From: Microthyrium microscopicum
Lineage: Eukaryota
DNA: 64,000 nt
Reading direction: 5' to 3'
NCBI GenBank assembly: GCA_010405405.1
Contig: MU004245.1
Span: 313,256 to 377,255, forward strand
Shown here: positions 1 through 64,000 of the stretch, piece after piece
How the letters are laid out: each line of letters begins with the position of its first letter
How positions within the stretch are numbered: position 1 is the first letter of the stretch
Notes under the pieces: generated by a model
What the model saw: the letters and a program-made list of their open reading frames with translations, nothing else
The model's database searches: none
What the model was told of the DNA's origin: nothing
Position numbers and translations under genes: made by a program

Positions 1-1072
1 GTCACGGTGGGGAAGGATTTTATGCTCTCTGCCCCAACGTGGCTGCTCCTAAACCTTTGTTGTGGTCAGTCATCTTATCATTTCTTGCTCTCCTGTAACT
101 GACAATGTCTAGGGCCCATCCAAAGCTTATCGGCCTCGGCTTCAGCGTATTTTCGACTATCATCGTCGTAGAATCATTAGGCAGTCCTTTGATGCGCTCT
201 GCTTCTGTCATCATAGGCCTGGCAGTCGGATGTATCATCTCGGCTTGTACTGGCTATTGGTCGATGACCGAGATCAAGGCTGCTCCAGTCGCAACATTTC
301 CATGGGTTCACACCTTCAAACTCTCTGTTGATGGAGCGCTAGTTCTTCCGCTCATAATCATGTTCGCATGTCAAGCAGTGAGCTGCATGCCAGATATTCT
401 AGCCACTGCCGAGATCTCAGGGGTAGAGATTGAGGGTTCCTCTTTCAACAGCAGAGTGCAAGGAGGAATCCTATGTGACGGCCTGGGTTCGTTCCTTTCT
501 GCTCTTGCAACCGGTCCTCCAATGGTCAGTCAGGCAGGAAACAACGGAACTATCGTTTTGACAAGCTGTGCGGTAAGTGATCAGTTCTGATTATCCGAAG
601 CAAGTGACTGATATCCTTTCAGAGTCGTCGCGCTGGCTGGGCCGCTTCCGCTATTCTCATTCTCATGGGATTATTTGGAAAATTTGGCGCTGTGTTCGCC
701 TCTATGCCACCAAGTGTGCTGGGTGGAATGCAGGTCTTCCTATACAGCACCATTGCCGTTGCCGGAGTACGTGTTCTTGGCCTGATTGATTGGACACGAC
801 GAGACAGATTTATTCTCACCGCTGCTCTGGGAATTGGTTTCATCGACATTGTCCAGCCTACTTGGTTCTCTCAAATCTTGGCATATTCTGGAGACAATGT
901 TCACCTTGCGGGCCTCGAACAGGGCCTCAATCTCATCGTGGAAACTCCTTTTGTTGTTGCAGCATTTGTCGGTGTATTTCTGAACCTCGTTCTCTCGAAG
1001 GACAAGAGCGCCATGGATTCAAGATACGGAGACGAACACAAACATCCAGTGATAGGATCTGTATCTGAATAG
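1..1072 (+). CDS. NCS2/NAT family (UapA/UapC-like) permease, 5'-truncated by window; non-canonical substrate site
   Basis: Introns 65-112 and 573-622 join ORFs 105..590 and 665..1072; many TM segments; signature-like QAGNNGTIVLTSCASRRAG, KFGAVFASMPPSVLGG, TRRDRFILTAAL typical of fungal xanthine/uracil permeases. Confidence 0.9.
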
Positions 1073-1200
1073 ATCTCCTTTTGTAGCCGTCTCATTTTCA
1101 ATACAAGATTTAGAAGAGAATGCTCAATCTCTTCATGTTGATAATGTCATAAAGTAATGTTTCACGTTCCAATGCATTCAGCCCGTAGCTGCCCTTACTT

Positions 1201-3217
1201 CTAGTTATATCGGACCTCACCTGCTCCTTCTCTGAACCAGTCGTCGTTTTGAAGACTTTCTTCAGTTGTCGCAAAGTTAATTATGGTACTTTTCATCCTC
1301 GTATACGTGTGGTAGGCGTCTGAGTTCGGTTAGCTCTTTGGGATTCGCAGTGATCGAATAATTTACCAATCCCGTTTTCACTGCCAACACCAGAACTGCC
1401 CATCCCGCCCCATGGACTCGAAGGATCATTACGGTGGTGGGTATTGACTGTACGCTTAAATAAGAACATTTCGGTGGCTGCATTTATTACTCACCCCATG
1501 TGATACCAGCATCAATCTGAGCTGCTATTCTGTACGCTTGAGATAGATCGGTTGTCCATAACGCGGCACCGAGTCCAAACTCGCTATCATTTGCGAGATT
1601 TACTGCCTCGTCCTCATCATCAAATCCAACGACAACAATCACGGGTCCAAAGGCTTCTTCTTTCCATATCCGTGTGTCCTTAATCTTTGCTTCTGGGCCA
1701 TCAATTAAGACAGTTGGTGGATAGTAATATCCTCTTTCGAAGTCGATGTCGTCAAGCTTTGATGTTCCGCTCAATCTTTGGCCTCCACAAAGCAGACGAG
1801 CCCCCTGATTTAAAGAACTATCAACTATGTCGATCACATTATTCAGTTGTCGTAACGAAACTATTGGGCCCATTAAGCAGCTATTGTTGGCAGGCGATCC
1901 CATACGATTTCGTATCAAATCGCACTTTGCTTCTAGCTTAGCAAGGATATCGGCTTTGATCGAGTTTTGAACCAGAATTCGTGTGGCTGCTATGCACGTC
2001 TGGAGACAGATCAGCAAGAATGGAAGTATGTGGAAACACATTTTACCTGGCCTGAGGCAATAAAGGAGCCAAATGCAATTCCATTCACCGCGAGATCAAC
2101 ATCTGCTTTTTCTTGTTCATGTCAGTCTGTTCAAGTCCTCTACGAGAGTATGGCCTTACCAAAGACAATGAGTGGGGCTTTTCCGCCCAACTCTGCAGTA
2201 TACATGTTCAGTTTTTGGCCAGCAATGGCACCGATTGCCCTTCCTGCAGCGGTGCTACCCTACGAAATCAATGAGCACATGATACTTCAAGGGAAAGGGA
2301 CCTTCACCGTAACATCGATCTTGTTGACCAAGGGATGTTCCACGAGGGCCTTGCCAGTGTCTAGGCCGTAGCCCACTACCACGTTGAAGACACCATCCGG
2401 AACTGCAGTCCATCAGCTTGTTCCGTCTTCTTGAAAGATCGGACATCTTACGCCCGGCGTCCTTGAACAGCTTTCCTAGTAAAATCGTAGTAATGGGAGT
2501 GAGCTCAGATGGTTTCACCACTATTGAGTTTCCTGCTGCAAGAGCCGGCGCTATTTTTTTCGTTGCAATCAATAAAGGATGGTTGCTATATCCGTCCGGT
2601 CAGTATATTGCTCAGGTTTTACCACATTCTTTGTGCGTACAATGGTGTAATTTGTGCGACAACTCCAATTGGCACCCTATCAATCCAGTTGTGGAGTTTG
2701 CCAGCCATGGGAAGGACCGATCTCTCCTCAATTCGAATCAAAGACGCGTAATACTTGAACCATTTAACCAATGATGGGACTTGAGCTTTCATCTCTCGAT
2801 TAGCTCGTCCAGTCTGTTTGACTTCAAGGGCGATCAGAGCACTGAGATTTGCATCAAATTGCTCAGCAATCTTGTCCAGTATATCGGCACGAACATTACG
2901 GGGTGCTTTAGACCATACTCCAGACTTGTAAGCCTTATGGGCTGCTTGTACAGCCTGGTCTACATCTTTTGATGATGCTCCGTCACATCTGTGTGTCGTG
3001 AGTACTACTTTGTTCAGACCGTCTAGTCAGTAAGTTATTGATGTTCAGCTTACGTCGCAAAAACTTCTCCAGTCGAAGGGTCCTCTACCGGAATCCTGGT
3101 GGTCTAGTGTTAGATATTGAGTTGTAGCAGCGTATGTTATGGTCGAGAAACCAACTCTTTTCCTGTTCCTGGCCATTCAGCACCACCAATCCACATGTGA
3201 TATCTCGTTGATGCCAT
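1201..3217 (-). CDS. Aldehyde dehydrogenase (multi-intron)
   Basis: Spliced translation MASTRYHMWIGG..QITPFNHPLLIATKKIAPALAAGN..KPSELTP..ELGGKAP..SGQTCIAATR..EEAFGPV..HHRNDPSSPWGG..DDWFREGAGEVRYN*; catalytic Glu and Cys motifs present. Confidence 0.92.
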
Positions 3218-3613
3218 GATAAGGGAAGGCACCATTCAACAGTTGATTGACGCGCTTGCTTCGTCCTTGTGATCCAAGCCTACAGTTCGGTTTGGTTGAT
3301 GGAGAGGAAGAAATAAAATACACTAACAGGAGTTACCAAGCTTTGTCATGTATGTGATAATGGTGGTGGAACCGATAGATACGCCATCTCCAGCCAGCCT
3401 AGGAATTGCGAGGGAGGTGCAGCTTGCATCTCCGAAACTCCGCCCGGGTGGGGAAGCTTTCCCAAAAACACCCACGCCTCCCACCTCACGACAACAATGC
3501 TGTTACGAGCTCCCATCTACTCAAGGACCTATTTAAGTCGTATTTGGTACTCCTCCAATCTTATCGTATCTACTCGCCTCGCGTTCCCTTCTTATTTTTC
3601 AACTTCATCCAGA

Positions 3614-4400
3614 ATGGCAACCCTCCAACCCCCTGAAGAAGAAGTCAAGAGCAAGGGACACAAACGAACCATATCTCGTTATCTTCAGCAGTCCCATGAA
3701 CACATCTTTGAAAATAACAGAAAATGGGTCGAGGATAAGAAGAACAAGGATGAAAACTTCTTTGAGAAACTCGCAGCTGGTCAAAGTCCAGAATACCTGT
3801 AAGATCCAGTCCTTACAATCCGCATTATCACTTGCTCATTGTATAAACAGCTACATAGGTTGCGCTGATTCTCGAGTCCCAGCAAACGAGATCATGGGCC
3901 TTGAGGCTGGAGAGATCTTCGTTCATCGCAACATTGCCAACTTGGTGCCCAACACCGACCTCAACGTTATGAGCGTCATCAATTATGCCGTTCGCCATTT
4001 GAAAGTGAAGCACATTATTGTTTGTGGACATTACCAGTGTGGTGGTGTTCAGGCTGCGCTCACCCCGGCCGATCTCGGAATTTTGAACCCCTGGCTGAGA
4101 ACTATCAGAGACGTTTATCGCCTGCATGAGACGGAGCTTGATGCCATTGCCGATGACACGGCTAAATATAGGCGATTGATCGAACTCAATGTGATCGAGT
4201 CGGCAAGAAACATCATCAAGACGGCAGCCGTACAGCAGAGTTATCAGGACAATCAATATCCAATTGTCCATGGATGGGTTTTCGATCTCAAAGATGGATT
4301 GCTCAAAGACCTCGAGGTTGACTTTGAAAAAGAGCTACAAAGCATCAAGAAAATTTATAACTTGGCTCAAGGCCCTGATCGGAGAGCTAGTACTGTCTAA
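3614..4400 (+). CDS. Beta-class carbonic anhydrase (Nce103/Can-like)
   Basis: Intron 3799-3850; Zn ligands in CADSR and GHYQCGG; FVHRNIAN; VHGWVFD. Confidence 0.95.
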
Positions 4401-5346
4401 GAAATGCGGAGCCCGAAACCAGTGTTAAATACGGCAAGCCTTTCATACCCATCGTTTCACGGCCAATTGAGACGCATACCTGGTCGACTATTATTTCGAG
4501 ACCACCAACTCACACTTGTGCTTTCAAAGTTCTTCTATTATCTATTTCGATATCGACACCGGCATTGATCGACGAATGACTCGCTTCCTACTTCCGAACG
4601 ACATACTTATCTTGTCATCCTTGTCCAAAAATCGCCGTGATTTTCCGAAGAATCAAGCTTCAGGACGACTAGCGTATGACCAGACAGCCTTATGCCCTTC
4701 AGCCTAACAAACAACCTATCAATTTCCATAGCAAGCCTTTTTAGGTAGAATAAATCAAAGCGCCCCATACACAAATCATCACGGCTTTTGCCATCGCACC
4801 TAATGTTTGGATCCAAATTGATTCCTGCAGGTGCAAACCAATTTTCTGGAAAAGAACACGCCTTCCAGCTCTTTTTCGGATAGCAGATACGGATATGAGT
4901 TCGATATTTTGAGCAATTGTGAGACTAAGCGAGCACGGCGAACAAGATCTGAGACCATTTATCAAGCTACCACATGCTATCTAGGTTCTGCCATGGTAGT
5001 CGCTGATGTTAGCTTCAAAATACTAAGGTACAGGCAGTACGCAATCAGCTCACTTGAGATCTTTTAATTTCCGCTAAGATGTGAGATTAGTAGAGGCTCA
5101 AAATCAGGTGAAATACATACCAATAAGCACTTCCTTATCTTCCTGTAAGCTATATGTACTCATACCTCATAGTTACCCACTCATTCCCCGCAGGAGGAAC
5201 TAAAATAGTTTAAGCCGTGATCTTGCAACAATCTCAACCGCTTGAGCTTCTTGACAATTGCCACAATTCGTCCGTGATCACGTTCTTTATTCGGGAGAGA
5301 ACTCGACCTAACTCTAGTTTCTAAGGTGTTTTCCAGGCATAGAACC

Positions 5347-6792
5347 ATGAACAGCACTCTTGATTGGTCCCGATATGATGATGTCGCTGGCCAGCTACCT
5401 TCACTCCAAGGCTATGTGCAGCTTTGTCTCTTCTTTCCACTGGACACTACGGAAGAAAACAAAAGAGACGTTACCGCTTTGATGCATGCTTCCGCGGTTA
5501 AGCTGTCACTTCTGTGCCCATGGATATCCGGCCAAGTGCTCAACGAAGGTCGTACGCCAAACAACTCCGGAGTATTCAAGATCCGGCCATATCGAGAAGC
5601 TGGTACTGGGTTCGACATCATAGTCAAAGTTCACGAGAAACTTACATTTCAGGCCTTCATTGACAAGCGAGTACCGATGAGCATGTTGGATGGACAGGAA
5701 ATCTCACCAGGCAGAGACCTCACAGCACCATACGATTTGTCAAGCAATCCCATTCCTGTGTTAGTTTTACAAATAAACTATATGCATGGGGGGGCTATTT
5801 TGACTTTTGCTGGAGCTCATAACGCCCTTGATGGGACTGGGTTGGGACGAATAGTCGATCTCTTCGGACGATTATGTCACGGAGGCATCATCAAGGAAGG
5901 CGAAATCGAGTGGGCCAACAGGCACAGGAAGAGTCTTACGACACTACAGCAATCTGACGATGATACACAGTATCGTCAGATGTTGACCATAGATTCTGAC
6001 TCCAAGAATGAAGCAAAGCCTCCCAAAACGACACAGAGTCGAGCATCAGTTGCAACGACATGGGCATACATTCACTTCTCTGGGGATAAACTGGCTCAAA
6101 TGAAGAAACTTGCGAGCCAAGGCTTACATCCAAGTCTTTCAGAGACTCCCACCGGAACTAAAGATCAAAGTGCAAGCAATAATAGGCCGAAATGGATCTC
6201 TACAGATGATGCATTATCTGCCTTTCTTTGGCAACGCATTGCAGCGTCTCGAGCTTCCCGTTATACAGGAAGCAGTCCAGATGCCAGTAAAACCATACTT
6301 TGTCGGGCTGTCAATGCAAGACCTCAGTTACAACTCACAGGATCATCTTTTTATCTAGGTCATATGGTCACTTGCACGCGCACCTCGATTCCTTTACAAG
6401 CCCTCCGGACGCAACCACTTGCAGCCGTCGCATCAAAATTGCGTAAAAGCTTAACGGAAGAGAACGAGCATACGTTAAGAAGCTACCTCAGTTTCATTGA
6501 CTCGTATAAAGATAAAAGTCTTATCAGTTTCACGACGCGCATGGATTTTTCTCGGGATGTCTTGTTCTCCTCTTGGGCTGGAATGAATACTTACAGCGTT
6601 GATTTTGGACCCTTATTGCAGTTCCCATGCTGTATTAGAAGGCCAAGGTGGTCATCCGCTGAAGGTTTTGTGTATTTGATGCCAAAAGCGCGAGATCAGA
6701 GCATAGATGCTGCTATATGCTTACACAACGAGGACTGGGAGGTGTTGAGGGAAGATGAAACTCTTGAAGAGTTTGGAGAGTATATCGGATAG
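5347..6792 (+). CDS. CoA-dependent acyltransferase, Tri101/trichothecene 3-O-acetyltransferase-like (transferase family)
   Basis: Intronless ~481 aa; HNALDG (HxxxDG) catalytic motif, WISTDDALSAFLW, C-terminal SSW..VDFG..IRRP..EGFVYLMPK. Confidence 0.88.
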   Translation: MNSTLDWSRYDDVAGQLPSLQGYVQLCLFFPLDTTEENKRDVTALMHASAVKLSLLCPWISGQVLNEGRTPNNSGVFKIRPYREAGTGFDIIVKVHEKLTFQAFIDKRVPMSMLDGQEISPGRDLTAPYDLSSNPIPVLVLQINYMHGGAILTFAGAHNALDGTGLGRIVDLFGRLCHGGIIKEGEIEWANRHRKSLTTLQQSDDDTQYRQMLTIDSDSKNEAKPPKTTQSRASVATTWAYIHFSGDKLAQMKKLASQGLHPSLSETPTGTKDQSASNNRPKWISTDDALSAFLWQRIAASRASRYTGSSPDASKTILCRAVNARPQLQLTGSSFYLGHMVTCTRTSIPLQALRTQPLAAVASKLRKSLTEENEHTLRSYLSFIDSYKDKSLISFTTRMDFSRDVLFSSWAGMNTYSVDFGPLLQFPCCIRRPRWSSAEGFVYLMPKARDQSIDAAICLHNEDWEVLREDETLEEFGEYIG

Positions 6793-8995
6793 AAGGACAG
6801 TAGATTATTACACATCAAAACAGCAATCAAGCGAATTCGCAGACAAGTAAAATTGTCAACGTCTACTAAAACCTAGGATTCTTTGCTCAACTTCATGTCT
6901 GCTACCTCTGCTACGATGCCAGGCAACATGTTTGACCTTCATAGCACTGTCATAGTCGCAGTAAATGCGATGTTTGCATCACTAAACGTGGATTGATCGA
7001 CACTAGACAAAATAGCTCACTCCATTACTCCGATATTATTCTAGCACGGTGCTTGTGAGATCTTATGTGACTTCAAAACAGGCCGGACAACGCAGATGGA
7101 CTGACTTAGGTAGGTATGCATACTTTGTGTGAATTGGATGAAACGGGATGAATGTTCGATCATTAAGCCTTTCTTCAGACTCGGATTTTCACCCACTCGG
7201 TTTGATATACTGTCTAAGTTATAGCCAAGTATGGCCAAGAGTCTGTTAGAGATATAGTGTATACTTGACTGTGGCCAGTACCCAGGGCTCCCTATGGCAG
7301 TGAATGGCTCACAATTTGATTATTGTTTCCTGTTTCTTGCTTTCAGCCTGCCAGCAGATTGCCGAATCTAGATAACGAAATCAAAAGCTTCTTTCGATTC
7401 TTATAAAATAGCTACTAACTTGGTCTCCTCGTTTTCGCTTTCACTCATATGGTTGATCATGGTAGGTAATGATGTGGATCCCAGCTTCTTTATACATAAC
7501 AATAAATTTGTATTAGTAGGAAGGTTTGATCTTTCTCTAGCATCCAATTAGAGAATAGCTAGCTCGTTTTCCCTGTCCTTCTGTTGTTATCCTTGACAGT
7601 TCCTGCATGTGAAGCTCCGGGATAGAGTATTTTTTCATATACTTGACCTATATCTTGGCCAGACATAGCAGGGGCCAGTGCATAGAATAGACCATTATTG
7701 CATATTAGAAGTATTCATAAGGCTCAGCCGAAGGACTGAGCCAGGCAAAACCGATAGCAAATACATCCTAGGATTCCCCATGTTTGTAACAAAAAACTCC
7801 AGTTAACATGCCAATGCTTTAAAAACCATGCAAGCTCGATCCAAGCACTTTTTCCACTTGAAGTTATGTTAAAAGATCAATGCATGATATTGTCAATATA
7901 TTATAATAGCCTCATTAGAGCCAACAGAAACACCAATCATTGTGAAATGTATATTCATCTGTTACGAAGTCATCGAGCTGTTCATCGTTCAAGGTGTACT
8001 AGATTCGACGAAGGAAAGCAGTAGACTTGCCACTTGTTGGAATCTTCGCGGCGAAAAGCACCATGGTCATTATTTTTAAGTTGTCTAACTGCTACTTTTC
8101 TTCTTGATGGATCCTTGACAAGGACGCCTTGGCCCTATTGTCGTTCCATAACCTAAGGGCGCTTGAATTTGAATAGCCTCGTGTAGTATGCCCTCTTGTT
8201 CCTCAGATAATCACAGAATCGCCTTCGACCACTTCTTCATTCCAAAGACCCGGGAAATAGGTTGATACACGCCGATTCAATTTACAACCGGGAGCCGCCA
8301 CGAGTTTTTTGGCACCAGCGTCAGGGTCTCCCAAAGCGTAGAGACCTGGACCACTTTATTTTCATACTATCTGGAGGAAATTCGCAGATTTATCTATTTG
8401 GTCTTGCCCCGGTTCTGCCCCAATTGCTCCGCCGTCAAATTCATCTTCCGTCTCTAACTCGGACTCTTCTTCTTCTGCTCTTAACAGACTGATCCCATAC
8501 ACTACTGCGAGAGAATTGCGTTGAGTCGCAAAAGCACAAACTAATGTCAGCATTTCAACAATAAACGAAAAAGACTTTACGTGGATATTTTACGAACGAT
8601 TGCTTAAGCCGCGGGCTAGCTTACAGCATCAAGGGTGAACAGACATTGGTAGAGCATATCAAAAATTCTGGACATTGGCAAAGGCTCTGCCAATAATTCT
8701 CAAGCACACATGAAGCAATAAAGATATGTATGTGGAGATACTTCATCACTCTATACTTCAATTGTTCGAGATGCCCATCTTTCAATGGGACGTTGTCGTA
8801 ATGATCCACTGACATGAATCGCAGACACCGATCGGGTGTTTTATCTTCTGCTCCCTGTAGCAAATCGTTCCGAGTGCGAGTTTTACAAGATCTTATTCCG
8901 AAGCAACCGTCTTAATACATTCAATGAAAAGCCACTGGCTTGGATAATTACTTGGAGTCGATCGGGTTTTGGTTGTCGAAAGTCAGTCGAATAGG

Positions 8996-10729
8996 ATGAA
9001 TTCGCGTGGTGAGAGGCTTCGAAAGCCTCAAGCCCATGCGATTGAAAGATTATATGTCACAACAGTGACTCAACAACTGAAGAAGAGGAGTACCGTAACG
9101 GTTATCGAGGAAGCCGCGCAAACCGTCTACATTTCAGTTCAACCAAATGGGGATGCATCAACTGTGTCAATTCAGGAATCTTCGCCAACTCCTGTGCCAT
9201 TTATAGTTGCACCCATTCCACGTAAGTACCGACATGTTGATGGAGATTATGCTGTATCTTCTGGTCGATTCGAGTCCATATAGCTCACAAACTACTTACA
9301 GTCCCAACGCCTGCGACTGAGCCACCACCTCCTCCTCCTCCTCCTCCACCACCACCACCACCGCCGCCTCCTGCTGCTCCAGTTCCTACTCCGGCGCCAG
9401 CGCCAGCACCCGCTCCAGCACCCGCTCCAGCCCCAGCTCCAGCTCCAGCTCCAGCGCCCGCACCTGCACCCGCACCTGCAGCGGCACCGCCAGTATCTCC
9501 TCCACCAGCAGCAGTTCCACCGCCTCCAGCAGCTCCAGCAGCGGTACCTCCAGCTTCCAATGCCCCCTCATCAGCCGGAGGAAGTTCCAACCCTCCTTCT
9601 TCGGGCCCAAACAGGCCCGCTAGCTCAAACACTCCAGTAGTGCCGGTTCCTCCTATTTCCAGTCCATCAGCTGAACCAAAAGGTATGTGGCTCAGGTAAT
9701 AGTCATTCAGAATATTACTGACCGTATTCAGCGAGTGAACCGCTAGAGAGCGCCTCCACGGCGTTTCCAGCACCAACAGAGAATGTATCAAGCATCGGAT
9801 TACTACCGACATCGACCAGTGTACCAGGCCCACCAGTGGGACTACCAACCAAGCCGGCAGCAGCTCAGTCAGCTACAGTCGGAGGAGGCAGTACTCCAAA
9901 AACAGCAGTAGTAGCAGGTTCTGTGGTTGGAGCTGTTGGCGGTGTAACGTTGCTCCTTCTTCTGCTCTTGTTATGCGTAAGATGGCGACGTCATCGTAAG
10001 GAAGTCAACTATCCGCAATCACCAAACGGATCAAGAACAAACCTTCACGGGCGAACATCAGGGATGGCTATGATGCAAGATGGGGAGACTGGCGAGAAAC
10101 ACCGGACCTATATTCCTTCTGGAGTGATATTCGGAAATGCTCCTCCTACCAGAGACTCCCACTCTCCCAATCGCTCGTCTTCGCCCACATTAGGAAATAG
10201 TCCAAAGGAGAGAAATGCCGCACTCGCATACGGTGCTATGGGAGATATCAGAGAGAACGACCCTTTTAGACCGCAGGAGTTTGGCCATGGCGCCATAGGA
10301 CGACAAACCGGTGTATCAATGGGCTCAAGCGACTATCACGACTCCTGGCCGACCCCTGGTGGCGCAGCAGCTCATCATGCGGCGCAGCAACGAGCAGCAG
10401 CAATGGGTTCGCCTTTCAACGATCCATCTCCGGAATATGATAACTCCATTCGGCCATTAAATATCGCTAGACCGGCATCGCCGGCAGAGATATGGCCCGG
10501 CCCTGGGGCTGCAGGTGCAATGCGCCCGCCAATTCCACAACCACTACGGCAAAGTCCCAGTCCTATTCCTCCAGTACCGCATCATCCAAGGCACACGGAT
10601 ATAGACAACTATCCTTTCAGGGGAAGATCAGCAAGTCCTGCGGATGGACATTTCGGTCCTCAGCCACCACCGCAGAGACAGGTTCGCAGTCCTACAGGAT
10701 TTGGATATGCGGGATCTGGCAGGCCATGA
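8996..10729 (+). CDS. Single-pass membrane protein with Pro/Ala-rich N-terminal stalk (cell-surface sensor-like architecture); start uncertain
   Basis: Introns 9222-9283 and 9683-9731 give one continuous frame through poly-Pro and (AP)n into TM VAGSVVGAVGGVTLLLLLLLLCV followed by RWRRHRK and a Pro/Ser-rich tail. Confidence 0.75.
9321..9490 (+). repeat. Coding microsatellites: CCA/CCT/CCG triplets (poly-Pro) and GCnCCn hexamers ((Ala-Pro)n)
   Basis: Directly visible low-complexity tandem repeats. Confidence 0.9.
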
Positions 10730-11188
10730 GCGCTTTCTTTTCTCATATATCGCATTCAATCATAATAATCTTTACCAATACATATGTTGTGGAATAAGGA
10801 TGGTTTATAATAGAGGAAGATTGCTTTAAAGTTGGTACCCATCAAAAATTTTGGTGTCGTTACCATGTTTTATTCTTGATCATATGTTTACTTTCAATGA
10901 GCATATCGCTAGTTGAAGAAGGAGTTGATGAGGCATAAATGACGAGAAGTCGTTCATATTTAAGCTTATGGCTGAATATCTATGGTGAATGTGGATAGAA
11001 ATGCAAAATAGTCTATAGTGATACATGGAGCTCTCGTTCGTAAAAGCATATCCAGCTTTCGGTAGCAGTATCATTTCCTCAATGTTGTACATTGCGCGTC
11101 CCGTTGGATCCCGTCCCAGAAACCGCTCATTATTTTTGTCCATAGCCACGTCTGAAGTATACAACATCGAGTGCCCGGTTGGCACCGT

Positions 11189-11872
11189 CTATGATATCAG
11201 GGCAATTTCTTCCTCCCACGACATTATCATATCAGCAATCTTCTGCACACGTCCTATCGACATGGCCTTGCCAGTTTCTGTCTTCATAAACTTGCCCACA
11301 GGCAGCAATCGTTTTCGGAACCACTTCACTCGCTCTTCCAATGAGTCATCCGGCTGGGTGGCACCAAACATACAGCATCTCATGATGCCAATACCGCCGA
11401 TACCGTCGAGACGGTCTGCATCTTGTACGATTGCAAGCTCTGGATGACGTTCCAGAGCAGCAACGACGGTCTCAGGGTGCGTAACCTCGTTGCTAAAAGA
11501 CACGTGAATTACAATGTCTTGCACGGCTTTGGCTAGCTCCATGCTGGCTCCAAGTTTTGTCAGCGTGTTTTTGCAGATTGTCGATGTAGTTTCTTTTGGC
11601 GGCAAGTATTTTGCGTATTTTCCATCGCCGACGTCGTGCATGAGGGCGGCGAGCTTCACTAGAGTCATGTCGTAATGTACTGATGGTTTGGAGGCTTGTT
11701 CGTTTTCGTATATATGATCGCAGAGTTTCAAAACACGCTGGATGTGCGTGTAATTGTGCGAAGGATCGTAGGGGAGCATGTAGTCTTTCACCCATGCCTC
11801 GACCTTCTCGAAGATGTGAGGTGGGTACTGGAATCGCTCGTGGGCCGATTGGATTGAACTTGAGCTAGTCAT
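11189..11872 (-). CDS. HD-domain metal-dependent phosphohydrolase (YedJ-like)
   Basis: DPSHNYTHIQRV, LAALMHDVGDGKY, VQDADRLDGIGGIGIMR motifs. Confidence 0.9.
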   Translation of the reverse strand: MTSSSSIQSAHERFQYPPHIFEKVEAWVKDYMLPYDPSHNYTHIQRVLKLCDHIYENEQASKPSVHYDMTLVKLAALMHDVGDGKYAKYLPPKETTSTICKNTLTKLGASMELAKAVQDIVIHVSFSNEVTHPETVVAALERHPELAIVQDADRLDGIGGIGIMRCCMFGATQPDDSLEERVKWFRKRLLPVGKFMKTETGKAMSIGRVQKIADMIMSWEEEIALIS

Positions 11873-13896
11873 CTTAACGAGCAGGAGAGCAAGTTGCGCG
11901 GGTCCTTGTAGGGGTGGTTTTCAGAAGAGGGTTGTTACAATTTTGTAGATATTGCGCTCAAGAGTAAAAGTCGGAGACTGAGAATTCTGCTGGGAGTAGT
12001 GGTGTAGAAGATGGAGGGAAGAGTCTCGGATTGGGACCAATATTAAAGGCATGAGGTCGTCTGGCAACATCCATTCGAGCCTGGTCAAGGTGAAATATTG
12101 AGGTGTATATACTCACTTAGAGGCATATAGAGGCATTCTGAGGTGACAATTACAAGATTAGGTAGTCAGTACCTACCTGTTGCGATTTTGGTAAGGTCGA
12201 CATTCTGATGGCTACTCTAGGCTGAAGCGTCCAGGTGAAAACGGGTAATGAGCACAAAACTTCCACGCTCTTATATCTTCTATCGCCAGGGCTGATTGCA
12301 AATAGACAAATATTCATGTTTACTTTCTTGAGTGGTGTCTTAACGATGGCTTTGTGTCCGCTGCTTTGTTCTATCGCTTTGTCCTATCACTTGTCAAGCT
12401 TTCACTGACTTGTGTCTGCCTATTCCGCTTGATGAAGACGAGACTCTCTGTTTAGAGGTACTCTTTGTACTTGCCAGCCTTGAGCATTGGCTATGGGATT
12501 AGTGATTGAAGCATGCTATAGATGCTAATGAGCCGTATAATGCGAGGTTTGATAACGCGTGTTGTTGCCACGTTAGAAAAGGGGCAATCGCATGGCAAAA
12601 CACCCACGTGGTTCTCCCAAAGAAAGCGCAATCATCTTGCAGGTGATGAAACAGTCTTTGCCATGATTATGATGATTTAGACTTTTCCTGACACTGTAAA
12701 AGTTCGCAACTGCAAGGAGAAAGGTTGATTTGATCCACTATTTACAGCTCTGAGGTGAGGTTGAGGTTTGGTACATTTCAGCGTTAACAGCTAAAAAGAT
12801 GGTGGAGATGAAGAGGATTTGAAACACGTTCTGTGCTCACACCAAGGCCTTTAGCGTTTTCCACAACAGCCTCATAAATTTTCCGACTACTGGGCAGTCT
12901 GCCAGTCATGCTCTTTTGTTTTGTTTGTGCTTGACGTAGGATCTCCATCAAGGAATAGTCCAGTAGCTCATTCTTGCACACCCACATGATGGGTCGGTCA
13001 ATTTTCAAAGTCCTTGGTCTTCTTGATACGTTGATAATCGAAAAGTTGTAGTAGTAGTCGAATGGTTGCGAACCAAAATCTCGGACGGGTTCATGAAAAT
13101 CTGGATCCACATTCGCTGCACGGTGTCCTCCTTGAACAGTATGAATTCTCCGAGCACCCATTGGCCGAATTTTGTGCCACTTCAACTCAACGGCGGGCTA
13201 GAAAACACCAGAAGAAACGAAGAAGCAGAGGTGGCGGCCAAAGTTCCAACCAAACAGGCATTCTGATTCTTTTGCACACGCCCACTGCGGAGACTTGCAC
13301 CAAGAATCCTCTGCCATGACTCGAAGCAGAGGACGCCGCACCGTTCACGAACGAAACAACGGCTTCTGTTTGGCAGACTCGAATATGCTCCCGTAGCCAC
13401 TGCAGCTCTGGTTGCTTAAAGTCGCACCAGACGTCAAGCCATGCCTCTGCAATGCTTCCGATACGCCAATCATGTAAATTCAATTACGCCCCTCTCCGCT
13501 TGATCCGCACTCGGCATGATATTTTACTGTCCCTGCAGAGCTGGGCGATTGACAAGCTTTGGTTCGTTGCTTCGTATTATTCTGTACAATTCAAACGCAC
13601 CTTTGCTTCATCCTTGACCCCTTGAGTACCTGTAAACTGTAGTTCAACCCCTACGGTCTAGAGTCTGGACATTCCCAACCATACTAGGTACTCTTATTCT
13701 TTACCCCCTGTCATGCTTAATGCGGAGGAATTATAGCTTCTCTCAACCTCCTTTGCGGCGCAAGTTAGCTTCACCTTCAGCTTCAATCTGCGTACCCTTT
13801 CTTCCCGTTATGTATGTTCAACAGCGCGGATCGTGAGCAACCATATCACAATCTCCACAGAAAAAGCTTTAGAGAGTACGCATCCTTTGGCATATC

Positions 13897-15821
13897 ATGT
13901 CAGTGGCCAACTCGACGACTTCTTCACCACCCTCATCCTCTGCCAGTGTTGCGAGTCCAGTCACTACCGTATTCACACCTCCGTCTTCCTGTCTTCAAAC
14001 AATTCCCATTGTTACGCTCATTGATAGTGCTCAAGCGCTGTTCATAAATTCAGATCAAGCTTCATCCCGAGTTCAAACGGAGTGCTTTCCATCTGGATAT
14101 TCCCCAAAGTCGTACCTTTCTCCAGAACCTTTTTGCCCAGTAGGATACACAGCAGCTTGTGCTTCAAGATCGAAGTCACAGACCGAAGCAGTTTGCTGTC
14201 CTCAGTAAGTTCAATCCTTTGTTCTTCAACATCTTCCAGAGGCGTTCTGAATGCAAAACGTGATGGTGAATCGCACCATTAAAAAGTTGTCATTACACCT
14301 CCAAGGAAGCTTCAAACTGTGATTCTTGTTATCGTCATCATGCTCTCACTTTCAGATATTCAACTAACAGGAAATAGAGGCAATTGGTCTTGTCTCAACA
14401 ACGTCGCAGTTGGAGTCAAAACTGTCATTGATATCGATCGATATCCCTGTTATCACCTTTTCACCCAAAACGACGCATTTACGTCGGCCGTTTTCTTATT
14501 AGCAGGAGCAACATTTTCAGGCCCGGTCACTCTACAACCTGGGGCCAGTATCAACGGATTTGCCAACGGTGTTCGCATCCGCTGGGCTAGCACTGACGTC
14601 GCCGCTGGCATTACACCAGCTGTCACAAGCGCTCCACTCGCTGGCATGACCTCACCTACAGCCACCCCAGCGCCTGTACCATCTAGTACCGCAAGCAAAA
14701 ACGATGGCAAAAGCTTAAAGCTCGAGGTTGGACTCGCGGTAGGCATACCCGTCGCTTTCATTCTTCTCATTCTCGCCATCGCCACACTATGGTATCGAAG
14801 GAGGCAACAGCGCGATGCCGTGCGCGACCTGGTGGTTGACGAGGACGAGAAGATGTTCGGCACAGGCGAATACGGCTATCGACCTGGCACCAAACGACGC
14901 GGCAGCAATCATCCAGACAACTTTTTCGACATGGGCGGCCGCCGTCCATCACAGCACCAATCACGCTCACGCGCTCGCTCACAAACACCATCTCCTCCTC
15001 CATGTCTTCAATCAAAATCTCCACCACCGCGTTTTCGTCCAAATTCTCCTCCACCGCGTCTGCGCTCAAACTCTCCTCCTCGACTACGTTCTCGCTCACC
15101 TCCGCGGCTAGGCTACATGAATAACGACATGGAAGATGAGCCTACGAAACCATCAAAACAGACGCGTTTCAATCTTCCTGAGATGCCCAACTTCTCCCGA
15201 CCGCACAGCCAGCACGCGCGTTCTATTTCTTCGCCTGCTCGCGCATATACGCCAGCGAGGCCATATACGGCCGTTGCACCACCACAACTATCATACAATC
15301 CACTACCCTACGAACCTCTCCTACCACTTCGCCCACAATCCGCCCACTCCTCTTTGCAGACCACCGACCTACCGCCTCTCGCAGGGCCTCTCCATCAGCA
15401 CAGCGATCTTCCACCTCGGCCGCAGAGCCCTGGTCTAGCCGTACACACCGAATTGTGGCGACAACAGCAAGCGAATTGGATGCGTGATGAGCGACGACGG
15501 ATTACAGACGAGTATGCGCGCATTGTGCGAGAGCAGCAGCAGGTTGGTGCACAAGTGCGGGATATGGTGAGGCGAGAGCGAGAAGTGGAAAGGGCAAGAA
15601 ATACGCCGTCACCAACAGCAGCGAACCGGACCGGATCGAGGGGGCGTAATACGCCATCACCGGCATTGATGGATCGGAGTGGCTCGAGGGCTTCGCAGCA
15701 TAATGCTGGAACGTTGCGCATAATGAGAAGTCAGGGTGCTTTGAGGAGGAGCGAGAGTGGGAGGAGGAGTCCAGCATATGAGAAGATGTTGGAGAAGAAA
15801 GAGGATGATTATGGGATCTGA
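13897..15821 (+). CDS. Fungal single-pass membrane protein with Cys-containing N-terminal domain and Pro/Ser/Arg-rich cytoplasmic tail
   Basis: Intron 14205-14377 joins TTVFTPPSSC..CFPSGY..CPVGYTAAC..AVCCPQ|GNWSC to ORF 14319..15821; TM VGLAVGIPVAFILLILAIATLWY then RRR. Confidence 0.8.
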
Positions 15822-16617
15822 TCTATCAGCTGAGGCGAAGGTGGTAATGATAGAGAATTGCAAGGGTCGAAAGCCAGGGGCAAAGTAATTGGTAGTGGAG
15901 ATGTATTTTTTTTTGTATCTTTGCATATATGCATGCTGCTGGGGACAAAACGGAACTTAGCATGGCGTTGAGATATACCTTCATTTATAGTAGTAGTGTA
16001 TTTTGTAATTGATGAACATTCACCCCTTATCCCTCGCCCGCTCGTCACAACATCACTACACAATGTCAAGAGCATCAGAGGAAAAGTAGGTATAAAGACG
16101 CTGAGTTTTGATTGGTCTATCGCGCCTTGGTAGTAGCTAAGCTAATTCTTCTTCAGACTATACACCAGTCTCTCTCAACAACCACGCTCCTCTTGGGGCG
16201 GGACGCTCTGAAGCGACGCATCCCTAAAGCGTACGCTGGAACCTTTTGTAATTCTTGTCCTTACCGAGAAGACCACAAGAACACGCCAGATTGCCGTACA
16301 GGTTTGTCGGTGGTATAACAACCGAACATTATGTACAATGACAGACTAAAGCGATGGATAGAACCATGTCGTAGACACGACTGGAGTAGACCGGCTAAAC
16401 CGTCATAACTATTACGTGGAGATCAATCGAGGATTTTTGATTCTCACACACTAAGAAAAAACACCAATTGGTATGTCAAGAGTTCTTGATAAAAGATCGT
16501 CGAGAGTTGGTGTCCCATATAAAAGATTGAAAGACAAGGCAGCGAACAACCCGGATGGACAAGATGCAGAAGACTTCTTGTCTCATGAGGACATCATCAC
16601 AGCTTAAACGCATGCAT

Positions 16618-17361
16618 TTAAGCAATGACGACACCGTGGCGGCGGGTGCGGCGGGCCTTGATGCACTCATCCTCAGACTCGGAGCAGTCATCGTCAGAAG
16701 ATCCGCAGCGGGAGCCACCGCAGTCAAGCTTGACGCGGTTGCCGGAGCGGGTGATTCCATAGCGCTCGCAAGAGCACATGGAGCTGACGGAAGAGCAAGA
16801 GCTGCGGGAAGAGGCAGAGGTGAGGGATGGGACATCGGAGCACTCAGAGTCGTCATCAGAGTCAGAGTCAGAGTCGTCGTCGAGGGATTGCTGGGCAAAG
16901 CGGGCGTTGATGGCCTCGAGGGTAGCTTGTTGGTACTCGGTGGCGATGATCTGCTTGGTCTGGCCTGGGCGCTGGGGCTTGGGGCACTTGATGGCAGATG
17001 GGCTGAGGGAGCGGCCCTGGGGGAGAGCACGGCTTTGACGGCGGGATTCGCGCTTGGCGGCACCGGCGGCTGGGACATCGAGGGTGTTGAGCTTGCGGCC
17101 AGTGGTGGGCTCGGTGGTGAATTCACGGCTGGGGTCGTGGGAGACTTGGTAGCCATCGAGCATGTAGTAGAACCAGTAGCGCTGGCCTGGGGCGAGGACG
17201 GAGGTCTGGAAACGGAAGGTTCCGCGCCATGTGCCTGACTTGGAGGAAGAGTCCTTGGACAATGGGATTTGTCCCTGGTATCCGTCCCAGGATCCGATGA
17301 GGTGGACGGTCTTGACGTTGGTGGTGGTGCGGAGAGCAAAGGAGATTTGAGTAGCGGCCAT
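16618..17361 (-). CDS. esdC: EsdC-like protein (N-terminal AMPK-beta/CBM48 glycogen-binding domain; sexual development regulator)
   Basis: N-terminus LRTTTNVKTVHLIGSWDGY..GTFRF..YWFYYMLDG and C-terminal CSCERYGITRSG..KLDCGG resemble Aspergillus EsdC as recalled; strong codon bias. Confidence 0.82.
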   Translation of the reverse strand: MAATQISFALRTTTNVKTVHLIGSWDGYQGQIPLSKDSSSKSGTWRGTFRFQTSVLAPGQRYWFYYMLDGYQVSHDPSREFTTEPTTGRKLNTLDVPAAGAAKRESRRQSRALPQGRSLSPSAIKCPKPQRPGQTKQIIATEYQQATLEAINARFAQQSLDDDSDSDSDDDSECSDVPSLTSASSRSSCSSVSSMCSCERYGITRSGNRVKLDCGGSRCGSSDDDCSESEDECIKARRTRRHGVVIA

Positions 17362-19160
17362 TTTGATAGATTGTTATTAAAGATTTGGTTTTTTTAAAAT
17401 TGTAATGAGCAAGTAAAGCAGTGTTTAGTTTCGAGATTGTGAGGTCGACCGGCGACGAAATTATTTTGATATTAGATTTTTTTGTTTAGGGGGAGCACCA
17501 GGCTCTAGAAAATTAAAAGAAGGGGGAAAGGGGAGGAAACTAAAGAGCACGGCTCTATTAAATTGGACAATTGCTTGCTGGAAAGAAGAAGAGAAAGTGT
17601 AGATAGGACGGGACAAGTCTATCTTATGTAGTCGGTCGTTGAGATCAGCCTCTCCATGTTGTCCAACATCTATCGACCAATCCAGCAATGCGTCAACCGT
17701 CACGCAAGCCCATCTCTGGCATGTCCCCAGCGTGCTCGACCTGGAGAAGGGACGGGAGTCGGGATGGGCTGATTGAATGCATGTCGATTACGGTCGATTA
17801 CAAGGTCAGCAACGCCCAGGTCCGACCACAACATGGCCATCACCAACAGAGTGCATGTTGTCGGCCAGGTTGATATCCAATGAAGAGGATGTTATGGAGT
17901 GCAGCAGTTGTTCATGGCCTGTAACTAGACCCAACAGGGCAAAGTATAAAGACCAACGTCCATGGTTGCACTGCGTGCCTGCAATAGTGTCGGCGGTTGA
18001 TACTGACCCCTTATTGGCCCAGCCTCTATTGTCCTTCTCCTCTCCACTCGCAACTGCAGGCCAATGTCAACCAACAAGGACCTGACTGGCCGCTAACTTA
18101 TGAATGGAGCACATTCCCACCTAATTTTTGGACTTTTTATCACTAATTTGTGTAGCGGCTTGCCTCTATAGGTCTAGCTGATCTACATCACTCCCGGCCA
18201 AGATAGGCTTAACTGCAAGGGTTGTCCTACTGCTCTTCCACCACTATTGACAACCAAGATCCGTATGCCCACTTCAACCCCTTCTCCATTACCACTTCAC
18301 GCTGCTTTCTTCTTCTCGCTAGAACAAGCTCGAGCGCCTGTTTCTCGCTTCTTCATCTGGCTGGCTAGAACGTGCATGTCATAAGCCAGGTGTGTCTTGA
18401 CATTGCCCTTGCAGATGTCTTTGAGCCTTGTTAACCAGTGGCTCATGAGCCGTTGATGACAAGTCTGCATTGCAGCACATCGTGGCGGTAATACATCATT
18501 TCTCTTTGAGCCATCGTCGACTTGACCGGTGCCTCTTCCTTGGACTGGCAGTGCTCGTAAGGATAGGGGCACCTACTTCAGTTTTATGGGAGACTTTTGT
18601 AGCTAGGTGCCCATGCGTTTATTCGAACAGCGCGGATATCATGCTCATGTGCTATGCGATCCTTGAAGAAAATCCAAACAACCTTGGCATCTAACGACAA
18701 ATGGGCGCCTACTCGAGAATGGTTGGGCGTGTACATAAGCTGCCAAGGGGTTGACAAAAAGAATGGTGCGTTCCCAACGAGTGCGATGGCTCCCATACAA
18801 GACGATCTACTATCGAGTGCTTTATTTGCCATCGAGCGCGTTCAGACATGGACATTTTATTGAATGTGATGGGAAATATGACGCTTCCTAATCAATAGCG
18901 GTCGTGGGAGCCATCGACGTCGATGGGAGAACACGATTTTTTCCATCAGTCGACTGCATGAGCGGATAGTCGCGCTTGCCTTCTACTGTTGAACATTCTA
19001 AGTGTTGAGCGAATGTGGAAAGAAGCACGGGATCGTCAAGAAAAGGACGATTTTGAGATATTCCTGAGTTGATGTGATCACATCGCTGAGAGGACGATGG
19101 CATGTACCTGTGTACGTAGGTACTGTAGGTAGTGCTTGAAGCACTTAACTACATGGCATA

Positions 19161-19180
19161 CTCCCATCAACGCTGATGGC
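19161..19180. repeat. 20-bp direct repeat copy 1 (CTCCCATCAACGCTGATGGC; internal hairpin CCATCA-ACGC-TGATGG)
   Basis: Identical to 23102-23121. Confidence 0.9.
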
Positions 19181-19824
19181 GCCTAGACGCTGCGTTCTGT
19201 TACTGAGTGCCTTGTTTGCCATAAAGAGCGTTCGAATTGGGAATATCTATTAGATATGATGGGAATTAAAGCACCTTATGGTTAGCAGCGCTGGTGGTAG
19301 CCATTAGAATTCATGGGAGTACGCTATTTATTTTGCTACGCCGTTGGCACTGAATCGTGTACCATGGAAAGTAATTGCACAAAGACATGTTGCGTAGATC
19401 AACGTAGTACCTGGTTAAGGTCAGCATGGTCGATACTGGCGGGTAGATGCTTTGCCCGTTGGTAGCAATATTGGACTTTTCCACTCAATGAGTGTCATAC
19501 TGTCGTACAATACGCAATCTTAGAGCGTTCCAAGGATCTCTTGTTGGTACAAGCTGTGTTCAATTGATCGAATAAACTTTCTTCAGAAATGAGCTTCTGA
19601 GGCTCAGACGCTTCCAAGGTTTTCCCATTTAGTTATCAAAGGTCCGGTAGATGCGCCTTTTCTACGCCCCATACCCTTTGCCCCATAGTGGTACCTCAAG
19701 AGTCAGATTCTCAACCATTGACACCGGTTTCGACGACAGTTGACTGCTTCAAATAAGCTACACCTCTCGAACCCGTTCTTCGTCTTCACCAGCGGGGCTT
19801 AACGATACGCCAATCCCCAATACT

Positions 19825-21456
19825 ATGTCCGCAGCCAATTACGAGACCCTTGACAGAGAGATTTCTGCGAGATCTGAGGACACAGATGACTGTCTGGCTC
19901 CCTTTGCAAGTGTTATAAAGCGACTGAACGTTGATGGAATTGCCTCTTATTCTCTTGCTATTCGGAAAGGACACATGAGCGTATCAGAATGCAATGCCCT
20001 GTCGTGCACCGTTGAGGAAAACAACCCGATGGTTGGATCCTTCAACATTGTGTATTGCATACAATTCAACGACGGTCTGAAATGGGTCATCAAAATCCCT
20101 TCAAACGCACACCCGGGGTCCTGGGATACCGAATCAGCAAACGCGCTACGCTCCGAAGCTTTGTTGATGCAGTTCCTGAAAAGGGAAACAAACATTCCCA
20201 TTCCTAGCGTCTTTGCCTATGACATGTCGCTCGACAATCCGACAAATTGTCCTCATATCATCATGGAGTTCGCACATGGCAGGTCTTTACGCGACATGTG
20301 GTTTGACAAAAGATTAAGTGATGAAAAGCGCAAACAAAAGAGGGCTCGAGCTTTGATGCAATATGCCTCTCGCATAATCCAACTCAACAAGTTCACATTC
20401 TCAAAAGGTGGCTCGATAGAATTTGACATTGATGGTCGCATGATCGGAATACAACCGTTGCGAAAAGTCGACCAAGACTCACTACTTGCTGATTTCGAGG
20501 CCGGGGGAGACATAACTACAAAATACATCACAGGCGGGCCTTACGAGGATCAGTTCTCAATGTTCATCGAAGCTTTCGATCGAAGAGATGCACATCAGAG
20601 GAATCAAGGTGACTTCAAGAAAGCATCTAGAAAACTATTGCGTCTGTTCTTGAGCTGGATTCCTCTTGACGTTTATGATGGTATTGAAACAACCTCTATC
20701 GACACCCATCCGTTTGTGTTATCACATAGTGATCCTGATAGCCAGAATATACTTGTGGATCAGGACGGCAACATAACTTCGATTATCGATTGGGACGGCG
20801 CTTGTAGTTCTCCAAGGACTCCTGGAAATATCGGGTTTCCCAGCTGGCTTACTCGGGACTGGGATCCTCTTTGCTACGACTGGAAGTCGGATTGGGGTGA
20901 TACTCCCTCAGAGGAGATTTCTGATGAAGACTCTCCTCAGCAACTTGCTGCACACCGCGAGGAATACGCAGGATACATGCATGCCATATCGCAGGCAATG
21001 GGGGCTACGAAATCGACAGAAAGAGCTACCAAGAATTCCATGATGATCGATAATCTATTGATAGCTGCAGAGCTTCCCATGAATGAAACAGAAATTGTTT
21101 CTACGATATTTGAAGAGGTAAGATCCCGACCTATGCAAGACTGTTTCACGATTGAACTTCGTTCTTGTCAAAGTAATCGGTGGTTTCCACGGCACTCGTT
21201 GGCATTCATCGTATGCTTGTCATTCGCGAAGACACATAATGTGATTGATAGTCATTTCTGTGGATTATGCTAAAAATTGTAGATTAGGCAGCATCTTTTG
21301 ACTCTAGGACTGGATACTCCTACCGAAGAGGGTGAAGTCGCAATAGATATGGAGGATTTCTGTTTTTTTGACATTGAAAGGCTGCTAGAAGAGGACGATT
21401 GGAGTGAGAGGTTGATTAATAGGCTCAAGGTTGGATTTCAGCATTTTTGCTCGTAG
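19825..21456 (+). CDS. APH/choline-kinase-like phosphotransferase family protein
   Basis: GSFNIVY..F.DG.KWVIKIP, SEALLMQFLK..T.IPIP.V, HIIMEF, FVLSHSDPDSQNILVD, IIDWD; intron 21118-21282 gives terminal exon ending TAG at 21456. Confidence 0.85.
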
Positions 21457-22474
21457 TGGTCTTTCTAGACGATATGGACAACCGATTACACTTGGTAGGC
21501 AGGTATATCAGTCTCAGAGTGGGCTATATAAAAGCTTTATTGTCGCGACTACCATTCTCGCAACACATGCAATGCAAGTAGAGGATTCGGGTCATGTGAA
21601 AAGATTCGTTGTATGTGTTTTATATGTGTAATCCGAGACGAATATCATGCTGCTGTTTTATGCGACAAATTCAAACTGCCTCCAAGCAAACTTAGATCAA
21701 GCAAAGGTTTCTGGGTCATGTTGAGGTTACCCATTTCTTGCTTCTTACTGCGCTTCCTGTGGTGGCTATTTATCCAGATGATCGCAGGGCTCGCCATTAT
21801 AATACCTCGTTCTGTCTTGTGTACCTCTGAGCCAAGGTATTTGTCCGAGTTCAGTTCGTGAATCAATAAGAGCTGCTACAAATTCCAATTTCAGCAGCGC
21901 AACATTGCACAATATACCTGTCCTACGTGCTGTAGCTGGGACTATTGACCATAAGGCGAGTGAGGATAGCCAGCCGGCGGATGCGATGCTCCAGTGCCCC
22001 GTCCTGCTCATCTTGTAGGTACCTAGGTACACCTGTCTTCCATCCATTTAAGCTTCAGTGTATTGTTTGTTTTCGCCCAGTTTTCTCCGTCGGCTGCTTA
22101 CGCTTTGTACTCGCCGTGTTAAGATCATAAGCGCAAGGTGGCCCCCGTGTCCGCGAATCAATGTCGCGTACACTTGATATGGAGATTTGGTGTAAGACGT
22201 GATCAATATTTTAACCAAAAAAACGCCAGTTCCAAGAATCAGAAAGCGCCGTCTGAACGTAAGGCGACGGTAAGACTAAGATCATGATTTTTGTTTAAAT
22301 TGAGTTAGTTGCCGGCCTTGCCTGCGAAGCAGCCACTACCCATTTGACCAAACTGCAAAGTATCCGAGGCCATAGTCGGACTTTGTGACTATTAGAGCGA
22401 TCTATCAATGTGAGGCTTCTCGCTCCGCCAAAGTTGATCAAACATGAGAGCTAACTATTCGCTCAGACTAAACC

Positions 22475-22687
22475 ATGGTTCACCATTGTCCCAAAAAACC
22501 CAATCATGCCGCCAAAAGCTTATGCGTTACACGAGGTCACTTGGAAGCTTGCAGTTTACATAGAGCAGTTGTTTATATCAAAGCCGGAGAAGAATGCGCC
22601 ACTTGTAAAGAGATAGAGCTTACGCAAGGGCGGCGCCTCAAAAAGAGCGGGTCAGGAGACCAAGAAGACAAGAGCCAACAGATTTGA
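22475..22687 (+). CDS. Small (70 aa) Cys/His-rich basic protein, putative Zn-binding
   Basis: Good Kozak context (AACCATGG); C..H..C..H..C..H..CxxC pattern; probable 5'UTR intron 22410-22466 (GTGAGG..GCTAAC..CAG). Confidence 0.55.
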   Translation: MVHHCPKKPNHAAKSLCVTRGHLEACSLHRAVVYIKAGEECATCKEIELTQGRRLKKSGSGDQEDKSQQI

Positions 22688-23101
22688 TATGGCCGAGCGA
22701 CAACATACCTCTTAAGCTGGATGCTAGCCTTGCTACGATCACTTAGGTACATAGAGAATGGATGACCTCGATGATGAGCTTGGCTCTGTGAACCTGACAC
22801 TAAATGTGAAATTGTGAGTTTGTTCTACGGACTGTCGACTTTCGCACAGCTTCCATGGTCGAAAATGCGCACTGGAGCTGGAGTCTAACTTATCAAATCC
22901 AACCAAGCCAAAGCAATAAGCTACCGGAACATATACCTATTCGATCCGAGAGGTAGAATGAATTCGTATTGTGAAAGGTTGAAGTGGTATGAATGACACA
23001 GCGATCGATGAGCATCGTACGGCTCGTAGGTTACCTGTGCACTTTCAATTCGCCTTATTCTGAGATTAGCTTTTCAGTTCATTCACAAGATAATTAGCTT
23101 G

Positions 23102-23121
23102 CTCCCATCAACGCTGATGGC
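23102..23121. repeat. 20-bp direct repeat copy 2 (CTCCCATCAACGCTGATGGC)
   Basis: Identical to 19161-19180. Confidence 0.9.
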
Positions 23122-23493
23122 TGCCATCGTGTGCGCAAACTCCCTACCCCTATAATACTCCCTGTGGTGCGCACTGCAATTCCTAGGAAATATGACAAAT
23201 CAGCCCGCGATACCTCCACTTCATGCACTTGGCCGGAGCTCTATTGATAAATTTGTAATAAATCAACCCAAACCTTGATCGGACACTGTCCGAAACATTG
23301 AATACTGCACAACTGTGCTGGGAAGGCTGAGCGACAAGGCTGAGGCTGTAAGGCCATCCTGCACGTGGCTAAAAGATGCCTGCTCGTGCATTGACTGCAG
23401 AGTGCACCTTCCAAAAATTTGACAACTTCAACCAACCTCAACTCTTTCCTCCTTCAAATCACAAATCACAAATTATTCTCATCAAAACCCACC

Positions 23494-25227
23494 ATGGCTA
23501 CTCTAGCATCGCAGCTTGCAAAGTCTCTCCCTAAACCTAAATACACCGGCGATGAAGAAGAACTACCCACCCACACCAAAGCACGCGGTCCACGGATTGT
23601 CGACGCTTCCTCTCTCGACACTCAAGTCGTGCTAAAACGTCGCGGTCCTCCTCCTTACGGGCAGCGCGCTGGTTGGCGGCCGCGATCTGCCGAAGACTAT
23701 GGTGATGGGGGCGCATTTCCCGAAGTCGCAGTGGCCCAGTATCCTTTGGACATGGGCCGCAAGTCAACATCAGCCTCGAATGCGCTTGCCCTACAAGTTG
23801 ATGCGGAGGGAAAAGTCAAATACGATGCCATCGCGCGAAGAGGACATGGGGAAGATCGAATCATTCATTCAAGTTTCAAAGACTTGATACCATTGAGACA
23901 ACGGGCGGATGTAGGCGAGATATCTCTCGAGAGACCATCCGAGGAAGAGGTACAGGCGACCAAGGAGCGGACGCAAGCTGCTCTGGCAGCGCTTGTTTCT
24001 GGCGCTGTTACAGCACAAAAACCAAAGAACGTTAAGGGTAATAGCAGGGATGCACCAACTTATGTGCGGTATACTCCAAGTACTGGACAAATGGGTGATC
24101 ATTCCGAAAAGAAAGAGCGCATTATCAAGATTGTGCAACGGCAACAAGATCCTATGGAACCACCAAAATTCAAACACAAGAAAATCCCTGGCCGAGCCCC
24201 ATCACCTCCACCTCCAATAATGCATAGTCCTCCTAGAAAACTTACAGCGGAAGATCAAGAAGCATGGAAAATCCCACCTCCTGTTTCAAATTGGAAGAAT
24301 CCCAAGGGCTATACCATTGCTCTGGACAAGCGACTTGCTGCTGATGGTCGAGGCCTGCAAGATGTTACAATCAACGATAAATTTAGTCAATTCGCGGAAG
24401 CTCTATATACCGCAGATCGTCATGCTCGCGAAGAAGTCAAACAACGCGCCATGATGCAACACAAACTCGCCGAAAAAGAGAAGTCCATGCGAGAAGAAAA
24501 CCTGCGCCAATTAGCTCAAAAAGCCCGAGATGAACGTGCTGGTGGCTCAATACGTCCATCGCGAGCACGTAGTGGAAGTCGTGGCCGAAGTCGAAGCCGA
24601 AGTGAAGAAAGCTATGCTACAGATAGTGACGAGGAAGCCGAAAAGGAACGCGAGCGAGATCGCCGGGAACGGAAACAGGAGCGCGAGCGCGAGCTACGCA
24701 TGTCGAAAATGGGTGCAGAGAAGCGTATCAAGGCACTGGCTCGGGATCAGGGTCGCGACATATCAGAAAAGGTTGCCCTTGGACTAGCAAAGCCGACTGC
24801 CTCGGCAGAGAGCATGTACGATTCTCGATTATTCAACCAAAGCTCCGGCTTTGCTGCAGGCTTCAACGAGGACCAAGCATACGATAAGCCACTATTTGCA
24901 GCACAAGAGGCTCTCAGCTCTATATATCGCTCTAACGTAGCCGAAGAAGATCCCGAAGATGGAGATGCAGCATACGAGCGGATAACACGCGCCAAACGAT
25001 TTGATGGGTTCAAGGATGCGGCACATGCAGAAAAACGAGATGGTCCCGTGCAGTTTGAAAGAGATCGGGTAATCAAAGGAAGTGTACCCGGAAAGGACGG
25101 TGATGATCCATTCAATATAGATCAGATGATCAGCGAAGTCACAGCCAATCCATCGACCAAGCGTTATGGATTGGAAGAGGGCGGACGAGAGTCAAAACGA
25201 GCAAGGGTGGACGAGGACTCGGATTGA
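23494..25227 (+). CDS. PRP45: Pre-mRNA splicing factor Prp45/SKIP (SNW domain)
   Basis: DGGAFPEV..AQYPLDMG, DPMEPPKFKHKK, IPPPVSNWKNPKGYTIALDKRLAADGRGL, RDISEKVALG, YDSRLFNQ. Confidence 0.97.
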   Translation: MATLASQLAKSLPKPKYTGDEEELPTHTKARGPRIVDASSLDTQVVLKRRGPPPYGQRAGWRPRSAEDYGDGGAFPEVAVAQYPLDMGRKSTSASNALALQVDAEGKVKYDAIARRGHGEDRIIHSSFKDLIPLRQRADVGEISLERPSEEEVQATKERTQAALAALVSGAVTAQKPKNVKGNSRDAPTYVRYTPSTGQMGDHSEKKERIIKIVQRQQDPMEPPKFKHKKIPGRAPSPPPPIMHSPPRKLTAEDQEAWKIPPPVSNWKNPKGYTIALDKRLAADGRGLQDVTINDKFSQFAEALYTADRHAREEVKQRAMMQHKLAEKEKSMREENLRQLAQKARDERAGGSIRPSRARSGSRGRSRSRSEESYATDSDEEAEKERERDRRERKQERERELRMSKMGAEKRIKALARDQGRDISEKVALGLAKPTASAESMYDSRLFNQSSGFAAGFNEDQAYDKPLFAAQEALSSIYRSNVAEEDPEDGDAAYERITRAKRFDGFKDAAHAEKRDGPVQFERDRVIKGSVPGKDGDDPFNIDQMISEVTANPSTKRYGLEEGGRESKRARVDEDSD

Positions 25228-25314
25228 GCTTTCGTTATCTTGTATATTGTTCTACGCGTATAGCTATGCACGTCAAATCGGCCTAACAGGAACATTGCAT
25301 CCGAACCTCAATAC

Positions 25315-28300
25315 TCACCATTTCGGACCCCATTGAGAATCATCGATCTTTTTGAGTAATTTGACCGTCTCTGATTTTCCTTCACTCTCTGCGCACATTG
25401 ACGCTGTGCATCCATCCTTATCCAGTAAACTCAAATCTGCCTTACCTTCGACGAGAAGAATCTTAGCTGTAGAGTCGTTTCCCGTTTTAGCTGCCCAAAT
25501 CAATGCAGTACGCCCGTGCTTATCTATTGAGTCTACCTTTGCTCTCCCTTTTTCGATCAGCAGTAGTGTCATCATGTCCGAGCCCTGACAGACCGCTGCC
25601 ATCAACGGCGTCACCCCATTTTCATCACTCAAATTTGCGTCTGCCTCATAAACTCCTATCAAATATGCGACTACAGTTGAATTGCCGGCTAACACAGCTA
25701 AAAATAACGGTGTGTGGCCCACTGAATTGACCACATTCACATCCACCGCACGAGTGCTGAGAATATCTTCAATTATGCGAAATGAGATACAGTCTCCAGA
25801 CTGGTCAGAGGGATATACCGCATACAAGTCAGCCTGTAGCAGAGCAGCTTCCAATGCAGCTTTGTTGCTTATATGGTAGAGCAACTGCACAACGCTATGA
25901 GACTGCGTGCCAGCTGCACATCCAATTGCTGAACGGCCATTATGTACCACATTAATGTCGACACCTTTATCGATCAAAAGTTCAACCACAGAGCCTGACT
26001 TTCCCGATGCAGCTGCCATGATGGGTGTGTAACCTTGAAACATCCCGTTCGCATCAACACCTGTGGCCAACAGTCGCTTGACGGTCCCTTCCAGCCCGAA
26101 ATAAGCAGCGGATGTTAGGAAGAAAAAGACTTCGGCATTATCTGCCAGGTTGCAAGCACCCGCAGCTACCAGGAGCACACAAAGATCATCGTGCTTAGCA
26201 TTCATGGTGTAAGATAGCACGTTGTAACCACCCTCACACTTGATGGTAACGTCAGCATCCTTACGGAGAACTAGCTTGAAAACAGCCCGATGTCCTCCTA
26301 GAGCAGCATACATCAGGGGCGAACGTCCTCGGTTGTCCTGAGTATTCACCTCAGCTCCCGCCTCCAGCAGAATTTGGACAATGTCCTGATTTCCTTCACC
26401 GGCGTATTCGGACAAAATCGTTTGGCCATTCGGTATCTTGGCCTCCAGATTAGGCATCACTGGTCTTGATCGCAGCAGTTCTTTGAAGGTGTCTTTGCAT
26501 CCTGAGATTTTCGCCCAATGCAATATTGTCCAATTCTTTTCGTTTAGGCCTCTTAATAATGGGTGCCTCCGGCGTACCTTTTCCTTTGATTCTTTTGAAG
26601 AAATCACCCAAGGCACCATTGATAGCTTATGAGGGCACCAGTGAGAGTAGAGGAACTTGGAAGTGCTATAGGATGTCGTCACGACTGGTGCTGTACCGCC
26701 AATACCTTGTTTGGGCTGGTTCAGCCTCTGAAGAGATTCGATTGTGTTGCTTTGCTTAGACTCGCTCGGGGCTTGATCTTCACGACCAAAACTGACATCT
26801 GCGCCGTGATACAGGAGCAGCTTAACCATAGTGGCAGAGCCTAGCGCGGCAGCGATCATCGGCAACGTACGCTTTTCAGGTATGTAGTCAGGCCAATTTG
26901 TGTCGATGTTAACTTCGTCCATGAATGAGCTAACGTCTGTCGTATGAATATAAGCTCCTGCCGTAATTAATTGCTCGGCAATCGCCACATTATTTTTGCA
27001 GACGGCAAGGCATAGAGCACTCATCTCTTTGTACTTGGTGTCGAGACTGATTCTTTTTGTCTCAAGTAATGTCCTAACCACCGCTTCGTGTTGTTCACGG
27101 ATAGCCCATAGAAGAGGCGGCCATGTACAATGACCACCCACCGTTGTAAGATCTTGCTCACCTTTCTGTATCAACATATGCAGTACTGAGTCAAGCCCTT
27201 TTGACGCTGCAAATAGCGTAGCCGTCTTCTTCGGGACATAGGGGTAAAACCGACCAATATTTGTAAGTTGCGGGTTGCAAAGCTGATACGCATCGGAAAC
27301 CGTGTCTTTATGACGATGAGGTTCGCAATTCACAAAATGTGAGATCCAGTAGCATATTGCGTAATCGAAAAAAGCCGACATTTGGGCCCCTTTTGTGAGC
27401 TCGTGGTTCTCCGAGTCGCACTCCCATTCTGACCCAGCAGAGTCGTATTCCAGCTCCCAACTCGCTGCAATATTGTCCTTACCGAATTCCTGATCATCAA
27501 CCAACGGCATCTCGGCATAGACTAAGAGAAGAGTTTTCATGCATGCTCTCAGTATTGTAACGTCAGCTTCTCTTTGGGGAAACGTTGATTTCCAGGTAGA
27601 TACTTGAGTATTGCCAGCGTTGACGTCTAATGTTGCATTATCCTGTGTATCGGATGTCAAGAATTCCTTAGCAGTTTGATGAAGCAGATATACATGCCCA
27701 TCAACAATGTTGATGAACAAGCCGCACGTATTTCGAACCTTCGCTCTAAATGTTTCCGGCTCGTCCATTTCAACATCGAATGAAAAGTTAAACTTCTTGG
27801 CAGTTCCCTGTTTGACGTGAATCTGATTCTTGGCTATTTTCAAGGCGAAGTCTAGTTCCTCTGATGCCAAAGGTCTGTCCGCTGCAAGTATAAGATTCAT
27901 CATAATTCTCGCTTGAAAATGATCCGTCACTCTGGCCAAGATCTTCTCATATGCGTCATCAACCGATTTTGGTAAAACTGCAATAAGTGATGCCAAGCTG
28001 GAGTAAGACGACTCGAGTGAGAGGATCATCTCTTCTATCATCAAGTAAGCCCAGAGATAGGTCTTGTTTTCCATGGCGATCATGTTTTCAACGAGGTATT
28101 TTTCTGCTTCAGGTGAGATTTTCAACGAATCGCGAACATCAATCATTCGTTGTTGGATCATGATGTTTATCTCTTTGTTGATCTGAGTAGATAACAAATC
28201 ACCGTCCAGGTGAATCGAGTTCAATATCGATCCAAACTTGAACTGAATTTTCTGATATGGCCGCCCAGTGAGGATGAATTTGAGCGTTCCTTTCAAGTCC

Positions 28301-30224
28301 GTTCGTGCTGAATAGAAGTCCCTCACAAGTTCTATCAATCTGTCTCGTTGCAGTTCCTGATTTTGGCACTCGTCTAGACCATCCATGACAACTATGATAA
28401 GCCCAGCAAGCGGATCGCCAGCGACTTCTAACAGCGATTCCCATAGAGCCGATAGGCTGTAGTTCTTCCAATATAACTCGCATAATCGCGTGACCAGGGG
28501 AATTAATTTGTGCTTCTGCAGGCATATCTGATGCAATAGGGACATAAGGGCATTGGCTGCGCTCCCTCTAAAACGGTCGTCCTTGAAAAAGTAATAGCAC
28601 ACTGTGGGTGGAGCCACAAATGACTGCGCACTGGAGGATGATGCGTAGAGAAGTTTCTCGTCGATCAATGCTCTCATCAGAGTTGATTTGCCACAACCAG
28701 GGCCTGCAGTCACCCAAAGAACATCGGAAGTAGTGCCTTGACGCCAGTCGACGAACTTTTCGTGACTTGTCAGCCAGTGACATGTTCCTGGCGTGCGTTG
28801 AGGACTGAGATTCTTCAGTGACTGGTGGTCGAATGCGAGATCTCCCATACATTCTTGTTCTTCTTCACTCAGAGCGGTGGCTGAAGAAGACTCAACCATC
28901 TCTTTCAAGCGGCCAGCAACAAGCACAAAGCTAGGATCAGTACGTCCCCGAAACTTGTTCATCATGGCATGACGGACATCCAGTGGGAACTTTGGATGGC
29001 CGTCAATGCAGGCAGATTGTTCATCCACAAGCTAAGAACACTATTTAGCACTGTAACTTGAGGTAGCATGCACCCCAACCTACTAGCATAAACCTATCGG
29101 GAAACAGGCCCCAAAAAACTGCTTTCGAGATAGTGGTTACACGAGTCTCATAAAAGCAAATGATCTGGATTGGTCGTTTCCTCCGCACTACAAGTCTCGC
29201 AAATTCCTCAAGCAAACTCTGAAGTCGGCTTGAATACTCTGTCAAATCAGCTAAGAGCAAATTCGATGCTTCCGTGCCAATGAAGACACTGGAAAGCATA
29301 TTCTTCCATATTGCAGGTCTGGCCGCTGCGGAGCCTCGTAAGGGTGTTCCCAAGAAGATAGCACCAATGGTTTGATCAAGCAAGTCCCTTGACTTGGAGG
29401 CCTGATCCGTTTCATGGGAGGCTTGCACAAGCGCCTACATTCAGTCGTTAGTTATGTACCTTCCAAACGATGCACAAGATGAACGGCATGCCACCATCAG
29501 CTTTTTTGGGTCTCAGTGACTACGCTGTGCCCTCGGCCAGCTTTTTCCCGTGGAACCACGTAAAAGAGCTGCTGGATATCGAGCACGATAGGGATTAGAA
29601 GATATGCTTTGGTGAGGTGCGGTGGCAGACCTCATGCTCGGTCGAGATTTGCAAGTGAGTCCATCGATCTTATGCCTTCGTGGTTTGAAGAGCCGAAAGA
29701 GAGGAGCCAGGCATGTATTGATAGAGAAACATATGTCGAGAGTATAAATAGTAATATTGCGCCGAAATCTTGACAAAACACCCGTAATTGCAGTTTCGTG
29801 CTGGTATGTCAACTTACATCTGCTACAACAATGCCACCAAAGCACGACCCGATGAACAGTATCTCTCTTCCTCTAAGCTCCTCAAAGTTGTCTTTGAGGT
29901 GAGACAAGAAAGTGCTGGCCAATCCAGAGAGCGTAACTTGCTGTGCGTTGTCAGAATAATTGGCGTTATAGTCAAACGTCCATATTCTGGCGGTTGGAAT
30001 AGCCAGTGGAAGCATATCAAAATCTTTAAGCCAGTTTACTGCACGGCCTCTAGGTTCAGTCTCGAGACCGTGAACTGCGATAATACTGCCTTGCTGTTAG
30101 TAAATGTTGACTTGCTAATGTAGAATACGAACTCCATGGTAGTATTGTTCTCCACACCGGGCCGGGGAAATACAGGACGAAGACCAAGCGGCCTTGAGGC
30201 AGGCAACGGGGACCCATCGGTCAT
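25315..30224 (-). CDS. Fungal NLR-like protein: SesB/PGAP1-like alpha/beta-hydrolase + NACHT NTPase + ankyrin repeats
   Basis: Introns 30086-30132, 29435-29817, 29032-29083 join DIIAVHGL..NWLKD.DMLP..ARIWTFDYN..FIGSCFGGIVV..IFLGTPLRGS..CFYET to Walker A GPGCGKS, Walker B MDGLDEC, YLW, HQTAKEFL and many ankyrin motifs (GRSPLMYAA, GHTPLFLAV, GVTPLMAAV, GRTALIWAA). Confidence 0.9.
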
Positions 30225-30817
30225 TATGATGTCTCCGGGACTGTCTCGACCTTGCGGAGCTGACTAGGAAAACGACGGAAGCAAGTAAACAAGATCAAGG
30301 CGACTGATGGCACAGTAACCAATGGAATCACAAAGTGTCTGAAGATCTTCGAGATTCTGAAGGCGTCTTCATCAATTTGAGAGCCACTAGAATGTATTTG
30401 CTGCTTTCAAAGCATGTCAGCGACCAAATGAATATGGGATGACTGAACAAACTCAAAACTGGCAGAAGGTGGCATTTGTTCTCAACTCCTTGTTGAACGA
30501 CTATTTGATTGCCAGCAATAGATGCTTCTTGTGCTTTGATTAATTGCGATATCTTTGCTGATGGTCCTAATCAAGTACCAAAGTGTCTGGTCGATTTTCG
30601 ACCTTCAACAAACTCCGCGATATTTGCTAGACCTCAGTGTTGCGGATGACATGTTTGCGATCCTGTCATTGTTCACTTCCACTTCAACTGCTTTCGTCCA
30701 CTTTTCGATGCTCTACCCGTCTACCTTAAATATTGACTTCGTGGTAGCAACAGAACTGGCTAAAGTAAAACTGAGGTTGTCTCAAGTTATTCTATTGAAA
30801 AAAATACCACACTAACA

Positions 30818-31890
30818 ATGTTGTTGATCAGCAAGGATACCGAGTTAAACAAGGACCTTACCTTGGTTGCTTCAGGATCTTCTTTTGCTCTTCGACGTTC
30901 CGAGACAACAAGTTCCAAATGCCTCCCAGGTCAGGCTCGAGTGCAACTAGACAATGACAATCTCGCCGACTACCTCCGCGACGCTTTTTGTATCCCGAGT
31001 CTAGACAAAATTGGATCATACCTACGGCTTGTCAGTTAAACAGGAGTTTGCGACTTAGCGCTAAAAACAGCATCACTAACCGAAGGAAGGCATTTACCCC
31101 CGACTCGAGGCATATTTCCGCTATCCACCAGCAAGCAACTCGGGGTCGAGAGATCATTGTCGCTGAAAACCCATATCTACATCTCGTCTGGTATTACGAC
31201 CGCGTTTTCGTCAAACCAATACCACCTTACCTGCTCTCGTCCGCTTTCTGGGAATACATGAGACAGACAGACAAAGACCTATGGCAATCAGCGGCTGGAT
31301 TCATGCGGACTTATGCACATCTCATCAAGTACGAAGTTGACTTTCGGAAAGCGCAAAGCAAAAAGCTTGGGTTGATACCAGCTGACGATGGCAAAGACAC
31401 CATCACCTACGAGAGGTTTTCCAGATTCATAGCCCCTTTTGCGGACCTTCCAGATGATCAAGTGGCACAGCGGTATCATTACGGAGAAATGCGTCTCACC
31501 CGGCTAAATTGGTTTGCGCGGATCTTTCTGGGCAAGCTGACTTATCATCATATTCATGCTCAGTGGCATGATTATTTTGGTCGATTTCTCGCGCCATTCT
31601 TGACAGTATTTGCAATGTGCTCGATGATTTTGGCAGCAACGCAAGTCATCTTGTCCGTGGAAAGGGCACCAGAAATTACTGGAGGCTGGCAAAAATTCGC
31701 GACGGTGGCACTTTGGTTTTCGGTGCTAGTCATCGTTCTTGTCATGGTGCTTTTCGCGTTCATCGTGGCTTTGGCAGCGTTCATGTTCATCCATGATCAG
31801 CTTTTCGCCTGGAAGGTTAGACGCCGGAATCAAGGCCGGCAGCACATGGGAGTTGGAATAGGGGAAACCATGAAATCGGGCGTCGTCTGA
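30818..31890 (+). CDS. DUF6601-like fungal protein with two C-terminal TM helices
   Basis: Intron 31031-31089; HQQ..RGREI..E.P.LHLVW..DRVFVKPIP.YLLS..FW, GFMRTYA.LI..E.DF..A, RY.YGE.RLTRLN motifs; hydrophobic C-terminus. Confidence 0.8.
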
Positions 31891-32052
31891 ATTTTGCCTC
31901 GTCACTCTCCACAAGAACTAGAAGAATCACGAGATTAGTCCACAGAGAGATTATAATTCAATGAAAACGTTATTGCATTGATGTCATTTCAGAGGCCTTT
32001 TCGCAAGCGCTGATTACAAAGTTCTTGATACCGAACTGGCTGAGGTATATCT

Positions 32053-32663
<611 letters not shown>

Positions 32664-33014
32664 GTAGTCAGCAACAGTAAATGGACCAGGCTAGAATTTA
32701 CCCTGTTGTCATCACATCAACGGATTATCGCATCACATCTGATTGCGCGCCGCTCCCAAAGGGGAAGTAGCGATGACGCAACTGCCGATCTGGCCGACAG
32801 CGCTTCGGCCCGATGGATCGCCTCTGAATTGCCGAGACCTTTACAGGGTGAGATGAGCGACTTCAGACGCTTCATGCTCCTTCAATCAGCAACCATCAGG
32901 CACCAATTTCTCGGCTCTTGCTTTCTCGTCCAGCTAGCTCTCTGGCAACTACACACTTCGAGATACAAACGATGATATAACTACTCGAAAGCTTTTCCAG
33001 TCAAGAAGCAAGCC

Positions 33015-35000
33015 ATGGCGGTTCCCGTCGGTTCCTCCATATTCTACGCCAGTTCTCTGGTAGTAATCGCGCTCCTCGTCCTATTACTACTTCGATACTA
33101 TCTTCCCTTGCGAACTACACCAGCGTACATACTCGTACCAGTCTTTCTAGCCGTCGCCCTTCCGGCTAATCTCATAATACTCGTTCCCATAGACCTCGCC
33201 TCCAATCCCGCAGACAACGGCCGACCTCATGGAATATGGCTACCAGATCGCGCGTTACTAGTCGCATGGAGGATCAGCTACTGGCTCACATTTGCTTTGA
33301 CATGGCTTTTATTACCAATAATAGGCGAATATGTTGATTCGGGCGATCGGGAACCAAAGGACAAGCTGTTATACTCTTTGCGATCCAATGGCCGATATCA
33401 TCTCACAGTAATCGGTGCCGGAATACTTGGGGCTGTATATTTTATCATTGCAGAAGGTTTCAATTTTGTGAGCCTTAAAGCTCTAGTCATGGCATTGGCG
33501 TATGCTTGGGGATTGATTCTTGCTATCTATCTCATGGGACACGGACTTGTAGCCGTTCCTCGAAGGGTAATGCGCGATGCCGACACCGGACGGAGGTTGA
33601 AGAAGTTACAATCACAGGCACCCAAAGCATACGAGAACCTCATGGACGCGTCGGACGAACTGCAAAGCTATGAACAACAGGTCGATCAGCTCAAACAACG
33701 ACAACATGGCGGTACCGCCAAGAACTATAGTGAATGGATCAATGAGCTGACCGATTTGACAAGTATTCCGGAATCACGAATATCAATCGGAGCTACTCTT
33801 CCAACATCTCGAGGCGCTGTTCCTCAAGTCATCACGCCGCGATATCTCGCAGATCTGACCAGGAAACTGAAAAGAGCCAGACACCGACAATTGCGGTATG
33901 ATGCCGAGTGGCAGGATCTTCTCACCTCTGTTATCCGGGCTCAAGCTATTCTGGATGCTAAGCCCTCTGGACGACTTGTGTTTCCCGACTCGAGAGGATA
34001 TATCTCTCCTATTATTCGATTCCACCTACACACCAATGTCCTCCCCGTTGTGTCATATATCGGTGCTGGCATTCTCTCACTGGCATCTGTGTCCATCATT
34101 TGGTCAGAACTGACAAAATATTTTATTCCCGGAATATCCCTAGTCCGAGTCACTATAATTCCCACCTCTGCCGAACGCGTCAGCTTTTTTCCATCTCAAA
34201 TATTTGCCGCCTTTTGGATAACATACATGTGCGTCTGTGCATTATACTCAATCACCGTACTTCCAATTTGGGGTAACAGAGCCTTGGTATATCGAACAAC
34301 ATACCTCGAATCAGCCACCTGGTACTCTGGCCAAGTCGCAAAGCTCACTGTCCCTTTGGCCTACAACTTCTTAACGTTTCTGCCAAAGAGTGTCCGTACG
34401 AACACCATGTTCTACCGCTTCTTGGGTGAACTTGTCGACTTGACCCCGCTTGGTCGAAACTTTGATGGCTTCTTCCCAATACTCTTGCTCATTCCCGTAC
34501 TCGCAGCATTGTTCGGCTTGTATGGTCGGATCCAGAAAGCCTTTGGCTTTGGCGATTGGCTTAGCGAGGATGATGAGCAAGATCAATGGCGTGAAGGCAA
34601 GGTTCTTATTGATCGAGAATTACGCGAAAGAGGGTCTCACCGTCTTGGTTTGGGACTAACAGACTCACCATCTCGTGGCAGTTTTGACACTGATCGTCGC
34701 GCGCTACTACCAGCGGCGTCAAATCGGACTCCAATAGCCTCATCACGACCTACTCGGCCAGCTCGAAGTGAGCGTACACGTTTAGTCTCTGCTCTTGGGG
34801 ACGAAGAAGAGCCAGAAGGCAACTTCTTTGGCAATTTCGCTCATCGAGTACGAAATACCATCGACTCTGTTGAACGACCTGGCTGGTTACCGGATTTTAC
34901 GAGTGGTGGCCGACGACAAGCTTCAGGCGATGAAGATGGCAACTGGGACTGGGGTCGTGTATTCGGTGGACGACAGACTGAAGGACGTGTACGACTTTGA
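33015..35000 (+). CDS. LMBR1-domain membrane protein (LMBRD2-like)
   Basis: 661 aa intronless; LVPIDL, WRISYW, EYVDSG, MGHGLVAVPR, LTVPLAYNFL; multiple TM segments. Confidence 0.9.
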   Translation: MAVPVGSSIFYASSLVVIALLVLLLLRYYLPLRTTPAYILVPVFLAVALPANLIILVPIDLASNPADNGRPHGIWLPDRALLVAWRISYWLTFALTWLLLPIIGEYVDSGDREPKDKLLYSLRSNGRYHLTVIGAGILGAVYFIIAEGFNFVSLKALVMALAYAWGLILAIYLMGHGLVAVPRRVMRDADTGRRLKKLQSQAPKAYENLMDASDELQSYEQQVDQLKQRQHGGTAKNYSEWINELTDLTSIPESRISIGATLPTSRGAVPQVITPRYLADLTRKLKRARHRQLRYDAEWQDLLTSVIRAQAILDAKPSGRLVFPDSRGYISPIIRFHLHTNVLPVVSYIGAGILSLASVSIIWSELTKYFIPGISLVRVTIIPTSAERVSFFPSQIFAAFWITYMCVCALYSITVLPIWGNRALVYRTTYLESATWYSGQVAKLTVPLAYNFLTFLPKSVRTNTMFYRFLGELVDLTPLGRNFDGFFPILLLIPVLAALFGLYGRIQKAFGFGDWLSEDDEQDQWREGKVLIDRELRERGSHRLGLGLTDSPSRGSFDTDRRALLPAASNRTPIASSRPTRPARSERTRLVSALGDEEEPEGNFFGNFAHRVRNTIDSVERPGWLPDFTSGGRRQASGDEDGNWDWGRVFGGRQTEGRVRL

Positions 35001-35177
35001 AGATAATCAGGTACGCCTAATTGGTGGTAGCATTCTGTTTTGGATTTTAAAGCCAGGATCACATCGATTCTCTCACGTTAGTATGATAGATTATACCCAA
35101 GCACATTACTATTTGAACAAACTTATTTCTATTAGAAGCCTCAAAGATACGGACGTGACCTCCAACCGATCGTTCAT

Positions 35178-35292
35178 CAGTTCTAGAAAGGAATCGTTTG
35201 CGGCGAATAACCAGTTCTACTTGTATTCCAGTTCCAGAGAAGAATCATTTTCAGCAAAGAACCAGTTCCGGTGAAAACTTCAGTTTCACCGG
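35178..35292. repeat. Two imperfect 51-bp-period tandem copies followed by a perfect 9-bp inverted repeat (CCGGTGAAA..TTTCACCGG)
   Basis: CAGTTCTAGAAAGGAATCG..AACCAGTTC at 35178 and CAGTTCCAGAGAAGAATCA..AACCAGTTC at 35229; hairpin 35268-35292. Confidence 0.75.
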
Positions 35293-36372
35293 CCCTTGAG
35301 CTCTGTCCACGGCTCATTTTCTAAATCAAGAGCAAAGTGGCAAGAACAGCGTCATAATCTGAATACTTGGAGCAAGCTGAGGTGTTAACATGACATAGTG
35401 TCAAAGCAACGTCTTATACCCGACCACATTCGGCACAAAGGTCCTTTATTGGGCGTGGACATCCGTCCTGTTCTCGGCAACTGTACTCGATGGGTGCGTT
35501 GAGCTTATGTTGTGATAGTGCAAGGGCCAAGAGACTGGCGTACCACGAAACTCAAGTCGCAAATTCACAAGCTATAGCTCAGCACACTTGAAGCTCTGGT
35601 GCCTGCATTAGAAGTAAGAACCTAAGCTATGGTTTCAGGATGAGCTGTAGCTTCAACTGGCAAAGACATGCTTACTATATCAGTGTAGTCAAGCGAGTTC
35701 TTCAACTGGCAAAATCTGCCGCGTTCTGAATGATTTATCTGGCTCTACCGTGTGAATAGTTTGGTTGACCAGATCAAGTCCCCACTTTGATATCATCTTG
35801 AGCAGCCGCAATATCTTGTGCTGAAAGCCTATGATGAAGGACGCCGGTGACTCGCCGAGTGGAACGAAAATGTCACCATCAACCATATCTGATTGCCGAT
35901 GTGGGTCGCCGTGTATTTCGCCATCTACTCTTCTGTGGCGACTAGGAATCATCTCACTTCATACACGGATGAGCTTCAAGTTCGCCAACTGCTGCACTTC
36001 AACACCATGCCAATGCGCTTGGCTCTTTCATTTGGTTAAGTTTCAAGAATCAGCTATCATTTACTAGCTATTTCAGCCTGTACCAGTTTTACGCACACCA
36101 AGAGCCTATCAACCGCTAAACTGATTTACGGCCCAAACTTGTTTGCTGGAATCCGTTTGAAGAAGGAAAATGGTTCCAGAACTTCGTGGTATGCCAACCG
36201 CACACTCGCTTTCTCCATCGCATGGCTCGGTATTTGGGTCTTTCTAATTCCATTTTTAGCTCCCTCGTCCTCGAGCGCCGCAAGCGCCGACAGCTCTATC
36301 GCTTGCAGTGTCAACAGCGAGAAGGGCCTGATAGACGACTATTCGAAGACACCGTACGCCGAGGCCAAATCC

Positions 36373-37872
36373 ATGGCGGATCCTTTACCCATTACCGTAG
36401 CCGGTGACAGTGAAGATGATGAAGTTATAGAATTCAAGCAACCTCTTCGAAAAAAGCAGCAAGTAGCTCTGTTGATATCTGGATTTTTTGCTACGTTCAT
36501 GGTTTCTGGTGAGTTCAACGTTGTGGGATTCATCAATAGATTCATGGCTAACAGCGCAAAAGGTCTTACTCAGTCTTATGGCGTATTCCAAAGTTTTCAT
36601 CCCCATCATCTGGGTCATCCAGACGCCTTGTTGCCAGATCATGATGCTAAAAAGCGAGGTCTTCTGGCTCTGGTCGGTACATTGTGTAGCACGAGCATCG
36701 CATTGATACTAGGCATCTTTATGACACCCATTTTGGATAATACAACATCTACAAAATGGTTCTTTGGCGAGAGAAGTGGTGTTACATGGCTCATGGCCGG
36801 CGGATCTATATTGTTGGGCCTGGGATACTTCTTGTCAGCCTTTGTTCGAAATGTTAGTCCTTCTCATAGCTTCAAAGGCTTTTACTGATTGAGGATTTAG
36901 CTTTGGCAGTTGATTCTAACGCAAGGATTGATGGCTGGTGTTGGAGGAGCACTTCTCTTCTATCCAGTCCAAACCATCAGTCCGGAATACTTCAAATCCC
37001 ATCGCGCTCTAGCCTTTGGTATCCAAGCCTCCGGTAAGCTCCTAAACGCAACTATTCTTTTAACTTGCTAAACATGACTAGGATCCGGTCTCGGTGGCTT
37101 CACTTTTTCATTCCTTCTCCACGAACTTCTCGAACGACTCGGCATCCGCAAAACATTCCACGTCCTCGCCGGCAGCAATCTAATCGTCGGCCTCCTTCTT
37201 GCCCTCATCACGCCTCCTCCCCGCCCAGTCACTACTCCTCGCAAGTTCCTCCCCAAATCTGTTCGCTCTCAACCGCTTTTCTACATGCTCATGGCCACCG
37301 GCTTCATCTTCAGCATGGCCCTTGGCCAACCATCTATTTTCGGCCCTGACTTTGGCCGTTCAATCGCTCTATCCGCGCGTAACGCAGCTATCTGGCTCGC
37401 AGTAATGAACGGAGTGGGTGCACCCAGCCGCATAGCCTTTGGCTATATCGGCGACCGCTACGGCCGCCAGGGCACATGTCTAGTGACCAGCTGTGTGGGC
37501 GGAATAGGCGCACTTGCCTTCTGGCTCCCCGCGGCTCGGCTTCGAAGTGCGGCGTGTTTTTGGATATTCACGATCTTATTCGGTAGTGGAGCGGCTGGGT
37601 TCAACCAGTTCATCAGTCCCATTCTGCTCGATCTATACGGGCCTGAGGTGTACTTTAGTGTCAACGCGGCGGTGGCGTTGGCTAGGGGGTTGGGCAGTTT
37701 GATAGGAAGCCCGATTGGAGGAGCGATTCTGGGTAATCGTAAGGAGGCTAAGGAACATCCGGAGATGTATACATGGTTGATTGTGTTTACGGCGAGCTCG
37801 TTGTTGATCTCGTGCGTGATCAGTACGGTTATATGGCTAATGACTAGACGGAAGCCGGTCAAGTCAGGCTAG
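36373..37872 (+). CDS. MFS monocarboxylate transporter-like (MCT/Mch family); true start may lie further upstream
   Basis: Three probable introns (~36508, ~36853, ~37034); GLTQSYGVFQ, LWQLILTQG..GVGGALL, PEYF..HRALAFGI.ASG.GLGG, GYIGDRYGR. Confidence 0.82.
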
Positions 37873-38096
37873 GGGTGAAGCAGGCTATCTGAAAAGAGAT
37901 TTTGGAGTTTGCTTGTATTGTGATACCCTTTTACGGACGTTAAATTTCGTTCATTAGGGTACTGGTATAGAATTCCTGACAGATGGTATTGGACATAATT
38001 GGTATTTAGAAATAATGAATTAATTGGGTATCAGGAAGATGAAGAATGAGACGAATAATAATAAACAGCCTTGGCAGCCTTCCTACGTCCCAGATG

Positions 38097-38942
38097 CTAT
38101 CGTTTTCGTGTAGGTCGTCTCTTTGTGCTTTGCTTTGCCTTTGGTGTAGCTTTTGTCGTAGCCTTTCGACCGCCTCGTTTTGGAGGCGCCTTTTCGCTCT
38201 CCTCAGACTCTTCTTCCTCATCAGATTCTTCCTCATCCTCCTCTTCATCATTGTCGTCACCTTCTTCTTCGTCCTCATCTTCGCCTTCCTCTTCATCATC
38301 CTCCGCTTCCTCTTCGTCATTCTCCCCACTCAATTTAACGCCTGGAATACTCATCATGGTACTAAGGCCCTTAACCAGCTCGGGCCCTTCGAACAGCTCA
38401 TCTTTCCCACTCGCTAAGCGTCGTTTCCAAATAGATTCCGGATCAACCTCCAAATCAGGCAACTCAAAATCCCTCTGCCACTCCTCCTGCTCCCCCTCAT
38501 CTCCATCCTCACCACCGTCCTCTTTATCCTCCCCATCATCACTCCCCTCCGCACTCTCAATCCCCGCATGCGCATTCTCCCTCTGATCCAACGCATCCAA
38601 ATCATACAGCGAATACAACTTCGCCCATATTCCCGGTATCCTGAGATGGGCGGGTGGCTCACTCAAACCAGACGCAAAGCCATGGGAGCGAAAGTGTTCG
38701 AAGATGGACAGCATGCGGAAGTGTTTGTGAATGCCGGTTGGCTTCCAACGAACGAGACCTTTGAATAGAAGTGTTACTTCTTCATCGGTCCACGGATCGT
38801 TTTGGGCATTGGCAATGGCGTCGGCGTAGATGGATAGTTTTTGGGGGATCGCGGGTTGTGGAGGAGGGACTTTTGGTTGTGTTTCTTGGAGGGGTGTGGA
38901 GGAGTTGCGGGTGCTGTGGCGGGCGCGTTTGCGCGGAGGCAT
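38097..38942 (-). CDS. EAF7: Chromatin modification protein Eaf7 (CT20/MRGBP family, NuA4 subunit)
   Basis: MPPRKR start; DPWTDEEVTLLFKGLVRWKPTGIHKHFRM, IPGIWAKL..LYDL..LD; acidic tail. Confidence 0.9.
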   Translation of the reverse strand: MPPRKRARHSTRNSSTPLQETQPKVPPPQPAIPQKLSIYADAIANAQNDPWTDEEVTLLFKGLVRWKPTGIHKHFRMLSIFEHFRSHGFASGLSEPPAHLRIPGIWAKLYSLYDLDALDQRENAHAGIESAEGSDDGEDKEDGGEDGDEGEQEEWQRDFELPDLEVDPESIWKRRLASGKDELFEGPELVKGLSTMMSIPGVKLSGENDEEEAEDDEEEGEDEDEEEGDDNDEEEDEEESDEEEESEESEKAPPKRGGRKATTKATPKAKQSTKRRPTRKR

Positions 38943-39487
38943 TTTTGTGGTTGGTATGTTGATGACGTTTAAGGCGATGTTTGATTGTATGTTGTTGGAT
39001 AGTTGGTATTTGTTGGAGAGACGGGATGCAATGTTGAGTTTGGAGATGCAAAGAGATGTTGAAGTCAAGTCGCAGAGCCTCATTCGTCCCTGGCAGATCT
39101 GACAGATGGTCCGAGCTCGCATTAGGCAGGTATCGCCGCTAATTTTAGGGACACTCTCGCTAAGACACTGAGAAGCTGCCTCCTACACTCCTACGTCTGT
39201 TAGAAAGTAGTACACTGTCAGAATCATTGCATTTTCAATTGGAGGTTGCCTCGAACTGCATAATTCTTCCCTATTCACTAAGTGAGGTGACCACAACACT
39301 CGCAAGTGGATCAGCGAGACAATCCTCAAAACTTTAGCTAGCGCAGTGTAGCTGCACAACCCTGCGCATCTTGAATATCCCAACCGCATCCAAAGCTTCA
39401 ACACAGCTACTTCTTCCATCCCACATCTCAGCGCAATCTTTAATATCACCCTCTATAGTCCATCAAACCACCTCATAACCATCCAAG

Positions 39488-40099
39488 ATGGAAGCGCCCC
39501 AATCAACAACCCAACCCGCCCCAACAGACGAAGAAAAATCCAACCCCAAACCCCGCGACGCCCGCCTAATCCACGCCCTCCTCTCCGCCCAAGGCGTCAC
39601 CGCCTACCAAGACCGCGTCCCCGTTATGCTCGTCGACTTTGCCTACCGCTACACCCGCGGCGTTCTCTCCGACGCCGCTGCCCTCTCCGCCGAAGGCTAC
39701 GGTGCCCCCGAAGTCCACTCCAAAAGCAAGGGCGCACAAGACGACATCACCATGACGAGTCTACGGTTGGCGGTCGCGTCAAGACAGATATCACAGTTTC
39801 AGCCAAGTTTGGGGAAGCCGGATTTGAGCGAGATGGCGGTGGATACGAATCGTGCGGGGCTGCCGAGGGTGGATCGCGAGTTTGGGGTTAGATTGCCGGG
39901 GGAGAGACATTTGTTTACGGGGAGTGGGTTTGGAGTGCCGGAGGAGTGGGAGGAGGACATGGTTGTTGATGAGGAGGAGGTTGTCGAGGGTTTGGAGACG
40001 GCTGAGGGAGATGGAAGTGGGATATTGGATGATCAGGATATGGATGAGGATGAATTCGAAGAAGTCATGGGCACTGATCAAAAAATGGGCGGGACTTGA
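39488..40099 (+). CDS. TAF9: TFIID/SAGA subunit Taf9
   Basis: PRDARLIHALL..GVTAYQDRVP.MLVDFAYRYT..VLSDA; GVRLP.ER. Confidence 0.93.
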   Translation: MEAPQSTTQPAPTDEEKSNPKPRDARLIHALLSAQGVTAYQDRVPVMLVDFAYRYTRGVLSDAAALSAEGYGAPEVHSKSKGAQDDITMTSLRLAVASRQISQFQPSLGKPDLSEMAVDTNRAGLPRVDREFGVRLPGERHLFTGSGFGVPEEWEEDMVVDEEEVVEGLETAEGDGSGILDDQDMDEDEFEEVMGTDQKMGGT

Positions 40100-40367
40100 G
40101 GCTCTGAAGGGGAAGAGATTGGTCCTCGCTGGCACAATGGGTTATTGACTGCGGTATTTGATAGCAGCGTTGCTGGCGGACATCACATATGCTTTCTAGG
40201 AATACGGCGTTTGGAAATGGGTTCAAAGATACCCCTCTGCGATACATACATTGCAAGACTAAGCAGAGAATGGAGATTGATCATGCTCGCTAATTGATGT
40301 ATGTACTATAACGCCGTGCCCAAATGCTGAGATGCTGAAAATTCTATACCTGGAAGGCATCAATAAT

Positions 40368-40861
40368 TCACCCTCCCTTTCCTCGGCCATTCGGCTTGGG
40401 ACTGAGTAGTTCTCCTTCTGGTCCTCTTACTCTGTTCCAGTTGTCGTCCATCCCCCACCAGTCCTTGAGCTTCTTTTCATTCTCTATTCTGTCTTGCGCT
40501 TCCTTCTCTCTTTCCTTCCTCCTGTGATCCAGTTTGGAGAACCATTCTGCTCGCGCCCGGTCTTCCTCTTCTTGTGTGGCATGTAGACGAAGGCAGTGGT
40601 TCATATTGAGCTTTTCCGATGAACAAGTGAAGTTGACGGAAACGACGTTAGCCTTTGCGCAGGCGGCGAATTCTAGGACTCGTAAGTAGTGGCTTGAGAA
40701 TAAAATGTCGCGTATAACTGACTAGCTATTTGATCTGAGCATTTCGACCGTACGGCTTTATGGTAAATATCTCGGATCTCAGATTCTTGCTTGGAAGAGA
40801 GTGGTATGGGTTGTATTATCCGCCGCGCTGACTGTGACGTTATGGGTGTTGGTTGAGACAT
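40368..40861 (-). CDS. CMC1: Twin CX9C COX assembly mitochondrial protein (Cmc1-like)
   Basis: Intron 40673-40722; PLSSKQE.EIR..Y..VRSKC-x9-C..C-x9-C spacing. Confidence 0.8.
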
Positions 40862-41272
40862 TTGAGCTCTATATTCGATACTTCAGGTGCCTGTCGAGCT
40901 ATCACTGCTATAACATAAATGGTAGCGAGTCAATTGTCTCCGCGCAGTCCAGTCTCTCTTTTCTTCAGAATGTCCAAGCTCTAGAAGTTCAGAGAAATGG
41001 ACGTTCCTGCCAAGCCTCGACCATGCAGCCTGGACTTAACGTCACTCAGAATTTAATTCCGAAGTCGATGCTTCTGCCATGGCAACGACGGTTTACCAAC
41101 AATAAAATGGCCGCCCTCCCCTGACCTAATCCCTCTTCTTCCATAACCTTTTACACTCACAACCCACTCTCCCATTCTACTCCTCTCCTCCAAACCACTC
41201 TCAAACTCTCTTCATCTATCATCCATACGCTTACAAAACATTTAAACAAAAAAAAACATTCACACACTCGCA

Positions 41273-43086
41273 ATGGCATCGTCAATGCAAGTCTGCACAC
41301 CCACAAAGGGTCGTGTTTTCAACACAAAGACCGCCGGCGGTCGGATGCCTCTCACTCCATCTCCAAAAGCTTCTCCACGCTTCCAACAGATGCAGAAGCA
41401 AACCTCCCCCGCTGCTAACTCTACCTCTATCCATTCTACTCCCACTTTTCTTCAAGCACTGCCTAAGTCCGGCGCTCGGAAACAGTCGACCAAGACAAAC
41501 ATTGCTCTGGCCAACTCCCCCAAGCGAATGGACTTGGGTATGTCCGAGTGGTCATTGACAGGAACAGGCACTACTCCAAGCAAAGCACGCGCCCTCGCAT
41601 CTCGTCCTCGGCCAGGACACAAGTCTTCCGTTCGCATTGCTTACAATGCTGCTGACCGCTTCTTGCCTAACCGTGCGGCTAGTGATGGCCTTGTCAACGT
41701 AGGTATTGCTAAACTTGACCTTGACTCAAGCAGACGTCCAAAGTCCAGCCGAACCCAAGATGGTTCAAGCATCCTCGCTGGTGCCGCCTCCGCCTTTGAC
41801 ATTGGTGGTCGTGGCTCCGAAAACGACCGTGACGACTATGATGATGAAGCCGACAAGTACACCAAGCCCGCTCCAGAAAAGCTTGCTTATGAATCTTCCA
41901 TCGCCAAAGCTTGCGGTGTCAATCCTCAAACTCGCATTCTCGCCTTCAAGCCAGCTGCTCCGGAATCCAACAAGCCTATTGATTTGCGTTCTCAGTACAA
42001 CCGTCCATTGAAGCCAGCTAACTCTCTGTCTGCTCAATTTCGTCGTCGCATTTTGACCTCTCCTGAACGCGTTCTTGATGCACCAAACATTGTTGATGAC
42101 TACTACCTCAACGTCCTTGACTGGTCTTGCAACAACCAAGTCGCCATTGGTCTCGGTTCCTCTGTCTATGTTTGGTCTGCAGAATCTGGCGGTGTTTCAT
42201 CTCTACTCGAGACCTCACCAGAACAGCACGTCTCCTCTCTCAAATGGAGCAACGATGGTGCCTTCGTTAGCGTCGGTCTCTCCACTGGTGAAGTCCAAAT
42301 CTGGGACGTTGAAGATCAACAAAAGGTCCGAAGCATGTTCGGCCACGAGACTCGCGTTGGTGTTATGGGTAAGTTCATCTTCATCTCAGCTTGAAGCACA
42401 ACTAACAATCTTCAGCATGGAACAAGCATCTCCTAACCACCGGTGCCCGCAACGGTTGGATGTTCAACCACGATGTCCGCATCGCCAACCACAAAACCGC
42501 TACCCTAGACTGCCACACCGGCGAAATTTGCGGTCTCGACTGGCGCTCCGACGGCTCTCAACTCGCCGCCGGCGGCAACGACAACCTCGTCAGCATCTGG
42601 GACGCTCGCGCTCTCAATGCCCCAAAATTCCAAAAGACCAACCACACCGCCGCCGTCAAGGCTCTTAGCTGGTGCCCATGGACCCACAACCTTCTCGCCA
42701 CCGGCGGAGGTAGCCATGACCGTCACATCCATTTCTGGAACACCACCACCGGCGCTCGCGTCAACTCCATTGACACTGGTAGCCAAGTCACCTCTCTCAA
42801 CTGGAGCACTCAGTACAAGGAAATTGCTTCCACCTCCGGTTTCCCTGACAATAGCATTAGCGTCTGGAGCTATCCCAGCCTCGTCAAGAACATTGAGATT
42901 CCAGCCCACGAGAGCCGTGTTCTCCACTCTTGCCTCAGCCCTGATGGTCAAACTCTCGCTACCGCTGCCGCTGATGAGAGCTTGAAGTTCTGGAAGATCT
43001 TTGAGAAGAAGCCAGGTTCTGCATCTGGTCTCGGTGGTGTTGGTTCATCAAAAGCTGAAAGCAAGATGAACCAGGTGATCCGCTAA
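41273..43086 (+). CDS. CDC20: APC/C activator Cdc20/Slp1 (WD40)
   Basis: C-box DRFLPNR, RILAFK, ERVLDAP.IVDDYYLN.LDW, WD40 repeats, C-terminal IR tail; intron 42369-42415. Confidence 0.95.
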
Positions 43087-43348
43087 TCGAGTTCGTGTGA
43101 ATGCACAAATACAACAACGACAACATCGACAACAAAAAAGATACAGTTATGACTTCATGATGTGAATTGATTGATGCGGTTGGGCTGCATTTTTTGGCGT
43201 TGTTGGAATGATACCCAGTTTTATAATCATTCGTCTAGCATTCAGCGATTAAGCTATTTTTGCTGTTCTTAATGTATGACCTTCGGGTTTGATTCAACCT
43301 TTTCTCCTATATGTCGTGATGTCTCTCCATTCTTCATCGTGATTGTCC

Positions 43349-44894
43349 TTAGTCTTCCTTCAGACCCCAGCCTTTGCCACCGCACCAAATTGCCGTTGGC
43401 ACAGCACTCACTGCACAAAGCGCGCCCAAACTCCATGTCATCGTACCCCATCCTGCTTTCTCTTGAACAAATCCTCCCCATAGTGGGCCGATCAAACATC
43501 CTAAGGCAAAGGCAAAGTTGAATAGTCCATATGCTTGTGCATACGCTCCTTTGGCTCCGAATTCGCCTTGTCGGCTCTTCTTTTCCACGATACAAGTAAT
43601 CTCTGCCATGATTGGCGTGATGATTAGATCAGTGGCAACGCCTAGGAGAGCGAGAAGTGCTACTAGTAATACCTTCTGCGATAGAGTGTTGTACTTGACC
43701 AGGCGGAATAGTGTCTCAACTGGTACAGCGAGTAAGAAACCTGCTGTGGAAATCCATTTGGGTCCAAAGCGATCTGATGCCCAGCCGACGAATGGGCCGA
43801 GGAAAGATGGCACACAAAGTGCGAGGAAGAGAAGACCTGCCAGATATTAGCAATCAAGCGGTATAAAGAAACTGATCAGAATATATCGTACCAGCTCCAA
43901 GAGACGTCCAGTGGAAAGTAGCCTCCACATACAACGCCAACACCGCATCCAAAGACGTTAACAGCGTTGCCATAACCATCGATCCCCAAAGCGCAACAAT
44001 CAATCTCTTCGATCTTAACAGCGTAACCAAACTCGCCGGTGTCTTTCCCTGTGTCCGCCCTGTCCCTTCCACCACCACAGCATCTACATTGGCCACCTCC
44101 TCGTTGACAGGCCTTAGTTCAATCTCCTCGCCCGCCTCCTCAGCACTCAACCACCGTCTTGCCACGCCCCTCTCAACGGCAACCAATCTCAGAAAGATAT
44201 CAAAGCCAACCAGAACGTAACTCAAGATAAACACAGCATTATATCCCACTTTATCAAACACCACGCCGCCCACCAGCGGGCCCATAAGCAGACCCAGACT
44301 CATGGCGAGATAGACATAGCCCATGGCAGCGCCGATATCGTCTTTCGAAACAGTGTCTGCCATCATGGCTAGCCCGACGATCCAGACGACGGAGGCGGAG
44401 GCACCTTGCAGAATACGCGCGAAGATAAGCACACCAATGGAGCGCCCTAGGTGCAGCATTATGGTTGCTGCAGTGAGAACTAGAAGACCTAGAAGAAATG
44501 GTGCTCTTCTGGTGCGGGTGTGGTCTGCTATATATCCAAACAGTGCTGTTGTAGTTAGTATATGCCAGTTTGAAGCTCGACGGAAATCTTACGGCTTGTA
44601 AGGGCCAAAGCAGCACCGTACGCCGCTATAAATACTGTGACATATGTGCTGACTAGAGTTCCCATTAGCATTTCTTCAGTGTGGAAAGTACTAGTTGAAC
44701 CTACCTTTATCATCGGCGACATGAGCTCTAGATTTCAAAGAAAATGGAACTACTGGGACAATAACAGAGTATAAAAATATATCTGTAAATGCAGCGAATG
44801 ATATGATGAAAATCAAGAATGTTTTTGAGCTTCTGAATTTAAGAAATCTCGGCTTTTCCTCCACATTGATGAATGATCGTATTGCGGTCAACAT
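43349..44894 (-). CDS. MFS transporter, vesicular amine transporter-like
   Basis: Three introns; FTDIFLYSVIVPVVP, ARILQGAS..VVW.VGLA..ADT, GAYAQAYGLFNFAFALG..GP. Confidence 0.87.
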
Positions 44895-45678
44895 TTTGAA
44901 CTCTCTTTCAACTTATTCTGACAACAAGATATTGGCATAATAGTAGTTTATGAAAGGCAAAAGTTCATAATAAGATAGCTCGTATTAAGGACGGGAAAGG
45001 TGGATTTTCCTAGCGAAAAGTTTTCCGCGGCTGCCATCGGGATCTCTGATAGAAATCGATGTGGATTGGAGGGTTTTCAGTGTCGGTCGTCATCGCGTAT
45101 GATGACTCGACTTGACGATAGTCCAGCAGGGATTTATGTCTTAGACTTCAACACGGGCAGAATGATTTTGAAAATGCTTGAAGAAATAAGTATGAATTGT
45201 TCCTGGTCGTCTTGTAAGAGCTCAAAAGAGCATTTTTGGACTGATAGATGGTCATGCTCCCCCAAATTATCAAGCTCTCCACAACATCATTTCCATCTCA
45301 TCACTTCCGTGTTGTCTTCAAAAGCTTACTACATATCATAAGGAAGAAGTGCCTTTCATCTCGCTTGTACTTACTATTCCTGGTGGCATCACTTGCGGCT
45401 TGATTCTCAGGTGGTGAGGTGACAGCCAAGTCAAATCGCCAGCCACATATCATGTTAATCCTGTAGGTTTACATGTCCTATAGAACAGTTTGAGAAACAT
45501 GTTAACTAAAGGAGTTCCTTGGACAAGATTTTGACTAGTTGAAGATTTGAAGAAATTGGCGCTAAATGTCTGCATTCTAACCTAGCCCATCTTGGAGTTT
45601 GCTCCATCTCTAATTTTCTATCAAAAAACCTCAACTCCATTCAATCTTTCCCAAAACCATACACCAACAATCATCATA

Positions 45679-47121
45679 ATGTCCGACTCAGAGGAACTCG
45701 AATTTGCAGTACCGCAGGCTAAGCGGCAGCGACTGAGCCCCACCGCGCCTTCGCGGATAAAGAAAAAGGCAGCCAGAGTAGAAAATTCAACAACGTTGAA
45801 GAGCAAGGACCAAGAGTCAAACAAAACATTTGAAGCACTAGGCGTTAAACCATGGCTTGTGAATGCCCTTGCTTCCATGCAGATTAAAACACCAACTCCT
45901 ATTCAAGCAGAATCAATACCGCCCATAATAGCAGGCAGCGACTGTATAGGTGGGAGCAAGACTGGTTCAGGGAAAACCGTGGCGTTCTCTGTGCCAATTC
46001 TGCAAAAATGGGCTGAAGATCAATTCGGTATATTTGCTTTAATTTTGACTCCAACAAGAGAGTTGGCTCTTCAGATTTACGAGCAAGTCAAAGCGCTGTC
46101 TGCTAGATCTGGCTTGAAAGTGCTGCTTGTGACTGGGGGAGCAGATATGAGAGCACAAGCAATTTCTCTCGAAACCAGACCACATATAGTTGTTGCCACA
46201 CCTGGAAGACTGGCAGACCATATCAAATACTCTGGAGATGACACTACGTGCGGTTTCAGAAAAGTCAAGTTTCTAGTACTAGATGAAGCAGATCGTCTGC
46301 TCGCTCCTGGCTACGGCTCCCAAGTACCGGACATTGAGACATGTCTAGACGTTCTTCCACCACCAGAAGAGCGGCAAACTCTTTTCTTCACAGCAACTGT
46401 TACATCACAAGTTCGCGCCCTACAAGAAAAGCCTAGAGCTCCTGGTCGTCCTCCTGTGTACGTTGCCGAAATCGATCCCAACGAGACCATTGCCATTCCT
46501 ACCACCCTTCGACAAACTTATATCCTCACACCGGTTACGCAAAGAGAAGCCTATCTACATATCATTCTGAGCACAGAGTTGAATGAGGATAGAAGCACGA
46601 TAATTTTCTGCAACCGGACCGCCACTGCCACATATCTAGAATACCTCATCCGCCTCCTACGACATCGCGTCACATCACTACATTCAGGATTACAACAACG
46701 CGATCGCACAAATAACCTCGCCCGCTTTCGAGCCAGGGCTGCACGTATCCTTGTGGCAACAGATCTTGCAGCTCGTGGTTTGGACATACCGAGCGTGGAT
46801 CTAGTCATAAATTACGATTTACCGCGAGATCCAGATGACTACATTCATCGTGTAGGCCGAACAGCACGTGCAGGCCGAGAAGGAACTTCCATCACACTCG
46901 TCGGCCAGCGAGATGTCAACTTGGTCCTTGCGATCGAAGAAAGAGTTGGCGACAAGATGATCAAGTACGAGGAGGAGGGCGTTAATGTGGATTCTAGAGT
47001 CGCAAAAGAAGTAACACTGAAAGAGGTGGGCGATGCCAAGATTGAAGCAGTGATGCGGATTGAAGAAGGAAAGGATGTCAAGGGAAATAGGAAAAGATTG
47101 GCTTTGAAGCGAAAGAACTAG
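45679..47121 (+). CDS. DBP8: ATP-dependent DEAD-box RNA helicase Dbp8
   Basis: Q motif PTPIQ, GSGKT, PTRELA, TPGRL, DEAD, FTAT (TAT typical of Dbp8), [17 protein letters not shown]. Confidence 0.92.
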
Positions 47122-47634
47122 TCCATTCTGGATGAAAATGAATCCAAGGATTATTTCCATGATACCCAGCGCTGTTTATACAGGCCCACCAGTCTGTTTT
47201 CATGACTTGATATAACCAAGTCGAACGTGTGATTGCACTATGATGTTGTGTGACCTTGTAGCCTGACTCTCGAGGGACAAAATAAGTGAGCCGTTTGTAT
47301 GGAGTTCCTATCGATTACGAGGGCTGCTTTAGTTACTATCGTACTCCATAACCTAATGGAAGTTTTACAACGCTAATGGGTATTTGAGCAGTCATTCTTC
47401 AAGACGTATTATAGCAGCCATCGTAGCCAATGGGAATAGTCGTCAAAACGGGCCTCTTTATTTTGTCCCTAGAGTGGAGAGCCTGACTTTGGCATCTTGA
47501 AACATTCGACCAACAGGAGAAGATTTTACTCTTCATTGTGGCTATTCATTGGCCTTCCTCCGCCATTTGAAATAACAAAGTTCCATGTTAATATTTCTTC
47601 CAAGCCCACTGCTACCATTGTAACAATTCAATCC

Positions 47635-48756
47635 ATGGCTACAAAAGTTCCATCACTATTCAAAATTGGTCAAGCGATAAAAGGACGTTTTGGAACGTAC
47701 ATCATCACGAAGGAATATCAAGCAGGAGTGTGGGCCGCCAAGTGAGATATCAAGCTCAATCAAGATTAATTTATCTCATTCCAGACAGAAACTCGCTCAA
47801 AGAAACCGTTGTCGTCAAAAGCGTTGCGGACCACCCGCGCGTCGAAAATGAAAGAGATAACCTAAGACGTTTTCAAGAGCAGACGCCTTGTATAAGACCT
47901 ATCTTAGATGAAGTCGTAAACACTTCTATTCCCACGACCATCATTCTTAAGCATCTAGATACTACGTTGCTAGATGCTTCTATCAAAAGGAATTTAAACC
48001 GCAAAGAGCTCAAATACGTCTCACGTCGTGTACTTGAAGCTATTCAAGTCTTACATGCTGATGGATACGTCCACACAGGTAGAAGATTTCCTCACAGATT
48101 GATACTCGTTGTGAGTATCATCGATACTAATAGTTCAGCAGATATCAAGCCTGATAATGTTTTCATCAATTACGGACAAGGCGATCTTCGCTTCGCCAAC
48201 GTCCAGCTTGGAGATCTCGGAGGTTCATATCCTATGGACTCCAAGTGGGCCAAAGAGGGAACTCCAGTTGGAGCACCAATGTGGTCGAGCCCAGAAATTA
48301 TCATGGAAAGACCTTGGAACACAGCAACTGACATATGGTCATTCGGTGCGATGGTAGGTTTGCAACCAAAGCCACGAATACATTTTTAACAATTTATAGC
48401 TGATCAGTCTTATTTATGGCGGCAACTTTTGCTTGTTTCGTCCTAGAACAGTATCGTACGACCATGAAGAATATGGCCTCGAGGTACTGAAGCGACAGTT
48501 TCAGTACTTTGGGCCGTTTGAGAAGGAGTATCTCGAGATCGCTAGTCCAGAGGTCGTGCAAGCTATATTCTGGCTCATGCAAGAAGTCCCTGCGGCGACC
48601 ATGACGCAGTTTCATCGAACGACAGAGAGGGAAGTTTGTCAAAGTGATAAAGATTTCATTGGGAAGATTATGAAACTGGATTGGAGGCAGAGACCGACAG
48701 CAAAGGAACTGCTTGAGGACGAATGGTGGATGGAGCCTGAGGAGAGTAGACCCTGA
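47635..48756 (+). CDS. Ser/Thr protein kinase (fungal SRPK/CMGC-like, short)
   Basis: Introns 47742-47788, 48079-48141, 48354-48399; VVVKS, HTDIKPDN, DLG, SPE, DIWSFG, RPTA.ELL.D.W. Confidence 0.85.
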
Positions 48757-48880
48757 TCGAGGATTGATCCATCACGTTTATAAAAAAATTCAGGCCTGGT
48801 AGTCTAAATACTATTTGTGTTTCCCAATGTCATGTTAACAGCAAATCATGAACTTTCGGATCGGCGTCAGGATTCACAAG

Positions 48881-49034
48881 AGATAAGAGCCGCATAGGAA
48901 GACGCTCAGCAAGGAAATTGATTTGCAAACAAGACTAACCCCTGTGCTTTGGGGTTTGGTGAAACAGTATAACGTAGATAAGAGCTTACGCTCGAGGCAT
49001 CTTGAAGAGCTGTTTTAAAGACGGGATAAACCGA
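48881..49034 (+). promoter_or_regulatory. Cluster of GATAA (AreA/NIT2-type) sites and a CGG-N6-CCG Zn2Cys6 (UaY/Ppr1-type) site
   Basis: AGATAAGAGC at 48881 and 48976; ACGG-GATAAA-CCGA at 49021-49034, ~300 bp upstream of an NCS1 permease. Confidence 0.55.
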
Positions 49035-49329
49035 AGAAAGCAGAGTAAAACTTCTGATCGACTCCAGGATGCTCATCTTTGCTCTTGATATCGTAGCTAA
49101 ACCATTTGGTATTGGGTAGAATTCATCATGAGCCGTTCACCCCACGTACTGAAGTAACCTGAAAGCTAGAAACGGCCCAACGGCCGCTAAACCAAGCATC
49201 TGGGACAGAGCTATACATATGGTCAGTGTCGCTAAAGTCTTGAATACTGGAAGCGAATCCCCGAAGCTTCGACGTTATACACTACGCCATTGCCAGTCCT
49301 AACTTCAACTCAGACCTAAGGAGTTGATA

Positions 49330-51021
49330 ATGCACCTCATCAGTAAATATGTTCCTAGCCAGGAAACTATCAAAGCTCGCTTCACTACAGTAAAAGCGTG
49401 GGAACTTCCAAAGCAAGATTCAACGCTCGCGCCGAAGGATGTATGGAGCAACCATGATATGGATCCCGTCCCTATTGAAGAACAAACCTGGTCTATTTGG
49501 ACTTGGATGGCTTACTGGGCAACCGATATGATCAATCTTGGAACTTGGGAAACCGCTTCAGCTGTTATAACGGTTGGGCTCAACTGGCGTGATGCCATCC
49601 CGATAATGGCGGTCGGCACATCTTGTTTCGCTGTTCCAGTGGTTCTCAATGGAGCAATCGGTGCTGGTCTGCACGTTCCATTCTCTATTGTCGTTCGATC
49701 CTCCTTTGGCTATTATTTTGGATATTTCTGCATTATCTCACGGTCCATCCTGGCCATGTTCTGGCTGGGTATCCAAGGCGCCAATGGAGCTCAATGTATA
49801 ACGTTGATGCTTGCAGCTATTTGGCCATCATATAACCGCATTCCTAATCACATTGATCCAGCTCAAGGGATTGACACGAAAGGGATGATATCCTACTTCT
49901 TATTTTGGATAATCCAACTGCCTTTATTGCTGATTCCACCGACTCGACTTCGCTGGTTATTCATTATCAAACTTGTTGCAGCTCCGATCACCGCCATCGC
50001 AACTACTGGCTGGGTTGTGCACAAAGCGGGTGGGGGAGGAGAGCTCTTCAATCTACCAGAGAGAGTACATGGAAGTCAGCGTGTCTACCTCTGGTTATCC
50101 TCCATGTCGTCCGTAACAGGTACCTGGGCTACACTTGCTTGCAATATACCCGACTTTTCTCGATATGCACGCAGCAGTAAAGGGCAATACATTCAGTTAC
50201 CGTTCTTGCCCATTGTGTTCACAGCATGCGGAGTTCTTGGCATCGTGACGACATCTGCCTCTTATGTTGTGTATGGCGAATATATTTGGAATCCACTCGA
50301 CATCATGGAGCACTGGCTGGACAATCCTGGCGGACGAGCGGCAGCCTTCTTTGCAGCTCTCTCCTGGTATGTTGCACAAGTTGGTACCAACATTACAGCC
50401 AATTCCATCTCGGCAGCAAATGATCTGACAGTCTTATTCCCTCGATTCATCAACATCAAACGAGGTTGTGTGATTGCTGCCATCATAGGCGGATGGGTCA
50501 TTGTCCCTTGGAGAATCCTAAGCTCGGCACAAACCTTCTTGGCTTTCATGGGCGGATATTCAGTCTTCCTTGCGCCAATGGCTGGAATTATTGCTGCCGA
50601 TTACTGGTTGGTCAAGAGACAAAACATCGACGTCCCTGCTCTTTACGATCCTCGAGGTCGATACCGCTATGACTACGGCATCAACTGGCGCGCTATGATC
50701 GCTTTCGTTGTAGTTGTTGGGCCGCTTTTGCCTGGTCTGGCCTTCAGTATCAACCCCGGCGGTACTCACATCAATGATGGAATCAAGCACCTGTATACAT
50801 TTGACTGGTTGTTCGGGTTTGTGGTGTCCATTTTCTTGTATACTGGACTTAGTTGGGCATTTCCGCCTCATGAGACTCTTATTCCTAAGACCATTTTTGG
50901 GGTGGCACCAAGTGAACCTGGCTCAGAGAGCTACGTTGCCGAATATGATGAGCAGAAGGAGCTTGAGGAGCGCCGGGCGAAACCAGATCATTCCAAGTCA
51001 TTGAGCGAAGCGGACGCGTAG
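49330..51021 (+). CDS. NCS1 family nucleobase/allantoin permease (Fur/Dal4-like)
   Basis: WSNHDMDPVP, YWAT, NGAIG..LHVPF..VRSSFG, NIPDFSRY, WNPLD, GTNITANS, PW.IL, GINWRA; ~12 TM. Confidence 0.93.
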   Translation: MHLISKYVPSQETIKARFTTVKAWELPKQDSTLAPKDVWSNHDMDPVPIEEQTWSIWTWMAYWATDMINLGTWETASAVITVGLNWRDAIPIMAVGTSCFAVPVVLNGAIGAGLHVPFSIVVRSSFGYYFGYFCIISRSILAMFWLGIQGANGAQCITLMLAAIWPSYNRIPNHIDPAQGIDTKGMISYFLFWIIQLPLLLIPPTRLRWLFIIKLVAAPITAIATTGWVVHKAGGGGELFNLPERVHGSQRVYLWLSSMSSVTGTWATLACNIPDFSRYARSSKGQYIQLPFLPIVFTACGVLGIVTTSASYVVYGEYIWNPLDIMEHWLDNPGGRAAAFFAALSWYVAQVGTNITANSISAANDLTVLFPRFINIKRGCVIAAIIGGWVIVPWRILSSAQTFLAFMGGYSVFLAPMAGIIAADYWLVKRQNIDVPALYDPRGRYRYDYGINWRAMIAFVVVVGPLLPGLAFSINPGGTHINDGIKHLYTFDWLFGFVVSIFLYTGLSWAFPPHETLIPKTIFGVAPSEPGSESYVAEYDEQKELEERRAKPDHSKSLSEADA

Positions 51022-51471
51022 CATACGCGTTGCTTTTCAGAATATTCCCCGGAACCACAGGGCAATACATGTAGAAATCATTAGTATCCGATTACTGCAG
51101 TAGATATGATAGATTCTTTGCAATCAACGGCTAAAAGTTGTGAAATGATGTTGTCTTCCATCGGGCTACATCATCTGTAAGCCAGGTTTGAAAAGCGTTG
51201 TAGCCGATGACCTCGTATCAAATTACACCAAGAACCAAGCTGGGTTCCTCCTACGGCGTCCAGCCGAAATCTCTAAAAACATTGACATGAGCTGAATGTT
51301 TAAGAGTGAACCTCTGCTGTTGGGAATTGAAGTCGTTGCTGGTTAGTGCATTAGTCATGCATGACAAGCAATTAGCGCCGGTCCGTGCGACATGCGTATC
51401 CCCTACAGAAAAAAGTTGAAGCAGCAGAACATCAATCCAAGAATGATAATTCGGTCCTTCCAGACTTCACA

Positions 51472-52552
51472 ATGGTCGCTTTGGCCAAACGAGTAAAGAG
51501 ATTAACTGAGGTACGTCCACCGCTTTCCAAAATATACCAATTGCTAATACGTTTCTAGCGGGTATGGCCCATTGACATCCTCAATCGCATCAACTCTAAC
51601 CTTGTCCACAGCTCATGACCATACGCATAGGTCCAGGAGCCGCCGTTCTTCCTCAATATGTCACGAGAATACATATGCAGTTCGCGCTGCAAGCTCTTGG
51701 TGGACACAAGGGTCCTAGGTATCATGATCTGTCAATCCGCGCAAGATACATCACTAACGTCGAGCTTTCAGAAAGTTCTGGCGCGAGATGCTCCCCCGAT
51801 TAAAATATTACAATCCTGCCATCCGGATGAGCGTTTCCCGGCCCAACCCCGTCGGTGGCCCTGGCATCATGACCATATATATCAAGAAGAACAGCGAGGA
51901 GGCAAAAGAGATCATTAAGAACGGCGAAGAACTCAGCAAGAAAGACGCGCACAGGAGAAACAAAAATGATGTGTTCATTAGCTTGTACAAGCGAGCGAAT
52001 AAGGCTTCAAATTACGACGCAATACGGAGATTAAAACAGGAAATGGAGGACATCACAAGTGACAAATCAGCAGAAGCGCCGTCAACGGAAAACACATCAG
52101 ACGATCAGACATTGAAGGGAGGTCGAGACTCCAAAGCGTTGGCTTCGAAAGATCCCAAAATTGCTGCTGTATCGGCGAAACCAACAACAGAGGCCATTTC
52201 CTTGGTCCCTCTATCTCGTGACTCTGATGGAAACATGCAGCCTCATGTTAAACCAGATGCAACCGTGGAAGCGCCAAAAGCGAGCTACGACGAAGGAGTT
52301 GTTGAAATCAATATCAGAGGGAAGACAGAAACCGAAATATGGAACGAGGTTGTAGCGCGCATCAAGGTCGTGGAGCTGAATCCAACTCCGGGGGAGAAGA
52401 AGTTCGCTGATGGCATAGAGAAAGACGCTGAAGCAAGGAGAACTTTGGAAGCTGGCAACGAAGAGCAGAAGAAGTGGTTACGGTCTTTCAAAGAGGAGCA
52501 GGCCAAACTTCGCAAGATAGAGCAAGAGCAGAGATTGGTTGCTGAAGCTTAG
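51472..52552 (+). CDS. MRP49: Mitochondrial ribosomal protein Mrp49-like (L51/S25/CI-B8 domain)
   Basis: Exons 51472-51510, 51559-51561, 51612-51718, 51772-52552; IRIGPGAAVLP..VTRIHM.F..GH.GPRKFWREMLPRLKYYNP. Confidence 0.82.
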
Positions 52553-52715
52553 GGAAGCTATATACCCACAACGTGCATTGGAAGAAAGGCGCTAGGAATG
52601 TACCATATCTGTATTAGCATCTCACACCATATAAATCTTGAAATCGCTCTCTCATGCACATATCAAGGCCAATAGCATCGGGCATAACTTAGACATTACT
52701 CTATACCACAGCTAT

Positions 52716-53707
52716 CTAGACACCACCCAACCCATTCCACCAAGCCACAATACCCAGCACAAACAGCACGACCATCGCATCCGTAAATATCGTGCTGAAG
52801 ATCGTACTATACCGCATCGCAATCCGAATATATCCCGCATACGGCTGCGGAATTACGCCACTCAACATGCCCAACATTCCAGTACTCTGCACCTGTCCAC
52901 GCTCCAAAAAGAACCGACTGCTCTGCAACACCACCTCCGTCGATGCAAACCAAAAGAACAACTGTGCCCCAAACGCCTCGCCGCCCAAACTCGCCATCTC
53001 CCTACCCTCCTTGGAGCCGTTAAATCGCACCGGTGAAGACAACACCACGTACAACGCGAGCCACATAGATGCAACTGCGTGCGCGATTCGCCAGATATAT
53101 GTTCTATCGCTCGTCGGACGCTGCATATCCGCCTGCGCTTGCTGTGCGCTCGCTTGTGCCATTTGCGGATTACCACCAAGGAGGGAGGCGAGGGAAGTCA
53201 TAAGTTCGGGGTTAGCAGCGCCGCCTTCGCCGGGTGCGCCGCCGCTGAGAAGTTGTTGCATCATTTGCATCATTGGGTCGTTGCCGTCGGGCTGACCTTG
53301 CATCATGTCCATTTGGCCGGGGAATCCAAACGGTGATTGGCCTTGGGGTTGTGGGGTTCGGCGACGTGCGGGTTCGTAGTAATGCGTGCTTATGTCCATT
53401 TCGGCTGGGTCGGGGGCATCTTCGACGGAAGCTGCTTGAGGATGGGAGGAGGAAGTAGTTCGTGATAGGGAGGGTGTTGCTATCGCTCAAGTTAGTGATG
53501 AAGTCTTTGGAGGAGATTAGTAGTATTCTTACAATCTTGAGACTTGAGGGCTGGTGCTGGTTCTGGCATACGGCCTCCTTGGACTCCGATGATTTTGTTC
53601 AAGCGATCTGTTCCTCCTGCGGCGATTTTGGCTTGACGTTTCTCGCGGCGGATGCGTGCTTGTTTTTGATTTGGCGTTTCATTTTCGGGGATAGGCGTGG
53701 ATTCCAT
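52716..53707 (-). CDS. GET2: GET complex subunit Get2/CAML-like
   Basis: Intron 53480-53532; N-terminal QARIRREKRQAKI..GG.DRLNKI.G, DP.EMDIS motif, C-terminal TM helices. Confidence 0.75.
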
Positions 53708-54172
53708 CGTAGGGAGATTTGGCCTTTGGTTTGAAGGATGTATCTTGTGATGTAGAGTTGCGATAATCAGGAGACTCAAAATGTTGTCGCTTTCAAGCTT
53801 GAAGAAGTGATGGCATGGCGCTAACCGCTTTGGGTGCCATAAAATAAGTACGTTAGTAACATCTGTGTCCCTCTCGATCATAATGCACCTGGAAGCAGAG
53901 TCAATGTCCAACCTAGCTGGATGGATCAGAAGTAAGGAATTCGAGTCTTGGTTCCTCGACCATCTGATCTGGCTCCTGAGCGCCAAAGTGTTGACCGCAA
54001 GCTTTTACAGCATCAAATCTAGAGTAAGCACGACAGTTTATGATCAAGATGAAAGTACTGTCATGGGTATCCCTTTTGATAATTATACAAATGCAAGCGC
54101 TATTCCCGTATTCCATAGACGCCTGGTAGTCATAATACACATGAGATAGAGACCTAATGCTGTGAAGATATC

Positions 54173-55126
54173 TTAATCCGTCGATGTACCTCCACCAACC
54201 AGCATCTTCTGCTTTCCTTTTTGTTTCATTGCTGACTTCTTGTTCTTGGCCTGGACAGCGGCAAGCTCCTCTTCTTCTTCCTCGTCTAATTCCATATCAC
54301 TGTCAATGTCGCTCGCAATCTCGTCGTCAATCACCATCTCGTGATCTTCCTCTGCCGCATCCGAATCTCCAAGCATAGTCTGGTTGTATCTCTCGCCTGG
54401 TGGTAACAGATGTTGATGGTCTTCCACCAGTTTGCGATCTTCTTCAAGCGTTCGCGACTTGTTGCCAGACATTCGTTGACGGTAAAAGGCGCGTTCGCGT
54501 TTCGATCTGATCTCGGTGACTCGGTCCATAGCCTTAATCGTGGTCTGCACAAGGTCACGGTTGTAACGGACTGGAACATTGCGGCGAGCGGCAAATGTGA
54601 GTGTAGAGTCGACTGTCATTTCTTTGCCATGCGCCTTCCTGAATGATTTCGTCCAGCGCAACTTGCGTGGTGCGCGCTCTATATATAGGTTAGTGAATGG
54701 TCTCGCAAGTGCTCGCTGCCTGTGTAGGTTCGTAGCCTCCTCGCCACGATCGGCCAGCTTCGCGATGTTGCTTGCGGACACTACTTGCAAAGCCATATAC
54801 CCATGCATATTCGCTATTCTGCAGGATCTCTCCAGTACGAGTTGTAGCAGCCAATATGCATATCGTATGTCCAATATTGCGCTGCAATTCGGATGTAGAC
54901 GTACTCATCTTGAAGTTCTTGTGACATTTGGATCGACAAAATCGGAACACCCTATTGTATGTTAGCTTTGGTACGTCTAAACTGTGAGAAGGTTTCTACC
55001 TAGCATCGTTGCGTACGAACTGAATGCCCTTCGAGGGGTACACCGGTCTGTAGAGAGTTAGTTTTGGCTTGCACTCAGGTAACGGGTCGCATACTGTGAG
55101 CAGAATGAACATGTTTCAATCCTCAT
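54173..55126 (-). CDS. RLP24: Ribosome biogenesis protein Rlp24 (eL24 family)
   Basis: Introns 55048-55094, 54952-54999, 54679-54904; [53 protein letters not shown]. Confidence 0.95.
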
Positions 55127-55393
55127 GATGAGATTATTGGCACCGGAACGCCGATTTGATCTAGGTGGCGTGCAATGTTTTCCGTGAGGGTGCTCGAGAA
55201 GGTTGGCAATTGCGCTCCGAACTTTTTGTCAAAAAAATTGGTGGAGGGGTCTGCACTAGTGCCAAAGAGGCTAGCTCCAGCAATGCCTACAATATCAGAG
55301 CTACTAGCAACCGCCGTCTTTCATATTGTTCAGGACGAAGTCTTCATGGCATCAGAAATCTGGAAATAGGTTGCAATATAATGGAAGCCCACA

Positions 55394-56958
55394 ATGTCTC
55401 AAGATCTCTTTGCCGCGTTCGCTACGCCTACGGAGCCCAACTCATCAGAACAGCCGCAGCAATCAACAGCCAATGCAGGGAGCTTTTCATTCTTCGATGA
55501 TTTTGCGAATACATCTAGCACAAATCAAGCAGTAATACCTAATGTTCCAATCCAGTCAACTGTGGACAAGAAAGTAGACGATGATTGGGGCGATTTCGAA
55601 GCACCAGAGAGTGTCGCATCACCAGAGCCAGCAGCACCAGCAGCTCCATCCAAGTATCACTATAGCCTTGATGAGCTGACCTCACCAGCGCCGGTACATA
55701 ATTCTTCTGGAAATAAAGCCCTGGATCTGTTAGGATTGGGATTTGGAGAAAGTGTCAAGCAGAAGAAATTCTCGGATATAAAATCACCAGTCAAGGACCC
55801 AAACGTTCTGTTCGACGCCAATGATGACGCTGAGGAAGATGATGATTTTGGTGACTTTGAAGAGGCTGACTTCGACAAACCAGCAGCTCCAGCTAATCCT
55901 GCTACCAAGCACTCGTATCAACCCAAAATGCCCGAGATAGACCTGCTTGGCTTGGACGATCCACCACAAGCAAATTCACTTGTGAGGCAAGAAACAGTTG
56001 GCAGGAGACATGCTGGACTGAAAAGCCCTAAGAAAGTCGTGGTGAAGCCAGCTCCTGTGAAGAAGATACAACAGCAGGATATCAAGCCCCAGGAAGAGGA
56101 GGCATGGGATGAGTTTACCGAATGGGAGCAAGACAACACGGCTTTGTCGAAGCCTAGCGCTTCAACAACCACAGGAGATCAATCAAAGCCTCAAGATCTA
56201 TCTCTCCTATCTGGTGGAACAGATCCAAATACTGCAACTGGTCACGAAATGCCTCCTACAACCATACCACCACCTGCTTTATTGTTGTCAATCTTCCCTG
56301 AAATCTTCGAACGCGTGGAGGTCGAACTACTCAAGCCAGCTTCTTCTCTCTCGCAGGCTGAACGAACTCACTTATACGCAGAATCCAAAACTCTGGAATA
56401 TCTGAAGGGATATCTAGCGATTCTTACAGTATGTGCCCGCATTATAGCGGGCAGAAAGCTACGTTGGAAGCGCGACACTCTGCTTGCTCAGTCCATGCGA
56501 ATCGGTGCTGCGTCAGCTGGTCGTATGACTGGTATGAAAGTCACCAGTCTTGACAAAACAGAAATGACCAAGGAAGATGGAGAGGTCGCTGAGGTTCTGC
56601 GAATCTGGGCTAAGCAGGCAGGCCGAATCAAATCAGCAGTGAGCGAGGCAAAGAAGACCGCCTCATCAGATTTAGGCGTTGTCCCAGACATGCGAGATAC
56701 GATGCCCGTCAAGTCTGCTAAAGAGCTGGATGGTGGAGTGCCGAGCGTACGGCCCTGTGCTCTCTGCGGACTGAAACGGGATGAGCGTGTTGCAAAGGTA
56801 GACGTAGATGTCATGGACTACTTTGGAGAATGGTGGATAGAGCAGACGAGCATGCATCGCGGTTTGTTGATTTCCAATTCGTTCACGTTCATCACTAACA
56901 ACTCTCAGCATGCCGGAATTTTTGGTTAGAACACGAGAAGTCTTTAAGACAACGATAA
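55394..56958 (+). CDS. Uncharacterised conserved fungal protein with acidic WGDF/FGDF motifs and C-terminal CxxC..HxxC
   Basis: Intron 56862-56908 gives end HRACRNFW..RQR*; ARIIAGRKLRWKRD, PCALCGLKRDERV. Confidence 0.8.
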
Positions 56959-57073
56959 TCGATTTGATACCCACTATTTAGCATACACAATCATATACCA
57001 TCCTACAGTATTTCATACACTCATTATAGACTACATATCCATACCATAAACACCAACAAGGAGCTCCGAGTAA

Positions 57074-57822
57074 CTACGTCGTCGTCTCCTCCACCCACTC
57101 CGTCCTCCCCAGTCTCACAATATCGCTCTGCGCCAACAACCAAACCTTCTCCTCCCCACTCCTTTTCCCCTCAAAACATTGCAATCCCGCATTTACCGCC
57201 GCCCTCGCCACAACATCCGCCTCCTGCGCCCAAGAATCCATCAACCCAATCTTGCCCGACATCCGCGCAACAGACTGCGCCCAGCCCTCCACTATCCTTT
57301 TCTCACCCCTGTCGCCTAACAAGAATCCCGGCCGTAGAATAAGTACATGCTTAAAGCCCATCTTTCCCACCGCCTCCTCCAGCTCGCCCTTCATTTTGGA
57401 GTATGGCATCATGCTGGTCGCGTTCGCGCCAGTGGAGCTGATGAGCACATAAGTTTCGACGCCGGCGTTGGCGGCAGCTTGCGCGAGTTCGATGTTGAGG
57501 TCGACGTCAATTTTGCGTTGGTTCGCAACACCACCGGCTTGCGCGCGTGTGGTGCCTAGACCAGAGAAGAAGATTGATGCGGAGGGTGGAAAGGAGGCGG
57601 CCCAGGTGGATGTGTCTGCGGATTCGATGGGTTGGACTTTGGTGGAGGTGTTGGAGAGTGCGCGGCGGGTGTATGCTTTGATGGTGGAGAGTTTAGAGGA
57701 TGCGGCGAGGGTGCTGAGGATGTGAGAGCCCTGTAGATGCGTTAGTAGGAGAGCGGTATCGTGCGGTAAAGAGGGAATCGGACGACTAGTCCTGTACTTC
57801 CTGCAAGAACTGCGGTCGCCAT
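57074..57822 (-). CDS. FMP52: NAD(P)-binding Rossmann protein Fmp52/TIP30-like
   Basis: Intron 57731-57783; GSTGLVG, GLGTTRAQAGG..NQRKID, YSKMKGELE, LRPG. Confidence 0.85.
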
Positions 57823-58702
57823 GTTAAGGTTTGTGGTTTGTATCGTTTGTGGTTAAATCGTTGTGTACTTTATGAAGATGGACATGCGCAAGAGTTCTAT
57901 CTTTTCTGTCGTCAACATCATTGAGATTATGAGATCGGCTGGAATGCTACTTCAAAGAGTTAGTCTCCCCGTCCTCTAGCCAGAACGGGTTAAAGCTTTT
58001 TCAACAAAATGGAGGTCAGGACGGTGGAGATAAGATCTAGCAGCTTTCCTAAATTCGAGGTATCAAGTACTTGGGTTTTGCTGCTTGGTCTGGTCTGCAG
58101 TCGAATACACAGGTTCAGCGACTACGTGGCAACAATCCAATAAGATGTGTAGAGCATTCCCGAAGAAGTCGACGTCAACATCAAATATCACGATCTTCAG
58201 ATTCTGGCCATCAGGCTGACTTCTACCCAATCACAATTGGGTTCACGGCGCAAGTAACCAATGACGATGCAGAGAAAAATCAGCAAAGTATCTTGATCTC
58301 CATCTTTTATCTCAGGTTCTGTCGCGCACCGTTCTGAAGAAGTAGACTCGCGTAGGCTATTTTTTTTTGCAAAGATTCAAGACAGTGCTGGTGACATTTG
58401 GATTGTGCTGCACTACTCGACATAAGTATAACTTATGTTATCCAATGTTCCCTAAGAAAATGGAACTAACCCGGTTCACTATGAAAGTCGGAGCACAGAA
58501 TAGCATTTATCCTTGATGGTGAGTTGTGGTTTCAGACAAATTAGTGGAGAATTGAATCTCAAATGTCAGTCGTGATATTAGGTCAAGTCCGCCCATATTA
58601 ATTGAACTGCTCTGTGCCTGCTTAGATCCCAGATCCTCAAATAGTAATGCATACGCAACTATCGAAAAATAAAAAGAAGATGTATTAAGAAAAAGTTTAA
58701 GG

Positions 58703-59876
58703 ATGCTGTCAATTATCGCAGTATCAATCTTTACATGGCTGAGAGTAGTCGCCGCGGCAGACTTCTTCTACAAAGGTCATGACCTCTCCTCCCTAAGGGT
58801 TTCCGAAGTCTCGGGAACAACATACTATGACGGCGCTAAAGGAGGCCAGCAAAGAGCTGCGGAGGATATCTTGGCAGATGGTGGAATGAACACTGTTCGG
58901 TTACGGTATGTTTGAATTCTGTTTGATGCTTCTTTTTTAATCACAGTTGACGAATAGGCTTTGGGTTAATCCAAGAGATTCTGGAAACCAAGGAGACGCA
59001 TATGGCACTGCGTACACTCTTGATCTAGCGAAAAGATTTCATGCCAAAGGCCAGCGGATATATCTGGATTTTCATTTTTCAGATACTTGGGCAGATCCAG
59101 GAAAGCAAGGAATACCCAGAAAGTGGCCGAAAGAATTGGATCCTCTAGCATCGACGTTGAGAAAATATGTCGCGTCAACACTAGGACACTTCAAGGCAGC
59201 TGGCGTCCCAATCGCAATCGTTGCGCTAGGAAATGAGATTCGACCTGGTATGCTCTGGCCAGTTGGAAAGGCGAACCCAGGCCAGAACGGATCGTTCAAG
59301 AACTTATCTGTACTTTGGAAAGCTGCTCGCGAAGGGGTATCAGATGCTGTAGCGGCCGGACTGAAGAAGCCAGAGGTTATGATCCACATCGATAATGGCT
59401 GGGACTCGCAACTACAACAGAATTGGTTTGCCGGATTGACAGCAAGTGGAGTAGTGACAACGAAAGATTGGGATGTCATTGGTCTATCCTTCTATCCGTT
59501 CTATAACACAAGAGCGACGTTTGCAAATCTTGCGACCAGCATGAGGAATCTTGCAACAAAATACAACAAACCGATTCATGTCGCAGAGACTGACTATCCA
59601 GCTGAGTGTACTGGAAAGTACAAGGCGAAACCACAAATGAGCGAACCCAGCATTCCTAGCAACGTTGGTGGCCAGACGCAATGGGTGCAAAAGACGATAC
59701 AGACAGTCAAAGCTGTACCGAATGGTCTTGGTCAAGGGATATTCTACTGGGAGCCTACGTGGACGAATAATACTGGACTGGGCAGTGCTTGCGAGGATGC
59801 AATCCTCTTTGCATCAAAATGGTCTGGTTCAAAAGCAGCGGCAACTAGCAGGACAAGTGTAAACATGTTCAAGTAG
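58703..59876 (+). CDS. Secreted GH53 endo-beta-1,4-galactanase
   Basis: Signal peptide; YKGHDLSS, NTVRLRLWVNP (intron 58906-58957), DFHFSDTWADPGKQ, GNEI (acid/base), ETDYP (nucleophile), YWEP. Confidence 0.95.
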
Positions 59877-60036
59877 TAATTGCAACAAGATATATGTACA
59901 AGAATTTCCAATAAAAGTCGTACAAGGCTGACTGGTTCAAAATAAGGTCCTCATGGCTCAGTCATGGCACCTGGAAGCATTTGCCCTGTGGTAGCCTTGA
60001 AATCTCGTTGTTCAATGGCCGATCGTTAACATCCAT

Positions 60037-60605
60037 CTAAACGTAGTAGGCCTTTGCGACACCGCGCTCCCAGAAGCCGTTGAAGGATGGCACCAGCTTC
60101 TCGTGGTGTTCGAATGTGCTGCAGACTTCAGCATAGATGCTATTGGGGTTGGAACCCGCGATACGGGAAAAGGTGACACTCTTGGTGCCAGCTGGAAGGG
60201 CACCCCAAGCGATGACATTGTCAGCTCCAATGGACCAGTTCACATTCTTTTTGTCTGCAGCGACTGGTTGCAGTGGCGAAGTGGAGTGGAGTTCGCTATA
60301 AGTGAAGGTCTTCTTGTCTGGACCGCAGCCCAGCTCTCCAACAGTCTTATCTCCGGACGTGACAGGAGTAATGGTGCACGCGATGCCATCAGCGATGTTG
60401 GCGGAGGCGGTAGCGCTGTTTGTAAGATACATGGTGTCCTTGTTTGGGAATGTGACTCCGATCTTAAAGGCTTTGCTGGCATCGGCAGTGGCAACTGGGC
60501 CAGCGAGAGCGCTAAATATGTAAGTATATCTTCAAGAATGTTCTATCATATATCAAATTACCCAACGGCGAGAGCAGCGAAGCTCAAAGTTTTGATACCG
60601 ACCAT
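60037..60605 (-). CDS. Small secreted protein (~172 aa), unknown family
   Basis: Intron 60512-60561 joins signal peptide MVGIKTLSFAALAVGALA to ORF 60037..60432; biased codon usage. Confidence 0.75.
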
Positions 60606-61309
60606 GTTGTCTGACGAATTGGGTATTGGAGTCAATGCGATAAGGAAGATGCTAAAATCATCAATTGATAATCGCGGTACCAACGCCCTCCTTATTAACA
60701 AAGTAGCGAAACGATCGGGTAGAATGATACGGCCCTAGCACAGTATATAGTATCCAATTCCTAATATGGTTCCGGGGTTAGCTGTTTGCGGGACATTAAA
60801 GTACTCATGCTGTCTGTCGAAGCTTTATTGGGTCGAGGAGACCACAAGCTCTTGCGACACACCACATATCGGCCCTTTATATATTAAGCCATTCGAACTT
60901 AGTCGCTTGCTTCAAGGATCATAACGACTGTGCCTGTCACAAGATAAATATGGTTATCTTGACTCCTGATAATAACCGAAGACATTGCTCTTTGAAACCC
61001 ACTTTGATCTTAGCGAGCGCTCTTGAGCTGGTCGTATATGACAAATTCACGCACGACAGAGGATCAGCTAAGGGCTAATTGAATTTCGGATATCGATTGA
61101 TTAAGATTGTCGATAGAATACTGAAGAGAAGCGAAGTTGAAGGCCATCGACAAGACGATCTTGATGTTCCTGCAGTAGCCGAAGATAAGATGATGAAGAT
61201 AAGATCTTGATAGCTCACTAACACTTGCAACGTCACTCATCAATTCATGAAGCTCAAAGCTTGAAATGTTTAACAACTACCGCCATGAATTGATTCCCCG
61301 AATAGCACG

Positions 61310-64000
61310 ATGAGCGCCCCTAACACGAATCCGAAAAGTCTCTCGGCTGACCATTGTCTCCTCCTCGCCGCCCATTTTGCAAGCGAGTCGAATATATCTT
61401 CTCTAAACACGATAGCAAGCTTGCGACCCGACGCTCTCAACACTTCTCTCCTCCTCCAGATTATACTTACGTACCTCCCGGAAGCTATTGAACCCGAGCA
61501 GTATGTTGGATTCATAGATACTGCTCTTCATGGAGGATTGTCAGCGCTAGATATTTCGTCTACTGTCGACATCAGCTACGTCGCTGAACTCAGCGCGTCT
61601 AAAGCTCGAAGTCGCGCAAACAAGCTACAACTGCTCAAGCTCTCCCTCCCAACATTTCCGGAAGCTGAATACCCCGAACCTATCGTTCAGTTCATAATAC
61701 ATCGCGCTCACAATATCGAAGAGCAAACCGGCCTCGTCACTTTGATTCCACCGCTTGTCAATCCATTCCTTGAACGATACCCTTCCTTGCGTACATGGTT
61801 TATATCCTGTGTTCTTCCGCTCTTACGTCTTGGCTACGAGTACTATCCAGATCAGGAGCACACCATAATATTGAACCAGGTGGAACTGGCTGATAATGTG
61901 GGTGGAGTGCTTCTTTGGTTGAGCCCGGCTCTCTCAACGACAGAAGACCCCCAAAAGAGCATAGAAATCGCGAGAAGTAATGCTACCTATCTTGCTCGCG
62001 ATCTGAAAGGATTGATGGGGCCTTGGATGTATGGTGAAACAGACCGAAAGCGAAGACGACTCAATCATACCCAATTGAAGAGGCATCGTTCGTCAGCAAG
62101 CAGACCAGACAATGATTTGCCAGGTACCGAGAATGTGGACGGTGCTGATAGCAGTGGATGGCACGGTGCCTTTCAGAAGATTGTAGAGATAGCAAAGACC
62201 GACTTTCCTCTTGTTGCGGATGCTATAGATCAATGGAATGGCCCAGAGGACCTCGATTTGGGTGGCTACGTCGATTCCATCTCTTCAGATGACCAGGAAC
62301 TTGCACAGAGCTACATACAAACTGCATTTGCCAGCATATATGCGTCAGAACTGGGAAGCAAACAGGCTGCTGCCATTGCTTGGAGAATTCTGGGCCGAAT
62401 AGGTGCCCTAATGGACATTCACGACGAACTTCCAGACTTGGAAGACCAGGCAGAACAGCTATCTGGTCTCACGGATCCGAAGTTAGAGATCAAGGAATTA
62501 CCAAATGCTATACTAGATCCCGAATCACTCTTGCGAAAGGACCATCCCCTGACCGCAGTATCTAAGAACAACCTACTCAGTGCACAGTACTTCATACTGT
62601 CTACATTTCTCCTCATGCACTACGGACAATCTTTATCAGTGATTGGAACTGTGAAATGCAAGTTCCATTTGGATAAGGAGGAACAATCAATCATGTTTCA
62701 GAAGCTCCTCCATCACCTTGCGACTACCTCAAATCGATCCGACTCAGAATGGATGGAGACCAGAAGGAGGCTGCTCTGGTTATGGGGATGGGGATCAGAG
62801 ATCACAGACTCAGAGACTGGAAATGGAATATTTGGCAAAGCTAGTCGCAAAACCATCGAGAAAGACATCCTAGAGGCACTGGTGCAATCGGGAAGCTACT
62901 CGACGGTCACCAACTTATACATCAAAGGCAGCGAAAAGTTCCTACTACCAGAAGAAGCTGAGCAAGTCATAGCCTCCACTGCTCTTCATTACTACGACAA
63001 CGCCAGCAACGGCAACCGGCACCGCGGCACCATGAAGAAAGCATCCGACATCATCGCCGCCTTTGCCAAATACTACCCCAAATCCACCACATTCCCACGC
63101 TTGCAGGCCCTCCTCGCTGCCACCCACGCCATGTCTTCCTACTCTCTCACACTCCAACACGGCGTTCCCTTCCAGCCCGTCAACATCCGCGTCTCCTCAG
63201 ACCCTCTCTCCCTTATTGAGAAAATCCTCTCCCAAAATCCAGGCTCCTACGCCAAAGCCACCGACCTCGTATCCATCGGCACCAATCTCATCGCCGCAGG
63301 CCTCACTGCCAGCGCAGATGATCCACCAATCTCCAAAGCGAGCCTCGAAACCCGGCAATCTGCCGCCCAGCGTCGCGTCATCGGCATGGCTATCGAAGCC
63401 GCGCTAGCCGAAGACGACTTTGAAACAGCATACAGCTACGTAGTCAACCGTCTCGATACTTCCTCCGCTACCATGCATGCGCCAACCACGAGCTCAGACG
63501 ACGATGACATTGCATGGCGCGCTGCATTAGCTGCTGGGAAACACAAGTCCAACTCATCTGCAGCACCGAATACGCGCCGTCTCGAGCAGCGCATGGATCT
63601 GCTTTCCCAAGCTCTCCTCCTCGCACCACCATCCGCCCTTCCTGAAATCTTGTCTGCCTGGCGTCGTTGCGAAGAAGAGATGAGCGCTGTTCTTGCTGCG
63701 GAAGCTGCCACGGAAGCGGAGTTGGACGAAGGACTTGTGCCGGGCGCGTACATAGAAAGTGCAGCGCCCGTACAGGCCCGGCGGGAAGTCGGAAGAGGCG
63801 CAAACGAGGAGGCGCCAATGGGACTATTTGACGTTGCACGTGGAGCAGCGGGCGCGTTCGCAAAGAGCGCGTTTCCATTGCGCGGTGGGCAGGGAACACA
63901 GCCGGTGCAAGTGGTGGATACGGTGGGAAGTGATGGCGAGATGGGCAGTGATGATGGAATGGGACGTGTTAGACGACGAGATATGGTTGCTAGTGCGGTG
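61310..64000 (+). CDS. SEC39: Sec39 (Dsl1 tethering complex), 3'-truncated by window; absent from the ORF track because there is no stop in the window
   Basis: Open frame from ATG 61310: LS..HC.LLA, ILTYLPE, PWMYG, LLWLW.W, YYDNASNGNR.RG.MKKA, L.LQHGVPFQPVNIR, AL.EDDFETAYSYV. Confidence 0.9.
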   Translation, partial: MSAPNTNPKSLSADHCLLLAAHFASESNISSLNTIASLRPDALNTSLLLQIILTYLPEAIEPEQYVGFIDTALHGGLSALDISSTVDISYVAELSASKARSRANKLQLLKLSLPTFPEAEYPEPIVQFIIHRAHNIEEQTGLVTLIPPLVNPFLERYPSLRTWFISCVLPLLRLGYEYYPDQEHTIILNQVELADNVGGVLLWLSPALSTTEDPQKSIEIARSNATYLARDLKGLMGPWMYGETDRKRRRLNHTQLKRHRSSASRPDNDLPGTENVDGADSSGWHGAFQKIVEIAKTDFPLVADAIDQWNGPEDLDLGGYVDSISSDDQELAQSYIQTAFASIYASELGSKQAAAIAWRILGRIGALMDIHDELPDLEDQAEQLSGLTDPKLEIKELPNAILDPESLLRKDHPLTAVSKNNLLSAQYFILSTFLLMHYGQSLSVIGTVKCKFHLDKEEQSIMFQKLLHHLATTSNRSDSEWMETRRRLLWLWGWGSEITDSETGNGIFGKASRKTIEKDILEALVQSGSYSTVTNLYIKGSEKFLLPEEAEQVIASTALHYYDNASNGNRHRGTMKKASDIIAAFAKYYPKSTTFPRLQALLAATHAMSSYSLTLQHGVPFQPVNIRVSSDPLSLIEKILSQNPGSYAKATDLVSIGTNLIAAGLTASADDPPISKASLETRQSAAQRRVIGMAIEAALAEDDFETAYSYVVNRLDTSSATMHAPTTSSDDDDIAWRAALAAGKHKSNSSAAPNTRRLEQRMDLLSQALLLAPPSALPEILSAWRRCEEEMSAVLAAEAATEAELDEGLVPGAYIESAAPVQARREVGRGANEEAPMGLFDVARGAAGAFAKSAFPLRGGQGTQPVQVVDTVGSDGEMGSDDGMGRVRRRDMVASAV

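Follow-up and report, generated by a model that had tools for sequence, protein, structure and literature searches.

A cysteine-elbow SesB-like NLR gene and a DUF6601 gene recur as a head-to-head pair in filamentous ascomycetes

Does a fungal NLR gene that lies head-to-head with the gene of a predicted membrane protein belong together with this neighbour, and if so, through which of its domains? This question is raised by a locus of Microthyrium microscopicum, located in the 64,000-nucleotide stretch of contig MU004245.1 analysed here (the window). There, an NLR gene and a DUF6601 gene were confirmed to be arranged head-to-head between PRP45 and a glutaredoxin gene, as judged by gene models and by Pfam on the flanks (Table 1). 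The initial annotation had described a hydrolase-NACHT-ankyrin NLR and a DUF6601-like protein whose C-terminal part has two hydrophobic helices, on which gene models, Pfam, Atlas and Kyte-Doolittle analysis now agree. It had also placed both genes in an island with a spacer of ~590 bp, which fits the distance between the two start codons; a composition scan of the window shows no step at the island boundaries. The database proteins P0001 and P0128 are exact translations of the gene models from the window coordinates.

Table 1 Positions of the features at the NLR/DUF6601 locus, numbered within the window
Feature	Position	Strand	Details
PRP45/SNW (SKIP/SNW) flank	23494..25227	+	convergent with NLR, 87 bp stop to stop
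NLR gene	25315..30224	-	4 exons (30224-30133, 30085-29818, 29434-29084, 29031-25315); 1475 aa; ATG at 30224
NLR domain order			SesB-like hydrolase (about residues 30-285), NACHT (NPHP3_N type), ankyrin repeats
NLR second intron	29435..29817	-	383 nt
Cys112 codon, NLR nucleophile elbow	29842..29844	-	G-S-C-F-G-G read in sequence
Spacer between start codons	30225..30817	.	593 bp; covered by minus-strand RNA contig
Two antisense introns	30812..31080	-	30812-30861 and 31022-31080; minus-strand RNA contig
DUF6601 gene	30818..31890	+	exons 30818-31030 and 31090-31890; intron 31031-31089; 337 aa; ATG at 30818
Predicted membrane hairpin of DUF6601	31597..31785	+	Kyte-Doolittle scan, AF2 model, conservation
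Glutaredoxin flank	32053..32468	-	103 aa, two introns; convergent with DUF6601

In the last exon of the NLR gene, Pfam detected a NACHT of the NPHP3_N type (E = 1.7e-32; the Pfam NACHT family itself reached 8.5e-4, below the cut-off), whose Walker A and B motifs are intact when read in the sequence, together with ankyrin repeats (Ank_2, six stretches, E = 1.2e-66). With a Walker A/B-bearing NACHT and a C-terminal repeat sensor, the protein is a fungal NLR of the STAND type. Its N-terminus consists of a proline-rich start of 30 residues (6 Pro in 35; G/N/Q 14%), followed by the hydrolase. A Pfam scan of two hydrolase exons gave no match; residues 8-288 group with DUF676/PGAP1/SERAC1 hydrolases in an Atlas feature search (top score 0.97; range 0.93-0.97), and the domain is SesB-like by this feature match. 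Within the elbow G-S-C-F-G-G, Cys112 occupies the position at which alpha/beta-hydrolases normally have Ser, and the G-x-S-x-G nucleophile of lipases and esterases is thus missing. In a weak profile match (E = 0.07), the elbow Cys aligns with the Ser of G-H-S-F-G-G in the acyl-CoA hydrolase MpaH'. Conservation of C112 is at least 90% (alignment A4). Of the 150 closest relatives of a Cys-type query, 127 have a readable elbow, and 112 of these carry Cys; the replacement is therefore a clade-wide change. The position of His258 within a motif that recurs makes it the likely triad His, and the N-terminal domain is predicted to have hydrolase or acyltransferase activity.

The neighbouring protein matches PF20246 (E = 3.3e-63; 214 bits against a curated cut-off of 27) and, with Pfam, PF20246 alone: no gasdermin, no HeLo-type match, and no protease domain, although databases call it a 'subtilisin-like serine protease'. 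Its soluble N-terminal domain is followed by two hydrophobic helices near the C-terminus and by a basic tail; the C-terminal S-G-V-V is conserved. The hydrophobic stretches (about residues 241-259 and 277-303 by Kyte-Doolittle) are helices in the AF2 model; the first is only moderately hydrophobic and contains Gln256, which is 98% conserved, and the second is long. Across 66 rows at 25-60% identity, H102, W125, D155, R199, R206, R209 and N211 of the soluble domain are invariant. Neither Pfam nor an Atlas structure search, which above TM 0.3 returned only DUF6601 itself, revealed a catalytic motif of a known family. For a model of exon 2 (pLDDT 71), Foldseek found nothing at E<=0.001, and other matches were generic helical hairpins only (Z <=8.9). 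The soluble domain of a relative (L043; pLDDT 92, pTM 0.89) likewise had no Foldseek match; against 48,161 chains, its highest Z was 3.4 (rmsd 4.2, 103 aligned), and PDB sequences contained no DUF6601 match at E<=10. These blank searches imply neither a new fold nor the exclusion of gasdermin or HeLo/MLKL-like families. Among 3137 longer candidates, a single protein emerged in the search for fusions, and it carried DUF6601 only, which is weak evidence against fusion. Pattern scans of limited reach retrieved no DUF6601 relatives from viral contigs and, in one scan, none from prokaryotic genomes.

The two genes had also been called divergently transcribed, which holds for their orientation but is not borne out by the RNA. 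In run X5, which comprises assembled contigs only and is RNA-like by an automated guess (no run with the locus is recorded as RNA), the only RNA over DUF6601 is antisense-spliced. The contig in question (~32492 to 29783) extends on the minus strand from the glutaredoxin gene into NLR exon 2 and carries five introns with minus-strand (CT..AC) borders, two inside DUF6601; the first of these two spans its start codon and the second nearly overlaps its sense intron, which is not spliced in the X5 contigs. The NLR intron 30086-30132 is spliced in X5, and the lack of cover over 28808-29779 is uninformative. The short low-depth pieces of run X6 (share 0.16) were left out.

Pairing across fungi was counted by a profile search for SesB-like hydrolases at metagenome DUF6601 loci, the sample being the best 80 of 215 DUF6601 matches. 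In this sample, a SesB-like hydrolase lies head-to-head with DUF6601 at 22 of the 30 non-redundant fungal loci that have 1.5 kb or more upstream and on the same strand upstream at none of the 30, so that the enrichment beside NLR-type genes expected by the initial annotation is indeed found. Downstream, again among the best 80 of 215 matches, the hydrolase is in tandem at 4 of 28 representatives and convergent at 0/28. A tandem hydrolase lies downstream in L037, L038, L057, L058 and L066. Pairing amounts to 11/15 once DUF6601 is collapsed at 55% identity, and the hydrolase start is a median of 797 nt away from the DUF6601 match in 27 head-to-head entries, including the window. Across fungi, the head-to-head arrangement exceeds chance expectation by far; the background rate comes from own-genome searches, whose figures are lower bounds. 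In five named genomes, the two genes have neighbouring accessions or locus tags: Pseudogymnoascus verrucosus, Pseudogymnoascus sp. 24MN13, Bathelium mastoideum (two assemblies), Dendryphion nanum and Melanomma pulvis-pyrius.

The 32 linked hydrolases have Cys (22), Ser (4) or Asp (1) at the elbow, with five unreadable (Cys at 22/27 readable). What follows the hydrolase varies among NACHT-ankyrin, NB-ARC-TPR, an S8 protease (L027) and DUF6590 (L024, L035), the latter two without a Pfam-detected nucleotide-binding domain. Neither the NACHT nor the sensor is the constant partner of DUF6601; this role belongs to the hydrolase domain. Of the proposed NLR-DUF6601 two-gene module, the conserved pairing thus stands, and the link to NLRs in general gives way to a tie with a SesB-like, mostly Cys-type hydrolase. 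Among the 24 loci whose two flanks each reach 1.5 kb or more, six have no hydrolase (L007, L020, L028, L059, L079, L084), and two of these (L007, L020) belong to the window protein's own DUF6601 clade. Two Coleophoma Cys-hydrolase NLRs are not beside DUF6601, as judged from one DUF6601 accession per species. DUF6601 is also found in generally NLR/HET-rich stretches.

Distances of the NLR hydrolase and of DUF6601 correlate (Mantel rho 0.525, 0/5000 permutations, 24 pairs), which speaks against the independent phylogenies that would have refuted the initial annotation; no species tree separates co-inheritance from descent here, and related loci are not independent. The two trees broadly match: the 12 members of a hydrolase clade with 100/99 support all fall into one 19-row DUF6601 clade (SH-aLRT 99, quick tree), in which both NACHT and NB-ARC partners are present. 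The hydrolase tree left out L015, L022, L031, L032, L052, L058 and L078 (short hydrolase matches), and the quick DUF6601 tree has long branches for L039 (frameshifted) and for a divergent DUF6601 paralogue of M. microscopicum, C1. This second copy resides among housekeeping-type genes, by eye from their translations, on a contig without NACHT, NB-ARC or SesB match. Seven SesB-like genes, a lower bound, were found in the same genome. Only the Cys-type one adjoins DUF6601; the others are on other contigs and have Ser or Gly at the elbow (5/5 readable). A mostly Cys-type SesB-like hydrolase clade is hence co-inherited with DUF6601 in filamentous ascomycetes, usually head-to-head, while the rear modules change. 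Taken at the level of sequence, the recurrence of a Cys-hydrolase NLR beside DUF6601 in many filamentous fungi suggests a so far undescribed module of two parts for defence or cell death.

SesB-like NLRs, in which an N-terminal SesB-like hydrolase is joined to NACHT or NB-ARC and ankyrin, TPR, WD or HEAT repeats, are among the commonest fungal types, and the hydrolase, a predicted lipase, is treated as a direct effector (Dyrka 2014, PMC4986451; Bonometti 2025, PMC12258605). SesB-like domains make up about a fifth of annotated ascomycete NLR N-termini (PMC4986451). The NLR studied here has the same hydrolase-NACHT-ankyrin build, but in the available text of both papers the published proteins are 'all-in-one', with no partner gene. 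This text mentions neither a Cys-nucleophile clade nor a DUF6601 link, and we found in it no report of a substrate or downstream step of SesB-like domains. On DUF6601/PF20246, only an annotation table was found (Curvularia, in the accessible part of PMC10512319); NCU00831/2/3 gave no literature match. No published description of the NLR/DUF6601 pair was found in a literature of which supplements and subscription papers were partly covered.

As for mechanism, nwd2/het-S had been put forward as an analogy. Like the nwd2/het-S and het-eN/sesA/sesB clusters, the last of which combines SesB with a membrane-targeting protein, the present locus has an NLR beside a candidate effector gene; unlike here, NLRs of the nwd2 type have no effector domain and share a G/N/Q-rich motif with the effector, as far as described in the available text of Daskalov 2012 (PMC3321046). 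The analogy fails because an enzyme domain sits where the amyloid motif would be. An amyloid-signalling pair is accordingly disfavoured: the NLR has its own hydrolase after the Pro-rich start, and the initial annotation had recognised no amyloid motif. The C-terminal tail of DUF6601 is basic and hydrophobic by a composition check.

The best model for how the pair may work is provided by the gasdermin-protease clusters. As in clusters of the het-Q1/het-Q2 type, an enzyme domain on varied sensor or NLR scaffolds would be matched at clade level to a separate, membrane-acting gene, with ~80% clustered; for gasdermin and protease genes, 80% lie within 10 kb (Clave 2022, PMC8851545, available text). 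The enzyme here is a Cys alpha/beta-hydrolase instead of an S8 or CHAT protease, with no protease domain detected by Pfam where NLR exons were scanned and an S8 behind the hydrolase only in the one related locus above, and DUF6601, unlike gasdermins, has two predicted transmembrane helices. A soluble domain joined to two transmembrane helices, coupled to an enzyme-made signal, is also described for type II Thoeris ThsB/ThsA and other bacterial two-transmembrane effectors (10.1101/2024.01.03.573942, available text); with a different enzyme and kingdom, the likeness is one of layout.

We infer that the pair is a cell-death or immunity module. Against this stand the 6/24 partnerless loci, the C1 paralogue, the two Coleophoma NLRs, the 5/27 readable elbows without Cys and the antisense-spliced RNA. 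A Cys thioester intermediate would favour acyl transfer. In the reading we prefer, and to which we give an even chance, the activated Cys-hydrolase would switch on DUF6601, either transferring an acyl group or giving rise to a lipid-type signal, similar to protease-gasdermin pairs. By analogy to other NLRs, a ligand bound to the ankyrin repeats would oligomerise the NACHT and turn on the hydrolase. The latter may act directly on its cognate DUF6601, e.g. by acyl transfer, or a lipid-derived product may be bound by the Arg/His-rich soluble domain of DUF6601. The two-helix part would then oligomerise and permeabilise or depolarise the membrane, leading to a defence or cell-death response. More tentatively, and on balance doubtfully, this might be a third NLR-executioner route besides amyloid templating and proteolysis, with Cys-SesB as acyltransferase or lipid-messenger maker and DUF6601 as receptor and new two-helix pore or channel class, its soluble domain unlike characterised effectors.

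The main rival, unlikely but to be reckoned with, reverses the roles: the Cys-hydrolase would be a toxic effector damaging membrane lipids, and DUF6601, anchored in the membrane, would serve as its inhibitor, immunity protein or tether, holding it inactive or positioning it at the proper membrane. Direct membrane modification has been proposed for SesB-like domains (available text of PMC4986451), and at none of the eight loci inspected is DUF6601 broken while the hydrolase is intact. The two loci where DUF6601 is broken (L039, L041) have a broken NLR as well, and DUF6601 survives unbroken in L026, where the hydrolase next to it is disrupted, and alone at the 6/24 loci. The type of DUF6601 tail tracks the elbow, as a docking peptide might (S-x-V-V-like in 8/8 with an S-C elbow, 0/16 with others), though as one clade-level event. 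However, two broken cases are few and are accounted for by co-decay. In addition, the remaining SesB-like genes in the M. microscopicum genome do without a DUF6601 neighbour, and NLR autoinhibition already restrains the N-terminal effector domain, here the hydrolase.

Rather improbable is a two-step pathway, in which DUF6601, with helices serving only as an anchor, would be a membrane-bound enzyme making the substrate or processing the product of the Cys-hydrolase. Its invariant His102, Asp155, Arg199, Arg206, Arg209 and Asn211 could be catalytic, the moderate hydrophobicity of the first helix and the survival of the divergent paralogue without an NLR would suit it, but no known family's catalytic motif emerged, and the long second helix and the conserved Gln seem to exceed the needs of a plain anchor. 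Still less probable is hitch-hiking, i.e. an old head-to-head pair on a shared promoter that spread with NLR-rich accessory DNA and without functional link. The NLR/HET-rich stretches, the relatedness of the loci and a sample of the best 80 of 215 matches speak for it; yet linkage persists at median identities of 42% (DUF6601) and 32% (hydrolase), survives the change of orientation in the tandem loci and occurs in unrelated flanking contexts, with no match to PRP45, glutaredoxin or LMBR1 at the 80 loci (best 80 of 215). Least probable is the guardee or decoy role raised by the initial annotation, with NLR repeats watching DUF6601 for antagonist tampering: linkage is tight, and NLR-type and HET genes without SesB-like hydrolase lie near DUF6601 (L079, L059, L030; also the Curvularia table), but NACHT/NB-ARC and sensor (ankyrin, TPR, S8, DUF6590) are swapped or absent among pairs while the hydrolase stays, which therefore disfavours it.

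The pairing is a first functional context for DUF6601, and a partner gene tracking one catalytically distinct SesB clade offers an enzyme together with a candidate target. Were DUF6601 the executioner, it would be a new fungal cell-death effector family with a new coupling chemistry; were it the antidote, the two genes would form a fungal toxin-immunity pair with an NLR as its base.

Also against the preferred reading, head-to-head geometry alone holds a 5' domain beside its neighbour while 3' modules recombine. Finally, NLR intron 2, single copy, not a repeat and without match to an Rfam RNA family, is ~300 nt longer than that of relatives: among 16 related loci, one of them unmeasurable, the elbow-to-next-motif distance is 147-236 nt in 15/16, compared to 494 nt here.

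Exon models built from window coordinates on contig C16 of the fungal assembly (37.1 Mb) exactly reproduced the Microthyrium microscopicum database proteins P0001 and P0128, to which the DUF6601 and NLR products are identical. The initial annotation had placed a hydrolase-NACHT-ankyrin gene head-to-head with DUF6601 between PRP45 and glutaredoxin, about 590 bp apart. Exon models and domain matches confirmed this arrangement, with 593 bp between the two start codons, and PRP45 and glutaredoxin are each convergent with the adjoining module gene. Pfam identified an NPHP3_N-type NACHT and ankyrin repeats in the NLR, and an Atlas feature search grouped its N-terminal domain with DUF676/PGAP1/SERAC1 hydrolases. 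Work on fungal NLRs calls this class SesB-like; the window NLR fits it by architecture but fails its Ser-lipase signature. The DUF6601 protein ends in two hydrophobic helices, predicted at the position where two TM helices had been proposed, and a basic tail.

Coordinates and identifiers of the module and related features (window positions unless a contig or locus is named)
Feature	Location	Strand	Remarks
NLR gene	30224-25315	minus	four exons, 1475 aa
DUF6601 gene	30818-31890	plus	337 aa
NLR intron 2	29435-29817	minus	383 nt, exceeding that of relatives by ~300 nt; single copy
RNA contig end in intron 2	29783-29817	minus	~34 nt inside the intron
GT..AG intron in NLR ankyrin region	26880-26954	plus	seen in X5
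DUF6601 sense intron	31031-31089	plus	59 nt
Antisense intron	31022-31080	minus	59 nt
APH-like phosphotransferase ORF	19744-21273		PF01636, E 5.8e-8; ~2 kb before PRP45
Second NACHT gene	G000:C16:390276-390779		outside window, ~45 kb beyond DUF6601 gene, same contig
DUF6601 paralogue (L001, L004)	G000:C1:4289845-4290564		intronless, divergent, among housekeeping-type genes
Cys-hydrolase, then S8 subtilase	L027:7080-9416		same strand, head-to-head with DUF6601
Cys-hydrolase, then DUF6590	L024:1444-4360		weak TPR/ankyrin matches as well
Cys-hydrolase, then DUF6590	L035:6694-9579		
DUF6601 + related NLR, P. verrucosus	VE01_01234/01233		adjacent tags
DUF6601 + related NLR, Pseudogymnoascus 24MN13	VE04_08685/08686		adjacent tags
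DUF6601 + related NLR, Bathelium	KAI9664044/5, KAI9695038/9		adjacent accessions
DUF6601 + related NLR, Dendryphion	KAH7117682/3		adjacent accessions
DUF6601 + related NLR, Melanomma	KAF2787255/6		adjacent accessions

The pairing is real and widespread. Scanning metagenomes with an alignment of DUF6601 yielded 215 relatives; the best 80 of the 215 loci, a sample biased toward the window's DUF6601 subfamily, formed 50 clusters at 85% identity, and for one representative per cluster a hydrolase profile was compared with six-frame ORFs. Among representatives with at least 1.5 kb upstream, a hydrolase lay head-to-head in 22/30 and on the same strand in 0/30; downstream, with at least 1.5 kb available, it was in tandem in 4/28 and convergent in 0/28. 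With both flanks present, a hydrolase occurred at any position in 18/24, and coarser collapse gave 21/28 (70% identity), 13/20 (60%) and 11/15 (55%). The chance per locus would be about 0.004 even assuming 100 SesB loci per 37 Mb, the loci not being independent. Adjacent pairs are also found in named genomes (see table), which we take to represent two fungal classes. Four further pairs come from contigs of equal length, which is no more than a hint of linkage. The only paper found to use the term DUF6601 (PMC10512319) places it in Curvularia with an ankyrin fragment on one side and an NB-ARC-TPR gene on the other, without comment in the accessible part. At locus L057, Cys-hydrolase genes flank DUF6601 on both sides, one head-to-head and one in tandem.

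The nucleophile elbow of the NLR hydrolase reads G-S-C-F-G-G, and a clade profile weakly matched its Cys to the Ser in an acyl-CoA hydrolase of known structure (E 0.07). Among the 150 closest relatives of one Cys-type query, 127 elbows were readable (112 Cys, 14 Ser, 1 Gly), so that the Cys is not a one-off substitution; as the query was itself Cys-type, the tally is evidence for a Cys clade, not for its share of all SesB domains. The 59 relatives scanned for modules carried NACHT, NB-ARC, kinase or others with ankyrin, TPR, WD or HEAT repeats, or nothing recognised. Acyl transfer would be favoured by a Cys nucleophile; a literature search for support turned up one unrelated paper. The window's own genome holds at least seven SesB-like loci, with Cys on C16, Ser in four, Gly in one and one unreadable; the six others all lie on contigs without DUF6601.

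Anatomy, Cys elbow, linkage and module swapping were observed. Beyond these, the reading we prefer, to which we give even chances, is that NLR activation would switch on the hydrolase, which would then target DUF6601 either directly or by way of a product, and that the DUF6601 membrane hairpin would be the executing part. An executioner is preferred by analogy: gasdermin-protease clusters (PMC8851545) and bacterial effectors with two helices (10.1101/2024.01.03.573942), as described in the accessible parts of these sources, serve as the models. The module is by membership neither an amyloid pair nor a protease-gasdermin pair, but may work like the latter.

DUF6601 might instead be an antidote or tether for the hydrolase, a minor though real possibility. 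Among eight loci inspected for breaks, DUF6601 was broken at two, both also with a broken NLR, and at one it was intact with the hydrolase disrupted. An S-x-V-V-like C-terminal tail occurs in 8/8 DUF6601 proteins paired with a Ser-Cys elbow and in 0/16 others; this match follows clade boundaries and is taken as a single event. Rather improbably, DUF6601 could be an enzyme partner of the hydrolase. Polar and basic residues make up most of the invariant positions of DUF6601, as would suit a ligand pocket or an active site. The soluble domain of relative L043, modelled confidently (pLDDT 92), is predicted to be mainly helical with short strands. In eight relatives (L031, L033, L037, L044, L049, L061, L083, L085) a terminal Cys follows a basic stretch and is a possible lipidation site. 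Neurospora crassa NCU00832 (P0104) is a DUF6601 gene, for which we found no literature mention, and offers a genetic handle in a model fungus.

The DUF6601 link is to the hydrolase. Behind linked hydrolases lie NACHT-ankyrin, NB-ARC-TPR, S8 protease or DUF6590, and the elbows of 32 linked hydrolases comprise 22 Cys, 4 Ser, 1 Asp and 5 unreadable. A hydrolase clade of 12 members, in which NACHT as well as NB-ARC receptors occur, falls within a single DUF6601 clade, and the pairwise distances of one gene correlate with those of the other (rho 0.525, 0/5000 permutations, 24 pairs). This shows long-lasting joint inheritance, the correlation by itself, without a species tree, not amounting to co-adaptation. 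Mere hitch-hiking is very unlikely, and DUF6601 as guardee of the NLR is the least probable reading. S8 neighbours as in L027 may be the reason why databases label DUF6601 proteins 'subtilisin-like serine protease'; Pfam detected no NBD behind the Cys-hydrolases of L024 and L035, where DUF6590 could serve as a further sensor or adaptor.

Several results weigh against the module. The profile search found no hydrolase at 6/24 well-flanked loci, of which two encode close relatives of the window's DUF6601, and two Coleophoma Cys-hydrolase NLRs are non-adjacent to the single DUF6601 accession seen per species. The genome's second DUF6601, on C1, is divergent (25-27% identity) and no NLR was found near it; the family as a whole is therefore not NLR-bound, and this paralogue may represent a separate, NLR-independent subfamily.

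The pairing extends the known two-gene NLR/effector theme. Neither DUF6601 as a partner nor the Cys-type SesB clade is mentioned in the accessible parts of PMC4986451, PMC12258605, 10.1101/2022.03.16.484565, PMC3321046, PMC12881547 and PMC8851545. No description of the pair was found in the literature covered, mostly outside subscription papers, and it is apparently undescribed.

Both genes are covered by spliced antisense RNA, which likewise weighs against the module. One contig of X5, the only RNA-like run used, starts in glutaredoxin, crosses DUF6601 and reaches NLR exon 2; all its introns are on the minus strand, and one of them takes out the start codon of DUF6601. A contig spanning genes does not prove a single transcript. 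Another RNA contig overruns the PRP45 stop by about 500 nt and so enters the 3' end of the NLR. The minus-strand contig end in intron 2, read as is, would encode a 122-aa NLR fragment stopping just after the Cys elbow, and is either an unspliced pre-mRNA end or early termination, which contigs cannot separate. X5 showed no splicing of DUF6601 in the sense direction; the position of its intron is shared with those relatives in which the open frame stops at the matching point. Of the two nearly overlapping introns here, X5 showed splicing for the antisense one alone, and within window:31022-31089 a branch-site-like hexamer of one strand reads as the donor of the other.
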